A DNA stretch of 64,000 nt from Basidiobolus meristosporus CBS 931.73 (Eukaryota > Fungi > Basidiobolomycota), in NCBI GenBank assembly GCA_002104905.1, contig MCFE01000040.1, forward strand, positions 1 through 64,000, read 5' to 3'. The position numbers and the translations under genes are program-made. The notes beneath the pieces were generated by a model that saw nothing but the letters and a program-made list of their open reading frames with translations, ran no database searches and was not told the DNA's origin. Below, one piece after another: positions 1-64,000 of the stretch (position 1 is its first letter; every line of letters begins with the position of its first letter).

Positions 1-983
1 CTTCTCTAATACTTCCATGTTCAATTTTTCGTTTACAGACATATATGTAGTTGCTTAACTTAGATTAGTATTGCATCAGAAATAGAAACCTGCCATCCTT
101 CTTGTTACCTCTCCTTACATCATGCCTAGTGTGCGAATTCAGCAGAATATATATCGAACATGAGACAATGAAATCCTCAAGAGGATGTCCACAGTTCAGA
201 AATTTACTAAATTTGATGGTGATAAGGATATGCATGCCTGGACTATGGTTAAATAAAGCGTTTTAGCAATCCGCAAGCGCATCGCGAAGCCTCATGTACG
301 GCGAGTACCTCCACCCGACGTACATTGTGATTGATGGTCAGACCACTATCGGCTGAATATAGTAACCCTATTTTTGTTCATGTGATGGCGCATGAGGGGT
401 CGTTGACTTGTTGCGAATGGATCGCACCACAATGAATCCGAAAACCGCTCCACATAACTAAACATATCTCCATAGCACCGTATGAGGGGCATGTCGATGT
501 ACCCTGTGCTTGAGGAGATAGGGATGCTGGAGAGAGTAGTCAAATAGCTTTACGGTGCAGCCAATCGATCGCGAGGAACCAACTACCGTTAAAGAATGGG
601 CCACACCAATGATACCAATTCCAACAGATAAAAGTTAGCAGGATGTTCAGGTACATGCATGCATATCTACACTATTTGGCCGCTTGAGGCAACTCAATGT
701 AAGATTGAATGTAATTTGTCTTTGGACACCGTTTCCCTGTTGCAGTGGTTGCATTATCAACGGAGAATATACATTGTGTCCACGATTGTCGAGGACATAA
801 GTAACAAGATTGGATATCAACATGTAGAGCCTACGAAGCTACCTATAAAAGAATTCCTGCTGCTTCAGTTCTTGATATCAATTCCCAAATAGAAGTCCAT
901 CTAGGTTCTCCCGTGCCACCGCCGCGGTGCAAAGCCTTAGTCATATTGCCAACACCCAAGCTTTCTAAATTCCCAATATCCCC

Positions 984-1442
984 ATGATATCAACCATATA
1001 CCTCGCTTCTTTGATAGTGTACACTTCGATGGTGGTGAGTTTGTACGGGATGCCAATATTCTCTCCGGATCGCCAAGATGGCCTAGAGGCGTCTACTTTC
1101 AATGGGTTATTAAGAAACAGCCAATCCAGCTTCAACATAGTCAGTGCTTTACCCCATGTCATCATCCGTTCGACTTCCGGACCATCAGAAACACCCGAAA
1201 ACCTGGACTTTTTACAGAGAGGATGTGGACAGGAGGTATGCAAAGACGATTTCAATCAGGATTTTGCGTTCTATCACGAATATTCGGAATACCTGCTCTA
1301 CTCCGAACAGGAAACTCCCGTCGATGACAATAGCCCTGACGATGAAAGCGAGCTTTTTAACCCGTATCAAATCTACTATGGTCTTCGTGAGCCCAGCCAG
1401 GATATAGAAATTGGTGTTGACTGGTCGAAATTCTACAAATAG
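984..1442 (+). CDS. Orphan small secreted acidic protein (152 aa)
   Basis: Intronless ORF. Hydrophobic N-terminus (MISTIYLASLIVYTSMVVSLYG/MP) resembles a signal peptide, followed by a D/E/Y-rich mature region with a CxxxxC pair. No recognisable domain. Confidence 0.5.
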   Translation: MISTIYLASLIVYTSMVVSLYGMPIFSPDRQDGLEASTFNGLLRNSQSSFNIVSALPHVIIRSTSGPSETPENLDFLQRGCGQEVCKDDFNQDFAFYHEYSEYLLYSEQETPVDDNSPDDESELFNPYQIYYGLREPSQDIEIGVDWSKFYK

Positions 1443-2677
1443 AAGTATTATCCATTGTACAAATGTTTGGTTAGCAACGACAAGTAATCCCCTCACAATA
1501 TCCTTGTCCTGTAAAAAGCGATAGAGTTTGCGCTGCCATTTAGTTTGGGAGCCCAAAATCGTAGAATAAACTTGACGGTAAAGTGTTTTGCGGCAGGCCA
1601 GTAGGGACAATGTACGATAGTACTTGGATCAATGGAGGCTCTGCATCATAGATACAACTCCCTGAGATCGAGTATCCTAGATCCACAAAGGCTTTGCAGG
1701 GAGGAGCAATGTAACTAAATTCTGTTGCCGGACACAGGTGAAATGTAATACACACGCGCCACCAAATTAATGAAATCTAATGCCACAATCTAGACCTGTA
1801 AAGGTGGGGTGAAAATCACTAAATATAAGCTTAATGGATAATCACAGGCTTTCCTGAAGGGACATGGACAGAGCCCATAGCAAACAACAACCTTGGGGCC
1901 CAGATGGGGCCTTCATTCTCCTAATGCAGCTTATATGGACGTCATAGGTACTGCTACTGTACCAACACCTCCGAGCCATCTCTGTTGCCTACCAGAAACC
2001 CCCATTGACGCTGCTGGAACCAAGCCTGGTAATGGTTGGTAGCCCATGCAAACCGGATAACAATGCCGCAAAAATCCCCCAGCATTGGAAAACGCAACGG
2101 GCCAATGGTTGGGCAGGCGGAATTCTAATCGGACAAATTTGAATGACCAACTGTACTTCAGATGATCCAATGCATGCGCACTCTTTGTGTGCTGGTGTAA
2201 CCTGTAACTTAGAATCAGCACCTAAAGGTCCCTAACTTATTTGAGCGCAATCCGATTGAGCAAATCCCTATTCAACGTGGGTCATACAATTATCCGAATC
2301 GGCTGCTTGGGGTGAGAAAATTTCTCTGCGTGTCAAAATGATTGGTGTGACAGTAAACAATAGCAGATGCTGAACTGCGCAACAATTGATTCATATCTGT
2401 TGAAGCAACCAAACCCACTGGTTTATTAAAGGAGGCATTGTAGGTAGCACCTTGGTCTTACATAACATATGGATACATCGGAAGTTAGGGAGCTGTGGAT
2501 GTGACAGGCTCCCGATTAGTTAACACCGCCATCGAGCTGCTCCGACAAGGTGGGAAATAATTCTAACGATAATTAAGGCATGGAGTGTAGCTACACAGAA
2601 TTTTCCTCTAGATCATGTACAAAGTATGAAGTCCGTGTTAAGCTAATCAGCAACGAGACCCTTTCCATCGAAAGGGC

Positions 2678-4081
2678 TCAGGAGAGGCTTCGGATCAAGT
2701 TCTTGATAGAATCAATGGTGCCAATGACACAACTCAACCATCCAATAATCATGGTGATGGCGCATAGCACAAGATGATACCAACTAACGTTTCGCCATCC
2801 AAACAGCTTCAAATAGAACGCCACTGGGAACACGAAGATGATCTGGGTATTCATGAGGGCCCCGATGAGCGACATAAAATCACCAATGGCTGGAACAAAC
2901 ATGGACACCAGGCAGAAAATGACCATCAGCGCAAGGCGCAACAAGCATCGGAAAAAAAACTCCCGTCCCTTGCTCATGTGTTCTTGGTCGATATGGAGAT
3001 ATTTCTCGATATCAAGCGCAAATGCAATAAGAATGAGCGGTGAGGCGAACACGATGTGGAGCGTGATGGCCGTACGAGCAGCAATAATAATCCCATCCAT
3101 CTGGAATTTGTCGAGGACGGGGGAGATGGTGGATTGCCCATACGTCAGGTAGCTAAAAACACCGGCAGCCATGTACATCACTAGAGTGGTTAGCATGGCA
3201 AGAGAGAGAACTGTGGGCCATGCCTTCGGAGTCCGCATGGTTTTCTCAATAGATGGAAACACTGGACTACCACCAAACGACAAACTGACTGAAGCTAGAG
3301 TGATGGGCAGGCCAGAGGCAATAATGAACTTGTGATCTGTGTCGGGAGAGTCGGAGTATTTGCCTCGATTGATTAAGCTCATGACCACAATGACAACAAC
3401 AGTGAAGAGAGTGGAGAAAGCACCGAAAATGCTAAATTCAACGGAAGACGAGTCATTACACTGCTGAAAACAAGCATGCATAAAAGAGAAACATACGCAA
3501 GAAGGTGCACCTCCTTCATCGTCTTGAACAAGACAAATGGGATACATATGATAGAGGCGGAAATAATGGTCCATATTTTCAGGTTGATATCAGCGCCAGC
3601 GTAGTCGATCAAGTATTTCAGGTTTGTTGAGATCAACATGATAAAAATACACCCAACACCAAAGTAGAACCAAAGTTGAAATCCCTGAACAACATAGTAT
3701 CCAAGCTTGCCGAATGCCGCCTCCCCAACTGCACTGTAGCCACTCAATCGCTTGGTTTTGTCATGATACAGACAGAGGATAAGAAGATGGCCGGTGTAGA
3801 TGCATAACAAGCAGCAGATCAAAGTAATGATGCTTGCAAACCAGCCGCTCTGTGTAAAGGTATAGCCCATTTGAAGCACGCCAGTTCCAGCAATGACACA
3901 TCTGTGGAGGGAAAACGTCAGCCATGGTGTAAACATGGTTTTGGGGAGGAACGGTTGCTTACACAATATTGAAGTAAGCGGAGAAGTTGGAGGCTTGCCC
4001 ATCTTCGTGATTGGTTTCATCCAACTCCACCATGTGGTTGGAGTTCTGCAACTTTCCATCAGCTCCCTGTTTTTCAGCCAT
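2678..4081 (-). CDS. Transmembrane amino acid transporter (Aa_trans / AVT1-like), 3 exons
   Basis: Spliced: 4081-3963 (MAEKQ...ASNFSAYFNIV), intron 3962-3902, 3901-3497 (CVIAGTGVLQMGYTF...), intron 3496-3432, 3431-2678. Motifs GTGVL, SFGGSPVFPSIEKTM and VFPVAFYLKL plus about 10-11 hydrophobic segments are typical of the family. Confidence 0.92.
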
Positions 4082-6566
4082 AGAAGACATTCAGATCAAC
4101 AAAATGGATTACGCCCGATGCAGTTTGATTTGGCCAGGTGGCCGCACTTTTATACGTTTCGTGCGGACGATGCCAAGCTGATTGGCTCGGCTGAAAAGGT
4201 CAGAAAGACTAAATGAAAACTGGCAGCTCAGAGACCAGAAATGGAAAGGAACGAAATTGTCGATGCGTAGCAAATGTATTGGCAGGCTTTATTTGATGTA
4301 TTACTTGCGTGTCTCCGATCAAAACGGGCAACTTGCACACTTTAATGTATAGTAACGATGCTCACTAGTTGGGGAGTAACTTACCAATGATCGTCCCGCG
4401 TTGATGTAGGGATGGTAACATCCAGTCGAGGCTAACCTATCCACTTGATTGATTGATCAAGATTTGTGCTTGCCAGCTCTCTGAAACATACATAACAGGG
4501 AACCTGATCCGCTTGCTAATTGTGTACCGGCCATTAGTAGGTCTACGTACCATTTAGCTTCATAGACATACATCCCCCATATCACAAGATCGTTGTGAAG
4601 CAGAGTATCACACGCGTGTAACTACCAAGTCAACATCGCCAGCAAGAGCCCTGCTGAAAATTGCTAAATTTACTCTGATGTCATAATCAGTACATCGCAG
4701 AGTCCACTTGGAAACTGAAAACCAGGAAAAATTTACAATTTTCCTCTTTGGCCTTTGGTGCTCGCATGCCAACGAATGGTTTATGGGTCATCATTGCTCA
4801 TTTATATAGGCTAATAGGCGATTGGGTGCCTCCAAAGTGTAACTGGTGTGTGTCTACGAGTTGATCGGTGGAAATCACCTTAGCCATGTATGGTACGCCA
4901 TTTGAGTATCCGGAGATGCGCTGTGTTGATGACGACGTACCCAAGTCCATGGTAGAGACATACCTCTGGTGTAATCATTTACCAAACAGCTGTGGGAAGC
5001 TCCAAGTGACAATGAAACAAGACTGCACCATCAGTTTCATGCCAACTGGATGGCCAATTCTCTCCGACAATGAGCTAGATGGATGTTATATGTATGTTTC
5101 TTACTAGGTTTCTACCAATTCCCTTGGCTTATCCCTTTGCTCTCAAACAGTCTCTCGGCCCGAAAGGATGATTGATCTACATTTCTAGATGGGTGATAAT
5201 CTCGTTGCTCCCGTTTAGTTCAGGCATCCAAGCACCTCCTGGATATTCCCTAGTTTGACTATATGAGCCTCCAACGAGTTAGACACCCAGTATTTGTCGT
5301 AGATTTCCCCTCCCATCTAGTGTTGTGCGAGGACCTATGATCCATCAAGCATATCGATATTATTGAAAATTCTTTTCAGTCATTCTACCATCAAATTAGT
5401 TGGTAATGCCATCAGCCCACAAAGTAACTACGGGTAGGGGCGGTCAACTAGAATTTACCCGTAGACTCAAGTGGTTCTCCTGACCTTAAACCAACTATAT
5501 AGTCCTCTACCATGTGGAAGCCAAACAGAATAAGGCTGTGAAATGCGATTTGTTAAATGGTTAGAATCAGGTGAGTATCCCTCCAAAATAGATGCCAAGA
5601 GGGCTCTACCCTAAAAGTCGCCGCATATTGGTTGATCCAATTACTGGACCGCATACCGGGCAATCATGGAATCCTCCACACTCATGTCAAGTAATAGGTG
5701 CACAATGCAATCTTTTGTTACTTGGTCAGCAAGCTTGACAGGGAACTTTGCAGAGAGGATTGTTCATGGGTGCGCTAGTGCTTGTGGAGTTGAGCTGGAA
5801 TATTCGTAAGATTGATGAGACTGATGATTGATTGATAATCGTATGGAAAACATTTACATACCAAGTCACACATCAACTTACCCTATACAAGAAATCATGA
5901 GTTATGTTTTGGATCTTGATTTAGAACCAGATCATTTATCTACCATAAACTGTAATATGAAGCTACTCCCATGTCCAAAACGCAGTTTGCAGTAGGATGA
6001 TGAGGTGAGGAGATACATTTGTATGTAGATGATTAGAGGGATGTAGCTGCTTTGATGCCTTGGTTGGCATGCCTGGCTAGAAGATGGGCAATGTAGTGTT
6101 TTGCACACTAACTCCATGATACCTTCAGATATCTGAAAATCCACTTACTACTGTGGTATGTGCTGCAATTATTTGGAGATCGCTGATCTGCAATCAGCCA
6201 GTTTGACACCGAAATTACTCACATGGTGTTGGCTCCTACTCGACAAATCACCTGAATGCTGAGTACTGACATCGCTGGCTTGGTGGAAAATTAACCTCTA
6301 CCCAAAGCATAGATCCCTTACTTGTACATGAGAGATCAAACTTGGTAAAAAACTCCGGCTGATTTGGTGAGGCAAGTGATATGAAACCAAATTGCGGTGG
6401 GGACTTATGGAGACACTCACAGAGCCTGACAAACATTTCAGTTCCGATTCATGTTTCAGTTCAGCTAATGCCATCAAATATGCACCATATGGTGACTACA
6501 GTAATGGTTGTTTGCATGTTGCATATATTGAACTGTTGTATTAACACCTAAGAGCTCACATTGACC

Positions 6567-6915
6567 TGTTGAAAAATATTCAGTTTACACCTAAACCATT
6601 CATATAACATAAGATTCTACTTGGCGTATTGCTCAGTTATGAATTACTTACTTTAGATCTAGTTTGTAAGATATTGATTAATTCTTGGAATCAGTGAAGG
6701 CCTGGAAGTTATCGATATCTTCAGCTTGTCCAACAGCCCCCATATTTTGCACACAGCTTTCTGGGATCTTCCTTACAGCATTGTTGGCACTATTCTCTTA
6801 GTATTCCCCTTAACACATAAATGCTCTTTCTGAACTCAATAAATCAGTATATGAATATCATCCATTCCTTCTGGCTCTCCAAATTACTTCCAGCACTTCC
6901 CTGATTCTAGCAACA
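6567..6915 (+). mobile_element. Old solo LTR of the 349-bp copia LTR family
   Basis: TGTTG...CAACA termini, 349 bp. Internal blocks (CAGCCCC...TTTTGCACACA...GGGA.CTTCCTTA) are shared with the young LTRs. Flanks TGACC/TAACC form a 5-bp TSD with one mismatch. Confidence 0.75.
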
Positions 6916-7181
6916 TAACCAAGTCCCTTGAACCTGGTGAATTAACTTTATAATTAACATGTTTGGATGTATTAGTGGTGTTTGGTAGCACTAGTGAAGT
7001 GGAAATCAAAAGTGATTAAAGTAGTGCCTGGTAAAGAGCTTGAGCAGGAAATAGTAAACCCATCTACCATGATTGAAGTGATAAAGCTATTGTACCTATA
7101 TCCATAGATTTGCAGGGCTAAATATATCATTAGTGCATAAACTTGAGCAACTTATGCTTCTATTGATTCCATCTGATCATG

Positions 7182-7498
7182 CCCCAAGAAATTAATTGAG
7201 CAAAAGGCCAGCAGTCTAGCTTCATGACATTGGCTGAATTCCAAGTTTTCATGAACTTGCAACTCCCACTATGTCAAGTATCATATATTTGGCAGACAAG
7301 CAGACATTTCCAGGAGGAGACTAGGGTCATTAGCATTCATGCCAAATATGGTAATAAACTAATCACAAGTTTCACAAAATGTTGCAGTAAAAATTTTCAA
7401 AGAAAATACTGGCAGAATTCTAGCAACATATCATTGGAATACCATTGGAATATTTGAGGATTATCACATGAATTCCATGTATGGGATCTCTCATAGGG
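7182..7498 (+). repeat. ~310-bp MITE-like repeat, copy A
   Basis: Starts CCCCAAGAAA and ends TCTCATAGGG. Shares AAAAGGCCAGCAG, GCTGAATTCCA, CAGACAAGCAGAC and TTTCCAGGAGGAGACTAG blocks with copies at 7845, 8561 and 18469. Confidence 0.6.
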
Positions 7499-7844
7499 AT
7501 CCAAAAGAATGAACTCACTGAATATTCCTTTGATGTTCCTCCTGGAAATACCTCTGTAGTAAGGAGTTTTGATTGTTGTTATATACTCTTAGCATCTGAA
7601 TATGACTATTAAGTATGTTCTAATGCCTTCCCTACATTGTGTTTTAGTTTTGAAGCATCAAATTAACAATGTAGTATGAATATAACTTCAGAGTCAGCAA
7701 GGTAGCAATGGGGATGATGCTACAGGATACAGGCCTCTAGTATGCTGCCATGAACAACAAATTCCCTCTTGTTGGTGAAATAGATGAAGCCCTAGAGTAT
7801 TAAGATAAAGCATCATTTTCTTAACTATACTTGCCTCAGTATTA

Positions 7845-8158
7845 ATCAGAAACAAAATTGACAAAAGGCCAGCAGAGCACTATTAAAATATTTGCTGAGT
7901 TCCAGATTATCTATACTGACAGCACTGAGTAATTGGAGTACCAGCTAATTATCTAGCACACAGATAGAGTTCCCAGGAGACTGGGCATACTAACATATAT
8001 ATATACTTTGGTTATTGACTCATAACTTTGTCCATCAGCAACTGTAACCAAATATTTCATGGAGAATTACTAGCTAAATGCTAGCAAAATACAATGGTAT
8101 TACCATGAGAATTTGGCAGGCTATCAGATGAACACCAAGGCTGAGATTCTTCATAGAG
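7845..8158 (+). repeat. ~310-bp MITE-like repeat, copy B (degenerate)
   Basis: Contains AAAAGGCCAGCAG, GCTGAGTTCCA, TTCCCAGGAGACT and TCAGATGAA, and ends TTCATAGAG like copy E. Left boundary approximate. Confidence 0.5.
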
Positions 8159-8159
8159 T

Positions 8160-8360
8160 ATCAGCAACAGTGTGTTGACTCAATAATGAAGAGCCAAACT
8201 GGCCTAGAAACTCTGGATGGCATTTAGACTAGATGCTAAGGATGTGTATTTAAGATGAAAATATCATACTGCAAAGTGGCTCCAATGTATACAGATGAAA
8301 CATTCATCATATTTGCCCTATTTGTTGACAAGATCAAACTGTGCAAGTGCATGCTATTGC
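8160..8360 (+). pseudogene. Very old copia reverse-transcriptase remnant
   Basis: ATCATATTTGCCCTATTTGTTGACAAGATC reads IIFALFVDKI, matching the VLLALYVDDL RT motif of the young copies. The rest is heavily decayed. Confidence 0.4.
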
Positions 8361-8377
8361 TAGAGATGTGATGTTTC

Positions 8378-8545
8378 CCTCATGAATAGCCCAGCAGCCA
8401 TAGTGTGGGACTTGTATCAGCTGCCAATTTACCACTGAGGATCTAACTTCAAGTTGCCATGAAATATCTTCAACTTAGATTTCATCTGACAGTCTGTCAG
8501 TATTCTGCTGGTACTCTAGTAGTAATTGCTGGTATTCAACTGGGG
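8378..8545 (-). repeat. MITE-like repeat, partial inverted copy C
   Basis: CCCTCATGAA terminus at 8378. The reverse complement contains TACCAGCAGAATACTG...TCAGATGAA, matching 18708-18742 of copy E. Confidence 0.45.
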
Positions 8546-8560
8546 CTAACTCCTCAGATA

Positions 8561-8810
8561 CCCTGAGAAAAAAACAGAGAAAAGTCCAGTAGAATACCAT
8601 TATAACATCAGCTGAATTCCAAGTTTTCAAACTTAATAACTCTCAATATCTTGAGTAATGGCTAATGGGCAGTCATGCAGACATGTTTCCCAGGAGGAGA
8701 CTAGACCAACCAGCATTTGTACTAAGTTTGGTAATTGGTAGCTCATTACTTCTACCAAAAATCATGGCCAAAAATATGAAGGAAAATACCAGCTGAGAAT
8801 CTGTGGACTC
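8561..8810 (+). repeat. MITE-like repeat, copy D (3' part lost)
   Basis: Starts CCCTGAGAAAAAAA. Contains AAAAGTCCAGTAG, GCTGAATTCCAAG and TTTCCCAGGAGGAGACTAG, and ends where the copia RT fragment begins. Confidence 0.55.
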
Positions 8811-8815
8811 CACAA

Positions 8816-10376
8816 TTGATATTATTCATTAAGGTATTTGATTGCAACTTTTGGGGTAAGGAGCATGAAAATTGGGCCTGCAAGCATAAAAAATCTCTAT
8901 ATGGTCTCAAACAATCACTGAGAGCCTGGAATTGCAAAATAGATTCTTATTTGGAGTCTTTCATTTTCAATAGGAGTAATGCTGACTATAGTATATACTA
9001 TATGCCAAATAGAGCAAATCCAGTTCTATTAGCTCTATATGCGGATGATCTTATTATAGCCACCAATAACCTAGAAACATTGGAACAGACTAAATCTAGT
9101 CTATCTAAAGAATTCAAGATGTTCAGTCTAGAAGAACTCAGTTACTACTTAGGGATTAAGTTCTCCATAGACAGAAGTACCCAGACTATCACCCTAAGCC
9201 AATCCAAGTATATTCAAGATATACTAAAGAAGTACCAAATGGAAGACTGTAAACTGGCAGCTACCCCAATGGAGACAAACCTTAACTTGGTCAAAACTCA
9301 ACCAAATCAAGAGAGCTTGGTACCATCCAAAAGCCCTGATTTCCCTTATCAATTATATGGTCAGCAGTCTGATGTATATCATGCTTGGAACATGTTCAGA
9401 TATCTTATATTCAGTGGGAGTTGTCAGCCAGCATATTCAGAACTATGGATCTGAAAACATTGCAGCAGTTAAGTGGATTTTTAGATACCTAAAAGGACCT
9501 GCTGATATCTGCTTAAGATACACATATAAGGATTCAGAACAGGATCTTGTGGGATACTCTGATGCTGATTGGGGACAAAATTTGGAAGACAGAAGAACCA
9601 CCAAAGGATACACCTTTCTTTACTGTCAAGGAGCAATTTCATGGAATTCAAGAAAGCAACCAACCTTAGCACTTTCTACTGAGGAGGCAGAGTATATGGC
9701 AGCCTATGAAGCTACAAAAGAAGTAATGTGGTTAAGAAAGCTTTTTACAGATTTAGACCTATGTCAAAAACACCTATTACTTTATTACAAGATAATCAAG
9801 GATATAAAATTAGGTAAAAATCCAACTTTTCATGCTAAAGCTAAGCACATAGATATTAGACATCATTTCATATGTGAAGCTATAGAGAAGAACTTTGTTA
9901 GCTTAGTTTATTGTCCTTCAGATGAAATGAATGCAGACATATTCACCAAACCATTATCTAGAGACAAGTTTGAATATCTTAGGTCAAAATTAGGACTAGT
10001 CAGTATGAACATTTAGCTGAGTAGGAGTGTTGTCAAAGTACATAAGTCCACCTAAATATTCACCTAACTTAGTCACTTAGATCATTACCCTCAAATCCTA
10101 GAGAATACTGACTAAAATCCTTGTCAGGATTTACTTAGAATAATTTCACCAAAATACCAGGTGCCCAGAACATGAAAATTCTCAAAGTTGTCCAAACAGC
10201 CCCAAACTTTGCACACATGTTCTTGGGACCTTCCTTAACCTATTCTACGTGTTTGTAATGCCAAGACCAGGTAAAAGTATAAATACTACTTTTACATTCA
10301 ATAAATCATTAAGTGAAAACCAGATAATCTACTTGTTCTCCCAATCACTTCCAATATCTCCAAGACTCTTACAACA
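8816..10376 (+). mobile_element. 5'-truncated Ty1/copia element: RT + RNase H + PPT + 3' LTR (frameshifted)
   Basis: ORFs 8816-9454 (KKSLYGLKQS, LYADD) and 9357-10016 (GYSDADW, STEEAEY, KHIDIRHHF, DIFTKPL) are copia RT and RNase H. PPT-like CTGAGTAGGAG precedes the LTR at 10028. Confidence 0.92.
10028..10376 (+). repeat. 349-bp LTR (3' LTR of the truncated element)
   Basis: TGTTGTCAAAG...CTTACAACA. Closely similar to the reverse complement of the LTRs at 11366, 11757 and 16796. Contains TATAAATA. Confidence 0.92.
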
Positions 10377-10950
10377 AGAACCAGTGAAGGCCCAGAAGTA
10401 ATAATACTTTTAAGCTTGCTCAGAAGCCCCAAACTGTACACATGAATTTCTGGGATCTTCCCCGCAGCATTCTATTGTCAGCTTTACAAAGTTTCCCTGG
10501 CAGCATATATACATTTTTTGTGCTCAGTAAAACAAGTCAATATTGTTGTACAAGTCTTGGAAATTTTGGAATTGATTGAGAGAACAAGTAGACTATATGG
10601 TTTTCACTTGGTTATAACTTGAATGTAAGAGTAGTATTAATACTTTCTCATGATTCTGGCAAGACAAATGCATAAACTATATTTAGAAAGGTCATTAGGA
10701 GATTTGTGAGAAGCTTGGGGTTGCTTTGACAACAAACAAATAGCTCAAGCTTGGGTACATCATATTTTGGTGACAATGTTCCAAGCAAATCCCCACATGG
10801 AATTTGGGCTGAATTCCTTAAGATTTGTAGAGAGTAATCCAAGTCTTCCAGTTAGGTATATATTTAGGTGTCTTTACAAAATTTACAACAAATACTATGC
10901 AATTCTTGCAGTTCTTGAAGTCACTGGCAATACTTCTTAGAGTTCCATAC
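10377..10950 (+). repeat. Fragment of a much older LTR, split by the solo LTR at 10544-10890
   Basis: CCAGTGAAGGCCCAGAAG...GCCCCAAACT...CTGGGATCTTCC matches the old LTR at 6690-6780. A decayed LTR 3' end (GTCACTGGCAATACTTC...CATACA) resumes after 10895. Confidence 0.5.
10544..10890 (-). mobile_element. Old solo LTR of the same family (347 bp)
   Basis: TGTTGTACAAGTCTTGG...TTTACAACA, colinear with the young LTRs. Flanks AATAT/AATAC form a 5-bp TSD with one mismatch. Confidence 0.8.
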
Positions 10951-11049
10951 ATTAAGTAGGTCTACTGAGATCTATGTGAATTATATCTAATATGCTCTGG
11001 GGTTACACTAGACAAAACTTTTGAGCAACTATGTGGCTTGTTCACCAAA

Positions 11050-11365
11050 CATTAAGGCTTTGCAAGGTTTCAAGCAAGTTGGGGGATCAAAATTTACCCC
11101 CATTCTTATCTAACTTCTGCTCATTTTGTTTACATAGCTAATACTGATATGACCAAGCCTCTGTCACCAAAGCTTTGGTATTTTTTTGTTAAAGATACTT
11201 ATATTTGCTTCCAAATTCTGTATGATATAAGCCTTCCAATTTAGACTCTGACCTCTGTAACTCTAGGCAATATGGGTAATCTGTTTATAAGTGATCAAGC
11301 ATCCAGAATTGTTGAAATTGGAGCTGAGTCCTTGCAGCATGGTCTTGATTACTTATGATTGGCTA
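11050..11365 (-). pseudogene. Old copia protease/pre-integrase remnant
   Basis: Colinear similarity with 14706-15020 of the young element. Examples: GCATCCAGAATTGT is shared, TTGCTTCCAAAT vs TTGGCTTCCAAAT, TGGGGGATCAA is shared. Confidence 0.65.
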
Positions 11366-11714
11366 TGTTGTAAGAGTCTTGGAGATATTGGAAGTGATTG
11401 GGAGAACAAGTAGATTATGTGGCTTTTGCTTAATGATTTATTGAAAGTATAAGTAATATTAATACTTTTACATGATATTGGCTTGCAAAGCAGGTAGAAT
11501 AGGTTAAGGAAGGTCCCAAGAAAATGTGTGCAAAGTTTTGGGCTGTTTGGACAACTTTGAGAATTTTCATGTTCTGGGCACCTGGTGTTTTGGTGAAATT
11601 ATTCTAAGTAAATCCTGACAAGGATTTTGGTTGGTATTCTCTAGGATTTGAAGGTAATGATCTAAGTGACCAAGTTAGGTGAGTATTTAGGTGGACTTAT
11701 GTACTTTAACAACA
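11366..11714 (-). repeat. 349-bp LTR preceded (in element sense) by only 42 bp of pol end and PPT
   Basis: TGTTGTAAGAG...TTTAACAACA. 11715-11756 duplicates the pol end of the neighbouring element (CTCAGCTAAATGTTCATACTGACTAGTCCTAAT). Confidence 0.92.
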
Positions 11715-11756
11715 CTGCTACTCAGCTAAATGTTCATACTGACTAGTCCTAATATT

Positions 11757-12105
11757 TGTTGTAAGAGTCTTGGAGATATTGGAAGTGATTTGGAGAACAA
11801 GTAGATTATGTGGTTTTCACTTAATGATTTATTGAATGTAAAAGTAGTATTTATACTTCTACCTGGTCTTGGCATTACAAACATGTAGAATAGGTTAAGG
11901 AAGGTCCCAAGAACATGTGTGCAAAGTTTGGGGCTGTTTGGACAACTTTGAGAATTTTCATGCTCTGGGTACCTGGCATTTTGGTGAAAATATTCTAAGT
12001 AAATCCCAACAAGGAATTTGGTCAGTATTCTCTAGGATTTGAGGGTAATGATCTAAGTGACTAAGTTAGGTGAGTATTTAGGTGGAAATACAAATTTTTA
12101 CAACG
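11757..12105 (-). repeat. 3' LTR of the full-length copia element
   Basis: 349 bp, one terminal base mutated (CAACG on + strand), adjacent to the PPT. Confidence 0.93.
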
Positions 12106-12114
12106 CTCCCACTC
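12106..12114 (-). promoter_or_regulatory. Polypurine tract (plus-strand primer)
   Basis: GAGTGGGAG on the minus strand, directly before the 3' LTR and just after the pol stop codon. Confidence 0.75.
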
Positions 12115-15100
12115 AGCTAAATGTTCATACTGACTAGTCCTAATTTTGACCTAAGATATTCAAACTTGTCTCTAGGTAATGGTTTGGTGAGTATGTCTGC
12201 AATCATTTCATCTGTAGGACAGTAATCTAAGCTAACTAAGTTATTCTCTATAGCTTCACGTAAGAAATGATGTCTAATATCTATGTGCTTGGTTCTAGCA
12301 TGAAAAGTTGGATTTCTACCTAATTGTATACATCCGTGATTATCTTGAAATAAAGTAATAGGTGTTTGTTGACATAGGCCTAAATCTGTAAGGAGCTTTC
12401 TTAACCACATTGCTTCTTTTGTAGCTTCACAGGCTGCCATATACTCTGCCTCCTCAGTAGAAAGTGCTACGGTTGGTTGCTTTCTTGAATTCCATGAAAT
12501 TGCTCCTTTACAGTAAAGAAAGGTGTATCCTGTAGTGGATCTTCTGTCTTCCAAATTTTGTCCCCAATCAGCATCAGAGTATCCCACAAGATCCTGTTCT
12601 GAATCCTTATAAGTGTATCTTAAGCAGATATCAGCAGTTCCTTTTAGGTACCTAAAAATCCCGCTTAACTGCTGCAATATGATCAGATCCATGATTCTGA
12701 TTATGTTGGCTGACTACTCCCACTGAATATGAGATATCTGGACGTGTTCCAAGCATGATATACATCAGACTGCCGACCATAGATCAAAAAGGAAAGTGAG
12801 GGCTTTCAGATGGCACCAAGCTCTCTTGATTTGGTTGAGTTTTGACCAAGTTAAGGCTTGTCTCCATTGGGGTAGCTGCCAGTTTACAGTCTTCCATTTT
12901 GTACTTCTTTAGTATATCTTGAATATACTTGGATTGGCTTAGGGTAATAGTCTGGGTACTTATGTCTATGGAGAACTTAATCCCTAAGTAGTAACTAAGT
13001 TCTCCTAGATTGGACATCTTGAACTCCTTAGATAGGCTGGATTTAGTCTCTTCCAATGTTTCTAGGTTATTGGCGGCTATAATAAGTTCATCCACATATA
13101 GAGCTAATAGAACTGTATTTGCTCTATCTGGCTTATAGTATATACTATAGTCAGCATTACTTCTTTTGAAACTCAAAGATTCCAAATAAAAATCTATCTT
13201 GCAATTCCAGGCTCTTGGTGATTGTTTGAGACCATATAGTGACTTTTTAAGCTTGCAGACCAAATGGGGGTTATCTTGGTCAACAAACCCATCAGGCTGG
13301 TCCATATACACGTCCTCATCAAGTTCACCATTCAAAAATGCAGTTTTTACATCCATATGATGAATAAAAAACTTATATTTGGCTGAAATAGCCAATATTA
13401 ATCTGATGGAATTAAATTTGGCTACCGGTGCAAAGGTCTCAGTATAGTCAAGTCCTTTTGTTTGAGAGTATCCTTTGGCTACAAGTCTTGCTTTGTATCT
13501 TTCAATTGTACCATCAGCCTTGTATTTTGTCTTGAAGACCCATCTGCATCCAATTGATTTTCAGTTGATTGGTAATTTGACCAAGTCCCAAGTTTGATTT
13601 TCCATCAGTGCCTGATATTCCTCAGTCATTGCAGATCTCCAAAACTTTGTCTGAGGGCTATTTAGGGCCTCTTTTACAGTCTGGGGTTCATCAATATGGA
13701 CTGAATAGGCATAGGCTAAGTTTGTACCCTCATTAATATAGTAATTTGGGCTATTTCTTGTCCGATTGGATCTCCGGGCATTTGACACTGGAATGATCAC
13801 TTCTGGGATATTCTTTGGCACTGATTCTGGCTGAACCATGGTTGTAGAGTCCTCTGGAGTGAAAAAATTCTCATTGTTTTGCTCTGATTCAATCCTGACA
13901 ATTGGTGGACTTGAGATCAAATTTTTGTCATCATCTGATGTCATTTTTTGTGAAAATTTTGAATTTTCATCAAACAACACATCCCTGGACTTGATCAGCT
14001 TCTTTGCTTTGGTATTGTAGAGTCTGTATGCCTTACTCTCATTGCAGTAGCCCAAAAATATGCATTTTAAACTTTTTGGCTCAAATTTTGACTGATTTCC
14101 GGCCAGTTTTTTGGCATATGCTTTACACCCAAATATTCTTAGATGTTCTGCACTTGGTCTGTATCCATACCATGCTTCAAATGGAGTAGAATCACGAAGT
14201 ATTCTGTTATAACTCCTATTTTTAAGATAAACAGCAGTGGCAACTGATTCCACCCAAAAATCATAGGATAATTTTTGATCATGGATCATAGATCTTGCCA
14301 TATCAATTATTGATCTGTTAGCTCGTTCTGCTACTCCATTTTGCTGTGGGGAGTATGGTACAGTAGTCTCTTGCTTTATCCCATGAATTTTGCAGAAGTG
14401 GATGAAGAGTTTTGAGGTATATTCTCCACCATTGTCAGAGCATATTTTCTTGATTTTTTCACCAGTTTCTCTCTCCACCTTGGCTTTAAACTCCCTGAAC
14501 TTAGACAGAGCTTCTTCCTTTCTCTCCATGAAGTAGACCCATGTGTATCTTGTATAATCATCAATAAAAGTGATTAAATACTTCATCCTGCCTAAGGATA
14601 AATTTTGCATAGGTCCACACAGATCTGAGTGAATTAGATCTAATTTTTTCTTAGTTTTGATTAACCCAGAGCTCTTGAACGGTTGTCTGGCTTGTTTCCC
14701 ATATATGCAGGCTTCACAGTGCTCCAAATTAGCTGGGGGATCAATTTACACTCCAGAAATTAGCTGATCTTTGATCATTTTACTCAAATAATCAAAATTG
14801 ATGTGTTCAAATCTCCTGTGCCAAAGCATTGGTGTTTCTTCATTTAAGTTACTTATATTGGCTTCCAAATATGATGGAATATAAGTCAACTTGTCTAGAT
14901 TCTGATCTCTGATGCCCAAAGCAATATGGGCACCATTTTGATCAGTGATCCTGCATCCAGAATTGTCAAAACTGAAACTGAGCCTTCTGCTGTGGCCTTG
15001 CTTACAGAGTGTAGGTTCTTGGCTATTTCTGGTACAAAGAGTACTTCTTTAAAGATCAGTGTATGGCTTCCTTCACTGCTTCTAAGGTTTACTTGGATAG

Positions 15101-15519
15101 TTCCTTCTCCCACTGCATCAAGTATTCTATTGTCACCCATTAAAGCCTTCTTAAATTGGAATTTCTTGATATTGAGTAAAAAGTTCTTTTTGGTGTGTAA
15201 AGTGTTGAGAAGCTCCAGAGTCAATATACCACATCTGAGAATCCTTGTTTGTGGTCATATTTAGTGCAGATATGAATAGTCTATCTTCAGTTGTTGCAGC
15301 ATTTCCATATTCAGGCTTCTTTTGCTGATAATCTCTCTTTTTGAGACACCGGTCTGATGTGTGTCCTTTCCTTTTGCAGTAGTTGCAAAATAGGTTGCTG
15401 TTGCCTTTGTAGGGTTTTGGGTACCTCCTTTGTTGGTTATCATTGCTTATTAAAGCATTTTCTTCTTCCTTCTTATTGGCGCTTGATTTTTTTAATTCTT
15501 CATCCAGGAGCCTTCCATA

Positions 15520-16216
15520 TGTTGTATCCAAGAGAAAGTGTAATAAAACTCTTGAATGGTTTAACTGAACCAAAGGGACAATTAAGTGCAGAATCTTAGA
15601 ATTGTCAGAGAGTGGCGGAAATATTAGCAGAAAGATTCTGATCTAATATTGGTCTTGGATATAGCTGGGTTGGCTATAAAGGCAATGATATTTGTTTGCT
15701 AGGCAGGCTAGGCTTGGTGTTCTTTGGAGTGCTAGATATACTAGGCTTGGATAGAAACTAGAACGGAATTGTTGGATTCTTATTTTTGCTGAGACAGAAT
15801 CTTAATTTTGTTGAGACACACACTAAACCAAAAGGCTCAGTACACTTTATTTATACTTTTCTGATCAAGTTGAATTAGTAAGCGCCAAGGGACTGGATTG
15901 ATTGAAATCAATTTGGGTGTTCATAGGTGCATAAGATAAATGAAAATTACATCATCAATCAACTGATGTCTTGGCAACTGCACAGTGGTTGGATGGATCT
16001 CAGATGACTAATCACCTGGGAAGGCTTGGCAGATAGGTTAATAACGTGATGACCATTTGAAAATAGATCAGGTGTGATAGCTAAAAATAGATTCTGAGGT
16101 GGGATCAAATAAACTGTAACTGGGATTTGTTATGTTTGGGTTAGGGAAAATCAGTTAGGGTACTAGATTTTCAAACGGAGTAAAATTGGCAAAGTTTTAA
16201 ATGTTGATGCACAACA
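15520..16216. mobile_element. 697-bp insertion in gag, probably a solo LTR of a second family
   Basis: TGTTGT...ACAACA termini with a perfect 5-bp TSD CCATA (15515-15519 and 16217-16221). Removing it restores the gag frame LTLNYVYG-RLLDEE. No visible similarity to the 349-bp LTR. Confidence 0.88.
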
Positions 16217-16783
16217 CCATATACGTAATTTAAGGTCAAATCTTCAGTTCTGGACTCTAGGGCTGATACAAGGCCCTGAAACTTGTCTGTCAGGCTATTC
16301 AGGATGGTAACTATCACATCCTCATCAGTAGTTGGTATGCCCACAGATTCCATCTCATCTACCAGCAGGGTAATTCTGTTAATTAGATTTTTCATTTCTT
16401 CTCCTGGCAGCATCTTTGTAGTAAAGAATTTTTGTCTCAGATACATCTTCTTGGCAGCTGAACATGACTGGTAGGTGTCCTCTAATGCTTTCCAGGCATT
16501 CTTTGCCGTTTTTGCTCTTGAGCATTGAATTAGCAATTAGTCCTTAACATTAAGGCAAATGCAGTTAAAGGCACTTTGTTCTTTCTTCTGGTACTTTAAG
16601 GCTTCCTCTCCCACGTTTTTAGGAGGGCATTCTTCTCCCATGACAATATCCCAAAGGCCTCTTTCTTGTGGCAGCATCTTCATCTTCACCTTCCACACTT
16701 GGTATTTAGATCCATCCAACTTTTCAGCAGAGGGAAAAATTCCAGTAATAGCAGTAGTAAACATTGCAGAGAGTGACAGCTTG

Positions 16784-16795
16784 GGGCTCATAACC
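16784..16795 (-). promoter_or_regulatory. Primer-binding site complementary to the initiator tRNA-Met anticodon arm (Ty5/copia type)
   Basis: GGTTATGAGCCC abuts the 5' LTR. Its ATG (16791) is in frame with gag. Confidence 0.85.
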
Positions 16796-17144
16796 TGTTG
16801 TAAGAGTCTTGGAGATATTGGAAGTGATTGGGAGAACAAGTAGATTATGTGGTTTTCACTTAATGATTTATTGAATGTAAAAGTAGTATTTATACTATTA
16901 CCTGGTCTTGGCATTACAAACATGTAGAATAGATTAAGGAGGGTCCCAAGAACATGTGTGCAAAGTTTGGGGCTGTTTGGACAACTTTGAGAATTTTCAT
17001 GTTCTGGGTACCTGGCATTTTGGTGAAAATATTCTAAGTAAATCCCAACAAGGAATTTGGTCAGTATTCTCTAGGATTTGAAGGTGATGATCTAAGTGAC
17101 TAAGTTAGGTGAATATTTAGGTGGAAATACGAATTTTTACAACA
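16796..17144 (-). repeat. 5' LTR of the full-length copia element
   Basis: 349 bp, TGTTG...CAACA termini, followed in element sense by the PBS. Confidence 0.95.
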
Positions 17145-18059
17145 GTTCTAATATCTAGTAGATATTTTACAATCAAAACTTTAGGTTCTTGGCAGTGTAC
17201 TAAGTCAGAGTTCATACCATATGTATGGCCTAGGTGCAAACAGACTAACACTCAGTACACATCATACAATGATGAAATGTTCAGCTATATCTGTTGATTA
17301 ATACTCATAATATGCATGGGGCTGCTTCATAGAATCAAAGGAAGCAGCACTGTCTAGGTATTGGAGTATTTCTCACAACTCTACATTCACTTATGCAGAA
17401 TTGATGGGATATAGCAAGGAATGACTGCACCATATTCTGCACAGCAATATAGAGGGTCAGAACTTTGCAAATATATTTATGACTGATATGACAGGACATA
17501 TGATCCATGACCAAAATTATCTATAATTTTAAGGCAAAATCAGCTGCCACTGTTATATATCTTGCAAATAGGAGCTACAGCAGAGTACTTTTTTACTCAA
17601 CCTTACATGAGGCCTGGTATGCACATATGCCAGATACAATGCAACTTGAAGTATATACCTTTACAATACATTTCAAAAACTGCCAAGAAATAAGTTGAGC
17701 TTGACTCATAAGTGTAATATGTGTAATCAATGATACTGCAATGAGAGTAAAGCTCACATCCTCCTCACTGCCAAACCAGCAGAGTTGAACAAATCCAAGG
17801 ATATCTGTTTGATCAAATTCCTATTTACTTGCAAAATATGACATTATATGATGATAGATATTCAATCCCAAGCTCAACACTAATCAGGATTAAATTGATA
17901 TAATGCAATGGGAGCTTTCTACCCTGTGGGCTCTGAGAATGTGATTTAGCCTTGATCATTGCCCATAAATATCCACAAGTGATCATTTTAGTATTGCAAG
18001 GCAGAAGGTCTAAGCAGATTAGAAATAGTTTGGATTACTATATCAGTTAGAGTACAAAC

Positions 18060-18408
18060 TGTTGCAATATTCTGAGGAGTATTGGAAGTGATGTGGAGAA
18101 CTAGAGGATTTACATGTTATTCACTTGTAGATTTATTGATCAAAAATATGGTATTTATACTTTTGATAAAGTAGAGAAAACAAACGTGTCAAGTTTGCTG
18201 AGGAAGGTCCCAAGAATATGTGTGCAAAGTTTGGGGTTTTTTGGACAACTTTGAGAAAAATGATAATCTGGGTACCTGACAATTTGGTGAAAATATTCTA
18301 AGTAAATCTAGACAAGAAATCTGGTCAGGACAGAATGCTAATCACAGTATAAGATTTATGTGACTAAGTTGGAATGAATATTTAGGTGACAACTCAATAA
18401 TTACAACA
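18060..18408 (-). mobile_element. Diverged solo LTR (349 bp) with perfect TSD
   Basis: TGTTG...TTACAACA with CAAAC on both sides. Removing it restores GTACAAACTTGGCTTATGCC of the host pol remnant. Confidence 0.88.
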
Positions 18409-18468
18409 CAAACTTGGCTTATGCCTAATTAGTTCTGGCTGATGAACCTCACACAGTGAAGCAGGCTC

Positions 18469-18768
18469 CCCCAAAGAAAAAAATCAAGAAAAGGCCAGCA
18501 GAATATTCTCACAATATCAGCTGAATTCCATGTTTCTTACAACTGACAACTCCAGATATCTCTGGTACTAGCTGTTGGACAGACAAGCAGACAGGTTTCC
18601 CAAGAGGGGACTATGCCCACTAGCATTCATACCAAATTCAGCAACTAGCTGCTCACTTCTTCTATCAAAAATTGCAGCTGAAAATTCTGAACAAAATGCA
18701 CCTGCTGGATACCAGCAGAATACTGTCTAAAAATCAGATGAATTCCAGGCTTGCAAATTTTCATAGAG
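18469..18768 (+). repeat. MITE-like repeat, copy E, inserted in the old copia pol
   Basis: CCCCAAAGAAAA...TTTCATAGAG lies between VKQA and NSPQ codons that are contiguous in the young element. TC(CCC) is duplicated at the junctions, so the exact boundary and TSD length are ambiguous. Confidence 0.65.
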
Positions 18769-21430
18769 TCCCCAATAGTCCTCAGAGAAAGTTTTGGAGA
18801 TCTACTATAACTGAGGAATATCAGGCCTTCAAGGAAAATCAAACTTACTCAAGTTGCATTTAGCTGAATTGCAGTTGGTAGGTAATTTGGCAAACTCAAA
18901 AGCTTTTAGTAGCTTTTTGGTTTTTACTAATTACAGGAGTTAGACAATGCTATACCTGCTAAATCTTGGGTCAATAATTGGTAACTGACCCATGAGTCAA
19001 GTATAATCTCAATGCATATAACTAGTTTCAGTGCATCCTGTATGTTTATACTAGAAACTATACTAGGTAGATCCTAACAAAGAACTTGGGTACAAAATAA
19101 TTATCCAAGTGATAAAGCTGGTGTAAATATTTAGAGTATACAAACTATCAAGGCTGTATTACAAGAGTTGAGGGTGTTGAAAGTGACCTCAATGTTGTAA
19201 GAATATAGCAACTAACCTAGTAAAAGCAGGGAAAAGTCATGCATCACCCTTAATAGAAATGTGCTACTTGTGTGCATCTTTTTAGTGTCTTTAGGCTTAA
19301 TCCATGTACTAGTGAGAAAAATCCAGGATTACTTTTAATTGAAACTACACTTGGAAACTTGGTGATAATTTGGACTTTTAGATAGTCCCACTTGTAGGTT
19401 TATCAATTAGTCATAACTTTATAGACTTATAAAAAAATTATGATCCAAGTGTTTTGAGGAAGCTGAAGTGCATCAATAATATCAGAACACCACATCCATA
19501 GACATAAGTGCAAGTGAACGATTACCAAAATAGGCTGGGCCTAACATAAAAGTGTTCCGTATGGTTATTACACATTAGTAAAGATTGCTCTATTTTTAGC
19601 AGAAAATTGTTGGAGGGTAGGCAAGAAAATGCAGAAATTCAATTGGCGCACCTCCATTAATTTACAAAACATTCATAATTAGCTTAACAAAGCTTAAACA
19701 GCTGTGTGTACACTTTGCATTTACTTACAAAGATTGCCAGTGAGAAACAAACTTTCTTTTAATAATCCCAAATCACTTCCAAGCGAGCCCCGAAGGCTTT
19801 CGAGCTCAAATGGTTTCCCTCAATTAATACCGGTAAGCATAGAATTAGGATATATTAGTAATTAGGCGTAATACTAATTAATTGCGGCAGGGTTTATAGC
19901 AGAATGTCTTTGGAAGGAATATAGAGCTTGGGGTTTTTGATTTAAACTGGAAAATTCATCCACTAACAAGTTGTGTACCTTAGCACTACCTCTGGGAATC
20001 TACTAAACAATGGTCTTTTGTGTTAAGAGCTTGGTTTTGTCAAAGTATTCTCAGTGAGTAGCCAGCAAGTAAGCCACACTGTGGCAGTATTGTTAGGCAG
20101 CGGCGAGTAATGGCAGGCCTAGAGTAGTTGCCAGCAGATACTAGGGGTCTTTTGGACATTTGTTATGCATCTCCGCAATCCCATTGTTATTAACACAAAC
20201 TTTCGACTAGCCATCCAATCGGTGGCCAAAATGCAGCACCACTAAAACCCTAATTTATAATGGCCGCCACAATCCATTGTACTTGAATTACAGGTATTCG
20301 GCAGGATTCCAATCGTTTCTACACTTCAAACAAAAGGGCCATGAGTACACTGAAAGTTGACGATGATTAGCATTCCAAATTTAAGCAAACGTTATTTTCC
20401 AGCATGATCCTATCGTATCAGTAATCAGTAATCTGTACGATTTTGACATTTGTAGTAATATGATGATGCTAGGTCTCATGGTGATCTTGGGACTGAGCAT
20501 ATAAAGTAATCTCAAGGGAAATCAATGTATTACAATTTTAATGTTAACCGGAAGATACTTCATGTACTGTTACAAATGGATCATTATTACCGTGCGCATC
20601 TCAACTTTAAAGACGACGATAGTTCCCTCGATTGCAGTGTCGGGCTTAGTGCATACCTTAAAGGTCAATCTATACTTTGATTAATATTCAGCCGCTCATC
20701 ATTCCTTGGGCTTTTGACTCAATCATCGCCCACATACACCTCTATATGCTTATAGGGGATTCAGGAATATCCCGCTATATTTCATTCGAGAAGATTGCTA
20801 ATATATCAACTAGAATATGTAATAACAGAGCTGTTCGATTATCATGCATTTGCTTATCTATATAGAATGAGTGTTAAGCGGTTGCCATTTGCTAGGTTTC
20901 CCAGTAATCAGCGTAGGAGGAGATATATTATGTGCCTAACTGTAATTAAAGTGCCATGAGATTTAGTATTATAAATAAATCACACTTCCTTCTCAACCTC
21001 AAAAAGATAAAGTATTATGAATATGTGGGCGTATTAGCCTCTTTCTTGTGTAATAAATTACTAAAAAACAAGACTCGCAGGTCACGCAAAAAGAGTATGC
21101 TGGTTGGCCAACAATACAAAGGTTTCTCATTCTCCGTTTGATTGACATACAGTTTGTGCAATCAATTATCAATGAGGATTACCCAAGGCCGACCCTAAAG
21201 CCTACTAAAGTATTCTTTGAATGGGACCTGAAGGTATCTCCGATATTACTGTGCTACGCGAGATGGCTAGGGTACGATAAATCACCAGAGTATAAATAGC
21301 CGATCTAGGAATACGTGAGCCTTGAAGTGAACTTACTAAAATTTTTCTGGACGTTCTCCGCCTAATCAATCCTTTTCTAGTTGCTGCCACTTGTCCGTTT
21401 TTGTAAAAATAGTTCGAATCTTCACGTTTG

Positions 21431-21682
21431 ATGGGTAGAGCCCTTTTACCGCTACTTGCACTGCTGCCTATGTGTTTATCAGCTCCTTTGCTTGGATGCG
21501 AGCGACCAGAGCCTCAACGCATAGGGGTTGGCGAGAAAGCCATCGATTATGGCGCTCCGTGCAATTTGAAGGAACTGGATGCACAAGAACTGGACTTTGA
21601 GTACATATATCACTATGCCAAGCGCAGGCCGACTATCCGCAACTACTTAGAGAAGATTATCACTAACGAGGAGAGGCGTTGA
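21431..21682 (+). CDS. Orphan small secreted peptide precursor (83 aa)
   Basis: Signal-peptide-like MGRALLPLLALLPMCLS/AP, two mature-region Cys, a KRR site, and TATAAATA at 21291-21298 upstream. Confidence 0.5.
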   Translation: MGRALLPLLALLPMCLSAPLLGCERPEPQRIGVGEKAIDYGAPCNLKELDAQELDFEYIYHYAKRRPTIRNYLEKIITNEERR

Positions 21683-22392
21683 ATGTGGCGATGCGGGCAT
21701 CCCCTTAGAGTGCCGGGCCTTAAGATGCTATTGATTACCAGAATTACTGCTCGGGTCGTCCTTTCATCAGAATGCCGATACAAGCCCATTTTGTTGTGCT
21801 GACACTCAAAGACATCATCATGGTGCTTTCGGAATTTCAGATATTCATAACTAGTACATATTAGTGTCTGAAATTTCAATTCGCAAACCTGATTAATTTA
21901 TCCCCACGTACCGCATTTGAGCCTTCCCTTGGTACTTCGTTCCACAAATGAAGTTACCAAAATATGTCTGAACTCAAGCAACCGAATAAATAGCATGAAT
22001 TTTCACTTGTAGGCTCTAGATCAGGCGAAAGCCAATTACTTCATTAATGGAGGGAGTTGTTCTATTAGTTGGTGTAAGAGACATATTAACCTCGGTGTTC
22101 ATCTGGTGGTAGTAACAGAAATTGATATAGTCTACAGCTATTGAAATTTCCGCTCCAGCATGTGGAGCAGGTCATTCGGGATATCCGCAATGAGCATTCC
22201 GGACATACAGCTGAGCTTTCGTCGATTTCTGACGTGAGAAAATGCTCATTCATTCACCGTATTGCTGCTCAAACATTATCACACAAATGGAGCTCAGCGG
22301 GAACTCCCTTGTGGAGCCGCAATGAATGATTTATCAGCTTACGGGTGGGGTATAATGGTATTTTCAACATTTATATGTATATTGTTGGGGCA

Positions 22393-23118
22393 TCATTTCT
22401 TCTTGTTTGAAGCACTCACTTGGTTAGCGATGGCCATGCCACGATAGATTGCGGACCATGATTGCTTAATCAAGATCATGGGAATGATTGTCCAGAACGC
22501 ATTGATAATTACAAAGTAAAACCAGAAATACAAGGGATGAGGGTCGCAGTGAGGGGAGCCTTCAAATAGAGTAGTCAAGTAATAGAGAACACACCCGTAC
22601 AATTGGCAGATGGACACTGAGATTTGCGCCACATGGCGTCCTGGAGAGTTGGTATAGATAGCGTAGGCGACATAGAATGCCAGCGGACCATCGATGAACT
22701 GGAAAAGAGCCGAAATGAATAACGTACCCCTTTAGTCATATGTAAACAAACTTACTGCAGTTATTCTCTCCATATTAACAACGAAAGAATCGCTGCTCAA
22801 ATATCTGGAGTCCCCTTTGGAATATTCCTTCCAGACTTGACCGAACAAACCTTGATCTCCCGCTAGTGAGGCATGATAAACGGCAAAATATCCCTCCAAA
22901 AACATGTGAATGAAGCCACTGATGGTGCACCACATAAATATCATCCTGTCCTCATTGCTAATTCCTTTTCTTCTAAAGATGATGGCCAAGGCACCCACTA
23001 AAATAACACCAAAGGTCGAGAATACTACCGAAAGGATGTACCCCATTTCCAAAGTATTGGCGGCATAATGAGGCAGCAGAAGATCTCGAGGGTAGTAAGG
23101 GTGGCTTACGTTATTCAT
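22393..23118 (-). CDS. EBP: Emopamil-binding-protein family sterol delta8-delta7 isomerase, 2 exons
   Basis: Exons 23118-22756 and 22698-22393 with a 57-nt intron. Motifs HPYYP, IHMFLEGYF, WKEYSKGDSRY, MERITAFIDGP, LYGCVLYY, LYFWFYFVIINAFWTIIP and a C-terminal KKK ER-retrieval signal. Confidence 0.92.
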
Positions 23119-24529
23119 TTGAATCAACTGTTGGTTGAGGGAATGTTGAACCAAGGGACAAACTCAAATGCCAGATGCGGGGATTCTTTTATTCATCCCC
23201 TACGGCTTGGCAGTCCTACCCAATCCCAGTTCTCACATTGTGTATAATGTAGAATCATGATTTGACGAGAATCAAACTCCATTCTGTAGTATATCGGTAG
23301 CACCAACCACTTGATAGAATTTGGCCACCAATGTTACACGAAGTGGGTCACCTTAGGAGCGCGGAAAAACCTCGGCACAAACCTCGAGATTTGGTAAAGT
23401 TGAGCTGAGCATTTTATCCGAGGGGTGCCAGAAATTTTGTTCCATGATTGACGTACCTCAATTTGGCATCATAATACCCACTGTTCCTGGTAGATTCATT
23501 GGTATAGAACCAGTAAATAATTGGCTTTGTTAGGCTTCCCTTACAAACCCAGAAGGGCCGGGGGAATCTGCAACATTTTGACACGTGTAGGATTCATTAC
23601 CGCCCTATGCTCACTATACTTTTCACGCTTTAGTGTTTAGTTCGGTGCCTAACCTTCCTCACGTGATCAGGTGTGTATATGCGCCATCATGGAAAAGACA
23701 TGTCTGTAAAACGTCTATGGAACAAAAGCAGAATCGGAAGCTATTTATTTATTTATGAACGTAAACGGCGGTTTTAATCAAAGTGTACTATTCTGGTATT
23801 GTTGACCTCAAAACTCTAGGTCAAAGATAGCCAATCAGTTAAGCTGCGAGATCTGTAGTTATTCTGACTGTCGACCGATTGACCAATCCAATGTATCCAA
23901 GGTTAGCGTAAACAAACGTCCATGTTACCTCCGAAAATAGTGTCAACAAATGGTGATACCACCGAATAGCCTGCAGGATAGCTGATCGTGACTATGGAAA
24001 GTCGTAGCAACGTCGCGGCTAGCGTACCGATTGTTTCGAAATATTAGTATCTAGAAGGTCGCGAGGGGGTCATCGGGCTTGATGTTGAAGGGTTATTGTT
24101 GTTTTGGTTAGATATATTTCCCGATGATGGGTATTATTTTAAATTTAAATCTTCGGCTTTTTATAATCCACGCCTGAAAACACCCCATTTTAGTTGCGAT
24201 TACAATAATATCCATCCAGGTACCGTTGAAATCTAGCATTCCTGAATATTTACAGGTAAATTGCCAACCGAGTTTTGTAACAAATATTTCCACTGCTCAC
24301 AGCTCTTCTCACTTCATATTCTCCGCCAATTTCCTTTTCTCTCTCTACCTGTTGTATGCTTTAGGTGTTGATTCTTAAGCCGCCTAGTCCGTTCAAACAC
24401 ATTATTACCTTGATAGGTTAGTTCTCTTCGCGATAAGCCTTTGCACTATCAAGTCGTTTCCACCTGAAAGAGAAGACCTGTCGTCGAACACCCATAGTCA
24501 CTTGTTTCTCTTGCAATCCAGTTTACTCG

Positions 24530-27500
24530 ATGACTTCGCTGGGGAACGTTAACAGCAATCGTTTTTCCAGCCTTGATACGAAAATGTCCCAAGAAGTTGT
24601 TGATAAAGCTAGAGCAGAGCAACAGTTAAAAAATCAACTTGCCGCACAGCAATTCCTCGAGTCGGTCCTTGAACATCCACTTCCTGACGACGATCTCTAC
24701 AAGTCACTACGGGATGGCGTTCTCCTCTGCAAGTAAGAAAACATGTTCGATCTTACCTACCTAACGACTACTCAAACGTACCTTTTCTCTTCAGTCTACT
24801 GAACAAGCTCAAGCCTGGCGCCATTCCCCAAGTCAGCACGAAGAAGATGCCATTTTTTCAGGTTGGGAGCGGGTTTATGACCCCTGACGAGTGACAAACG
24901 CGTCTGATCCGTACCTAACACTCTTTACTTACTAGATGCAAAATATCTCTCACTTTCTGGAGGCTTGTAGCAAACTCGGTCTACAAAGATTCGACCTATT
25001 TGAAACTGTGGATCTTTATGAGAAGAAAAACATGTCAAGAGTACGTTCACATAAATGATTGTCGCCCGCTTTATTATTCGTGACCAATTTTGGATTTCAG
25101 GTCATCTTTACTATTCTTACCATTGAGAGAATAATCGCCGGAGTCCCACTGGGCCGTAAAATACAACCCGATCACGAACAGGCCAAATTCAGCGAGGATT
25201 CGGCAAAGACCGCATCTGACCCGCCTACTCATCCATTCACCCCAAACCAAGAACCTGATTCGGTATGCAAAGAGCACCCCCAAGACTCGCCGAAAGACGA
25301 GTCCTATGGATCCTATAGCAGCTCGTATAGTAGTGAATCTGGCTCTATTTCCCGTCAACTAAGGGCTGCACAAGCCAACATCACCATAAGAAGAAAGAAA
25401 CACAGTGTTCTAACTATTGGTACCCAAACTTCTGAAGATGAGCAGTCTATTGAAGAATTCAATGAAGGGGCCTCCCCGTCTCAGCCTATTCCAAGTCCAC
25501 GTATGTCCAAGACGCCTGAAAGCTCAACTGTCATCTCAATGATCACCTCAAATAGCAGTCCATCAGGGGATTCATTTCAATCACAATATTTGTCAGATAG
25601 CTTTGATGACAGCATCATGTCTGGGGAGTTTTCCCCAACAAAGTCCCTTAAATCCCGGTTCCTGTCGGAGGCATTTGAGGAGGAGAGTATCCGAAGACTA
25701 TCTGACAAAGTTTTATCCGGTGGGCTGGTGAGACCGCGTTGTTTGTCTGAGAGCTTCGAAGAAAACCTGGCTAGAAGGATTTCCCAAAAGATATCACCTA
25801 CAAAAACGGTTCGCTCACGGTGTCTATCTGAAAGGAAGCCTGACGATTTTAATGCCGAAGATTATATATCCAATGCTGTAAAGCGCAGCGATAGTATCGG
25901 AAGAACAGCAACCGTCAAAGAGAGATTGGAGGTGTATTCCGAGATATCTCACATCATCTCTCAATATGTATGTGACGAGCTTGTTTCTAGTCTCGAGCTT
26001 CGCTAATGCCAGGTATTTCAATCTAGCAAATGGGTAACCGTATTGGCAAAGGGCAGTTTGGCATAGTATACAAGTAAGTGGCAGACTGACTCTATCGGTG
26101 GAGCATATACATGTATTCAACCGGAATCTACAGGGCTTTGAATTTGGAGAATGGCCAGATGGTTGCTGTGAAACGCATGAGAATAGCCGATCACAAGGAG
26201 CATATCGACTCGCTAATGGTATATAATCTTGAATAACACAATGCATGATTGATTGCTAACTGGCTCCTTTTTAACAGAACGAAGTTGACCTTCTTAAATC
26301 CCTGAGCCATCCGCAAATTGTAAAATACGAAGGGTCTATACGAACGGAGGACTCGTTGTATATTGTTATCGAGTGAGTGGTCACAAGTTTTGTAGATTGT
26401 ATGGGTAGTCATCTAACCTATCATTTGCTAGGTATGTTGAGAATGGCTCCATGCTCAAAACACTGAAAGATTTTGGAGGCCGTTTTCCCGAAAAATTAGT
26501 AAAAAAGTACACCTTGAAAATTCTAGAGGGCCTGATGTACTTGCATGATCGAGAAGTAATACACCAACTACTCTTGGCGTTCTTATGGCTTTTCCTTACC
26601 TCCAAAATGGGATTTTAGGTTGTGCATTGTGACCTCAAAGCCGCCAACATACTCAGTACTAAGAATGGAAACATCAAACTAACCGACTTTGGAGTTTCAC
26701 TCAACCTTAAACTCCTGGAATCTAACCTTACCAATGTCAGCGCCAATCCGACGGTGGCTGGTACACCCAATTGGAGTATGTTCACTCTGCTCTATCCATT
26801 CAAGGAAGTCTGCTAACGGTTTGTTCGTGTAGTGGCACCTGAAATCATCGAACTCCAAGGAGCTTCTACCGCTTCTGACATTTGGTATTGTCTTGTGTTG
26901 GTCATAGATTATACATCGTCTAACAGGCCGCTTTGTAGGAGTCTTGGTTGTACTATAGTTGAATTAGTAACAGGAAAACCACCGTATTATGATTTGATGC
27001 CGCTTACTGCATTGTTCAGAATCGTAGAAGACGACTGTCCTCCATTACCCGAAAATATATCCGATGTAAGCCATTGATGCCATCAATGCCATGCCCAATT
27101 GGATATAATTTTCCTAATTTTGCATGAAAATTTAGAAATTAAGAGCATTCCTATTGCAGTGCTTCCAGAAGGACCCGACAAAGAGGCCAACTGCAAGGGA
27201 ACTTTATCGTCACGAATGGCTTGCGGAGCACCGCGTTGTTCATGTGATTACTTTTTGATTGCCTTGCAGTATATTCTCAAGAGCTAAATTTGCCATTGAA
27301 CCCAATAGGAGCTACGAAAGAATGGAAGCATCAGATCGATTGACAAGATCGCGGTTCAAATAGAAGGCGGCCCATTCAACCAGAGCCTACCGTTGCCTTC
27401 AGCGATGCCGTCAAGTCTACTTGCTCACGATCGAACCAAATCTGATCCTGATGCCATGAAAAAATCCGTAAGTGTTTGTCATTTGATTTGCTTTCCCTAG

Positions 27501-28101
27501 AATTCACCTCAACTCATTACCTCCCAGCTGCGTTTTCACCGGTTTGTTAAATGCACATTTAACAAAGGTAATCCCTCCGAGACCACGTTGCTTTTTACTT
27601 TTACCTAGCGGTACTAAGAATTTTTTAGCCGTTGTAGAGTGTAGAATTTGTCAAGATTATGTGAAGAAACGCGCATTTTTTTGTGATGGTAAAGTGTTGG
27701 ATTTGATCGAGTTGGCCGTGTTATGACCCTAATATTCTTGTCAGAGTGCGGTCTGGTATGCCATGTGGAATGTGCCAATTCCAATCCGTATCTATGCGAA
27801 CCGAGAGCTCAGGTATGCTTATGTTTTCTTTATATTACGATGTGACAAATGCTAATTCCTCTCACAGCCAAGCACCCCAGCAAGCAGCTTCAGTACAACA
27901 GACGGGAAGCGAAAGAATAGGTCCAGTTTTGTGTACACAAGCCATCACTCCCCTCTTGGTGTCCAGGATGATGGTCTTGACGAGAACGGCAGTAGCATAT
28001 CGTCGTCTGGATCCAACTACCAGGACAATCGATTTTCTCGATTCAAGGCCAGGGGGTTCAAGAAATCCAAGAAGCCATCTCAGGACTGTTGCGTATCTTA
28101 A
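24530..28101 (+). CDS. Calponin-homology domain + Ser-rich linker + Cdc15/STE11-like Ser/Thr kinase + C1 zinc finger + polybasic CaaX tail, about 17 exons
   Basis: CH: [42 protein letters not shown]. Kinase: [38 protein letters not shown]1: HRF...CRIC...CDEC...CHVEC...C. The last exon 27868-28101 ends [13 protein letters not shown]. Confidence 0.88.
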
Positions 28102-28637
28102 TTTACCTTCACATGACAGGCAATCATTACAGCGGACGACCCCCAAGCAATTCTGCCGCGCCATCACCTTTTCACTTGTATGTATTCTTAGTAAATACCG
28201 CTTATACACTCACGTACACACATAGTTTATCTTTCGGTCCCTTACCCAGATGTATCACACTCTATCCAGTAGATGATTATTTTAGCAACCCAGTTTTTCC
28301 CGTTTTTCCACTTCACTGATTGAGTACATGATTTCCACTTCATTATGTATATGCCATTAGAATTGCTTCCAACCTCTTTGGTAAATCCTAAAACTTGCGT
28401 ATGACCCGTGAACCATCAAACGAAACCGCGCTAGAGCTTGTGTGGCGAGTAAGCTGAACTGAAGCCTCCGCCATTTATATATCGTAAATAATGGCTGGAG
28501 TTGATAGAGGGTGGGAAGGAGATTTAAAACTGCGAATATCTATTTAATCTATCAACAACAAAGTGGTCGGGGTCATTATCCTGCTTGCATGATAAATTGC
28601 AAGAAAATAGCCGGGGAAGGGTAAACTTCGAAGGGGA

Positions 28638-30382
28638 TTAGAATCTCCTGTAGGTCTTGGATGTTTGGGAGCTGCTTAACGCTTCAACCTCGGCTTCTAG
28701 CTGTTTGACAAGGTTGTGGTTAGCTTCTAAATCCTCATTCAGGCGAACTCGTTCGGCAATCAACTAGAATGAATTAATTGATGATTTACTTGGTGAGATT
28801 ATCAATGCAAATATGCAGAGGTCCATATTTACTCTTTGCTCCCACTGACGGAACCTAGCTTCTTCTATCTTGACTTTTTCAGCAAATCTTCTATGAAGTG
28901 CTTCCTCCTCCTCTTTGTGCTTCTTGTTTTCCGGTCTGGGTCTATAGAAGATCACAGATTAGTCGGTTTCGTTCGAACGAAATTGCCGATATACGCACTT
29001 CGGTTCATTGTTGTTCATAAGCGAGCTCCTATACTTGGTATAGTGTACTTCTTCGGTGGTATTAATTAGATCATACATGTGAGTCCTGTGAATGTTAAGA
29101 TGTGAGAAGATCAGCAAAAAACTATCAAGTATGGCCTACCTGATCAAGAGATCACGAAGCTTTCGAAAGTCGCAATGGGAATCGTTCTCGACTTAAGAAA
29201 GGTTTAATGGCTTGGCTCGATGAAATTCCAGCGGAAACCGGTACCTTCCACTACACCCCAAGGGTATTCTCTGCCTTTGACTCTTCTACCATCCTTGGTC
29301 GTGACGTCTTGATCACTGGCAATGATTGCAAATGGCATTGCTTCCTATAGACAAGACTTTTGTGAGTCTGGCTCGACATCCATGCTGATAGTCCGCCTAC
29401 GACAATTACCATCATCTCTCTGTTCCTCGACATGGTGGCCTCATCATCACTTTCAATCGGGCATGTGTAAACATGGATCTCTTGCGCAGCGATCGTCTCC
29501 CGAATCTGTGATTTCCCATAGGTCAGGTTATTTGGGAAGCAAGTAAACGGTTGTATAGTGTCAGCTTACTCTAGCCTTAAATTGTTGTAATGCAAAGGGA
29601 GAAAGGGTGTCCGCTTTCGCAATCACGGGGATTAGATTTACCCTGGTGCCAAGTTGCTTCATGATCTCGATATCGAGCGGTTTCAAACTAACCGGGAGGT
29701 GAAATTGCTAAATACGCAGAAGGCATAAAATAGCTGATCGAGAAATAGAAAACCTGTGCCCGGTGGGTCGAATGAAATAAAGACACACGTGAACGCGCAC
29801 ATCAATAATGCCATTTCTAATAGGCTGTTGCTCTTGCTTCATGTATGACTCGTATTGTCCATCGATAAAATCCACGATAGGAACCCAGCTTTCACTATTA
29901 TCGATAAAGTCCCCAAAGCCTGGTGTATCAATCACGTTCAGTTTCATGTTGAACATCTTTTCTTCCAACTCTAAATAGGCAATCGAATAGTTAGCCAGAG
30001 GTGAAACGTGAACTTCACGACGCGGGAAGGCTCATGGTGGCGCGTACCTGCTTTGGTAACGGTGATATCGACAGTTTTATCTGCTTGGTGTGCATGTCGT
30101 TGTGCTTGAGATTTGTAGTCCTTAATGGTTGTAGTGAACAGGGTGTTAACAAAGGTGGTCTTGCCAAGGCCGGACTCTCCTGGGTTTCGGCGTGTGCGTG
30201 GGGTGCGCTTTAGTTTTATTTGAGAAGATACGAGATAAGCATGCCAATAAGATTTTACCTACGACCATTAAAGTGAACTTGGAGCCTTGTCTCGTCACTA
30301 TTTTATGTCTTTGGTTTGGTAGGTGAGCGATCCCAACACCTTGTGTTCGGATATAACTAGTCTCGCTAGCACTCGTTGACAT
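28638..30382 (-). CDS. CDC12: Septin, Cdc12/Spn4/AspC type, multi-exon
   Basis: [51 protein letters not shown], and a C-terminal coiled coil [18 protein letters not shown] ending TYRRF* at 28638. Confidence 0.92.
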
Positions 30383-32905
30383 GGTCACTATTTACTGTAC
30401 GTGTCAGAATTTCAAAACAAGCTTCGAGTCAATACCCGATGGTCCCAAATAAAGACGAGCATCCACGGATGTATCACGTGACAGAAGGTATCATCTACGA
30501 ATAAACACCAGTTCAATAGGGCCATGGATTTTCGAGGAGTGATGGAATCAGGGCTTCGAGCGATGGGCAGAAACAGACTAGTAGGACAAGTCGATCCTCG
30601 ACAAGGCAGCACAAGCACATCTTGTCAAAATACTAGCGCGGATGTCCGAAGCCTAACCATCAAATTATGATACATATACGTACACGCACACATGCACATA
30701 CTGCTGACGCATCCATCAAGACCCTAGCACGTAGACTGCCCACGACCACAGCTCAAAAATGGAGTCATGTACAACAACCATCAGATTTCCTTACCCAAAT
30801 CGAAAGCGTCCAAGTAACTGTATACGATCCGTGGAATCTCGGACAAATGCGACAACGTGATGGACGCGCCATCGAGAGTTGTGCAGAGTCCTGATCGCAA
30901 GATCAGATCCTTTCTGTCAACATCAACTATTGGGTGATCCGTGCCCTGGTGCAGGCTGATTCAAAATCTTATTCAGAATCCTCGTTTGTTCCGAGCCATA
31001 ACGTTCATCCCCTTTGAGTCATATCTGGAGTGCTGCATGCTGGACAGAGTGCATTAATGCTATATGATATCCATTATATTCTAAAGAGAACGCCAATTCA
31101 TTTACCCGAACTAAGATACGTGTTCAATGGACTGTATCCCGTTAGGGAGTTGGATCCAGACTCGTAATGGGAGCCGAGCTGCTCCTATATCCCAACCCCA
31201 ACCCTACTTACTGCACACTGATTGTCATGGTATGTGCCATCCTGATGCAGCCATGATAAAGCTGTATATCACACAATTGGGAAGTATACCATTTTTTATG
31301 AAGTTCCAAAAGATCATTGTTTAAAGAGTGTTCTCGTGAGTCAAGTCCTAATCATCCGTGGGTGCGATAATCTAGGTCGCGCTTTGAAATATCCGATGAG
31401 CGCCTGCTCTGATAGTGCAACTTATTGGCTCTCAGCCAGCTGGTCCAACAATTGGACTAGGTGAGGCACGGGGTCTACCAGTCAGATAGGAAATGCTGCA
31501 ACGATGAGTGTGCTAATTGTGGGTTATCTGCGTTTCCCCAGGTATAGCTAGGCGCGTGGCAGTCTTGGAGGAGTCACTCTGGCCAAAAGCCGATATCGGA
31601 CAGTGACTGAAGAGCGGAGCAAAGAGTCATAGGTTGTGATTTTTGGGGACTCCAATGGCCCCCGATTCCTGATATCATTCACTTCGACACCGTTACCTCA
31701 TACAGGGTGATGCGTTCTCATCCAATGATTTCGGCTACAGGATTTGGCTAATTGGCTCGAGATGAATTGCAGAGATGCCATCTCTCGACGAGCCATTGCA
31801 TGGATTCGCCACGTTATACTAGTGGTGAGCCCATGAAGTCAGCATCCTTGGAAAGCGGTTTAAGCCATGATTTGATATAGATCGGTATACTCTGGGAACC
31901 AGTAATTAGACAGGATCTCAGTACGCTACCAGCAATTTCCTCTCGGCACCTTAAAGACCAGCGGCATGCTATGATGCTACCTGTCTCTGGACGTCCAGAA
32001 GGATAGCTGGCGTAACCCATCACTTTTGACTCTCCAAGCCTTCACAAATCCCTCAATTTGATTGGTTAGCTCGCTCATCGGTTACTCGGGTGAGAATGTG
32101 CAGTCACATTGATCTCTGATTTGGCCGTCTCCGCATTGCATGAAGCCTCTGATTAACCTTGGCGAAATTCAGTTGGAAAACCCAAGTAACCGATGTATTG
32201 TCCACGGTGGGTGTGGTCATCACGAATGATTAACGCTTGAGCTGATGACTCTGCAATGCAGCTGGTAGTACATACATACCCAAGATTAATACCCCAGGCC
32301 TCTCATGCCTCGACCAAGTGTTGATAATGCCCAGGATATGTTATGGCGCTAAAGACTGTTCCGGTACCCGCGCATATGGAAAATTGGTCAGATTTTCAAA
32401 TGAGGATTTTATAACTTCATTGCGCACAAATTTATAATTCGATCAGGTTGGAAATATAGAAATAATTGCAAGATAATTGTTACATTCATCAGGGGAGAAG
32501 CAAGGAAGAAGAGATATGGACGTCTTCACGACATACGATAGATATAGGAGATAGGTGCGGGGAACATAAAGGTGGTAACAGCGAAAAGTCTTGCAATAAA
32601 CAAGGGTGCATCACTTCCATGCTGAGTTATATGTACATCAGAAGAACATCAACGTGCATCTCAATGAATGAAATACTCGGAAGCGGTCAAAGAAAAGAGA
32701 GTGGATCAAAAATTCTTCGACAATCGTGCCTCAAAAATGTTGGTTCTCCGTCTCTTTTGGACGAATATAGCCAAAGGATCCAAACTGTATAGATACTCTG
32801 CTTAACTGAATTTAAATATAGAACTACAAAAAGGCTCCGGGGTTGGAAACCAGAAAATGACTATCAACAATTGGTTTGCGGTTGGATGGCGGGGTACCCT
32901 CCGAC

Positions 32906-33925
32906 TCATTGCGATGTTGGCGAGGTTTCTGCAGGGATGGCAACCACATGAGTGTGTTCAATATGGTACTTCAGTCCATTCAGATTTTTATAGCTTTTCC
33001 CACATTCAGGATAGGCACAATGATACGGCTTGACAGTGGGGGTGTCTTTTTTCTTCTTTCCTGAATTGGTACAATGACCGTGCTGGAAGAAAGTTAAATG
33101 AAGGTATGGAGGTGGTAGATAGAGTTAAAGGTACCTGAGTATGATACTTGAGTCCGTTCGGGTTTTTGTATGTCTTGTCACATCCCGGGACAAGGCATTT
33201 GTATGGCTTCTCAAATAGCGTGCATGATTTCTGCTTCTTTGGGCTGTGAGAAGCCTTGTCTTCCGTATGGAGGAAATTGTCAGCACTAGACAACAGCGTG
33301 GATGAAAGTAAGGCGGAGAGATGCGGATATTCCGGCGAACTTGTTGAGGAATGAGCAATCTCCCGAGGTTGGATGGTGATCTTTCTTTTTGTTGAAGACA
33401 ACTCAGATTTGGGTTGCTTTTGTGAGCTTTTGGATCTATTGATCGGGGATTTGATAATAGCATTATCAAACGCCGAATAGCATATCTCATCCGGCTTGCT
33501 ATTATCCTCAGAATAAATATCACTCATGGCAGCAATATCACTTTGTAGTAAGCTCTCCAAAGATAAGAACGAAGTTTGATCAGCGATATATGGAGGTGTG
33601 GTAGTTGAGTCAGACTCGCTCGAGGTAGAAAACTCCTCCTCGTACAACGGATTTAGAGCGGATTCTTCTGCTTCAAGTCTGACGTGGCATTCTTCAAAAT
33701 GCTGAAGTAAGTCATGTAGGTTTTCTAGAACAAGACCACAGCATGCGAAATTCCGACAGAATGAAGCCTCTAAATCCTGAGCTCTGGATGATTCTATCGA
33801 GTTGGTAATGGTCTCATCCAATTGGGGGAAGTCGATATCGAAGCTTAGAATGCAACGCTGGTTAGTACAGAAGTCACAATAGCGCATCAAAGCTAACTGA
33901 ACACGTACTGGAAAGTATTATCCAT
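32906..33925 (-). CDS. C2H2 zinc-finger transcription factor, Sfp1/JAZF1-like
   Basis: N-terminal FCRNFACCGLVLENLHDLLQHFEECH and C-terminal fingers KPYKCLVPGCDKTYKNPNGLKYH and KPYHCAYPECGKSYKNLNGLKYHIEHTH joined by an intron. The short first exon (ATG 33925) is tentative. Confidence 0.85.
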
Positions 33926-34229
33926 AATATCTGGTCTAGGTGACTTTTGGGCAGAGTAATCGAGTGGCGCAGGCATTTCGATATAAAGGACGTACTATTC
34001 TTACCAGAGATATGATTGCGAGTTAGTAAGATACAATGTGAGGTATGCGAATTGAGGGAGAAAGAGCTTGCAGCTCGAATGATGCGTGGGATTCAAGAAT
34101 GTATAGCCCTCAGAGACGAGCCATGGTGTGTGGGCGGCTTGCGGTCGCTTTATATAAGTCATTCCCGTGGAAGTAGTCCACTCTTATTGGATGACCCCAC
34201 CAGACGCGGAAACCTTGATTAGTTTACAG

Positions 34230-36305
34230 AGCTAGGCCGCCATCAATGTTTCAGGCTCAACATTGAATCAAAGTTCAAATCATTTTTGGAGCTGTTGAGA
34301 TTGGTAAAGCGGATAGAATAGGATCAATACATTTCGTATTCGTCGATACCTCAGATTGTACTACTCTATGTACCAGCCAGATACCTCAGTCGGTCCAGAA
34401 TCCCAATTATTTTGGATATGCATAAAAACTACATTAATAAAGAAGCATCCAGGTTTAGCCAATCTAGTGCATGATAACAGAACACGGATTTTCATACTAC
34501 ACATAAAGAAACGGTTGACACTACATAAATTGCTGTCCTGAGAGCACATATATGAAAAAGATCGACGATGTGTAGCTGAACGCTATTGAGGATGTTGATC
34601 TATTTGAAGCAAACATATTGAATCCCATTCTACCAGGAAATCCCATCATATTTTCGGCATCCCACCACAGGTTACTTGACTACTGTCCGATAAAAGGCTT
34701 ATAATTGATGAGCGATCAATTTCGATGGTCATTTGACGTTAGAACTAATAAAGACAATGCCCAAATACCATATTCTTCAGCTTACAGGGCCATGAAGTAA
34801 CTTTCAAATCATCGGTGAAAGGGCATTCGGGTATCCATCATCATCTCGCTGCGCATGATTGCGAAATAAGTTTATCATCTTATCAGTGGAAGCTCGGATG
34901 CACCCAAAGGATAGTCAGTGCTTAGGTAATTTCCTAGATGAAGGGTTATCAATGTTTTCACCTATTCCCACAGCATCTGCCCAGCTAATACTAATCTTGA
35001 TATTTGTGTTACGTCTTGGTTTGAAAAATACTGGAAATATTGCATATTACGAGTGAGACGAAATCAATACCATATCCTGAATGCAAATTCAAGAATCTGT
35101 ACCAGTATTTTACCGCACAAAAGATACTTCGCTTGGATAATTTCCACAAATACAAGAGGAACTGATAAGTTATCCGTACCGTAGTCGAAGCCACCTTCTA
35201 AAACCGTAGCAGCTCAACGCACACTCTCTACCCAATAGACCTTCTTATCGAGATTCTGGTCGCACAGATATATCAACATGAAATTGGGCTAGCCAGTTTA
35301 TGATTATTGAGGAAATCTTAAATATCTCCATGGCAAAGTTCACTTCTCCTTAAAACTCCCTCTACTCTAGGGTGATAACTGAAAGTATCTTGGAAGTACA
35401 CTCCACAGTTATATCGGGCGAAGCGTACGCGGTATCGATCATGGTACATATAGTAACTATGCGAGATTACATGTTGAGCATCCGTGGCATTATTCGGACT
35501 CTCCTATTTTGGTACATTACCCTCTAATTATGACTTGAAACAGGTCTCCTATACAATAACTATTTGTATTGAGTTCATATTGCATTCCAGGCTCTAGTAT
35601 TATCAACCAGCCTGATATGTAAATTCGAGTTAATCTGCATCAGTCGAATTCCATATATCGATATTTTTAAAATACACGGCGATCTGGCGATCAGCTTTTA
35701 ATGTAAATATAATATAGTGCCAAACCCTCGTATTAGAATGGTATTAGTCACCCACAGATTTCCACAGCATCCAAGGACGTTGACGCTGGTAGTATATTGG
35801 ACAGTGTGCGCAGCCAGTCATGCTATCCTTCCGGTCTGATGCTCAGAGCGATAAAGCCTCGTCAAGACAGCGAGAAACGTGTCGTTTCTTTTTGTCTATG
35901 GGGAGTAAGGCGGTTGACTCCATATTACTGTGCCGTTTCTACGAGTTGTGCTACAAGTGCATCGAAATCGCACAGGAAGTCTCGAACTTGTCAAATGATT
36001 CTCGACCAGTTCAATATATTAATAATACAAATTTATTGGGAATTGCCATGTAATGGACTGTATTCTCTATAGGTGAGATATTTACCAGCCATTGCACTAT
36101 GCGAATGGCTAGCAGTACTGAAAGAATATTTAGAGCCATCTTATTTGTCTGGTTAAATGTAAGCAGCCTATAGAGCGAAATCGTATAAGAATACCAATGA
36201 GCTTCGCCTGGCCCCTTGGCCAAGGTGGCCTCTGCTTTGGTATTTGAGAATGCGGATATATGGAATGAAAAAGCTGAATTCTATTTGCAGGCAGCTGGGG
36301 CTTGA
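34230..36305 (+). CDS. Possible many-exon gene of unknown function (not fully resolved)
   Basis: A run of short GT...AG-bounded segments with protein-like frames, e.g. LFEANILNPILPG, SDQFRWSFD, NYARLHVEHPWHY and a last exon VASALVFENADIWNEKAEFYLQAAGA*. I could not join them into one frame by eye. Confidence 0.3.
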
Positions 36306-38102
36306 TCCGCCATTTCTACTTTCTATTTAGTCCCAATAGTAATTTTAGGCAGTCACAATCGCTACACATCACGCCGCTTTGCCAATGCGTCGCACTCTAG
36401 TTAGCTATATCTGGTCAAAAATACCAGACTCAACAGTTTGGACCTTCTTTCCTGCTCGTGCCACAAACGAAGTTATACTTTCTATAGACACAAAGGGGCA
36501 ATAGGATTGGATCCAGGATAAAGTGTGTCTGATTAAAACGTCCATCGCATGAGCCCATATTGAGTTTGTGAAAGTAAATCCCCAGTTTTTCGTGGCTTCG
36601 TACCACAGTCAAGTTGAGATCGAACATATGTTGGATGGAATTGGATCAGTCCAGTTGAAGATGAGTTCCCTCGAGTTTGGGAGCCCGTAGCATTGATCGA
36701 TGAAATATCAAAAGGTACAGGCTAATGAAAGTGTGTCGGTTGATCTAAAAGTGGGGAGATCTTTAAACCGTCGTTACATCTGCTTAACTATCGCATCGTC
36801 TAGGGTCGGTTATGAGCAAAAATGGCCGATTTTCCATATTGGTTGCAGAACTAGGGGGTTACTGAGCAAGGGAATGTCATAAACCTCGAATATTGCACCT
36901 CCTAAATAGAACGGATATGCTCGGGGAACCTCATATCTTTTCACTCATCACAATAATGCCTCTCATCTTAAAGGTTGCTGAATCGGTCTTTTCCAGCTAC
37001 ATGATGGAGTTGTCTCATTGTCGATGAGACTTGAGCCACTCTTACAGCATTCATCGCAAGCCAGCACATGAGGCATAGGCCAAGGTGGTGGTGCTTTCAC
37101 ATGTTGCTCTCATGTTGTCACACACAAGACATATTCCTTTATTGGGGCAGGTTTGAGGAGTGGGTGGGTATCGTCATATATCCTCACTATATATCACACA
37201 TTGATCTGAAATTTCAGCAGCGGGTATCGGAATTGATGTTAAGACCGACCAGATGATAGATCAATTGATTAGGGTATCTTGCAGAGCCGACCCAGAATCA
37301 AGAGTACTCATGGCCCCACTTTAGCGGGTAGATCGTCAGTTGTAACAATTAACGAGAAAATAGAATGCTCATTTCACTTCATAATGAAGATCAATATACA
37401 AGGGAATACTGGGAATCTTCACATGAAAACGGAGTTGGGATTAAAGTGATACCAGGTTTTAGAGTGCACCAAGTGTAGTTGGATGCATCTAATCTTCCTT
37501 CCTAGGCAGGGCTGCTTGGTCTCATGTTCACTCTACCACAATTAGGCGAAGTGGCATCTGAATTTGGCCTAAATTCAATATCCACTTGATATGTAGATAC
37601 CGCCATCCATTCCTTCATACACATTTTGAATCATACGAGTCCCAGTGCAGGGAGTGGTACCCTCTGAAGTGATGACGATGGGTGCTTGTTACCAATCCAT
37701 CAGGATGCTATGATACATGAGGATTCTGAGTTGACCAGGGATACTCTCGGCCGAATACTTCAAAAGCATGTGGGTAGTGACGATGCTTCTAGGGTGTGGA
37801 TACGTCAAGTCATATTAGTTATGGTATCAAGATCTCCATGGTTCCGCTCAACGAATTACAGCGAGGCCATTTGTAAATTAAGTTATCTGGAATAAATGGC
37901 AAAAGGTAAACCTCCAAGTAAAATAAGATTCTTTAATTAACCTTCACCAATCCAGTAAGTTGGTTACCATGATTTCAAATTAAGGATATCAATCTAAATC
38001 GTTGCCCTAGCAAAAATTTAGCATGGCAATACCATAAGCATCAGGCTAAAAACTCCAAAGATTCACCCAAAGGGGGTTTACGTTGTCTTTCAGCTTTCTA
38101 AC

Positions 38103-40130
38103 ATGTCCAAATTCGATCCAAATACTTTTGCAAATCTAGAGGACTTGGTTACCGAACACTTACACCTTGAATTGAAAGTTGATTTCGAGAAAAAGCGCCT
38201 TGTTGGTACTGTGCTGCTTACTCTGAGAACAGTAGCTCAGGAGGTCAAGCAGGTCATTCTTGACACCAATCAACTAACTATCAACGGGGTATATGAAGGT
38301 GAGGATTTGGAAAAATCGCTGGAGGTAGGTGGATACTTTGGACTATTTTGTATACCGGCACAGTCTTACCTCCACTTTATACTAGTATCATCTTGGGGAG
38401 CCGGACGTTTCATTCGGCCGCGCCTTAAAAATATCGCTCCCAAAGCCTCTTGGTTCTAATGAGCTGATTAAAATCTTAGTAAAGTATGAGACCACCAAGG
38501 ATTGTGGTGCTTTGCAATGGCTGGAGCCTCACCAGACTGTGGATAAAAAGCATCCATACTTGTTTACCCAATGCCAAGCCATTTACGCTCGTAGTCTGAC
38601 CCCTTGTCAAGATTCACCTAGTGTAAAGATAACATACTCCGCTAGCATCGATACCCCTGCGCCACTTCGAGCTCTTATGAGTGCACTTCGTATTAACGAG
38701 GAGCCAGAGCTTGTTGGTGACTCTCGAGTGTACAAATTTGAGCAAAGAACCACCATCCCTTCTTATTTAATCGCATTGGTTGTTGGTGACTTAGAAGGAA
38801 GAGAGATCGGCCCCCGGTCAACTGTGTGGAGCGAACCAAGCATGATTGAGAAGTGTGCATGGGAGTTTGTTGATACCGAGCAGTTTATAAAAACTGGAGA
38901 AGACTTGCTGACACCTTATGAATGGGGGCGTTACGACTTGCTGGTTTTGCCTTCATCGTTTCCATATGGTGGTATGGAGAATCCATGCCTTACATTCGTC
39001 ACTCCTACTCTTCTCGCTGGTGATAGATCCTTAGTAGACGTAGTGGCGCATGAAATTGCTCATAGGTATCTGTTTCCACGAACCAGTGTTAGAGTAGATC
39101 ATTAATGTATTATGTTTGTTAGCTGGATGGGAAACTTGGTCACGACAAACAATTGGGTAATTAGATTAGTTCAGTTTACTGGTGACAGTCCGACCTAGCT
39201 AACATTTCCATTTTCCTGTAGGAAAACTTCTGGTTGAATGAAGGCTGGACAATGTTCATCGAGCGCAAGATCATCGGTCGTCTGCATGGCGAACCCTCCC
39301 GCCAATTTAGCGCACAGTTGGGTGTAAAAGATCTAAAGGCTGATGTCGACCTATTTGGCCATAAAAATCCACTCACTTGTCTTTGCCCCCGCCTGCAAGG
39401 AGTTGACCCAGACGATGCTTTCTCTAGCGTGCCTTATGAGAAAGGATTTAATTTCTTGTATTATTTGGAGCAACTTCTGGGTGGGGCAGATGTGTTCGAG
39501 CCTTATATGAAGGAATATGTCCGACACTTCGCTGGAAAATCATTGTCCACTGAGGAATGGAAGGATTTCCTGTATCGTTATATGGAAAGCAAGTATGGCC
39601 ACGAGAAAATTTCGCTACTTGATGAGGTCGACTGGAAAGGATGGCTTTACACTCCAGGCATGCCTCCCATTGAAAATAAGTTTGATCAAAGTCTTTCACA
39701 TGCTTGTATCCAGCTAGCAAATAAGTGGGATACCCATCGCAATACCCCCTTCGAAGCTTCGCCCAAGGATATTGAATATTTTTCCACCGATCAGAACATC
39801 TTTTTCCTAGAAGAGGTCCTTCAGACTGACCCAATGCCACATAGCGCCTTGGATGCTATGGATCACGCTTACGGTCTCACGAAGGTCCAAAATGCTGAGA
39901 TTCGCTTCAAATGGCAATTGTTGTGCCTAAAGGCCGAATACCAGCCAATTTATCCTGAAGTTGTAAAATTCCTTACAGAGCAAGGGAGAATGAAGTATAC
40001 TCGGCCTTTGTATCGTGCCCTTTACAAATGCCCATCAGGGTCTCAGCTAGCCAGGGATACCTTCAAGAAGAACAGAGACTTCTACCACCCGATCTGTGCA
40101 CGGTTTATCGAGAAGGACCTCGAGCTTTAG
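38103..40130 (+). CDS. LTA4H: Leukotriene A4 hydrolase / M1 aminopeptidase, about 4 exons
   Basis: [32 protein letters not shown] (GXMEN), HEIAH-SW...E zinc motif across an intron, and [18 protein letters not shown]. Confidence 0.96.
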
Positions 40131-41047
40131 CTCCCCATGAATTCAACCAATGCTCAAACTGCTCTATCACCCTTATCCAACTAGTTTAGCAAACGGTGGC
40201 ATGGGTTGAAAACTGAATAAAACTGCCATACATGAAGACTGTTGTTGACAATACGGTTTCATCAACCAATTGAGCAACGTGTTGTGAAGCCATAAATAGA
40301 CTGATGGCAATTTACACAGGTTGTTGGAGAGCAATGAAGTGACTGTATGACATATAGATATCAAAAGTAGATGACTACCCTATGTGAGACCGGAATAAAC
40401 GCCCATGTAAAATAGGCAATGAAGCAAATCCATTTTCTCTGTTAGTCATTTGTCTAAACTCAAATATATAAACAGATCATCAATGCTGACCAATGACTAC
40501 GCACAATCTAAAGAAGCATCGAAATCCCATTTCTCCTGAACAGCTCAAACACTGCATGGATACTGACAAATGAAATACCTTCAGCATAGTATTTCCCAGT
40601 AGGTTTGGGTGGATGATTTGCTAAAGATGTTGGCCACGCAAGTCCGCTAGTTTAGCTGGTTTTCGCCGTACATTTATTTATATATGCATTAATAGCGGCT
40701 TCGAAAATTCGATATTTAATTCTCTTTCCATTGGGACTGAAACAGCACAGAGGCGTATTATAAGTGAGAACACGAAGATGCTTGAGAGATAAAAGGTTAT
40801 GTTCGCTACGTTACCAGACAATTATTTATGCTAGGGTGTGTGGCTATGCCTGAGTATCCAATCAAATTTCTTCAAATACCCCTTCATTTCAAGCATTACA
40901 TCTACTCCATCTCATCTGATAATTTCTCGATATCTTGCTTCAGCACTTCCTCCTACTACATATATTTATCTGAGAAGTGCTATCCAAAACGCCAATATCT
41001 CAACTCCTAAACGGTCCTCCAGCACTATTATTGCCTGATACTTTGCA

Positions 41048-44000
41048 ATGCCCGAAGTTGAGCACTGCGACAATAACCAGGAGCGGTTTTCCAGCGATAC
41101 TTTAAAAGAAGCTTCGGTCAAAGTAGAGTATAATCTCTTACCCGGAACAGCATCAACGACACCAAAAGGAAACCTGAATAAAGTTGCTATTCGGCGCCCA
41201 AGTACTAGATTATCGGAAGACCAGGTGAGGATACTCGAAGTTGCGTCAAGTGTGTATAAATCAGTTCCAAGTGCTGCCCGAATAGAATGGCTATCCCGCC
41301 TAATTAAAGCAGACACCGAGTATATTATCGATTGGTTTGACTGTCAAGTATATCCTCAACCTCACAGCCACACTGGTCCTCAACTGCTAGTCGCTAACGC
41401 GAACGAAATGCAGTGTGAGGCTGATTCGGACACTGAAATTAAAAAGCAGTCCTCCAAGACACCACTTGTGAAGAGAGTCAGTAATGAAGTCGACGAAAAC
41501 CTCCCAACCAAAAAGCAGCCAACAAAATCGCCACACACTTCAAGCAATCGCACCGATAGAAGGCCTTCTAGAAATCAGCTGAGTAGCGCTTCCCACACAG
41601 CAGGACTCAAAACCGACTCGATTAGACCCCAGATTTTTGGGAAAGAAAATATCCACGTTCAAAAATCACCGTGTCAGAATCAAATATACTCAATGTTTGA
41701 AAAATGTAGAAGTTGCATCCGCAAAAACGGTGACGTTTGTCGATTCAGAGAATTTCGAGTATTTCGAGAAGATCCCAAAGGCCAGCTTACATATGGCCCT
41801 GCGTTTCAATCATCAACTGTGCTAGCTCATTCACACGTACCTAATGGGCGCAGCAGGAGCAATTCTAGGGGGCATTCGCTGAATCCGATCCCTAGAGAGC
41901 TGCTTTTACTGGGCAGCCGGCTGAGGTTGCCAATGGAGGTTTGGATGAAGCACGAAAATTATTTACGCAGTATCATCGCGCCTAGCTTGTTGGAGATCAT
42001 TAATCGAGAGATTGCCTTCATGGAAAACACCACATACTATCAAAGAGCAACGCCGATGGGTGTGCGACAAATGTGTGATGCTTGCTTAACCTCGATTTTC
42101 AATGGTTTCTGGTTGTGTTGCGTGTGTGGCATGGAAATATGTTTGTACTGCTTTGATGAATGGACAACCCGAAACCCGAAAGTTAACATTTGTTCTTATA
42201 AGCGAACTCATGAGAAGGTACAGATGATTCGTGTTTCGAGAATTAGCCTAAAGGAGCTTTTGGATTTCCGGAGCATAGTCCAATCCATTGAAGCCCCCAC
42301 CGACAATGTCGATTGCCTGAAAAAATCGCCGAGCTCAGAGAAGGGCCGACTTTCACATGAGGCTGGTTATCTTATTGATGGCTACAAGAATGTTACGTTG
42401 GAAAACTTTCAAGAAAGATGGCGAAATGGGGAAACGGTGGTCATCCGTGACTTACTTGATAAGATCAAACTAGACTGGTCTCCAAACTATTTCATCGAGC
42501 ATTATGGTGACGAAGCAGCCGATATGGTAGACTGTTCAACTGGATACACCGTTACAAGCAAGACGGTGGGTGACTTTTTTCGTGGATTCAGTGATATGGA
42601 TTTTAGATCGCGAAACGACGAAGGAAAACACCTCGTTTTGCGCATCAAAGTATGTTAGTTACTTGATGCCATTTCTATTCTACTAAATACTAATAGGTAC
42701 AACCGAATTTTAACAGGACTGGCCTTCGGACATGGACTTCAAAGATAAGTTCCCAGACCATTTTATGGATTTCATGAAAGCCCTACCTTTCCAAGAGTAT
42801 ACACAACGCAAAGGTATCTTGAACCTTGCAAGCCGTCTTCCTGCTATAGTAGTTCCACCCGATCTTGGACCCAAAATGTACAATGCATACGGGTCTGACG
42901 ATGGTGAAATTGGTGTTGGTACCACACCTTTACACTTGGATATGGCAGATGCTGTGAATCTAATGGTTTATAGCATCAACCCTGTGAACGAACAAGATAC
43001 CCAAGCATCTGGTGGTAACTCCGTGAAGCATCACGATGCTGGAGCCGTATGGGATATTTATCATTTTCAAGACCTCCCAAAGATTCGGGAGTTTCTTAGA
43101 GACTACGCTGATCAAATGGGGCATTCGGTCGACGACCCTATACATGACCAAGTATTTTACCTAAATGAAACACTACGGCAACAGTTGTTCTCACAGTATG
43201 GAGTTCGCGGTTGGCGAGTATATCAAAATCCTGGCGATGCAGTCTTCATACCTGCGGGCTGTGCGCATCAAGTCTGTAATTATAAAAGTTGCATCAAAGT
43301 GGCTATGGACTTCGTAAGCCCCGAGAACGTTTCAAGATGTGCTGAGCTCACGAAGGAATTCCGATTGTTAAGCCAAGGGCATCGTCGACGCCAAGATCTG
43401 TTACAGCTTGAGAGTATATTGTATCACTCATTGCTCAACTCCGAGAGTGCAATTAAAGGTGAAGAAGTAGACGAATTGCTACCTCAAGAAATCCAGGATT
43501 CCGTTAGCCCCAACACGGCACGTAAAACCAGAAGCAGGATTACCACCAGAAGTGCTAGACCTGAAGAGTCACCCAAGCCCACTGACCTGAAGAGAAAAAG
43601 AGCTTCGAGCGTTGTCAAAAAGACGCTCAAAAGAAAATCGGATGATACCAGCTTTGGCGGCGACATGCCCACAGTAGACGAAGAAATAGTTGATTTGCTC
43701 TCTGGGTCCAAAAGTAAACCTCATAAATGTCCTACCCGCTCTCAGAACCCAACAACCGCACCTCCATTTGAGAACAGAAAATCGAAATTTACCTATGTTA
43801 CCAGATCATCTAGCGATTCCAGTTTGACCGATCTTAGTGATCTGGTCAATAGCTCCGACGAAAGTAGCTCATCACGAAGTGAGAAGCCCAGTGCACGCAA
43901 AAAACCTGAACCACTTGCTAGAGCGCATAAACGAACATCAGCCGTCAAATCGTATTCCTCCAGTGACGATGAGCCTGCAGTATATGAAACCAAAAAGCGA

Positions 44001-44387
44001 CTTCGACGACATACAACAACAAACAACGCTCAAGAACACACTATAGAGGATGAAAACCATGCAGTAGCCAAGAGCAGCGATGTTCGAGAAGCCGGAAACC
44101 CCAGAAAAAAGCCCAAGAGAGAAATCAACCTCCCATCTAGCAAATCCACGCCCAAAATCAAGCTCATTTTGAGCTCCAAGGAGCAAGAACCCGAGAATCC
44201 ATCTGCGCCTCATGCTTTAGAATCAACGGAAGCTCGCAGCGTGGAAAAACATCCCTTGTGCAAACAAACTGTAGTGGATCCCGCTAAAGATACAGAACCC
44301 CAATCCGCCATTGCATTGCTTGATCTTGGCAGTTCCAAGGATCCAAAGGAGCACCCTTCGCTCGACTCAAATGACAAGCATGCCTGA
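41048..44387 (+). CDS. KDM3/JHDM2-like JmjC histone demethylase with N-terminal homeodomain-like segment, 2 exons
   Basis: Intron 42650-42716 joins LRIK-DWPSDMDF. Cys clusters CRSC...CRF and CDAC...CCVC...CLYC. JmjC PDLGPKMYNAYG, TTPLHLDMADAVN, AVFIPAGCAHQV with intact Fe-binding HxD...H. K/S-rich C-terminal tail. Confidence 0.92.
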
Positions 44388-45532
44388 GATGATCAGCATC
44401 ATCTGGTGCAGCATTTGTCATAACGAAAGTGCTTGATGCGTTGCATTCATTTTTTATCCGAGTAAACTTTCTGCATTGCTTGGCTACTTCCCTGTATATT
44501 GGCAGGCGGCTTGAATGGCCTGATTGCCATGGGTATTAGATGGAATCAACATCCAGATCATGTTGCCACTAGAAATTAGCACCTTGTAAATGTACAGCAA
44601 TTAATCTTCAGAATATACATAGTTGAAACGCTCCATGCATGTGCATGTATCCATTGGCGTATGTAGCAGCCAGGCCTAAAGCCCGCCCAGTGCCTCAATC
44701 ATATCATTCGTCCGCAGCAGAAGCACAGCCAATCTATTATTAGAATATTCCACTTTGATCATATTGTAGCGCCCAGCAGCATGGCCATTCAAAACACCAC
44801 CCCCTGTCCAGTGAGATCCGACTGTTCTTGGGAAGCAACCAACTAGCCGTGTGATTAGAGCAACGTTGTTGCAAATCAGCTAGGAATATAGCCTCTGTAG
44901 GTTGCAAATATTGGTGGTAGAGGATCCGTGGTGTTTCGGTTTCATCTATTTTGAACCAAAGCGGGGTTTTTCTGCACGGATACAAGTGTATTCTTGAATT
45001 TACCACTCCAAGCTACATCATTCTGTATTGTTTCTATACTTGATGAAATTGGAATAATGATATTTATGCTGTCTGATGCATCTGTTTGGTCTCACTCCTA
45101 TTTGGTAGTGATAATGAACCAAAAAAACCCCTTTCGTCTGGCGCCCCCTTTTCCAAATCAAAGATATTAATGTCTTTCGGGCGCCCCTATTTGTGAATAG
45201 TAGAGCTGCTGCCCATTTCCTAGTTATTTCCTTCTCTTCCTCAAGTCCCGAGTTTCAACTGGTTTCCGCCTTTGTTTACTCAAATTGTACCCTGTGCTTT
45301 TCTCTGTGAATAGTATGCTCAAAGGCTTCTTATAATACTCACCATTCCATACGCCCCAGCTCCGTCAAGCAAAACCTTGGCAGTTTTTGACCAAAGAACT
45401 ACAATAAATACTGTCGAGATAGGTTCACTTTTGGAGCCTGACCAGCTTGACATATATTGCGCTTAAAGAGTCTTCGAATTTCGTTTGGGATATCGTTTCT
45501 TTCCGCCAGCGAGAACCGAGGCCTGCGTTGTC

Positions 45533-46852
45533 ATGTCGAACACGAGTATACCTCGCTTTTACGTCCGTAAACCAACACAAGAATATGATGCTGTCGAGCC
45601 CTCTCTGGGCGAGAAGAATTTGGATATCGCTCTTGCCCGTAGGCTGTCTCAACAGGAGGAGATATTTTCTAGCCTCTCGCAAAGGCCCGCAAGCTACTCC
45701 TCAGAGTACAAGCGTACCAGCACCGACTCCATCGACCCTTACAGCATATCCTCAGCAAGTTCCGGATCTAGTCCCTTATTCAACGACGAAGAGAGTACAT
45801 TGTCGGTGTTCGATTTGGATGAGGAGTATCAGGAGCTGAGTTTAACTATTCCGGCCAAAACATCCCAGGATTGCTTTATTGAACCGGATTCGGCTACTAT
45901 TATAACAAGTACTGTATCGTCCGGAGTCTCGTCACCTTTGTGCGGAGGGCCTGACTTGTGGGAGGCACTGAAGGCTGACTTTTCACAAATGCAAGATTCG
46001 TCTCCGGAGCTTGTTCGAGAACTGGTTTACTCGGGAATTCCTAACAACCATCGTGGTGACATTTGGCAACTGTTAAGCAACAGTAAGGAAACTCATCTGG
46101 AGTCGGTTTACTACAAGCTTTTACTTGAGCCAACCGAATACGACAAAGCGATTGTACTGGATCTGTCACGCACCTTTCCGACTGTTGAGGAGTTTATGGC
46201 AGTCGGTGGCCTGGGCCAAACGAAAATGTTCAAGGTTCTGAAGGCTTACGCAGTATACGACACCGAGATCGGATATTGTCAAGGCCTTGGGTTTATTGTA
46301 GGTACGCTGGTAAGACAGATGTCCGAACCGCAAGCGTTTTGCGTATTCATGCAACTGATTGAGACGCATTCTATCCGGAGCATGTTTCTACCTGACCTCC
46401 AAGGACTAGAATTACGGATATTTCAGCTGCGTTCTTTACTCCACACCCACTTCCCAAGCTTATTTAAGCATCTTCAAGAGCACCAGGTACAGCTTGGAAT
46501 GTTCCTCCCGCAATGGTTTCTCTCGTTCTACGCCGCATGCTTTACTCCGGCTTTTGTCCAGCGCTTGTTTGACATTATTTTGCTGGAAGGTGCGTTGGAG
46601 ACGTTGTTTAGAGTTGCTCTGGCCATATTTTGTAAGGTCGAGCAACCGATCCAAGAGATGGATGACTTCGACGATATAGCCACCTTGCTAAACCGAGGTT
46701 TGGGCAATCTGTTTGAATCCGAAGATGAGCTGGTTGCCCAGATCTGGAAATGGAGAGATAAGGTTGACGAAGACATTCTGACAGACCTGGAAACGAAGTA
46801 TCTTCGCATTCGGGAGATCTTCGGCGATAGCTGGAGCGAAGACTCTTTTTAA
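45533..46852 (+). CDS. TBC-domain Rab GTPase-activating protein (Gyp5/EVI5-like), intronless
   Basis: GIPNNHRGDIW, IVLDLSRTFP (arginine finger), IGYCQGLGF (glutamine finger), FLPQWFLSFY, RLFDIILLEG. Confidence 0.92.
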   Translation: MSNTSIPRFYVRKPTQEYDAVEPSLGEKNLDIALARRLSQQEEIFSSLSQRPASYSSEYKRTSTDSIDPYSISSASSGSSPLFNDEESTLSVFDLDEEYQELSLTIPAKTSQDCFIEPDSATIITSTVSSGVSSPLCGGPDLWEALKADFSQMQDSSPELVRELVYSGIPNNHRGDIWQLLSNSKETHLESVYYKLLLEPTEYDKAIVLDLSRTFPTVEEFMAVGGLGQTKMFKVLKAYAVYDTEIGYCQGLGFIVGTLVRQMSEPQAFCVFMQLIETHSIRSMFLPDLQGLELRIFQLRSLLHTHFPSLFKHLQEHQVQLGMFLPQWFLSFYAACFTPAFVQRLFDIILLEGALETLFRVALAIFCKVEQPIQEMDDFDDIATLLNRGLGNLFESEDELVAQIWKWRDKVDEDILTDLETKYLRIREIFGDSWSEDSF

Positions 46853-48090
46853 GACATGAGTGCTAAGGCTTTCGCGAAATCGTAAACGCTAGGAATATTA
46901 ATCACGGATTTTTGGTCTATTCAAATCTTAGAAGAACCTCTTCTGTAATAGTATCGTCAACTTGACACTCATCAAAAGCATCCCGTTGGCATCGCACACC
47001 CCAACAAAGTCAATCTTTTTGCTACTAACTAATCCTCCCAATAACATACCTATTCAAATATCCCTTACCATCCTAATGTATTCTATACAACGGCCTTTCG
47101 CAGAACTTTTGTAATAACCAGCCCCTTCTGTATACAAACACGCCCCTGCTATACAAGAATGAACGCCTCGGTTTACTGATAGTGTTGTAGTGTATTAGGT
47201 TGGGCAGTGGCCTGGACCAGCGAAGACCTAGGCAGTGTGTGGCATGGCGCGCAATTGAGGCCTATGCATAGCATATTTTTTTCAAGCCGAAAGTGAACCA
47301 CTTCACAAATGCTCTAGCCATCCGATGCTGGCGAGCGGCTATGCTGAGAGCTGGTTTTCGGCAATGCCAGCATAGACTGAAACATATGGGCACATATATT
47401 ATGTACACCTCTACCTCAAACACCTTCAACGCCCTATTGATCAGCCAAAAAGTATTGGTTGTCTACCGATCCAAGGAATCTGTGGGTTGACCAAAAATAG
47501 TGGCTCTGCTACTGATCTCTGAGCGATAAGACTAGCGGCCATGTAAGCGCCCTGCGTTGTTTAACCACCTAGCCAGTCTTTGCCATGTGTACGTATTTGT
47601 CAATCTCTTCGTCATGTCACGGGTCGGCTTACATACGGAGCCTCAGGTGTACCAAATTACCAGGAAGACGGCGAACAACCCACTGGGATCCCGAATTGGC
47701 ATCCATCGTGTACTAATGCGATTATAGATACTCCCTCCTCTACATGCATTGCGACCTTATTGGTTCGGAATAAGATACAAGACGAAGAGCTACTCAGGGA
47801 TCCGAACACCGTCCTATCTATTTCCGCATTCGCTCAAATTGTCGCAGGAGAGTGGTGTTAGTGACTGGCTTGACCGCAATGGTTTCCATCTGGATTTGGA
47901 TTTGGTGTTTAAAATAGGATAAAAATCTTTATTAGGATTATGCCGCACGATTCATAATGGAACTGGCCAAATATAGGCTTGGATCAGAGGAAACAGTAAT
48001 AATGATGAAATGGGGATATATCGGGTCGAGGGACCAATGAGCTGCTTGACTCGGTTGATCAAAAAGGGTTCCTATGAAAACTTATGTTTC

Positions 48091-49943
48091 TCAAAAATTT
48101 TCTGAGAACAGATGTCAGGTTAGCCACTCGTCCACAATGAGCCAAGCATCCTCCCAGCTTACCTTTGTTGTAGTAGAATTTGGTTCCTTCCTCTTGCGGC
48201 TGATTATACTTATTGCAATACATATGAAGCTGCTTTCCTAATGGTTTGGGGCCACAGAAGAAAACTCCGACATCGGTGGCTGGATGGTGATGGCATAGTC
48301 CATTGAATATGTGGTCGAGGTTGGGGCGACCATAATGAGTTGGTGAGCGTAGGCCAGTCAAAGCGTCCTGGTAGCCCTCTTCATCATTGATGATTACGTT
48401 GCGTACTTCATCCGGCTTCAGCCCCCCGGTCAGGTACGTGTGGATCTCGATGAATTGCTCGATATCCTCCTCTTCGATGGCTTTCAACAAGTCCTGGAAC
48501 CATTCAAAGGCCTAGCAGAGGGATTTAGTCTTTGGCGTCTTCCTGTCTGACTTCACACCTCGCATTTTACCTCTTTGTCACGGCAAATCCAAAAGAAGTA
48601 CACCTTGCGGAGTCGGGTGGCTTTCATAGGATAGTTCACCCGATACCTAATGGTGGCGAATTAGAAAGACTGCAGCACACTAGCGAGTAGAATACCACGA
48701 TACTCTACCAAATTGACTTCAGAACCGAGGCGAAAGGAGTGACACCAATCCCGGCTCCGACTAATACGGCAACCTCGTAATTGAACACGTCCTCGCTGGC
48801 GGAGCCGAAGGGCCCATCGATCATGACTCGGGGCAATATTCTATTCACGCCAGCTTTCGGGTCTATCGAGTTCGGCTTCTTCGAGTCCACATCGCATCCC
48901 AAACGCCTGGCAAACTCTCTGGTGAAGTTCCCTACAACTCGAATGTGCACCGATATGTAGTCTTCCTCGGGGGCAGAGGTCAGAGTGAACGGATGAAACT
49001 GATAAAGGGAGACCTCTGGGCAACATAGAAAGATGTATTGGCCAGCCTTCGACCGGATGTAGTCTTTTTTGATTTGCACCTCAACCACCTTGCTCGAGTG
49101 TAGAACCACCTTGGAGATGAACGTGCGATGCCGGCCTTTCACCTCCCTTATGATCCTTTCTAGGAGGTAGAGTAGTCCGGAAGCTATCCAGTATTTCCAA
49201 AAAGAGCCCCCCGAGCTGCAGTATGGCGGCCTATCTGGCTTGATCAAGCAAAAGGTTCCGTGCATCGAGAAAAACCCAAAGTAGACGCCAAACAGATGGT
49301 GTGTGTACCAGAATACCTCGAAGTACTTCCGTCGCACGCGGTGCACCGCCGTCGCTACAAGCAGTATTAGCGAAGCTAGCATGGTGTGGCCAGTCCACCC
49401 GGGTCCCGTCACAAATGCATACCAGAGCCAGCCGTGAGGCGCATCGGTAAGAGATGCTGCAATATAGAAGTTGACATAATGTGCACCGGTATGGACTAGA
49501 GTAAAGAACAATATCGACCAGCCAATCATTTTATGGAACGCGACATTTTTATCGAAGGGGATTACTTTGTTCAATGGTGTGGTTCTTAACCAAGATATCA
49601 AATTTCTACACATGGGAAAGAGCACAATCCCAGTGTCAACATGCAATACTAATGCCGAGGCTCTTGCCACCGCGAATGTTAGGCCGAAGGTGGTCCGGGA
49701 ATTGGAAAAATTATCACCAAACCAATAATTCACGAATGCTAGGGAGAATATCAGGAACTGAATAAACACCCATAATCCAAAGAAAATCACTCGCTGGCCT
49801 AGTGGTGAACCATTGTTAGTACATGATATTGGCCGATATCGCAGTTACACAGTACCATCATTGACCATCCACACATCGAATTTCTGTTTCCATGTAGGCT
49901 TGGACAGCGCTACTGGCGGATACGACTGATATGGGTTCAACAT
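48091..49943 (-). CDS. noxA: NADPH oxidase catalytic subunit, NoxA/gp91phox type
   Basis: WMVNDG start region, heme histidines (LHVD, FHKMIG, VHTGAH, YTHH, SMHG), FAD site HPFTLTSAP, IDGPFG, GAGIGVTPFAS, VGVFFCGP, and a final micro-exon giving KENF* at 48091. Confidence 0.95.
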
Positions 49944-52586
49944 CTGATAATCCTTCAGAGGTAGAGGGCAGGTTCGTAAACGGGCTTATGATCTACAGAA
50001 TGGGAGTTAGTGTGCGTTTACACAAATTGGTTGTGTTTTGGAATTGGGGAGTATATCGTGGTGGGGCAGTTACTGGAGAAGACAGTAGGGAAGAATTTAC
50101 CTCTAGGGTGAGGGCTTCTATTATGGACGAGGGGGGTTGGTTTTAGTAGCAGGATGAACGGATCATGCAGCCGCAGCTTTGTCAAGAAGTATGGCAACAA
50201 AGAGTGAAAGAGACGAAATGTGAAATGGAAAAACCTATTTATCACTTTGTCTTTCGAAAGGAGAAATACCGGTGCTGCAATGTGATCAGCCTCGGTGCCA
50301 ACGAATTGGCTTCCTATTCTCAACAACCCATCACTCCCTATGGATGTGCGTCCAAACCTCTCCTTGCCGTCCCTTGCATCCTCATAATTTACGGGTGTCC
50401 CTAGAGATGTGGGAAACAATAAGATCCAACTGCTTCATGACTTGAAACAGACGCGCAAGTGTGAAGGGATGATGCAGGGTTGATTGCAGCACCAGGTTGG
50501 TGATGAAGGGAATCTGATTAGATTGAGACACAATATTCAAGAAACCAGTTGGGATTCCTCGAGATTGAAATCCACGTTTCGCATGTCGTAGTTGAGGATC
50601 GATCATAAATGTACAGCGTGGTTCATGAAAGGGACGTAGCTCACGCCTAGTCACCTCTCTTGTGGTATTCCAGCAGGCACTTTTCCCATTTCAACTGGTA
50701 GAGAAGTAGCATTTGCTTGCTGCAGATGCCAAACCACGATCAATAGCTGAGCGAAGGTTTTTCTGGTTGAGGCCTATCAACGGAAATGGCAAAAGAGATA
50801 ATGCTGCCATATTGGCTATAAGAGCTACAATGTAACTGAGAACCACCGCAGGAAACAGCTATATGGCTCATAGTTATCCAGGCACACCAGCGAATCTAGG
50901 GAATACAATATTGTGCGGAGGAAAGGATACCGTTGTCACAGTTCTCAGCATCTGACGTTTGTGTTACACATCGCCATTGGATTGAGATTCCTCCAGCGAT
51001 TCAGGTGACCTTAGACACAACAATGCAAGAGGTGTGAAGCGATGGGAATGTTTTCATACTTTTCTGTAGTAAACATCCGATCAACATCAAATCCAAATGC
51101 TCAGAGTTGAATTACAAAAGACGAAAAAGGTGTTGTAGATTACACGATTACGGTTCAATGAAGAACTTGGGGATAGGCTCCGTTAGATGGATGGTGACGA
51201 CATAGTGGGATTAAAGCGGTATCGCATTGCTAGGGTGCTTCGGTAAAATACTATCGCCACAATACCCACCATGCAGCTAATGAGACCACACAGCTACTGA
51301 GTATACATTAATGACATTGAATCATCTAACAGGCTCAATATTGATCACAAAATCTGCTGACGATATACTTTCAAGTGCTGAACTACCTGCAGGTACTGGG
51401 AAGGCCAATCCGAGATGCAGTTGGCTACTCTGTGTTTCATTAACAGACAACATTGATATGGGTCTCTAGTTACCTTGTACGCATCATACATAAATTTTTG
51501 TGTCTTCAAGCAGGTAGCTGCTGTTACACGGAGATACTTCGGCCATAAGATGTCCCAACACAGCGCAATAATGTGGAAAACACTGGAAAGTCCTCATGGT
51601 GCACAGGCTTCAAATTGAAACCACCCATGCATCCGCTGGTCAAGGCCAAGAATATGTGCTATGGATCCTTGAGCCAGGCTGTGAACACCTTTGAAACATG
51701 GTTAATAAACTGCGCTTGACGAGGGATTTCTCTTGATCCTGATTCTCATCGCCAAATCATACTCAGTATCCTTACAACGGACACACATTTGAGTGATCAC
51801 CGCGATGCCAAAAAGGGTTTGCGAAAACCATTCTACTGTCATACTCATCGGATCGTAATCATTTGGATGGTTGAGAACAAGGATGAAGGCACTCCACTCA
51901 GACCAGACTAATCCTAGCAATGGTCTAAATCATGCTAATATCAGAGCATCTAGTCCATGAGAACATATCTGAGATCAATTTGGCCCAGCATCGCTCATCC
52001 GCAAACAGGTTCAATGTTTCGTTCGGATGAAGTGGTTGCATTTTGTGGTTAATGAAATCCTCTGTTGGTGCAGATGCCACTCGATGTAGGCCATCCCAAT
52101 GTTATTGCCATGTCTGTGGTCTTCGTCAGCCCAACAAACACTATTGTTATGGTGGCACTGATACACCCGCCATGGCTAAAATCTCAAAACATCCAAGCTC
52201 GGCCATGATCACTCATTGCACACATAGGCTGCTGAATATAGAGAAGCGCCTCCATGATCAGTAGGACACATCTCAGTTTCCTCACAGATCCATACATTAG
52301 GCTCATATCAGGTTCCAATCTTGAGGATATGTTGATCTTGAAGAGTGTGCTATGATCCAGTGGATGGTCGGTCTGAATTATCCTGGTGATGCTCGCCATC
52401 TCTTGCTTATCGATTCCGCTAGGTATTTGGCACCGTATTCGCCAATCATATTCGCTGGTGTTTTTTGAACTTGCTATATATTTGCAAGTCAGCCCTTGGG
52501 CGGTTGGTCGATTTTGCATGACAACGCTATTCACATCCATTCACTGTATATTTTTATATCTTTCGTTGCAGCCTTCAGTTATAATT

Positions 52587-53426
52587 ATGATCTTCCAACA
52601 ACCTTCCCAATCCCAGCTTACCCTTGATCGCCCCAATGCAGAGCCCTTCGTGTCTAAGAGTCCCTTGGCGACCTATGCCCCCGTGCCGTTGAAGAGCGAG
52701 CTCAAGAAACATTATAGAAGCTTCATTCATGCCTCTGAGGACATCATCGCCCCTGCCCCCAAAAAACCGACACAATGCTGTGAGTCTAGCGTGTATACCT
52801 CTAACGCTAGCTCCTTTTCTCCCTGGGGGCTATCGACGCTGGCTGAGGACAGTGACGAAGAGTCATTCGAAGTGGACCTGAAATCCAAAATCCCTACTTG
52901 GTAAATTTCGGTTGATGCTCCGATCACGATGAGTACTAATATTCAAGCAATCGTTAGGAATTCCGAAAACGATGCCTATGCTGAGCTTCTCCAGATTGTG
53001 CGTAAAAATGGGCAGCAGGACAGTCGTGAGAATCCCTTGGACTCTCTTTATGAGAATTGCATTTCTCAGACCGAGGTCGAGCCAATGAGGATTGTAAATA
53101 GAGGCCTCGAGCTGGACGATATGGATGAGATGTTCCCGGCCGACTCAAGCTTCAGTTCCGACATCTTTGGTCGCTCCCCTATATGCCGAACTCAGAATCC
53201 TCTACCTTTGGATATGATGTTTTCTCCGAAAATGTCCACCTCCAACATCTCTCTTGTAAATCCACATCCAGACCTAGGAGCCATTCCGAACACTGGAGAT
53301 TCAGAGCAGTTGACTCATTCGTGTAATTTTGGCCGCCCGCTACCTTTGTCTTTCCACAAGCTTAATGTGCGTCGAAGATCACTTAGCGTTGGCGCCCGTT
53401 CCGGAAAGATCGGGATAACCTTCTAA
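52587..53426 (+). CDS. Hypothetical Ser/Pro-rich, probably disordered protein, 2 exons
   Basis: A 57-nt intron 52901-52957 (GTAAAT...TACTAAT...TTAG) joins two ORFs in frame (KIPTW-NSENDAY). C-terminal RRRSLS motif. Confidence 0.65.
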
Positions 53427-56399
53427 TGGATTCCTCCGAGCACAAGGGGAAACGGGGCCTGTCTTTATTTGCACAATGATGAACACAGCAAGATCTTTCT
53501 CACCATCCCTTGTACATATTTTCCGTTTCGTTGCTAATTTGTTAGATTATTTTTGGTTCGTTTATATACCATTCACCTATTTCTATGTAGTCGAGCATCA
53601 TATTTATGGCCTCCGCCAGCATTACTGTTATGATATCTGACCTTGGCTGAACCATGCGTAGGAAACCTCTAGCCTCAAGAGGATCCCCGCTTTTGTCTTA
53701 TATTTTCCACGATCCCACTGAACAAAACCCTTAAAAAATTTCCCGATACCCCATTCTCAGCGATTCATACCCAATAGTGAAGATTCAATTCTTCAGTTTC
53801 ACGTCTACTGTCTATGATTTACTAGTAAATAAAGAGCCTGTAATTTTGTCTACAAATTCGAGTGAATCGGATAGTACCTTGCGGCGCTCAGACGACCTCA
53901 TGATGGCTACAGATGCGCAAAGCTGTTGAGGGACCCCATGATAAGATGCCTCATGGGAAAGAAATGGTTCTTCCGCAATCTCCAAATAAATCCGGTTACA
54001 TGAATAGCTTGTGACAAGCCTCCAGGAAGCAGTGAAACATGTGCGCACAACTTGGGCACGTTTTCGAGGGTTTCTATTTCAGGCATCTCATGTGAATCCA
54101 ATCTAATGAATATGAATCTCAATCAGTTGGCCCTCATTTGACAGTAGTAATACCATATTATTAGTAATCAATTGAAGTCACTGCCTGTGAACATCAACGA
54201 AATCCACAATGAATCTTGGTTCGAGCAATTATCAAACTGGATCTCCTGGGTACTTGATTGCAGAGGTTGGCCTCCAATCACCCTGCTTCTCAGGATGACG
54301 TTGTGTTTCCCAAGGCTGCACCAGATGTGTCGTGGTTATCTGGACACGCCTGCCCAAAAAGACCCCTAACTCTAGCGCGAGTAGCTTTCCATTAGTTGGC
54401 TGAACACCATCAGGCTATCCTTTTTAAAGGGGTACAACGACCCGGTCTGATTTGATATTGAGGGCGATATAAATACACAACATAAATGATTCCTCCGATC
54501 TATTCAACATGCAAGCTAAGTAACTGCATTTCCTGGAATGCCGTCGCGAACGGATTGGGTCTAGATTCTCTGATGTATAATCTTAATCTTGAAATGAATG
54601 CCACCAATCCAATAGCCGAGGTTGAATTTTTTATAGATAAACTAGGCGTTTATCATCTCATCGTCTCAGCATATGGATATATTCGTAGATAGGAGTATTC
54701 ATATCTACCGACTTCATGATTGCTGGAAAGGGCAACCAATGCCTTAGGGTAACAAGATTGAGTATGATTAAGGCCATTTCCAAATGCCGATAAAAATATA
54801 CGGACGTTATCTTGGGTGAAGTGTTGGAATCAAAGTTATCGTAACCGATTGGCCACGTGGAAACGGCCAGGACTGGTGCCTCATGATCCATGGGAGTAAA
54901 CAGCTACGACTGCTCAAGAGTACAGCTAAGCCAGGCTCCTTGACTTTGCTTGGTGTGATATGTGAGCATACTTCACATCCGGGTGGGATGGGCAGTACTC
55001 TTTGGGGGGGGGTATCGGTCTTCATCGGCAAGAGGGACTATTGCTCGAGTTGGTGATGTCCATGTATAGAGCAGAGATTCTCCATGTTGCTTGATTAGGA
55101 AGCCGAATCAAGAAGACTCGGAATATGCGATTTTTCCGGAAGGATGTTAAGCAAATCGGAGTTGGTTGTTTATATGTTACGATGATTCGGTTATAAGGAT
55201 CGCAGTAAATATCGGTCGGCAGTAGGGCATTCCAGTATGGTAGAATGATGAAATGCATCTTGGAAAGCCAGAGTCAGCAAGTGTACACTTACCATATATA
55301 CGGGGCCGGGATTCTTATTTAGTGGGTTGCCCTGCGTGTTTGGCGTTTGCAATTTCTCTTTCGTAATGCCGATGCAAGCCAGTCTTGATATGAGCATTTC
55401 GCAGTGGATAAACTAGGTTATGTCAGTGATTGCGCAGAAGGTCGGTGTTGCCAGAGATTGAATAATTGGTCTTGCCTATGGGAAATCCGATTTGGTTAGA
55501 ATATGCCAAAGTATACACTTTAATCGTCATCGGCGTTCCTATATTCAATCAGTTCTAGTGTTTTCTAATCAACTGATATATGGTCATGAATGAACATATC
55601 ATCAGATACGCATTAAAGTCGGTGAATGAATCAATCTAAATCGCTTCTAGGTTTGCTCCAGTGGTGCATCTCGTCTCAAAGGTGCACCAATGGAGAGATG
55701 CAACCTCCAAGTGATTACAAATCTCAGAGAATGGTGAGAGTGCTGCTTCCAAACCATTGGATCAGCTGAATGGACTTCTGGCCTGGGCCTGCTGTGACAA
55801 TGGCATCGCATCTCATCTTCAATGGCGATTACCAGGATTGCATCAAACACAGGATCGCAGCAGTCTGCAATCAGTGGAGAGTCCACATCACCCTAGTCAA
55901 ATGGAAAGTAGCTGAGGGCTCAAGCGAGTGAATCGTTGACTATCCTCCCCAATATCCAGGTGGTTAATATTTACGGAAAAATTCTATTGCCAGCTCAGTC
56001 TCCCGAACTGGTAGCTTTGAGCGGATTGCCTGGTATGGAAGAGGACCTTTCTCCCGGTAAGTCGATTGGCTCGGAGCAAACCCTTAGTAATATCAAGGTG
56101 AAATCATTCCGAACCCCAACAGAGAACGGGGATTAAAAATGTGACTTGTGGATTGTCGATTGAGAGGAGCTTCCAGGTAAGACAGCACTCCTAATGCGGA
56201 TGGAAAGTCACCAAATCAGGATGGGTCAATATTGAGGTAATGCTTCAATCACCAGAAGTTTGTCAGTTCACCGTAGCATATAAATAAACACCCGGAAGCG
56301 GAGAAAGAGAATCGCACATTACATTTCATTCGATCTTTCCTGGAGCCAGCGCGATAATCTTTTCCCTAACCACTTTCCCAACACTCTTGGTTGCCCAAC

Positions 56400-57240
56400 A
56401 TGTCCAAGCAGGATAATTCGGTATTGCTACAACAATTCTCCAACCAACCATTCACCGTAATGGGGCCTAACGATATCGAGCTGAAATCCGAGTCTTTCGC
56501 ACAGTCGCTGTTTCCTAATGGTATTCTAGATACCGATTGACTCATGTCATGGCTTTTTTGGCTAACATTGTCCTCCTAATGCCAGAATCGGATCTTTTCA
56601 ATTATGCTCCTACGGCGACTTCAGGGAATATCTATGGTGTCGACTTTAACTGTAACTGCTGGACACCGCTGGATTCACCCGCAATCTCATCGTCTTCAGA
56701 TAATGGACTTTTGGAGATTCAAGAATACAGTAAAGAGGCATACGAGCAGGCATCTGGATGTACTCGTAAACGGTCAAGGCAGTCGTTCTCTGAAGAAAGC
56801 GAGACCTACTCCGACGGTGGTGAGGAGCATGGGTAAGTGGTTGGTTTAGGAGGTTTATGAAGAACATGATGTTGAGATGGCCTGTGTATCTTAGTGTTTC
56901 AAACGCCGAGATGAAGCGCCAGGTCCATATCCAGTCCGAGCAAAAACGAAGAGCTCAAATCAAGGATGGTTTTGAGGAGTTGAAGAAGCATCTTCCAAAT
57001 TGCTCGAATAAGAAGATCAGCAAGGCTTGTATCCTCAGTAAAAGTAAGTCGCTTCATGTGATCAATAGATGAGGTTAGTTTTTTAACCTTCTCTTAGCGG
57101 TTCAGCATTTACAAAGTATGAAAGGTGCGCAGCTAGCTCTGATGACTCAGCTTCAGCTGATCCGCTCAGAGAATGCCAAACTGCGCCAGTTTTACCAAGC
57201 GGTGCAACAGCGACAGGCACAGGATAAACTATTTCCCTGA
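56400..57240 (+). CDS. bHLH-leucine-zipper transcription factor (Ino4/Yas2/Mlx-like), 4 exons
   Basis: HIQSEQKRRAQIKDGFEELKKHLP...ISKACILSK-AVQHLQSM followed by a heptad L/Q zipper. TATAAATA near 56278. Confidence 0.88.
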
Positions 57241-57878
57241 AGCATTTCATATATCTCTGAATCCATCCTAATACACTGGCTCTCGCTGTTCTTCCATATT
57301 AATGTCAATCAGCAAATAGAGATATCGCTGTACCATATTATCTCCAGTGCTCATCCACAGTTCATGGTTGTGGGGCCAGCACAATAGGTTCCTAGATACG
57401 CAGCAGATTTCTCCTGTAGGGGCATATTTCTTGTTCGTTAAGAGCTTGTACCATATTCAACTTAATATACTAGTTATTTTCCAACCCAACCAGCTGTTTG
57501 ATCCATGTATATTCTGTATCAAGTGATTTTCACTCAACACATCGTAGAGCGTGCCGAAGAGAGGGTACTGCTATCTACCAGGGAACCCTACTGACTGCGT
57601 CGTGGCGCATGCCAGTATCTACGGTATTGAAGGCAAAGCCACGCTTTACATTTTCCTGGTGCTCAGGTCTACTTCTATTGAACTCACTAGTGGGAAGGGT
57701 GGATTGAAATATAACATCCGACTAATATCGATTTGATACTGATATGCTGACAAGTGGATGTACGCATAAATAAATGATGTTTACTGAAATAATCCGTACA
57801 AAGCATTAGTCGTTAGTATGACTTGACTCGTTCTCTGCTCTCAAAGCATTTCGTAAGCGACTCAGTCTCTGCCCGATG

Positions 57879-59765
57879 TCAAACTGATTTCAATTCCAAA
57901 TTTGTCGGATCAACAGTCAGAGTTTCGGGGTTTAGTGTCTTCAAGTATACCATGTAATCCGGAAGCTCACTTGAAGACCGCGATGCCCAATCGGTGGACA
58001 GGTTTACTTCGAGGCTCCTGGCTATCTCAGGACCAGTTTGACTTCGATCAGCGCTCGTAGCGACTTCATCCAGTCCCGCGCATTCAAGTACCAAGTTGTT
58101 GCTTTCCGCTTTGACCCCTTTGCCTGTTTGTCGATCGGGATGGATTTCACCAGAGACTGCGCAAACGAATGTCAATTTCCACTATGCGGATGAATTTTGG
58201 TAAATGAAAGTACCTGGCGTTCTGGTGGTTTCGCATTTCTCTTCATCTTGAGAAATTTCGTACTTGAATGAGTAAGTATCCAAAGATGCTGGTGCGTCCT
58301 GATCAATCGGGAAACCAGGGCGGTGTATGACGGATGTCTTTCCGACTGGTGTCATATGCTGGTTTGCTACTACTGTTTTTCCACATCCCCCAGAAGATAA
58401 AGGACAGATTGTGCTCATATTCTTGTCGGTTGCAGGACGACTCGCAAGGTTGGTATTAGTCATATCTCCGATACGACTGTTTGTATCCATGGATCTTGTA
58501 ACCTTTTCAGCCTTTGTTGAACTTCTAATACTGGGGATGGCGTGTGATCCTGAGCTTTGACTGCCCAGTATATCATCACAGACGGCCCAGTTTTCACGTA
58601 GGCGATTCAATGGCTGCTCACATGAAGATGGATATGCTCCAGCGAGTGAGTGACCAAATTTAGCTTGGGATGTATCTAAGCTGCTTTTGGGTACACCTGA
58701 AATCGCATCGTCCATCAGATATGGACTCGGGCTATTGTCAGGACTAAAGGAGCCTTCCCTCTCGCTGTCTACCGATGAAATTGTGAATGGTGATCCTGAG
58801 AACGAGCCCTGCTCAGACCTGACCGCAGAGGTGTGGTTGCTAGTAAATTCAGAAGCAAAGTTGCTCGTAGGAGAGTCTGCTGAAATGGGTGTCTTGCCGG
58901 TGGAGTAGTCATGGAAATTGGTTGGTGTGTGGATTTTGGTTCGCATCCGCTTGTTTGCAAACCAAACGCTCACTTGTTTATAATCCAACTTGCACAATCT
59001 ACTAAGCCTCTCCTTTTCAGTCTCACTAGGATATGGGGACTTGCGAATAAACGAATCGATTAGAATCTTCTTGATTTCCTTGGAAAACCTTGCGGGCGTT
59101 CTATTTGAGCCAGAGTTTTTTTCAAGGTTCAGGAGTTGATCAATACCATGACGAGTCAGATTTTCCACTGCCGAGCTGAAATACATCTTGGTCAGATCGA
59201 AGCCTTCGTTAAGCTCCGTAAGTATTCGGGACAGCGACAGGTCAAATATGGGTATAGCCTTCAACTGCCTAGCGATGATAGCTTTTCGTTGGTTGTTCAT
59301 GAAATACAGTGTTTCTATCCCTTCTCGAGTGGCACTTTTCGATAGCTCCCACATACTGTCAATCTTCAGATTGGTAGTGATACGACGCTTCTGTAGTGTT
59401 TGCTGTTCATCAGATTGAGTTGCAATGGCCGGCTCCCGGCTTACTAGGGTTGACAATGGCGTATCGGATTCACCAATTGCTGCGTCAAATATTTGTTCAT
59501 TTGGAGGGGCGAGAAATAGTGGGTGATATGGATGATGGTGAAGATGCTGTTCCATCATTTGGCATCGCCAGCTCACAGAGTTCAGGAAAGAAAATGGTTC
59601 TTTGTTGGTATCAATGGGCGAAAACCCCTGGACAGCATCCACCAGCCTTTGGGACATCTGGCTTAGGATGAGCATACGATTCCGTATGCCACATTCACAT
59701 CTATTATGAATCATGATGCTGGTGCATCCTTCACATTTCGGAGGATTGGGATCCAACAAAAGCAT
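57879..59765 (-). CDS. Homeodomain transcription factor, PBX/TALE-like, with a PBC-B-like segment; 2 exons
   Basis: Homeodomain at about 59105-58932: RFSKEIKKILIDSFIRKSPYPSETEKERLSRLCKLDYKQVSVWFANKRMR. A 57-nt intron 58213-58157 joins the two ORFs. The 5' end is not certain. Confidence 0.88.
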
Positions 59766-60520
59766 CACTTCAATGATTATACAAGAGATGACTCACTGCA
59801 CTGGAGAGTATTGAATGGTGAAGGTTGAAGGTTGAAGAGTGATTGAATAGGACGACAAAACTTCGGGAATGATAATGTAAATAGGAGTGCTTCGTCATTT
59901 ATATGTGCCAAAATCATCAGTACTGAATGAGCAGGGAGAGTGGGTTGGTTTCGGTATATGTCTGTCTGACTCGACAACCGGTCGGCAATAATTAAAACAG
60001 TCAGTCACATCAGAGTCTGGTGGTTGAAAATGCCGACTCAAAGAAAATCCATGTAGAGATTATATGGCTTGATGTACTTTAGCTAATATCGCAACCAAGT
60101 GGGTTGCTGATTTCCCAAGACAACCCCATCAGACTGGCCATCCATATCAGGTTCTTATGAACGTTTGAAAGCCACCATCAAATATTTCATCAGCACTATT
60201 CAGGCGAGTCAAAGCGCAGCTCCAAAGGAAATAGTGCCCATCAAAGCCATCATGACCGAAGGCAAGCATTTTCGCTTACTATTTTCGGGGTTTTGAACAA
60301 TTAATCTATACCATCTGAAATAGACAATTCATTTAGGGATTTCCTGCAAGTCAGGACATCTGATCGGATGATGGCAAAGCCAGTATATATATTCGAGTAT
60401 CAGGCCACGCATAAATGAAATTTGCATCGTTGATTATCACTGAGCGGTTGAATCAACATAGAATACATTGTTCGCGAATGATGTGTTTATGATGTTCGAA
60501 TTCTATCCCCCGTGGTAAAC

Positions 60521-61454
60521 ATGAACTCCCGTGGCTACTTACCGGGTAGAGGCGGTAGAAATGGTCAAGGGTAGAAATCCACCACTTAAACCAGAGCAAT
60601 ACACCTCAATTACAGATCCAGTGAGAATGAAATGCACTAGTTTGTTAGCGCTCAGCTGCGAGTTCAGGCTTCCGCAGTTTCTTTACTGGTGTGCTAGGAT
60701 AATTATTCCAGTTAGTTGGTTCTTTAACTCTGTGTACCAACATGAATGGCAATATCATGTATAAGCAATTAAAAGGAATAGGTGTAAAGCTAGAGAAAAC
60801 CCCGCTACAACACTTTACTGGGCTCGCTTGTTATGGGTGTAGTATGATCGTTTTATGCCATGATATTGTCATGCATATGGGAAGTGTTCCGATGCCTTTA
60901 AATCATGTGATCTGGCGGACAACTTGGTGCATACTGTGGATGAAGCACTCTCGCTCATCAGATAGAACATTCACCACTCAACCAATCAAATCGTCGCCTC
61001 GCTCGTTTTTTAGGTTTGTTTTGCAGCACCTCAAATTTCAAATTCCCCGAGTCTGGACACTTTGCTTACTGGACTGTGAGGATTCCCACCCAAAGTTTAT
61101 CCGAAAAAGTGACCCGTGTGGAGCTGAATTTCCCACATCTGCCGCCTTTCATTGACGACCCACACTCACGGTTTGATTATTGAGGTGAAACTCCAGGAAA
61201 TATCCGCCACCCTGATCACCAGAGTTTCCTCACCAATAGACCCCAACCACTATGTGCTTCATGATCGCCTACCGCTATATGTTGGAAACATAATACATGT
61301 CCCTAATGAGGCTCGTTCTTCAGGGATAGATACGCTGTCAAGAAGAGAATGGGAAAGCTACCTAAATAAAGTTGCGTACCAAAACTTTGGCAATTATTGG
61401 CGAAATCAATTTAATATAACCAACCACGTAACCATGTTTACGCGTGACTCCTGA
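60521..61454 (+). other. Possible fragmented or spliced gene divergent from the homeodomain gene
   Basis: Plausible micro-exons MNSRGYLP/EQYTSITDP/LRVQASAVSLL with GT-AG borders and downstream open frames. No complete model. Confidence 0.22.
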
Positions 61455-62039
61455 GGAAACTCCCGTTCCTAGATAAGGTTGCAATGGGAAGTGACTCATG
61501 TTTTAGAGTACGATGGTGGAGCTCATCCACCTAGCTCAAGAAGCACATTCCTACTGGCTGATGCATGTACTCAGGCTCATCAACACCCGACTCTGGGCAA
61601 CAAAACCTGAATCGCAACCAACTCATACCAAAGCTGCCGTTCGTATATTTAAAAACCCTCACATGGTACAGCCTCGCTCTCTAATAGGAAGGTAGTTCAC
61701 ACTTGGTGATGGCAAAGAAAGTCCAATGTTAAGAAGGATCCTCCCAATAACCAGTCACTGGCGGCGCTGAGTCGTCATTTGTGGCGTGCTCTAATTGCTT
61801 TTCAAGTCGATTTGTACATATTTAATTTATTATGATTCTTATGTGGTAGATAGATGGGTTTCAGACTGGACTTCTTGATTTATGAAGTTTGTCCTAAGTG
61901 AATCTCACCTGAACGGTTGCCTGGGCTCAGTATGATACATGGATAATTACCGTGGCCCTTCAGGAGAACATACGACTCAAACAAGGATCTAAGGAAATAT
62001 ACAATAAGGCGAGGTTGCGTTCGGTTAGTGACATTAAGT

Positions 62040-62879
62040 TCAGAGCTTCAGGTTTTCCTGCAGCTCCAGGTGGATCTTGGCTTTGTTTTGCGATGAGCGC
62101 GTTTTTTTGTGGTGCTTTAGTTTGTTCGCAAGTTTGATCAGCTTATTGACGCCAAATATCTCCTTGAATGAGGGTAGATCTTCTTGTATGAATTCTGCGG
62201 GTGGGGCAACCCTACTGTCCTGTGGATCATTTTGACTGACAGAGAAGAACTTTAGCTCGGCTTCAGGGACCGAAACGATTTCAACAACCGGCTGCTTAGT
62301 TGGGATCGCGAGGCTAACATCGGTCCACTCTGAGTTCTGTGGCTTGATCCTGGGGTTGGTAGCTTTAAGGGCTTTTAGGCGGAGAAATACTTCCTGGTAG
62401 TTCACCAACTCCAGAGGGATGTAGAGGGACTTTTTCAAGTGGAGGTTATCGGACCATATCTTGTTGATTCTTTTCAATTCATCCGTGTTAACACCATAGA
62501 GCAGTGCAATTCCTGCCAATGTGTCAGTGTCCTTAATCCGGTGCACAATGACTCGCTTTTCCTGTAACTCAAGTGCAAGTGAAGAGGATGAGGAGAAATG
62601 GGAGGAAAGAGCATCCTCTATCTCGGAGGCGATGTCATCTTCTGTCTTTTGGCGTCTGATAGGAACAAATGGAAAGGACGAGTTAAGAAGCGGATCGGTA
62701 GTGGTCTCCGTAGTGTTTTTCCTACGCAATTGGCGATTTCCAATCTGGTCAGGTATGAAGTAACTAGGTTGAAAAGGCTGGTGCTCAAACACACCCGGCT
62801 CCATGAAGCCTTGGAAATCCATGTTGTTCTCCAAATCATTAGAGAAATGAAGTGATGAGAAGGCAACCGCGGCGCACAT
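62040..62879 (-). CDS. Intracellular single-LysM-domain protein
   Basis: VHRIKDTDTLAGIALLYGVNTDELKRINKIWSDNLHLKKSLYIP fits the LysM consensus. No signal peptide. Start may be 62879 or 62822. Confidence 0.85.
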   Translation of the reverse strand: MCAAVAFSSLHFSNDLENNMDFQGFMEPGVFEHQPFQPSYFIPDQIGNRQLRRKNTTETTTDPLLNSSFPFVPIRRQKTEDDIASEIEDALSSHFSSSSSLALELQEKRVIVHRIKDTDTLAGIALLYGVNTDELKRINKIWSDNLHLKKSLYIPLELVNYQEVFLRLKALKATNPRIKPQNSEWTDVSLAIPTKQPVVEIVSVPEAELKFFSVSQNDPQDSRVAPPAEFIQEDLPSFKEIFGVNKLIKLANKLKHHKKTRSSQNKAKIHLELQENLKL

Positions 62880-64000
62880 CGTATGTTCCTTTAGAGATTG
62901 AAGAGCTTAATGGTCCGATTTATCAAAAAACACCACCGCCCTTTTTATAGTTGTAGCAGTTGGAGCGATTTATATGAGCATCAATTAAAACATATCAGTA
63001 GATCAGAATCTCTATATAGCAAGAGTAATAATAGAGTGGAATTCATACAATTCCTGCTGCTCTTGACCGCTACCAAAAGATCTTTCTGCCTGTAGCACAG
63101 TTGGGCCATTGGAGAGTGTCAGAGGAAACCTGTAATTGAGTAGGTAGCATAGTCCAATCACAACGTAATGTGATCTTTTGTGACTTTGGAGACTATATGT
63201 CACCACACACTCGCCCTATAACAATTTACTATTGTAGAGTAGAGATATCCACACCACTCAGCAGTAGCCTAATACCCATCGAGCAAGCACCCACGTTATC
63301 AGACAAACTGGTGCAGCAAAATACCCAAAAGAGCGAGCATCGTTTTCCACACGCCCATAAAATCGACAACATGACAAGCATGTGATCCATCTTCACTCCT
63401 TAGGGTAAATACGGACTCTTATCATAGATAGAAACGAACACCCCAAGTATTTGGTCGAATATGGTGGAATGAGATATGATACGCTCAACGGCAACTGATG
63501 GTGGTTGAGAAACCATTGGGAAACTCCGGTAATGCCTTAAACACTGGTCCACTCAATAGAGTTCTTCAGAACAGTCATCCGCGTGCGTTACCCCAAAAGA
63601 AACTTTACAAAGAAACTCTAAACTGAAGCCCTATTGTGGACGGTTACACCAATCTGGAACTTTGTTTAACCAAGTAAGCTTAAACCAAATCCTTGATGGT
63701 GCAAGATGAGTGCATGATTCAGCACAGAAGCGTTAAACTCCAGTGAAGCCAATGACCAAGCTTTCATCTAAGAAACCATCGCCCATTGGCCAACCTTAAT
63801 GGGCACCCTTTATGGGCCTGCTAGCATTATTAGTCGTGTTGGTCTTATAAGGTTCCTGATTTGAACATGATTGAACCTGGACTTATCCATAGGATTCATT
63901 GATCATCGGGGCCTATGCATCAGATTACTTTACTATAAGTGATAATCAGGTCTGGGAGTAGAGCCCCAGAGTTTGTGCATATGCATGTCATAAAGCAAAA

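What the first reader, a model, noticed from the sequence alone, without database searches (positions are those of the whole stretch)
57879..59765. PBX/Extradenticle-like homeodomain protein with a PBC-B-like domain in a fungal genome
Seen: the homeodomain C-half SPYPSETEKERLSRLCKLDYKQVSVWFANKRMR parallels PBX as I recall it ([33 protein letters not shown]). Just upstream (about 59283-59165), IIARQLKAIPIFDLSLSRILTELNEGFDLTKMYF aligns without gaps to the PBX PBC-B core [34 protein letters not shown], with Q, PI, R, F and M identical and hydrophobic positions kept, in the same position relative to the homeodomain. The TALE loop is shortened: one extra residue instead of three. Established: PBC domains mediate PBX-MEIS heterodimerisation in animals, and described fungal TALE proteins (Cup9/Tos8, alpha2, HD1) are not usually assigned one. 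Inference: a retained ancestral opisthokont PBX-class factor, implying a PBX/MEIS-type heterodimer system in an early-diverging fungus that might connect to HD1/HD2 mating-type factors.
Basis: partly seen in the sequence, partly recalled or inferred. Interest (0 to 1): 0.85.

Follow-up and report, generated by a model that had tools for sequence, protein, structure and literature searches.

The report
PBX-like homeodomain gene in Basidiobolus
This is a real, conserved Basidiobolus transcription-factor gene whose DNA-binding homeodomain clearly resembles animal PBX/Extradenticle, but I could not show that the helical domain in front of it is a PBX "PBC-B" domain.

Summary
The gene is real. It lies on the minus strand at 59765-57879. 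It probably has two exons and a 57-nt intron that holds the only in-frame stop, giving a 609-aa protein. Its relatives are all from Basidiobolus: two paralogues sit in duplicated LysM-HD-bHLH segments.

The homeodomain is TALE-derived. It matches Pfam Homeobox_KN and has the PYP motif, but its loop has one extra residue rather than three. Among solved structures it is by far closest to Exd/PBX1 (55 bits, against 32 or less for every other class).

Directly upstream is a ~100-aa two-helix domain (probably a hairpin) under purifying selection.

Sequence homology to PBC is not demonstrated:
- Pfam PBC gives no hit.
- An exhaustive profile search of 1.84 billion proteins finds no PBX.
- Unanchored hhalign gives a probability of 0.3%.
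- Only tests anchored on the homeodomain are nominally positive (p about 0.007-0.02), and not for the paralogue.

PBC-A and the PBX fourth helix are absent, and there is no second homeobox gene in the window.

Verdict: the PBX-like homeodomain is supported, and the PBC-B homology is an open lead. Another reader of this scan noted the PGK-linked paralogue on other DNA of this genome (s1-209634).

The parts
57879..59765 (-). Whole gene, ATG to TGA. The proposed spliced product is 609 aa.
   Evidence: The ORF is and the splice model and translation. The start is conserved with P0002.
58214..59765 (-). Exon 1, covering the N-terminal region, the two-helix domain, the homeodomain and the Ser-rich region
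58157..58213 (-). Proposed 57-nt GT..AG intron in phase 1. It contains the only in-frame stop (TAG, 58184-58182) and a TTGAC branch-like motif.
   Evidence: The B. ranarum orthologue has an annotated 62-nt intron at the like place, with the same ATTGAC motif near its 3' end. There is no RNA evidence.
57879..58156 (-). Exon 2. It encodes a C-terminal tail with a motif shared with P0003 (...DW.SRS...DY.VY.KT...LTVDP..L.LK) and ends in the TGA stop.
   Evidence: tblastn of the tail against L001 gives 45% identity over 80 aa, E 3e-16. See also the alignment.
59658..59738 (-). N-terminal Cys/His motif (C11-x2-C14-x5-H20-x2-C23-x-C25 plus RNRMLILSQ), conserved with paralogue P0002. It is not PBC-A-like.
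   Evidence: Alignment A1. No Pfam hit. hhalign of the whole pre-homeodomain region against the PBX pre-homeodomain region finds nothing.
59259..59411 (-). Predicted long helix 1 of the pre-homeodomain domain (residues 119-169)
   Evidence: AlphaFold2 model md78e95561831, helix 20-70 of the piece, pLDDT about 70-94. Invariant block in A1/A2.
59115..59252 (-). Predicted long helix 2 of the pre-homeodomain domain (residues 172-217)
   Evidence: helix 73-118. pN 0.17 against pS 0.77 versus the B. ranarum orthologue.
59178..59279 (-). It spans the turn between the two helices.
58926..59108 (-). Homeodomain of 61 residues (220-280). It is TALE-derived with a one-residue loop extension, the PYP motif, and WFANKRMR in helix 3.
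   Evidence: Pfam, PDB searches and alignment A6
58725..58805 (-). Conserved Ser/Pro-rich motif after the homeodomain (SFSGSPFT.SS..S.R..SFSP), present in all three full-length family members
   Evidence: Invariant columns in A1

Best explanation
This is a functional, Basidiobolus-restricted transcription-factor gene of the TALE homeodomain lineage. Its homeodomain is a divergent PBC-type (PBX/Exd-like) domain whose helix1-helix2 loop has been shortened to a single extra residue. It binds DNA through that homeodomain (inferred from the family).

The conserved ~100-residue domain of two long helices directly in front of the homeodomain most likely folds as an antiparallel hairpin. It most likely serves as a protein-protein (dimerisation) module, with itself, with its paralogue or with an unknown partner. 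That is the role PBC-B plays in PBX (inferred by analogy, not shown).

Whether this domain descends from PBC-B/PBL or is a lineage-specific analogue is unresolved. I put descent at about 0.4.

The gene exists as two old paralogues in duplicated LysM-HD-bHLH segments. It is not a standard PBC-class member.
For: Homeodomain: Pfam Homeobox_KN 45 bits against a cut-off of 24. Exd/PBX1 score 55.6-43.9 bits against the family profile; the next best are NANOG 32, MATa1 31, TGIF 27 and MEIS 24.5.

Selection and conservation: pN/pS is 0.174/0.771 for the two-helix domain and 0.028/0.962 for the homeodomain, against the B. ranarum orthologue. Start, tail and intron place are conserved.

Two-helix domain: two helices of 51 and 46 residues, pLDDT 85-94 in the core. 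Exd PBC-B modelled the same way gives helices of 46 and 45 residues.

Distribution: only Basidiobolus relatives were found.

Synteny: LysM-HD-bHLH is kept at both B. ranarum loci.
Against: - No expression data: no RNA run was listed.
- The deposited gene model stops at the TAG, so the intron is inferred.
- No dimerisation test was possible.
- The AlphaFold2 alignment has only four sequences, and the homeodomain part of the model has low pLDDT.
- I could not inspect model coordinates, so the packing of the two helices against each other is inferred from a two-residue turn and from matches to helical hairpins.
- I could not search other fungal genomes with the homeodomain alone at full sensitivity. 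Closer fungal homeodomains than PBX may exist.
Confidence: 0.55

Rival explanations
1. One reading: a true PBC-class (PBX) orthologue retained vertically from the opisthokont ancestor. Its upstream domain is a homologous PBC-B/PBL domain that heterodimerises with a MEIS/KNOX-type TALE.
For: - The PBC-like homeodomain stands out by more than 20 bits.
- Anchored ungapped test: 31/2000 (window protein) and 14/2000 (P0003) shuffles reach the observed score.
- Anchored hhalign extends 109 columns. Only 3/200 column shuffles reach its sum of posterior probabilities.
- The turn between the helices and the helix lengths match the Exd model.
- PBC-homology TALEs are reported across Amorphea, and fungi were sampled only as two chytrids (PMC6219170).
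Against: - Pfam PBC gives no hit for any family member.
- The exhaustive pre-homeodomain profile search finds no PBX.
- hhalign without the homeodomain gives a probability of 0.3%. For Smith-Waterman, 201/500 shuffles reach the observed score.
- The anchored hhalign score gain is under 1 SD, with 19/200 shuffles reaching it.
- Paralogue P0002 lacks the P, the F and the signal (320/2000).
- Helix 1 is not aligned at all.
- There is no PBC-A, a one-residue rather than three-residue loop, A50 rather than G50, and no fourth helix.
- No partner was found: there is one homeobox in 64 kb.
- The shuffle null ignores helical periodicity, so the p-values are optimistic.
Confidence: 0.3
2. An HD1-type (TALE) mating-type-like factor. 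The N-terminal helices would be the HD1/HD2 dimerisation region, as in Basidiomycota or the Rhizophagus MAT-like locus.
For: The layout (helical N-terminal domain, TALE-type homeodomain, Ser-rich tail) is also that of HD1 proteins (my own knowledge). A weak Atlas feature hit includes a Basidiomycota cluster with Mating_N in 15% of its members, score 0.77. Another reader read the PGK-linked paralogue this way (s1-209634).
Against: - There is no second, divergently transcribed homeobox gene in the window or beside P0002 or P0003.
- There is no Pfam Mating_N hit.
- Both paralogues occur together in one B. ranarum assembly, and their flanking genes are as diverged as the homeobox genes (62-88% aa). 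These are therefore old duplicates, not idiomorphs.
- MATalpha2 is not among the 60 best solved-structure matches, and MATa1 lies 24 bits below Exd.
Confidence: 0.07
3. A PBX gene acquired horizontally from an animal host or prey. It then diverged rapidly, losing PBC-A and part of the loop.
For: The family is seen only in Basidiobolus, a gut-associated fungus, and its nearest known homeodomain is animal PBX. Basidiobolus is reported to be rich in horizontally acquired genes, though from bacteria (PMC10386755).
Against: Identity to animal PBX homeodomains is only about 51%, while those are nearly invariant among animals. PBC-B is not detectable. The gene sits in ordinary fungal synteny that was duplicated before the split of two Basidiobolus species. 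No animal-like flanking sequence was seen.
Confidence: 0.05
4. A decaying gene: the TAG is a true nonsense mutation and the tail is a relic.
For: The deposited model ends at the TAG (P0001), and no RNA data are available.
Against: A frame-preserving 57-nt GT..AG intron encloses the TAG exactly where the orthologue has an intron. The 92-codon tail stays open and conserved. There is strong purifying selection upstream. Even with a true stop, the two-helix domain and the homeodomain would be intact.
Confidence: 0.03

Closest known systems
Animal PBC class (PBX1-4, Extradenticle, CEH-20)
   Same: The homeodomain sequence is about 51% identical, sharing FSK..IL in helix 1, PYPSE, a Cys in helix 2 and QVS.WF.NKR.R in helix 3. 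Two long helices (46-51 and 45-46 residues) lie directly before the homeodomain, and their turn aligns at Q-x4-P-I.
   Different: There is no Pfam PBC match and no PBC-A. The loop extension is one residue rather than three. Position 50 is Ala rather than Gly. Seven extra residues lie between the two-helix domain and the homeodomain. There is no fourth helix after the homeodomain. The protein also has an N-terminal Cys/His motif and a long Ser-rich C-terminus.
PBL (PBC-B-like) domains of non-KNOX TALEs in algae, Naegleria, Acanthamoeba and unicellular holozoans (Joo et al. 2018, PMC6219170)
   Same: These are non-animal TALEs with a very divergent helical domain in front of the homeodomain. That domain is proposed to mediate heterodimerisation, and its similarity to PBC-B is weak and confined to the second half, as here.
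   Different: That paper found no such domain in fungi, but it sampled only two chytrids.
Fungal TALE classes (Cup9/Tos8, MATalpha2, basidiomycete HD1)
   Same: They are fungal, TALE-derived and carry the PYP motif. HD1 proteins also have an N-terminal helical dimerisation region.
   Different: Those classes have the full three-residue loop. MATalpha2 is not among the 60 best solved-structure matches. There is no adjacent HD2 gene.

Membership tests
TALE superclass homeodomain | Three-residue extension between helices 1 and 2 | tested here: not met
   There is a two-residue gap against Exd and 52 residues over 51 Pfam Homeodomain positions. That is one extra residue, in all four family members.
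TALE superclass homeodomain | Homeobox_KN profile match with the PYP motif after the loop | tested here: met
   PF05920 scores 45.4 bits against a cut-off of 24. SPYPSE is invariant in the family.
PBC class (PBX/Exd) | Homeodomain sequence nearest to PBC homeodomains | tested here: met
   Exd/PBX1 score 55.6-43.9 bits, against 32 or less for every other solved homeodomain. Identity to animal PBX is about 51%. Only solved structures and PBX were compared; no full tree was built.
PBC class (PBX/Exd) | PBC domain (Pfam PF03792, PBC-A plus PBC-B) N-terminal to the homeodomain | tested here: not met
   There is no PF03792 hit at E<=10 for the protein, its pre-homeodomain part, P0002 or P0003. hhalign of the pre-homeodomain region against the PBX pre-homeodomain region gives a probability of 0.3%. 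No PBX appears in the exhaustive profile search.
PBC class (PBX/Exd) | PBC-B second-half similarity in register with the homeodomain | tested here: inconclusive
In controls, shuffles reach the observed value in 19/200 cases for score and 3/200 for the sum of posteriors. For the anchored ungapped test the counts are 31/2000, 14/2000 and 320/2000 for the three proteins.
PBC class (PBX/Exd) | Gly at homeodomain position 50, and a fourth helix after the homeodomain | tested here: not met
   Helix 3 reads WFANKRMR, with Ala at position 50. The model's helix 3 ends at K178/I179 of the modelled piece and is followed by a Pro-containing coil. That these features define PBC is my own knowledge.
PBC class (PBX/Exd) | Heterodimer with a MEIS/PREP (MEINOX) partner | not testable with these tools
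   Only this 64-kb window could be read, and it holds one homeobox. The scan's notes on this genome mention no MEIS or KNOX gene.
Fungal HD1/HD2 mating-type pair | Adjacent, divergently transcribed HD1 and HD2 genes | tested here: not met
   There is a single homeobox in the window. The neighbours are LysM and bHLH genes here and in B. ranarum.

The most novel reading that the evidence does not exclude
The Basidiobolus family is a genuine fungal survivor of the ancient PBC/PBX-group TALE lineage. Its two-helix domain would then be a PBC-B/PBL heterodimerisation domain, pairing with a MEINOX-type TALE or with its own paralogue. That would fill the 'not from Fungi' gap in the proposed pan-eukaryotic TALE heterodimer system. 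It would also give a possible link to fungal HD1/HD2 mating factors.
Probability: 0.3. Interest if true: 0.8.

Novelty: new variant of a known kind. Interest (0 to 1): 0.5.

Why it matters
TALE homeodomain heterodimers (PBX-MEIS in animals, KNOX-BELL/GLX in plants and algae) are argued to date back to the first eukaryotes. Fungi are the conspicuous gap: the one survey that looked found no PBC-homology there, but it sampled only two chytrids (PMC6219170).

A fungal gene with a clearly PBX-like homeodomain, and a conserved two-helix domain exactly where PBC-B sits, is a concrete and testable candidate for closing that gap. If the domain proves unrelated, the gene is still an unusual TALE derivative with a one-residue loop. 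It also shows that a helical module directly before the homeodomain can arise or diverge beyond recognition.

The PBX likeness is not entirely new. NCBI's automatic annotation already names the B. ranarum paralogue 'Pre-B-cell leukemia transcription factor 1'. I found no paper that discusses it.

Tried and rejected
- **Word-indexed search with the homeodomain region alone.** It gave only 10 candidates, all Basidiobolus. It could not rank other fungal homeodomains.
- **Route used to reach PBX proteins.** I aligned the protein with a 36-residue Exd piece copied from the output. That search is seeded by Exd words, so its hit list does not show that PBX is the nearest family.
- **ESM Atlas feature and structure look-ups and Atlas and PDB fold searches of my model.** These returned only generic helical hairpins or homeodomains. 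The Exd PBC-B+HD model itself gets no Atlas hit, and no PBC domain has a solved structure. These negatives carry no weight.
- **Metagenome scan.** It found three TALE genes with the same WFANKRMR motif (L003-L005). They have the full three-residue loop, and their upstream domains are unrelated both to PBC-B and to the Basidiobolus two-helix domain. They do not bridge the two.
- **BLASTP alignments that run from the homeodomain into PBC-B.** They use two different registers seven residues apart and add almost no score. I did not count them as evidence.
- **MAT-idiomorph idea.** Rejected, because the flanking genes are as diverged as the homeobox genes.
- **RNA evidence.** No run was listed.
- **TALE-wide tree.** Not built. 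I had no tool-derived sequences for MEIS, TGIF, IRX, KNOX, BELL, Cup9 or HD1, and I did not type any from memory.

Full report
**Gene and organism**

The minus strand carries a 527-codon ORF from the ATG at 59765 to a TAG at 58184-58182. The same frame continues after that single stop for 98 more codons, to 57879.

The product of this tail matches the C-terminus of a Basidiobolus ranarum protein (P0003). The match shows in the alignment and by tblastn (45% identity over 80 aa, E 3e-16).

A 57-nt GT..AG intron at 58213-58157 encloses the TAG and keeps the frame, giving a 609-aa protein. The B. ranarum gene has an annotated 62-nt intron at the corresponding place. Both introns carry an ATTGAC motif near their 3' ends.

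The deposited model (P0001, 510 aa) looks short at both ends. No RNA run was listed, so splicing and expression are inferred.

**Relatives and synteny**

A search of 5.8 billion proteins found only three relatives: the gene's own model and two B. ranarum proteins. P0002 is 54% identical and is automatically named 'Pre-B-cell leukemia transcription factor 1'. P0003 is 50% identical.

A B. meristosporus fragment (P0004) appeared later. The genome is therefore a Basidiobolus, which agrees with earlier notes of this scan.

The B. ranarum loci read LysM - RPE - HD - PGK - HLH (P0002) and HD - bHLH (P0003, on a contig truncated at its end). The window reads LysM (62043-62879), the homeobox gene, then bHLH (56537-57250).

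The flanking proteins are 62-88% identical between these loci, about as diverged as the conserved core of the homeobox proteins. This points to two old paralogues in duplicated segments, not to mating-type idiomorphs. The window gene is the orthologue of P0003: the two are 76% identical over residues 100-285, against 61% for P0002, and they share the tail.

Synonymous sites are saturated between the species, while pN is 0.17 in the two-helix domain and 0.03 in the homeodomain. Both parts are therefore under purifying selection.

**The homeodomain**

Pfam gives Homeobox_KN (7e-12, 45 bits against a cut-off of 24) and Homeodomain (2e-11).

Against all solved structures the best matches are Exd and PBX1. 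With the single sequence their E-values are 1e-8 to 4e-6. With a four-sequence family profile they score 55.6-43.9 bits. The next classes are NANOG at 32 bits, MATa1 at 31, TGIF at 27, PKNOX1 at 25.6 and MEIS at 24.5. MATalpha2 is not in the top 60.

Identity to animal PBX homeodomains is about 51%. The alignments show a two-residue gap against Exd in the helix1-helix2 loop, so the domain has 61 residues. This holds in all four family members.

Three caveats apply. Solved structures do not cover Cup9/Tos8, HD1, KNOX, BELL or IRX. My word-indexed search with the homeodomain alone reached only Basidiobolus. I could not build a TALE-wide tree.

**The upstream region: structure**

Residues ~109-215 are strongly conserved in the family. 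AlphaFold2, given only a four-sequence alignment, predicts two long helices at residues 119-169 and 172-217, with pLDDT of 85-94 in the core. An 11-residue linker and the homeodomain follow. The two-residue turn, and matches of this region to helical hairpins, suggest that the helices pack as an antiparallel hairpin. I could not inspect the coordinates.

Exd PBC-B plus homeodomain, modelled the same way from 22 PBX sequences, gives helices of 46 and 45 residues joined by a 7-residue loop at SRTRPIT. The second helix runs straight into the homeodomain.

The two proteins therefore share an architecture: two long helices directly before the homeodomain.

Fold searches could not test this further. 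Only generic hairpins were returned. The Exd model itself finds nothing in the Atlas. No PBC domain has a solved structure.

**The upstream region: sequence statistics**

The ungapped alignment has six identities and scores 27, and it is the best of 41,580 34-mer pairs.

Every unanchored test is negative:

| Test | Result |
|---|---|
| Pfam PBC (PF03792) on the protein, its pre-homeodomain part, P0002 and P0003 | no hit at E<=10 |
| Profile of the pre-homeodomain region against 1.84 billion representatives | only Basidiobolus kin and one spurious giant protein |
| hhalign, pre-homeodomain region against the PBX pre-homeodomain region (PBC-A plus PBC-B) | probability 0.3% |
| Smith-Waterman score against shuffles | 201 of 500 shuffles reach the observed score |
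| Best ungapped 34-mer against shuffles | 90 of 1000 shuffles reach the observed score |

With the homeodomain as an anchor the picture is marginal. When the upstream columns are shuffled, the results are as follows:

| Measure | Observed | Shuffles reaching it |
|---|---|---|
| hhalign score | 98.5 (shuffle mean 97.7, SD 1.0) | 19 of 200 |
| Sum of posterior probabilities | 76.7 | 3 of 200 |
| Aligned columns | 109 | 4 of 200 |

An ungapped test limited to diagonals within +-10 of the anchor gives 31/2000 for this protein and 14/2000 for P0003. These two are not independent, since they are 70% identical in this region. Paralogue P0002 gives 320/2000 and lacks the P and the F.

Further points against the similarity:
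- Helix 1 is not aligned at all.
- BLASTP offers a second register seven residues away. This is typical of amphipathic helices, and it means that shuffle nulls flatter the result.
- A natural control, another TALE family from metagenomes with an upstream helical domain, shows no extension.

**What it is**

I conclude that this is a functional TALE-derived transcription factor with a PBC-like homeodomain and a conserved two-helix domain in the place of PBC-B.

The most likely mechanism is DNA binding by the homeodomain, with partner choice or dimerisation through the two-helix domain. That is inference from the anatomy; nothing here shows it.

Membership of the PBC class fails on tested defining features:
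- no PF03792 match,
- no PBC-A,
- one loop residue rather than three,
- Ala50,
- no fourth helix.

'Works like PBX' remains plausible. I put homology of the two-helix domain to PBC-B/PBL at about 0.4. I put the full reader scenario (vertical retention plus a MEIS-type partner) at about 0.3. The HD1 mating-type, animal-transfer and pseudogene readings are each unlikely, for the reasons given under the rival explanations.

**Literature**

Joo et al. [quoted passage not shown] Their fungal sample was two chytrid genomes (Table S1).

Hudry et al. 2014 place PBC and Meis from Amoebozoa and Filasterea to Metazoa (PMC3957477).

I found no paper on Basidiobolus homeobox genes.

The candidate is therefore new to the literature as far as these searches reach. 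Automatic annotation has already attached the PBX name to the paralogue.

Noticed in passing
window 56537-57250 (+); L001 2851-3699; L002 10462-11315: A multi-exon bHLH gene (Pfam HLH 5.9e-12, weak bHLH_INO2) lies tail-to-tail with the homeobox gene here and at both paralogous B. ranarum loci. The HD-bHLH pair has therefore survived a segmental duplication.
   Followed up: partly
window 59658-59738 (-), residues 10-36: A Cys/His motif (C-x2-C-x5-H-x2-C-x-C followed by RNRMLILSQ) is conserved between the window protein and paralogue P0002. It may bind zinc. It has no Pfam match.
   Followed up: partly
window 58157-58213 and 59715-59765: The deposited gene model (P0001, 510 aa) starts at Met18 and ends at the TAG inside the proposed intron. 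It probably lacks 17 N-terminal and about 92 C-terminal residues.
   Followed up: yes
L003 931-3711, L004 1686-2759, L005 1555-3201: Metagenome contigs (JAAUYG..., JAAUXT...) encode TALE proteins with the same WFANKRMR helix-3 motif but a full three-residue loop. L004 and L005 share a conserved upstream helical domain of unknown kind, with no Pfam match beyond the homeodomain.
   Followed up: partly
window 62043-62879 (-) and 48059-49790 (-): A LysM-domain gene is syntenic with the LysM gene of L002 (62% aa identity). An NADPH-oxidase/ferric-reductase-type gene (Ferric_reduct plus FAD_binding_8) lies further along.
   Followed up: partly
P0111 residues 165-238 (Exd PBC-B): Exd PBC-B weakly matches the helical hairpin of nucleoporin Nup58/45 in the PDB (E about 0.009). 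Some PBX entries also carry a precomputed PF15967 hit. This fits PBC-B being a plain helical hairpin and shows how unspecific such similarity is.
   Followed up: no
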